From: Candidatus Micrarchaeia archaeon
GTDB taxonomy: Archaea > Micrarchaeota > Micrarchaeia > CAILAH01
DNA: 13,250 nt
NCBI GenBank assembly: GCA_038740245.1
Contig: JAVYLZ010000016.1
Span: 1-13,250, forward strand
Direction of reading: 5' to 3'
Shown here: piece by piece, positions 1-13,250 of the stretch
Position numbering within the stretch: the stretch's first letter is position 1
How the letters are laid out: each line of letters begins with the position of its first letter
Translations under genes and position numbers: made by a program
Notes under the pieces: generated by a model
Told to the model about the DNA's origin: nothing
Seen by the model: only the letters and a program-made list of their open reading frames with translations
Database searches by the model: none

Positions 1-1640
1 ATGAATAAGAGGGGCAGGCCAATTACTAATGAAGTTAGGAATGCAGTGGCCTCTGATTCTGAATATAGTGCGATTAGCACGCCCAACGCTGCGAACACAA
101 ATATGTTAAGCGCCAACGCCTCAAAAAGGAACAGGGCGAGCCCAAAGTCAAGCAATGGGAACGCGCCATATGCAAGTGAGGAAAGCAGCAGCAGTGCAAG
201 CGCAGAAGGCAGCATCACGATAGTATAGCTGAGCACTTTATACACTATAAACTCAAGCGGGTGCACCTGTGCCAGCAGTATCCTGCCGAACGTGCCGTAA
301 TATTTCTCCTTCACCAGGGAGGTTGATGAAACGAACAGCGCCACGAACATCAGCACCAGCGGAAGTATGCTCGGCAGCAGGAAATCAAAGAACGGCTTTT
401 TGCCCAGCAGCGACTGCGATGAAAGCAGTATCGGGGAGACCACGGTTGACGGCCCGCGCGATGTTATCGCATATATCTGCGAGCGGCTTTTGGCAATGAT
501 ATCCTCAAATTCATAGGTCTTATTGATTATGAGGTCCAGTGATGAGTCAACTTCACGTATCGTTGAAAGTGCAGTATCCCTGTTATCCTCAAGCTGTGTG
601 ATAAACCGGCCCATCGCCTCCAATTTGGCGTTCGCATCAACAGAGCTGTTCTTGGCCGCGGCGATATTGGCCTTGAACTCCTGTATTGTTAAGTTTGCAG
701 TGTAAAGCCCCGCACGCGCCTCACGCACCTTAACCAGCCGCGACTCAACTGCCGAATGCGCAGATGAGACGCTCGCGTTAAGCGAATCAACCATTATGCA
801 TAGCGGGAGTGACAGCGGGTCCGAGCAGTTGGCACCCGCTTTAATCTGTGCAAGAGATGAAGTGGTGTTTGATAGCGTATCATTTATGCCCACCAGGTCG
901 GCTTCCGTCTGGTTCAGTGTCTCATCATATGCGGCAAAGTCGGACTCAATTTTGGTAAGGTTGCTTTCCGCCTCCTCAAGTTTTGCGTAAGTGGCGTTCA
1001 GGGTTGTGTTGGCGAGCAACAGCTCGCTTTTAACCGAATTAATATCAAGCGCATTAAGCGAATCTGTGGTGGACTTGAGCTGTGCTTTCATATTGATTGC
1101 GCGTGTGCGTGTGCCGCGGATATCCTCACTGAGCTGCACAAGGCGCGCATCCGCCTCACCCAGCTGTGTCCATACCTCCAGTATGAACTGCTCACCGACT
1201 TTCTGGCCTGTCCGCTGGACAACCGCCGCCATAAGCGATTCCAAAGATGGCGATACCTGAAACTTTGAGTTGTCCAGGAATATGGTTACCGTCTGGGTCC
1301 TGCCATTAATAATGCCGTCCTCAAACCCTGCGGGGATTATGAACGCTGCGGCCAGCCTGCCGCTCTTAACCTCATTGTAGAGCACGGCTGTGCATTGCGG
1401 CCCGCCATACTCAACCAGGTTTGCGTTATCCGCAACACCGCTTATGAACAGCTTTGAGAAATTGCTGTTATCCTCATCACAATACCCAAGGGCGGTCTTC
1501 TGCAGCTCAACTGACGTGCTGCTGAACACCAGGTTTAGTATTACCACAACCAGAATCGGCACTGCAAGCATGAGCAGCAGTGTGCGGCCGTCACGCGTAA
1601 ACTGCCCCCAGTCCTTTGCAATCTCACTTGGCAGGTTCAT
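1..1640 (-). CDS. ABC-2 type permease with a long extracellular coiled-coil insert (YhgE/Pip-like architecture); 3' end beyond the window
   Basis: Manual translation from ATG at 1640 (upstream GGGGAGGGA RBS-like) is open to the window edge. It reads MNLPSEIAKDWGQFTRDGRTLLLMLAVPILVVVILNLVF (TM1), then AAFIIPAGFEDG...VTIFLDNS, a long helical region, and FDFLLPSILPLVLMFVALF...VKEKYYGTFGRILLAQVHPLEFIVYKV (ABC-2 signature region) with further TM segments. It lies directly downstream of an ABC ATPase. Confidence 0.9.
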   Translation of the reverse strand, partial: MNLPSEIAKDWGQFTRDGRTLLLMLAVPILVVVILNLVFSSTSVELQKTALGYCDEDNSNFSKLFISGVADNANLVEYGGPQCTAVLYNEVKSGRLAAAFIIPAGFEDGIINGRTQTVTIFLDNSKFQVSPSLESLMAAVVQRTGQKVGEQFILEVWTQLGEADARLVQLSEDIRGTRTRAINMKAQLKSTTDSLNALDINSVKSELLLANTTLNATYAKLEEAESNLTKIESDFAAYDETLNQTEADLVGINDTLSNTTSSLAQIKAGANCSDPLSLPLCIMVDSLNASVSSAHSAVESRLVKVREARAGLYTANLTIQEFKANIAAAKNSSVDANAKLEAMGRFITQLEDNRDTALSTIREVDSSLDLIINKTYEFEDIIAKSRSQIYAITSRGPSTVVSPILLSSQSLLGKKPFFDFLLPSILPLVLMFVALFVSSTSLVKEKYYGTFGRILLAQVHPLEFIVYKVLSYTIVMLPSALALLLLSSLAYGAFPLLDFGLALFLFEALALNIFVFAALGVLIALYSESEATAFLTSLVIGLPLLF

Positions 1641-1706
1641 CTTCAATTCCCTCCCCGCGCGCACCCTGTTTGCCTATCACAGAATGGCCGTGAAACGGGC
1701 CCGCAC

Positions 1707-2663
1707 TTATTTGGCCGGCTCATCAGCTGCACCTTCCCGAAGCTTTGCACCGGTCAGTTTCAGGAATACGTCCTCAAGCGATGGCCGTGATATGGAGAGC
1801 TCAACGATTTTTTCGCCGTGCCTTTCCATGAGCCGTGTAATGGGCTGTATAAGCGGCGCAATGTCATCAGCTTCCACAACAAGCCCGTGCTCTGTGGGCG
1901 TTGCCATATCAACACCTTTGACCGCATGCAGTTTGCCGGCCACCAGCTCGTATCTGCCGGGTATTGACTTAATCTTGGCAATCTCCCTGCCCGCAAATTT
2001 TTTGAGCGCGGCCGGTGTGCCGTCCGCAACCACTTTGCCGGCATTCATCAGCACGATGCGCGAGCACAGCGCTTCCGCCTCCTCAAGGTAATGCGTTGTG
2101 AGCAGCACGGTTGCACCGCTCTCATGTGCGATATCACGCACGGTTTTCCACATGCTGTTCCTCACCGCAGGGTCAAGCCCCGTTGTGGGCTCGTCAAGTA
2201 TTATGATTTTTGGCCTGTGCATGAGCGCACACGCCAAATTAAGCCGCCTGCGCATGCCCCCAGATAAGCTGGCTGCCGGCACGTTTTTCTTATCTGAGAG
2301 GTTGAGCTGCTGCAATAGCTCTTCGGCACGCGTGTGCGCATCCTTTCCGCCCACACCGTACAGCGAGCCGAAATACAGCAGGTTTTCCATGCATGTAAGC
2401 AGCGGGTAAATTGCATTCTCCTGCGGCGCCACACCTATCATCCGGCGTGATGATTTTGATGCCTTCTCGCCGTGCAGGAAAAGCTCGCCAGAGGTTGGCG
2501 ATTCAGCACCTGAAAGAATTCTTATGAACGTGCTTTTGCCAGCGCCGTTGGGCCCGAGCAGCCCGAGCACCTCACCTTCACTAACCTCAATTGAGAAATT
2601 GTCAAGGGCAACCTTGCCGGGATACTTTTTCACAAGGCCTTTGGCCTGTATTGCCAGCGCCAT
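1707..2663 (-). CDS. ABC transporter ATP-binding protein (DrrA/CcmA-like)
   Basis: Walker A GPNGAGKS, signature LSGGM, Walker B IILDEPT, H-loop TTH, C-terminal PSLEDVFL motif. Confidence 0.95.
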   Translation of the reverse strand: MALAIQAKGLVKKYPGKVALDNFSIEVSEGEVLGLLGPNGAGKSTFIRILSGAESPTSGELFLHGEKASKSSRRMIGVAPQENAIYPLLTCMENLLYFGSLYGVGGKDAHTRAEELLQQLNLSDKKNVPAASLSGGMRRRLNLACALMHRPKIIILDEPTTGLDPAVRNSMWKTVRDIAHESGATVLLTTHYLEEAEALCSRIVLMNAGKVVADGTPAALKKFAGREIAKIKSIPGRYELVAGKLHAVKGVDMATPTEHGLVVEADDIAPLIQPITRLMERHGEKIVELSISRPSLEDVFLKLTGAKLREGAADEPAK

Positions 2664-2718
2664 ACGGCAAAATAATCATCATTAACATTAATATGCGTGC
2701 GGCTGGGATTTAGCCAAG

Positions 2719-3168
2719 TCATTTTTGCTTGCGTTTAGTGGCCTGCCTTTGGAGCGCGCGTGCGGCCAGGCCGGCAACAAGGCCGGCAACAGCACAAAAG
2801 AGCGAGTTTTCAACCACTATGATAAGCAATAGCACGTAGAACGTTATGCTGTCTGGCGCGCTAATCCCTAGCACAGGGGTTTTAACAGTGTAATGGCTCG
2901 CCAGCACAACAAGCACCATAACAAGCGCGGCAGCGCCGCCCACAAGCGCACCGTTCTTTAGCGAGGCCAGCAGGCTTTCCCTTGCGCCAATAACCCCGGC
3001 ATAAGCGGTTATGCCTAGCAGCAGCAATGAGAACACGATATTACCAATGGAGTATTCAAGGAGGGGGGTAATAACACCTGCAAGTATGAGCATCCCCTCA
3101 ACAAGCGAAAGCGCGGCAGCAATCCCAATAAGGTGCATTATGCCAACTTTACAGCACTTTTTTTCCAT
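2719..3168 (-). CDS. Hypothetical membrane protein (about 4 TM helices)
   Basis: 149-aa ORF with four long hydrophobic segments and a basic C-terminal tail; co-oriented with its neighbours. Confidence 0.75.
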   Translation of the reverse strand: MEKKCCKVGIMHLIGIAAALSLVEGMLILAGVITPLLEYSIGNIVFSLLLLGITAYAGVIGARESLLASLKNGALVGGAAALVMVLVVLASHYTVKTPVLGISAPDSITFYVLLLIIVVENSLFCAVAGLVAGLAARALQRQATKRKQK

Positions 3169-3188
3169 ATATTGGCACCCTCTAATAG

Positions 3189-4394
3189 CTAGCGCAATAA
3201 GTGCGGTGCAAACAATATGATAACACCGAGCACAGCCATTATCACGCCGCCCATGAGCTTGCAGTACTTTGCATATTTCTCGCCCAGCCCACCGCCTATT
3301 GCAAGCCCGGCCATCGTAAATATGATTATGTCATCGATCATGAAGAACAGGTCATAAAGGAGTATGTATGCATATCGCTCAAGCGTGCTTATGTCTTTCA
3401 TCGCAAGCACCTGCGTGAACACTGCAGGTATGGCAGATGAGCACGCAAACTCCACGGAATTGACTATGAACGCCAGCACTATTATTGAGAACACAATACC
3501 GATTGTGAGCGGCTGTGATATTATTTCCTGCACGCGCTTCTCTGTTTTCCTGTGGGCCTCAACATCGCCAACCTTGCACTCCAGTGCGCCCTTTGTTGTA
3601 TAATACTCCTTAAGGCTCACTATGCCCCCGCCCAGTGCAACCAGTCCAATTAGGACCATAACGGGCCGCACATACCCTATGAGAAGGAATGCGTTCAGCC
3701 ACGCCGTCATGAACAGGAAATACAGCACCCCGGAAGCGAACAGGAAGCTCCCGATAATCAGCCAGAATTTCCTCTTATCGCCCACCTCAAGCAGCAGCCC
3801 TATTAAGTAGACAAGCACCCACATTGCGCACGGGTTGAACCCGTCAATGAGCCCAAGCGTTATCGCAAGCACCGGCAGTGACATTGCAGTTAAGTCGGTC
3901 CTGCCAAGGAACGGCAGCTCAAACTCCTTAACCGCTGAGGATGTCTCCTGCTGTTGTGTGTTCTGCGAGCCCGTGCCCGCTTCGCACGCGGCTATGCATT
4001 TCTCAATCTCAGCGCGTATCTGCTCTTTTGTGTGCACGCCTACAAGCGCACTCCCGTTTATTATGGTGGTTGGCACGGCCAGGCGTGAGGTGTCAAGGCC
4101 GGCCTCGCGCGCCATCTTCTGGAACAGCGTATTGCCCTGTGCGGTGGACGCATCCACGATTATGAATGAGACCTCAGGCATTTCTTCGGCAAGCTCTTGT
4201 ATGATTGGTTTCTGCTCGGCGCAGTGCGGGCAGGTGGGCAGCGTGAACACGTACACCTCAAGCTTTTCAGAAGGCGGCTTTACAGCCCCGTCACTGACTG
4301 AAAGCGCAACCGCACCTATAACTATAAGCGCAATCACAAGGTACCTGTTGAAGGGGACCGCCAAGAACTCTTTTATTGAGGATACTATACTCAT
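3189..4394 (-). CDS. Thioredoxin/glutaredoxin domain fused to a CcdA/DsbD-like transmembrane domain
   Basis: N-terminal hydrophobic anchor, CPHC motif and cis-Pro loop AVPT, then a multi-TM domain with DGFNPCAMWVL and VEFACSSAIP cysteines. Confidence 0.8.
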   Translation of the reverse strand: MSIVSSIKEFLAVPFNRYLVIALIVIGAVALSVSDGAVKPPSEKLEVYVFTLPTCPHCAEQKPIIQELAEEMPEVSFIIVDASTAQGNTLFQKMAREAGLDTSRLAVPTTIINGSALVGVHTKEQIRAEIEKCIAACEAGTGSQNTQQQETSSAVKEFELPFLGRTDLTAMSLPVLAITLGLIDGFNPCAMWVLVYLIGLLLEVGDKRKFWLIIGSFLFASGVLYFLFMTAWLNAFLLIGYVRPVMVLIGLVALGGGIVSLKEYYTTKGALECKVGDVEAHRKTEKRVQEIISQPLTIGIVFSIIVLAFIVNSVEFACSSAIPAVFTQVLAMKDISTLERYAYILLYDLFFMIDDIIIFTMAGLAIGGGLGEKYAKYCKLMGGVIMAVLGVIILFAPHLLR

Positions 4395-4431
4395 GCCAAA
4401 CGCTCCCGAGCCATTTAAGCGTCAAATGCTT

Positions 4432-5274
4432 TTAAATGCCACCCAGCAGGAATGCGAATATGCCGAGCATTAATGCGTAAAGTGAGAGTTTCCTGCCCTT
4501 TTCCGCGCTTTTTTTGCCGCCGTAAAACAGGTAGGATGAGTAGCACAGCAGCCCTATTGAGAGTGTCATGGGTATTATGTAAAGGGGGTTGTTTTGGAGG
4601 GGCGGTACTGTAAGGTAGAGGTATATGCCCAGCAGTGATGCTGCGAGCACGAACACAAGCGAGAGGTGCAGCGAGGGCGCTTTCCCGATTAGCACGGGCA
4701 GCGTCATTGACTTGCGTGCCAGCACATCCCCCTCAACATCCTGCACGGTTTTCTGTATCTCCCTGCCGAGCCCCGAGAGGAATGATGTGGCGCATATTAG
4801 AAGGGTAAGCTGCGATATGGTGCCCGCAAGCGCCACCTCCGTAAATATGAACACTATCGCCATTGATGCGGCTATTATTGAGTTCCCAATCAGTGCAACA
4901 TCCTTGAGCTTCCAGTCATAAAGCACGGACAGGAACGCGAACACCAAAGCAATTGAGAATGCCTGCATCCCGAGCGGGAATGCGATAAGCACACCGAGGC
5001 TAAGCAGTGAAACCCCAAGCCATAATGCGAGCTGCTCGCTTACATCCCCGCGCACAATCGGCCTGTCCTTCCTGTTTTTCCTGTCGCTCCCCGCATCAAA
5101 GTAATCGTTAAGTGCAAAAGCTCCCGCTGAAACCAAGAAGGGGCACAGGGAAAGCAGTAGCAGTTGCGTATGTGTAAACTGCAAATCAAGGAGCAGGATA
5201 GAAGTTGCCACGCCCAGTACGAGCATTATTGAATGCTCAACACGGACAAGCTCCATAACCGCTGGCAGCCGCAT
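4432..5274 (-). CDS. UbiA-family prenyltransferase, likely digeranylgeranylglyceryl phosphate synthase
   Basis: NDYFDAGSDRKNRKDRPI and GREIQKTVQDVEGD Asp-rich motifs plus multiple TMs. ATG at 5274 is preferred over 5295 because of an upstream GGTGG and a TATA-like element near 5297-5304. Confidence 0.85.
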   Translation of the reverse strand: MRLPAVMELVRVEHSIMLVLGVATSILLLDLQFTHTQLLLLSLCPFLVSAGAFALNDYFDAGSDRKNRKDRPIVRGDVSEQLALWLGVSLLSLGVLIAFPLGMQAFSIALVFAFLSVLYDWKLKDVALIGNSIIAASMAIVFIFTEVALAGTISQLTLLICATSFLSGLGREIQKTVQDVEGDVLARKSMTLPVLIGKAPSLHLSLVFVLAASLLGIYLYLTVPPLQNNPLYIIPMTLSIGLLCYSSYLFYGGKKSAEKGRKLSLYALMLGIFAFLLGGI

Positions 5275-5340
5275 GCCACCTATCAACAGGTGCAAATTAT
5301 TAAATCTTAAGCGGCTGAATATTCGCCGTTGGTGATATTA

Positions 5341-5511
5341 ATGGCGAAGTTCCCAGAGGCCGAGGCGGCCCTATCAAGCATTAAGATATGCCACAAGTGC
5401 AAGTCAAGGAACCCTAAAACCGCAACCAAGTGCCGGAAGTGTGGCTACAGGTACCTGCGCCAAAAGAAGAAGGGCAAGGGCGGCAAGGGCGGCGCCGGTG
5501 CGGCCAAGTAG
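5341..5511 (+). CDS. rpl40e: 50S ribosomal protein L40e
   Basis: MAKFPEAE...[23 protein letters not shown] zinc ribbon; GGTGA RBS at 5331-5335. Confidence 0.95.
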
Positions 5512-5537
5512 AGCAAGTAATTCCTAGTTTTTCCACC

Positions 5538-5545
5538 TTTTATAA
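5538..5545 (+). promoter_or_regulatory. Candidate TATA box for the tRNA-Leu transcript
   Basis: TTTTATAA in the rpl40e-tRNA spacer; would place the start near 5568-5570. A second TTATA lies at 5604-5608. Confidence 0.5.
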
Positions 5546-5571
5546 CTTATCCCGTTAAGTAATTTGGCTCT

Positions 5572-5597
5572 TAGTTTTGTGGCTTGCCACAAAACTA
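5572..5597. repeat. Perfect 12-bp inverted repeat upstream of the tRNA
   Basis: tagttttgtggc (5572-5583), tt spacer, gccacaaaacta (5586-5597). Confidence 0.9.
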
Positions 5598-5666
5598 CCA
5601 GGGTTATAGTGGGCGGAGCCCCCTATGCAGGGGTGGCGGAGCCAGGTCAAACGCGCAGGACTTAAG

Positions 5667-5772
5667 TGCCGCTCTTTCGGGATGCCTAAAGAGCGGCGCC
5701 AGAAAGTTTTTGGAATTCCAAAAACGACGGCACTTAAGTTATGACTCCCGAAAGGGAGGATGATCTGAAGAA
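5667..5772 (+). other. tRNA intron 1 (106 nt, canonical position 37/38)
   Basis: Removal restores a 7-nt anticodon loop CTTAAGA. Relaxed BHB: central helix CTTA/GAAG (3 pairs plus an A.G mismatch), bulges AG^T and AA^A. Confidence 0.85.
5728..5768 (+). ncRNA. Putative intron-encoded box C/D-type guide module targeting U34 of its own pre-tRNA
   Basis: Antisense cggcacttaagt (5728-5739) to 5660-5671; D/D'-like ATGA at 5741-5744; stem ctccc-gaaa-gggag; 3-nt bulge gat; GA-T (C/C'-like) at 5762-5764. Confidence 0.65.
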
Positions 5773-5804
5773 ATCCTGTGGCCTAGCGCCTACGTGGGTC
5801 CAAA

Positions 5805-5876
5805 TCTCAGCCCAAGGGGGGCGCCCCCTTAGTCCGAGACCGCCCAAACCCCCTATGCGGGGTTAGCAAATGGAAA
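5805..5876 (+). other. tRNA intron 2 (72 nt, non-canonical position 59/60 in the T-loop)
   Basis: Perfect 4-bp central helix TCCA (5799-5802)/TGGA (5871-5874) stacked on the T stem, with 3-nt bulges AA^T on both strands. Confidence 0.85.
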
Positions 5877-5890
5877 TCCCACCCCCTGCA

Positions 5891-6691
5891 CTAATTTTGC
5901 ATTCTTACAACTTCAGTGGATACCTCTCCGTAAATGCGTGTCTCAACGGTGTGGACGTACTCGTAATCGTCGTTGTATATAAGCAGGGAGGTGCTGCGTG
6001 TGAGCGCACGCAGTATCGGCAGCGCCTCATCGCGCTTTTTCTGCGCAAAGTGGCCGAGCAGGTTGCTGCACCTTACGATATCAAACGTGTCACACCCGTA
6101 CTTCTCATACAGCTCTTCAAGGTAGGGCATCGGGTTGAGCAGGTCAAACGGGAACAGAACAACACGGGCCCCCCACATCTGTGTCTCCTCAAAATTTGTC
6201 AGGCGTATGTCCCCGCCAAAGACTGTTACGTGGTGCGCACGGCACGCAAGGAAGCCGGCAAGCTCTATGGTGGTCACGGCACGCATCTCCTCGGAATCGG
6301 TTGCACCAACACCTATGTCAAGCACGTTGAACGGGCCGCGCTTAATGAATATGCCCAGGCGCTCGCCAATTATTTTTTCGGTAAATGCAAGCCTGCCAGG
6401 CGCCGTGATTACGTTGGTTGCCTTTACCATCATCTCAATGAATTGCTCAAGCATTTGCGGGTCCTGCGCAATAAGCAAAATGAGGCGGTCGGTCTCAATG
6501 CCGCGTGCAGGCAGCGATTCAAGCTTGAGGACGGTGCGCACAATCTCTCTTGTGGGGTCCATGCCCAGCTCAAGCCCCACAACGTGCCCCTGGCGGCGCT
6601 TTATGTCGTTTATCGCCTTTTGGATATCCAGCAGGCGCAGTATTTCATCTGAATTGAGGGGCTTCCTCTCAACCCTTATCTGCTGCACCAT
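5891..6691 (-). CDS. Class I SAM-dependent methyltransferase-fold protein, CheR-like (paralog 1)
   Basis: VLDIGVG (motif I), VFGGDI, FPFDLL, FDIVRCSNLLGHF. ATG at 6691 is preferred because a TATA-like ttattaataa (6711-6720) lies within the longer ORF. Confidence 0.65.
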   Translation of the reverse strand: MVQQIRVERKPLNSDEILRLLDIQKAINDIKRRQGHVVGLELGMDPTREIVRTVLKLESLPARGIETDRLILLIAQDPQMLEQFIEMMVKATNVITAPGRLAFTEKIIGERLGIFIKRGPFNVLDIGVGATDSEEMRAVTTIELAGFLACRAHHVTVFGGDIRLTNFEETQMWGARVVLFPFDLLNPMPYLEELYEKYGCDTFDIVRCSNLLGHFAQKKRDEALPILRALTRSTSLLIYNDDYEYVHTVETRIYGEVSTEVVRMQN

Positions 6692-6710
6692 ACTACTCTT
6701 CCCGCAAAAC

Positions 6711-6752
6711 TTATTAATAAACATTACTATTTACTTCTTCTTGGCTTAAATA
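6711..6752. promoter_or_regulatory. Divergent TATA-like elements
   Basis: ttattaataa at 6711-6720 lies 20-29 nt before the minus-strand ATG at 6691; ttaaata at 6746-6752 lies 22-28 nt before the ATG at 6774. This fits leaderless archaeal promoters. Confidence 0.5.
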
Positions 6753-6773
6753 TGTTGGCTGCCGATTATCTGC

Positions 6774-7238
6774 ATGCAAAAAATTATGCTTGTGATTTTG
6801 GCAGTTGCAATTCTCGGCGGGGTTGTTTCCGCCGGCTGTGCGCTTGACGCCTACAAGAAGGCGTGCGCGAGCTGCCCCTTTGATGCAAACGGCAGGATAG
6901 ACCAGTCCTGCTCAAGTGGGTACAGGGCATCTGGTGTGGCATGCGTGAGCACGTCCTACCCAATAATGAGCACGAAGTATTCGGCCGGCGAATGCCCCGC
7001 GGTTGACGCGTGCGCAGCAGAGCTTACATCTTGCGTTGCGCAGTACTCAACCGGCAACGACAGGGCGGACTGCCAGGCGGGGGATGTGGCAGTATGCTAC
7101 GCAGCCTCCGACAAATGCGTGGAGAGAGCAGCAATAAAATGCGGTGAGATTGAGAAGGAGTGCCCCGGCAGTTCCGGCCTTATCCTGTTTGCACTGGCGC
7201 TTGGGCTGTTTGTGCGCACCTCGCACAGGGTTGGCTAG
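6774..7238 (+). CDS. Secreted Cys-rich protein with a C-terminal membrane anchor
   Basis: Signal peptide MQKIMLVILAVAILGGVVSA, 13 Cys, C-terminal CPGSSGLILFALALGLFVR. Confidence 0.8.
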   Translation: MQKIMLVILAVAILGGVVSAGCALDAYKKACASCPFDANGRIDQSCSSGYRASGVACVSTSYPIMSTKYSAGECPAVDACAAELTSCVAQYSTGNDRADCQAGDVAVCYAASDKCVERAAIKCGEIEKECPGSSGLILFALALGLFVRTSHRVG

Positions 7239-7249
7239 CGTTTGCACTT

Positions 7250-8047
7250 TTAGTATACGTGCTTTCCCTGTGCTATAATCTCTGTGTGCAGGGAATCCCC
7301 CTTTTTTACTTCGGCTATATGCCTGTCATCAAACCCAAAATTGTATATGAGCACAGAATCCGGTGCGGTAAGCGCACGCAGGTTGCCCAGTGCAATTGTT
7401 TGCTTTTCCCTGTCAAAATGCACGAGCAGGTTTGAGCACCGGATTACATCAAATTGCCATATAAAGTAAATGTTTGCAACATGCTCCATATACTCGGCAG
7501 GCTTGAGCACGTCAAACGGGAAAAATATCAGCAAGGAACCACCGATTTGCTGTTCTGTAAATTCATTCTGCAGTATGTCCCCGCCGAATATGCGGTGCCC
7601 GCTGCCAAACTCATCGTTCAAATGCATAAGCAGCTCAACGGTCGTTATGCCAATCATATTTGTTTCTTCATCGTACCCGCCAATGCCCACATCAAGCACC
7701 TTCAGCGGCTTCTGCTTCGGCATTATCTCCCGCAATATATTTGAGATGGCGATTTCCGTATCTGCAAGGCGCCTGCTTTTGGTGTTTGTGGCTGTGCGCC
7801 GGGACAATTCCTCAACCATCCTGTCCTGCAGTTCCTTGCTTGCCAGTATTGTTTCCAAAAATTTTGGATAGTTTTTGCACACTATGCTTAGCGGTGCGCC
7901 GGTAATTTTGCTTACAGTGTAAATTGAAAGTATGGATGCAATCCCTTCATGCTGCAGCCCGTTTTTTGCACGCTCAAAGTTGATCCTGCGCTGAAGCTCA
8001 ATGCATTCCTTTGATGTAATGATGGAGCTGAGCTCTTTAAACGACAC
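7250..8047 (-). CDS. Class I SAM-dependent methyltransferase-fold protein, CheR-like (paralog 2)
   Basis: VLDVGIG, IFGGDI, FPFDVL, FDVIRCSNLLVHF; clear motif-by-motif similarity to 5891-6691; GTG start. Confidence 0.65.
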   Translation of the reverse strand: MSFKELSSIITSKECIELQRRINFERAKNGLQHEGIASILSIYTVSKITGAPLSIVCKNYPKFLETILASKELQDRMVEELSRRTATNTKSRRLADTEIAISNILREIMPKQKPLKVLDVGIGGYDEETNMIGITTVELLMHLNDEFGSGHRIFGGDILQNEFTEQQIGGSLLIFFPFDVLKPAEYMEHVANIYFIWQFDVIRCSNLLVHFDREKQTIALGNLRALTAPDSVLIYNFGFDDRHIAEVKKGDSLHTEIIAQGKHVY

Positions 8048-8070
8048 GGTTCTTTATTGGGGATTACGGG

Positions 8071-8080
8071 TTAAATATTT
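8071..8080. promoter_or_regulatory. Candidate bidirectional TATA element shared by uvsE and methyltransferase paralog 2
   Basis: ttaaatattt lies roughly 20-30 nt from both divergent start codons (8047 and 8101). Confidence 0.45.
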
Positions 8081-8100
8081 TTTGATTTCAATAGGCGACT

Positions 8101-8991
8101 ATGAAACTGGGCTACCCGTGCATAAACAGGGGTATCGGCTGCACGGCCAACACAACATTCCGCCTTGCATCATACTCACACGCCCGCATGCGGGAATGCA
8201 TCTCAAACAACCTCGCCTGCCTTGAAAGAATACTGAAGTTCAACCTTGAAAACCGCCTGATGTTCTTCCGCATCTCCTCTGATATTGTGCCGTTCGCTTC
8301 GCACCCCGTATGCGATTATGATTGGGCGGGCATACACGGGGCCCATTTTCGGAGGATTGGCAGGTTCATACGGGAAAACGGGATGCGCATCTCAATGCAC
8401 CCTGACCAGTTTGTGCTGATAAATTCAAATGAGAAGGGAGTGGTGCAGCGTAGCATTGCTGAATTGGAGTACCACGCAAAGGTGCTTGATGCAATGGGCC
8501 TTAAGAAAGATGCCAAGATACAGATACATGTAGGCGGCGAGTATGGTGATAAGCGGCAGGCGACCATGCGATTTTGTGACGTGTACTCCACACTGCCGCG
8601 TGCAGTTGCGCGCCGGCTTGTAATAGAGAATGATGACCGCCTGTATTCCCTAAGGGATTGCCTTGCAATTTCCGCCAAAACAGGTGTTCCTGTCTTGTTT
8701 GATGTGTTCCACCATGCCTGCCTTAACAATGGTGAAGGCGTGCGTGAAGCACTGGGGCAGGCAGCCGGGACATGGGGGATACGCGACGGTGTGCCTATGG
8801 TGGATTACAGCGAGCAGAAGAAAGGCGCGAGGGCCGGCACGCATGCGGACCGCATTAACGTACGCAGATTTTTGGATTTTGTGAATGAAACGAGGCCGCT
8901 GGATTTTGACGTTATGCTTGAGATAAAGGATAAGGAGAAGAGCGCACTGCGGGCCAGGGATGCACTTCTGAAGCTTGGCATAATGCTATGA
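8101..8991 (+). CDS. uvsE: UV DNA damage endonuclease (UVDE)
   Basis: MKLGYPCIN, FFRISSDIVPFASHP, RISMHPDQFVLINS, IHVGG, LVIENDD, FDVFHH, HAD, DVMLEIKDKE motifs. Confidence 0.95.
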   Translation: MKLGYPCINRGIGCTANTTFRLASYSHARMRECISNNLACLERILKFNLENRLMFFRISSDIVPFASHPVCDYDWAGIHGAHFRRIGRFIRENGMRISMHPDQFVLINSNEKGVVQRSIAELEYHAKVLDAMGLKKDAKIQIHVGGEYGDKRQATMRFCDVYSTLPRAVARRLVIENDDRLYSLRDCLAISAKTGVPVLFDVFHHACLNNGEGVREALGQAAGTWGIRDGVPMVDYSEQKKGARAGTHADRINVRRFLDFVNETRPLDFDVMLEIKDKEKSALRARDALLKLGIML

Positions 8992-9060
8992 ACGGGTTTT
9001 GGGGTTTACTTAAGAAATGTTTGAAAGGGTATAAAAAGGAGTATGGCACCATATTAAAAC

Positions 9061-10419
9061 ATGGGCGGCCGCAGCGAGCACATCCCTAAAAAGGGGAGTG
9101 CGCAAAAGATGCTGGAGGTTGTTGACAAGATAAAAGCGCTATTTGAGATGCCCCCGCTTCTTGAGCCCGCATTTGCAGGCGTGCCGGCCGGCAGCATTAA
9201 ATTATTGCAGGCCAAGCCGCAAGAGGCCCGTGAAAATCTCATTTATTTTGATACCGGCCCATTCCCAAAAAAGGGCACACCCGAGAGGATGATTGAGGAG
9301 TGGGAGCGCGAGATTGAGGTGCTTTACCCGTCTGAACTTAGCGCGGGTGCCGCACATGCAGCCAAAGCGCTGGGCAAGCATGTGATTACAACAAATGAGT
9401 CGCAGGTGATAGTGGACCGGCTGCGCAAGGCACCGGGCGCGTGCCATGAGCATATTGCCTATGAAGCCGCCAAGATGCTCAAGTTCCAGGAAGTTACGAG
9501 ATATTTATTGCATATTGTTGCGGGTGCCTCTGCCGAGGATTACGTGTTTATGCCCAATGAATCGCTTAAGGATATATATGCAAGACCGCCGGACAAGTTT
9601 TACAAGAGCCGTGAGGAGTATGCTGCATACTTAGTGCCCAAATCAGAGCAGGAGCACATAAGCTTCCTGAGAAGGGTCTTTATGTTCATCGCACGCATAT
9701 GGAAAAAGATTGTCGGAAATATTGAGGACGATGCAATAAACCGGCCGTACATGGCGCACTTTTACGACCCGACACGGCCGCTTGGTGAGCGCGGGCTCAC
9801 AATACAGGTCGGGGACAGCAAGGTCATTTTCCAGAGTGCCGTTTACCGGGTAGTGCGGTACTGGGAGCTTGCAGAGAAATATTATGCAGTGGGCAAGATG
9901 GGCAAGGCGTATACAGCGCTCGGCCATATGGTTCATCTGATAAGTGATCTGCACGTGCCTGCGCATGTCCACAACGATATCCACGGCCCGACAATACTTC
10001 TCGGCAAGCTTGATTCGCTTGAGCAGTGGTGCAAGGAAAAGAGCTACCAGCCGCCCAATCCTTCTGAAGCGCTCAGGCCGCTTGACCGGATGAACATTGC
10101 AATGTGGACGAGCAGGAGCGAGCCGCCCCCGGCAATACGTGATGAGGACGTGTGGACCCCTGATAATGTTAAGGGGAAATTGCTTGATTTCTGCAAAAGC
10201 ATTGCGCTTGAGACACAGAAATATAAGAGTGTGGATGCGCCCGGCACAATGCCCGGCCAATTCATGACCGGCAAGCTCACGCCGGATGAGTGCTACTACC
10301 AGGCGCAGGAGCTCATCCCGCGCGCAATCAGGAATTCGGCATACCTTATGGCACAGTTTGTGCTGTACCACCGCAAATACACAAAGCAGATAGATCCCAC
10401 TAAGCCAATCCAAATTTAA
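9061..10419 (+). CDS. Zn-dependent phospholipase C / S1-P1 nuclease fold protein
   Basis: CHEHIA, GASAED, HFYDP, LGHMVHLISDLHVPAHV and downstream DSLEQW fit the tri-zinc ligand pattern; TATA-like tataaaaa at 9030-9037. Confidence 0.7.
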   Translation: MGGRSEHIPKKGSAQKMLEVVDKIKALFEMPPLLEPAFAGVPAGSIKLLQAKPQEARENLIYFDTGPFPKKGTPERMIEEWEREIEVLYPSELSAGAAHAAKALGKHVITTNESQVIVDRLRKAPGACHEHIAYEAAKMLKFQEVTRYLLHIVAGASAEDYVFMPNESLKDIYARPPDKFYKSREEYAAYLVPKSEQEHISFLRRVFMFIARIWKKIVGNIEDDAINRPYMAHFYDPTRPLGERGLTIQVGDSKVIFQSAVYRVVRYWELAEKYYAVGKMGKAYTALGHMVHLISDLHVPAHVHNDIHGPTILLGKLDSLEQWCKEKSYQPPNPSEALRPLDRMNIAMWTSRSEPPPAIRDEDVWTPDNVKGKLLDFCKSIALETQKYKSVDAPGTMPGQFMTGKLTPDECYYQAQELIPRAIRNSAYLMAQFVLYHRKYTKQIDPTKPIQI

Positions 10420-10452
10420 CTAATTTAAATCCATAGGGCAATATATTGCTGT

Positions 10453-11310
10453 ATGTCAGTGTCCGCACAGGCACAGAGGGAGCGCGAGCGCAAGGAGCAG
10501 GAGGAGCTTGAGGAGAAGAGGCGGCGTGCACGCGACCGCGAATTCCAGAAGAAGGAGCAGCCGCCCGCACCGCAGCCGCCAGCACCCAAAGTTGAGGTTA
10601 AGCGGCAGGAGGGCGGCCCAAAGCAGCAGGCAGAGCCGTCGGTCAAGACCAACGTTGCAGAAAAGGAATTTGTTTCAGATGAGATGCAGGGGATGGTGTC
10701 CAAGGACTACCGTGCCAAGGAAGAGATTACGGTGTCCAAAACCGATTACATTGAAGAGGAGCGCAAGCGCAAGGAAGAGGATGCCGCAAAGCAGAAGGAG
10801 CTTGTGAAGGAGGGTGCCCGTGCCGAGAAAGTGCGCGAGGAGCAGAAAGCGGAGCGCAAGGAGAAGGAGCACGGGGAAGCTGAGAAGCAGGTTAGGGAGG
10901 CGCACAAGCGGGTTGAGGAGGAGCGGCGGGAAGCGCACAAGCGCGAAGCGGAGGAGGCGCGCAAGGCCGCGGCAAAGGAAGCGCAGAAGCAGGTTGAGGA
11001 GGCTCACAAGAAGGTTGAGGCGCAGCGGAAAGAGCAGCACAAGCGTGCCGAGGAACAGCGCAGGGAGCGCATTGAAAATTCAAAGAAGGAGATTGAGCGC
11101 CAGATAGCAAGCCACGAGAAGGAGGCGAAAAAGCGGACTGAGCGCGTGCACACACTGCAGCGGCAGCTTGATGAGCGCAAGCGCGCACTCACCCGTGAGA
11201 TTGCCACACTGCAAAAGATACTGCTTCGCCCTGCAAAGGGCTCAAAGGAGGCGCTTAAAAACGTGGTAGGCTCAATTGACGGGATTGTAAAAGCACTTAC
11301 AAAGAAATAA
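10453..11310 (+). CDS. Highly charged alpha-helical/coiled-coil protein with an internal repeat
   Basis: E/K/R-rich 285-aa ORF, Pro-rich linker (QPPAPQPPAP), 34-aa internal repeat; TATA-like tttaaat at 10424-10430. Confidence 0.8.
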   Translation: MSVSAQAQRERERKEQEELEEKRRRARDREFQKKEQPPAPQPPAPKVEVKRQEGGPKQQAEPSVKTNVAEKEFVSDEMQGMVSKDYRAKEEITVSKTDYIEEERKRKEEDAAKQKELVKEGARAEKVREEQKAERKEKEHGEAEKQVREAHKRVEEERREAHKREAEEARKAAAKEAQKQVEEAHKKVEAQRKEQHKRAEEQRRERIENSKKEIERQIASHEKEAKKRTERVHTLQRQLDERKRALTREIATLQKILLRPAKGSKEALKNVVGSIDGIVKALTKK

Positions 11311-11318
11311 GTAGTGGC

Positions 11319-13022
11319 TCAATCGCATTTTATGAATTTCAAAAGTCCATTTTCATTTGAGTCCACAATATAGAACCCCATCCGCTCAAGCTGTACCCTG
11401 TCTCCCTTTTTGAGTGCCACACATGACGGCTCGCATACACCGTTCTTGCGGGCCATACTCTCCGGGTTGAACTCGCCGTCTTTTAGCAGCTCGCCTGGCA
11501 CGTAAACCTCTGCATTGATGCACCCATGCACAGGTGCCCACTGTATCTTCTTTGTGTTGGCCAGCAGTTCAGTGCCCATATACGTACCTGAGATTGCCCC
11601 TTCGCCGATGGAATCAACCCGTACATTGTAAAGCTCCTTGAGCCTAAAGACATCACCAGCCCTGAGCTGGGTTGCATCGTCCCCATCGATGTAAAACTCT
11701 GTGCCCACATTAAACTCGCGCACACCGAGCGCCTTATTTGTTGGGTGTGCCGGCATTGTGATTTTTTGCGACTGTGCGCCTGCCACTACCACTTTCACAG
11801 GGTTGGTTACAAGGAAATAGTGCGGCGCAACCGGATCAAGCAGTTTCCTGTTTTCAATGAGGACAGCATCAAGCGGCGGCTCACTCTCAACCTTGCTTAT
11901 GCCAAATGAAAGCACAAACTTTCGTATTGCCTCAGGCAGTATCCCTCTTCTCCTGAGGCCTGCAAGCGTTGGCAGGCGCGGGTCATCCCAGCCCCATAGC
12001 TTGCCGCTCTCCACCAGCGGCCTGAGCAGGCGCTTTGAGACGGGTGCATTGCGTATCGCCAGCCGTGATATTGAAATCATCTTGGGTATGCGCAGGCCGA
12101 GCTTCTCAAGCAGGTATACGTACAATTCATCCCTGAGCTCATACTCCTTTGACCGTATGGGGTGTGTTATGCCGAGCAGCGAGTCCATGACAGCCCCCTG
12201 AAAATCATAAGTTGGCCATACCCTGTACTTCGTGCCCTGCCTGTAATGCGGTGTCGTGATAATCCTGAAAAGGGTTGGGTCCCTCATAACTGTATTAAGC
12301 GATTCCATATCACCCTTGAGCCGTATTGTTGCGCCGCCTTCCTCAATTTCACCGGACAGCATTCTACGCCATAGCTCCATGCTCTTTTGGGGGGTGTGTG
12401 CACCGCAGGCGCACCGTACCTTTTTCTCGCGGCCTTCGGCAACTTTCTCTTGCGGGCAGGTGCACGCATAGGCCCCGCCCTCAAGTATCAGCTTTTCGCA
12501 CAATTCATACATTTTAGGAAGCCAGTCGCTGCAGTATACCTCCTCATCCCACGTGAGCCCAAGCCAGCGTATCCCGTCCTTTATCGCATCAACAAACTCC
12601 GCTTTTTCGGCTTCAGGGTTGGTGTCATCCCACCTCAGAATTATTTTTCCGTTGTACTTGCGTGCAATCTCTCCCGAGATGCAGAACGCTTTTGCGTGGC
12701 CTATGTGCGGCCACCCGTTCGGCTCAGGCGGGAACCGCACCACAACCCTCCCGGGCACGGCATCGGGCACATCTATGCCTTTCTCCTCCTCCTTTTTCTG
12801 CTCAAAAGTGTAATTTGAGAGTTCTTTCTCAATCTCATCGCGTGCAAGTGTGTTCACATAAGCGACAGCCTTCGCTATCACCTGCATCGTTGCCTTCATG
12901 TCAGCCTTGGCATCAGGGCACTCAGCAATCACCTTGCCCACAACGTTGCCGGGCGACGCTTTCCCGTAATCGTATGCGTTCTTGAGCGCGTGCTTGCGCG
13001 CCGATTCCTCAATGCTTGGCAT
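11319..13022 (-). CDS. gltX: Glutamate--tRNA ligase (archaeal type)
   Basis: RFPPEPNGWPHIGH, RWDDTNP, MRDPTLFRI, VWPTYDF, PVSKR (KMSKS equivalent), GWDDPRLPTL, QLERMGF. ATG at 13022 (preceded by GGTG) or GTG at 13031. Confidence 0.96.
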   Translation of the reverse strand: MPSIEESARKHALKNAYDYGKASPGNVVGKVIAECPDAKADMKATMQVIAKAVAYVNTLARDEIEKELSNYTFEQKKEEEKGIDVPDAVPGRVVVRFPPEPNGWPHIGHAKAFCISGEIARKYNGKIILRWDDTNPEAEKAEFVDAIKDGIRWLGLTWDEEVYCSDWLPKMYELCEKLILEGGAYACTCPQEKVAEGREKKVRCACGAHTPQKSMELWRRMLSGEIEEGGATIRLKGDMESLNTVMRDPTLFRIITTPHYRQGTKYRVWPTYDFQGAVMDSLLGITHPIRSKEYELRDELYVYLLEKLGLRIPKMISISRLAIRNAPVSKRLLRPLVESGKLWGWDDPRLPTLAGLRRRGILPEAIRKFVLSFGISKVESEPPLDAVLIENRKLLDPVAPHYFLVTNPVKVVVAGAQSQKITMPAHPTNKALGVREFNVGTEFYIDGDDATQLRAGDVFRLKELYNVRVDSIGEGAISGTYMGTELLANTKKIQWAPVHGCINAEVYVPGELLKDGEFNPESMARKNGVCEPSCVALKKGDRVQLERMGFYIVDSNENGLLKFIKCD

Positions 13023-13033
13023 TATAAACACCG

Positions 13034-13250
13034 TTAAAGCAATGCCTGCACCATACGGTCAATGGCAGGGCACGGCTTCATCTTATATGATACCGTTACA
13101 GCTGGCTTGTTTAAGCGTAGCAACTTAGTTAAATCTGTGGGTGTGGCAAGCACCACCGCATCACACTTAGCAGCGTTAAGTGTTGCCTCCAAATCACTCA
13201 GCTGCGATGGTGAATACCCGACCGCGGGCACTACACGGTCAATGTGCGGG
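13034..13250 (-). CDS. C-terminal part of a COG2403 predicted GTPase / cyclic 2,3-diphosphoglycerate synthetase-like protein
   Basis: PHIDRVVPAVGYSPSQLSDLEATLNAAKCDAVVLATPTDLTKLLRLNKPAVTVSY matches the family C-terminus as I recall it; 5' part lies outside the window. Confidence 0.75.
   Translation of the reverse strand, partial: PHIDRVVPAVGYSPSQLSDLEATLNAAKCDAVVLATPTDLTKLLRLNKPAVTVSYKMKPCPAIDRMVQALL

Follow-up and report, generated by a model that had tools for sequence, protein, structure and literature searches.

A candidate single-K-turn, box C/D-like guide for wobble-base methylation in a tRNA-Leu(UAA) intron of a Micrarchaeia archaeon

The window, i.e., the whole 13,250-nt stretch of DNA analyzed here, is one contig of a 688-kb assembly of a Candidatus Micrarchaeia archaeon that is 81% complete. 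It carries a tRNA-Leu(UAA) gene at 5627-5890 that is interrupted by two introns, at the 37/38 and 59/60 positions, the borders of which were set by comparison with orthologues (Table 1). Upstream of it lies a ribosomal L40e-like gene whose match was just under the cut-off. The tRNA numbering, K-turn position names and BHB rules follow common usage. No tRNA was called in the window by ARAGORN, and Rfam returned no match there, to a tRNA or to any sRNA family, at E values up to 1. This is probably because of the second intron at 59/60. The BHB of intron 1 is relaxed, with three of the four central pairs formed in the window and all four in most orthologues. For the splicing endonuclease, no PF01974 match was obtained in the 81%-complete assembly. 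The phage collection contained no DNA resembling the window, and a promoter and terminator scan, which used bacterial models ill-suited to archaea, was empty.

Table 1. Features of the tRNA-Leu(UAA) gene and of the module in its first intron (positions in the window).
Feature	Positions	Strand	Remarks
Exon 1, nt 1-37	5627..5666	+	U34 is 5663, anticodon TAA 5663-5665; assigned from the sequence and the same exon in relatives, some intron-less
Conserved target, nt 31-37, ACTTAAG	5660..5666	+	
Intron 1, 106 nt, canonical 37/38 position	5667..5772	+	Borders agree with intron-less orthologues
Variable hairpin 1	5668..5697	+	Repeated element, also present at further tRNA loci here and in relatives; competitor of the guide extension
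Variable hairpin 2	5706..5725	+	Missing from the closest orthologue (L002)
Guide extension, not conserved	5728..5732	+	Pairs with the first five intron bases
Conserved guide core, CTTAAGT	5733..5739	+	A5736 is D+5 and faces U34
Spacer base D+1, unpaired	5740	+	Length fixed at one, letter free
D'-like box, ATGA	5741..5744	+	GA invariant in alignment A1 (24 sequences)
K-turn C-stem with GAAA loop	5745..5758	+	5 bp, 5745-5749/5754-5758
Bulge GAT (5759-5761), GA (5762-5763) and T5764; C'-like box ATGATCT at 5760-5766	5759..5766	+	
3' BHB strand (GAAG) and bulge bases	5767..5772	+	Pairs with nt 32-35
Exon 2, nt 38-59	5773..5804	+	
Intron 2, 72 nt, 59/60 position	5805..5876	+	BHB helix TCCA/TGGA
Exon 3, nt 60-73	5877..5890	+	Acceptor stem pairs with 5627-5633

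The remainder of the gene and its surroundings had features of their own. Position 55 (5800), a near-universal U in tRNAs, is a C in the window and in the orthologue of one relative (G001) and a U in the other genomes of the family; it is matched by a G within the BHB helix of intron 2 and may represent either a tolerated change or a site of C-to-U editing. Intron 2 carries a repeat that is shared, in either orientation, with other tRNA loci of this genome and with other Micrarchaeia, and its end resembles the leader preceding the tRNA gene (5610-5633). An H/ACA reading of this intron did not fit by eye. The hairpin element of intron 1 (5668-5697) is repeated at many tRNA loci of the family genomes, and in the G001 orthologue the T-loop intron has three copies of it in tandem. 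On the minus strand, two similar-looking ORFs, 5891-6724 (277 aa) and 7250-8047 (265 aa), have SAM-methyltransferase-like motifs; the second gave a weak CheR match only and the first gave no match.

Intron 1 contains a module that consists, in order, of 7 nt antisense to nt 31-37, one spacer base, a D-like box, a stem-loop, a 3-nt bulge and GA. An earlier note on this DNA had described it as a box C/D guide aimed at U34 of its own tRNA, and all of the coordinates it gave for guide, target, box, stem and bulge agree with the sequence. The segment 5660-5671, ACTTAAGTGCCG, matches the reverse complement of 5728-5739 at every base, and A5736, the fifth base 5' of the box, faces T5663, which is U34. 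Judged from the sequence, the C-stem, the 3-nt bulge ending in U and the tandem G.A pairs are those of a K-turn, with a mismatch of A5741 and C5765. An alternative split of the K-turn, with AGGATGA as the C' box, would disrupt the 5-bp stem and was rejected by eye. The module has a single D-like and a single C-like box, rather than the two box pairs (C/D and C'/D') of a two-motif RNA. The proposal of a single K-turn is supported by the relatives: members of 33-42 nt have one box pair, a length at which no second pair is possible, and CTGA (5765-5768), considered as a second, D-type box, was rejected because it occurs in only two of the seven family carriers (G000, this genome, and G001).

Folding predictions placed the competing forms of the precursor close together. 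The minimum-energy fold (-51.5 kcal/mol) kept the hairpin 5668-5697, with which the 5-nt guide extension competes, and about 8 guide pairs. A forced 12-bp guide form and a forced splice-ready BHB form were both predicted at -49.2 kcal/mol. The guide duplex and the BHB helix are mutually exclusive because both need nt 32-35. Perfect 12-nt inverted repeats within 130 nt are rare, being found at 61 of the 687,444 positions of the genome. Since 8 of the 12 bases of the repeat (ACTTAAGT) are palindromic and the tRNA introns of this genome are hairpin-rich, the 12-nt match in a single genome proves little, and the case for a guide rests on the comparative data instead.

The module was present in intron 1 of seven of the nine genomes of the family; the Leu(UAA) gene was not found in the remaining two, which are 93% and 64% complete. 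The guide core, the one spacer base, the box, the stem, the bulge and the GA-U are constant across these introns, with the core kept at 7/7 and the stretch 5' of the guide varying from 14 to 85 nt. The 12-nt guide-target match put forward in the earlier note is exact in the window, but across orthologues the conserved unit is its 6-7-bp core, opposite nt 31-37. Inspected by eye, none of 12 Leu(UAA) and none of 6 Leu(CAA) genes of other Micrarchaeia families had the module. A loose guide-plus-box pattern yielded no more matches than its reversed control in a search of 401 Micrarchaeota genomes, and we did not use it further.

A strict pattern applied to a genome collection gave 20 matches, 15 of them in tRNA-Leu(UAA) introns and 5 outside tRNAs. 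Six of the 15 were the family introns already counted; according to record titles, the 15 came from Micrarchaeota, Aenigmatarchaeota, Woesearchaeota, Nanoarchaeota and two unclassified archaea. This result shows the spread of the module and not its register, because the register was fixed by the pattern.

A scan of metagenomes for intron-bearing Leu(YAA) genes had neither guide nor box in its pattern. It returned at least 120 loci, from which 22 were dropped (intron-less or not tRNA) along with 4 duplicates, leaving 94 distinct introns among the matches listed (85 UAA, 9 CAA). A guide with at least 6/7 pairs beside a K-turn-like motif occurred, among the matches listed, 15 times at a gap of 1 and not once at gaps of 0, 2, 3 or 4, compared with a mean of 0.05 and a maximum of 1 in 300 shuffles of the same introns. 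The other 79 of the 94 introns among the matches listed failed this guide and K-turn test, some as near-misses, and in two introns (L138, L154) the K-turn was kept and the guide had decayed. Nineteen of the introns among the matches listed could be scored for the D+5 base, which was Watson-Crick with base 34 in 16 (U34:A in 10, C34:G in 6). The exceptions were two CAA introns, nearly identical to each other, in which C34 faces an A (L149, L176), and one UAA intron with T opposite U34 (L088). The guides of the two CAA introns also have an A opposite A31, and may be either guides lagging after an anticodon change or guides for another tRNA.

Other Leu(UAA) introns in this material had layouts of a different kind. 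Members of a second family (L083, L091, L104, L114, L118, L121, L134, L135, L139, L157 and others) have a segment antisense to about nt 30-33, a hairpin and a segment antisense to nt 38-42, with no K-turn seen; these are possibly another kind of self-guide. In a third family, recognized by eye (L084, L085, L086, L099, L137, L158, L184 and others), a GACAC-containing stretch looks antisense to the tRNA's own variable arm.

The register was followed further in a sample of Aenigmatarchaeota, according to a record title the phylum of one carrier from the collection scan (G405), using a box-free pattern that allowed either purine in the guide. Matches were obtained in 64 of 151 genomes, compared with 3 for the reversed control. 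By hand count, an NNGA box lay at a gap of 1 in 68 of 70 distinct places, the exceptions being one sequence that is not tRNA-like (G825) and one with a gap of 3 (G814). The D+5 base was G opposite C34 in all 15 CAA genes and A opposite U34 in 54 of 55 UAA genes, and in six genomes that had both Leu genes, each gene was accompanied by a guide matched to it. In the phylum of a second carrier (G404), the pattern matched in 12 of 301 genomes (control 4); inspected by hand, 7 of these had the box at a gap of 1, one had a gap of 0 and a broken K-turn (G472), and 4 had no K-turn or were not tRNA-like. The distribution of the module is patchy.

The stem of the K-turn varied in a matched way as well. 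In 24 aligned cores the first three C-stem pairs were paired in 90% of cells, compared with 53% after shuffling, and 28 two-sided changes were counted. Stem covariation as high was seen in none of 500 shuffles, and slid partners scored far lower. Because relatives are not independent, these counts and those for the register overstate the number of events. Covariation, which the earlier note had offered as a check, is seen both between guide and base 34 and within the C-stem, and the note's placement of the D+5 base opposite base 34 of the intron's own tRNA is borne out. For a guide, one would expect the D+5 base and base 34 to change together between isoacceptors and phyla, as they do here.

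The module was not confined to tRNA-Leu. The tRNA-Met intron of this genome (C32:5100-5540, minus strand; L265) has the same module, with G at D+5 opposite C34 and a C-stem loop enlarged by a long insertion. The same arrangement, again with G opposite C34, occurs in the tRNA-Met introns of four relatives (G001, G002, G003 and G005). Five of 11 candidate Met regions proved to be tRNA-Met genes, all five with the module; the other six were chance matches outside tRNA genes. The earlier note had regarded the Leu intron as separately evolved, and this is doubtful because the tRNA-Met introns of this genome, of the four relatives and of Nanoarchaeum equitans carry the same layout. Searches of this genome for tRNA-Trp and Leu(CAA) genes found neither. 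One ordinary two-motif C/D sRNA candidate was observed at C31:4751, with 19 of 20 box letters (1 match; reversed control 0), and no rRNA motif was found in the assembly.

Taken together, the comparisons show, at the level of sequence, a K-turn layout, a constant gap of one base and a D+5 base that changes with base 34. We consider it very likely, on this comparative basis, that the module guides methylation of position 34, whether in its own precursor or in trans. The intron probably acts as a naturally occurring monopartite C/D guide for Nm34, with the precursor that contains it as the substrate before splicing. In the order of events that we propose, L7Ae would bind the K-turn and a Nop5 dimer would bind L7Ae and the K-turn; the guide would fold back onto nt 31-37 within the same molecule, fibrillarin would methylate U34, and the guide would then let go, freeing nt 32-35 for the 3' BHB strand and allowing the intron to be spliced. 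Support for this proposal is lowered by the exceptions and the patchy distribution described above, by the truncation of the local Nop5, by an earlier finding that single-motif RNAs were not site-specific (PMC1635284) and by the length of the conserved duplex, as 6-7 bp is shorter than any tested (8-11 bp) and than the usual archaeal guides of 10-12 nt (PMC7994747).

We infer action in cis from the shortest members. At seven Aenigmatarchaeota places, several of them in genomes that look closely related, G37 and the first three intron bases would form a GNRA loop closing a 6-bp hairpin of target and guide. In addition, pairing of the guide extension was compared in 15 introns in which 9 or more bases precede the guide (a set that leaves out the G003 intron); the extension paired with the start of its own intron at 2.5 of 4 positions, compared with 1.8 for exon 2 and 1.6 for other introns. 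Both observations point modestly to an unspliced precursor that folds on itself. The alternative is that the guide acts in trans, as an excised linear or circular intron or from a second precursor, perhaps with two introns per Nop5 dimer rebuilding a two-K-turn particle. There are precedents, as the Trp-intron guide was first read as acting in cis and later in trans (PMC7994747, PMC11408192), the N. equitans Met intron is reported to be stable and abundant once excised (PMC3491384), and one study needs two motifs for specificity (PMC1635284); the 7-nt core could also pair with the spliced tRNA. We nevertheless regard action in trans as unlikely, because the exon-intron GNRA loops of the shortest members fit folding of a single molecule, the extension pairs with its own intron start, and a duplex of 6-7 bp would be weak between molecules.

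The protein machinery that a C/D guide would need was sought in the genome, as the earlier note had suggested. Genes for fibrillarin (220 aa), L7Ae and Nop5 are all present, though the Nop5 is truncated, and fibrillarin and Nop5 were found in all five of the carriers checked from the collection scan. The Nop5 of this genome (L032:512-1279, on contig C23; 255 aa) is 93% identical to a Candidatus Micrarchaeota protein and aligns from residue 126 of the 388-aa solved Nop5 chain 3id5_A, such that it is without most of the N-terminal domain, the part through which Nop5 recruits fibrillarin (PMC9670817). The short form is not an effect of a contig end, because a divergent gene lies upstream, and 28 of 30 Micrarchaeia Nop5 loci are equally short by their first start codon, with a start codon at the same place in the other two. 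PF21572 was over its cut-off in none of 41 genomes, with a profile that detected only 2 of 4 archaeal controls, and a search of limited sensitivity with a profile of our own found no stand-alone gene for the Nop5 N-terminal domain. Nop5 was full-length in three of the other carriers (G405, G407, G408), short in G404 and broken across contigs in G406; in G405 and G407 the full-length gene lies near fibrillarin.

In a model of the complex, fibrillarin docked on residues 2-21 of the short Nop5 with a score of 0.69, the best of three controls being 0.02. Among solved complexes, 116 of 157 pass the mark for docking, as do 2 of 215 mismatched pairs; these counts are only roughly valid here. Docking runs agreed in at least 86% of contacts and the partner pLDDT was at least 88, and the pass may reflect likeness to Nop5-fibrillarin complexes that have already been solved. 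The model suggests that the first helix of the short Nop5 may still hold fibrillarin. Among the protein enzymes, neither TrmL nor FtsJ was over the cut-off in the incomplete (81%) assembly, and the single SpoU gene is TrmJ-like.

The truncated Nop5 bears on a second alternative, namely that the module is a folding or splicing switch bound by L7Ae, and perhaps by Nop5, that works without methylation, the guide hiding nt 32-35 until the protein binds or leaves. Not only is most of the fibrillarin-binding domain missing in Micrarchaeia, but the exclusive guide-paired and BHB forms have close predicted energies (-51.5 and -49.2 kcal/mol), any strand opposed to the BHB would covary with base 34 too, and some introns retain the K-turn despite a decayed guide. 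However, a switch has no need for a box exactly one base past a guide that ends at nt 31, an arrangement by which base 34 is the one that faces D+5 in each of Leu(UAA), Leu(CAA) and Met, and the module is commonest in the phylum whose two checked carriers (G405, G407) have a full-length Nop5 near fibrillarin. A switch of this kind therefore appears quite improbable to us. That the module is a relic or by-product here, i.e., a duplicated BHB strand beside a chance K-turn in a repeat-filled intron, is scarcely credible and largely refuted by conservation, since, even with a palindromic target core, a BHB strand that is itself antisense to nt 32-35 and introns that collect repeated hairpins, the core is kept 7/7 despite a 5' intron segment that ranges from 14 to 85 nt and a stem with changes in both strands, and shuffles gave 0.05 compared with the 15 observed among the matches listed.

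Returning to methylation of the intron's own precursor, a wider picture can be drawn, though we hold it only tentatively and think it rather doubtful as a whole. Micrarchaeia may run a stripped-down particle, with a one-K-turn, self-folding guide of 6-8 bp and a Nop5 that has one helix of the fibrillarin-binding domain; because guide duplex and splice helix are mutually exclusive, splicing may be delayed by the intron itself until wobble methylation has taken place; and the module may have been retargeted among Leu(UAA), Leu(CAA) and Met introns. One-K-turn guides in register on base 34 would explain what some DPANN tRNA introns, otherwise puzzling, are for, and would tie wobble modification to the order of splicing. 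The literature that we searched, mostly outside subscription papers and bioRxiv supplements, contained no account of a tRNA-Leu intron with a guide aimed at its own tRNA, nor of a short DPANN Nop5.

The guide in the euryarchaeal pre-tRNA-Trp intron has a full two-motif C/D build. This intron, known from Haloferax and as Pyrococcus sR50, guides Cm34 and Um39 and is reported to do so in trans (PMC7994747, PMC7714728, PMC11408192); where these sources, the last a 2024 review, deal with intron guides, the Trp intron is the only one they name. Like the Leu module, it lies in a 37/38 intron whose host tRNA is the target, it targets position 34 and it follows the D+5 rule. It differs in its two motifs, its two targets (34 and 39) and its host, tRNA-Trp, in place of the Leu(UAA) host, one K-turn and one target here.

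Guides for the same position have been predicted in Pyrococcus. The earlier note contrasted the intron with the protein-only route to methylated U34 through TrmL and Trm7, a contrast that leaves out these Pyrococcus C/D sRNAs. A review lists the stand-alone RNAs as predicted for position 34 of Leu(CAA), Leu(UAA) and Met (PMC7994747), so that they share the predicted position and tRNAs with the module described here; unlike it, they are separate genes that act in trans. For P. furiosus Leu(UAA), the prediction was placed at G47 instead (PMC7668247), in disagreement with PMC7994747.

The topology of the module is also that of engineered guides. PMC9670817 describes natural methylation guides as RNAs with two sets of C/D motifs. 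The engineered one-K-turn guides MMG4 and MMG5 have the same topology as the module and gave strict and efficient methylation with L7Ae on substrates forming 8-11 bp (PMC9670817), whereas in a study of hemi-RNAs single-motif RNAs were active but not site-specific (PMC1635284); half-mer structures are also mentioned in PMC6239191. As in the intron, the guide of the halfmer and hemi-RNAs is on the 5' side, a stem-loop closes their single K-turn or K-loop, and the 3' end overhangs. They differ in being artificial and trans-acting, with a 12-nt guide, 8-11-bp substrates and a full-length Nop5. Introns of 33-125 nt with a single K-turn in exact D+5 register would thus represent a natural test of the dispute over the specificity of one-motif guides.

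A known RNA much like the module is that of N. equitans, in which the 66-nt intron of elongator tRNA-Met yields a stable C/D-like RNA (Randau 2012, PMC3491384). That paper proposed only a "potential" guide, and its supplementary table gives the target as "no prediction". Like the Leu intron, it is a 37/38 intron of a DPANN archaeon with one D and one C-like box. In its row of the supplement we recognized, by eye, 7 nt antisense to nt 31-37, one base, a D box, a GAAA-capped stem, a GAT bulge and GA-U, with G at D+5 opposite C34. It differs in its Met host, in its C34 target and in that its RNA is shown to be expressed. On this layout, the module described here would work like a box C/D guide, lies outside the two-motif family and belongs with the N. 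equitans Met-intron RNA, to which it would give a target, C34, where none had been predicted.
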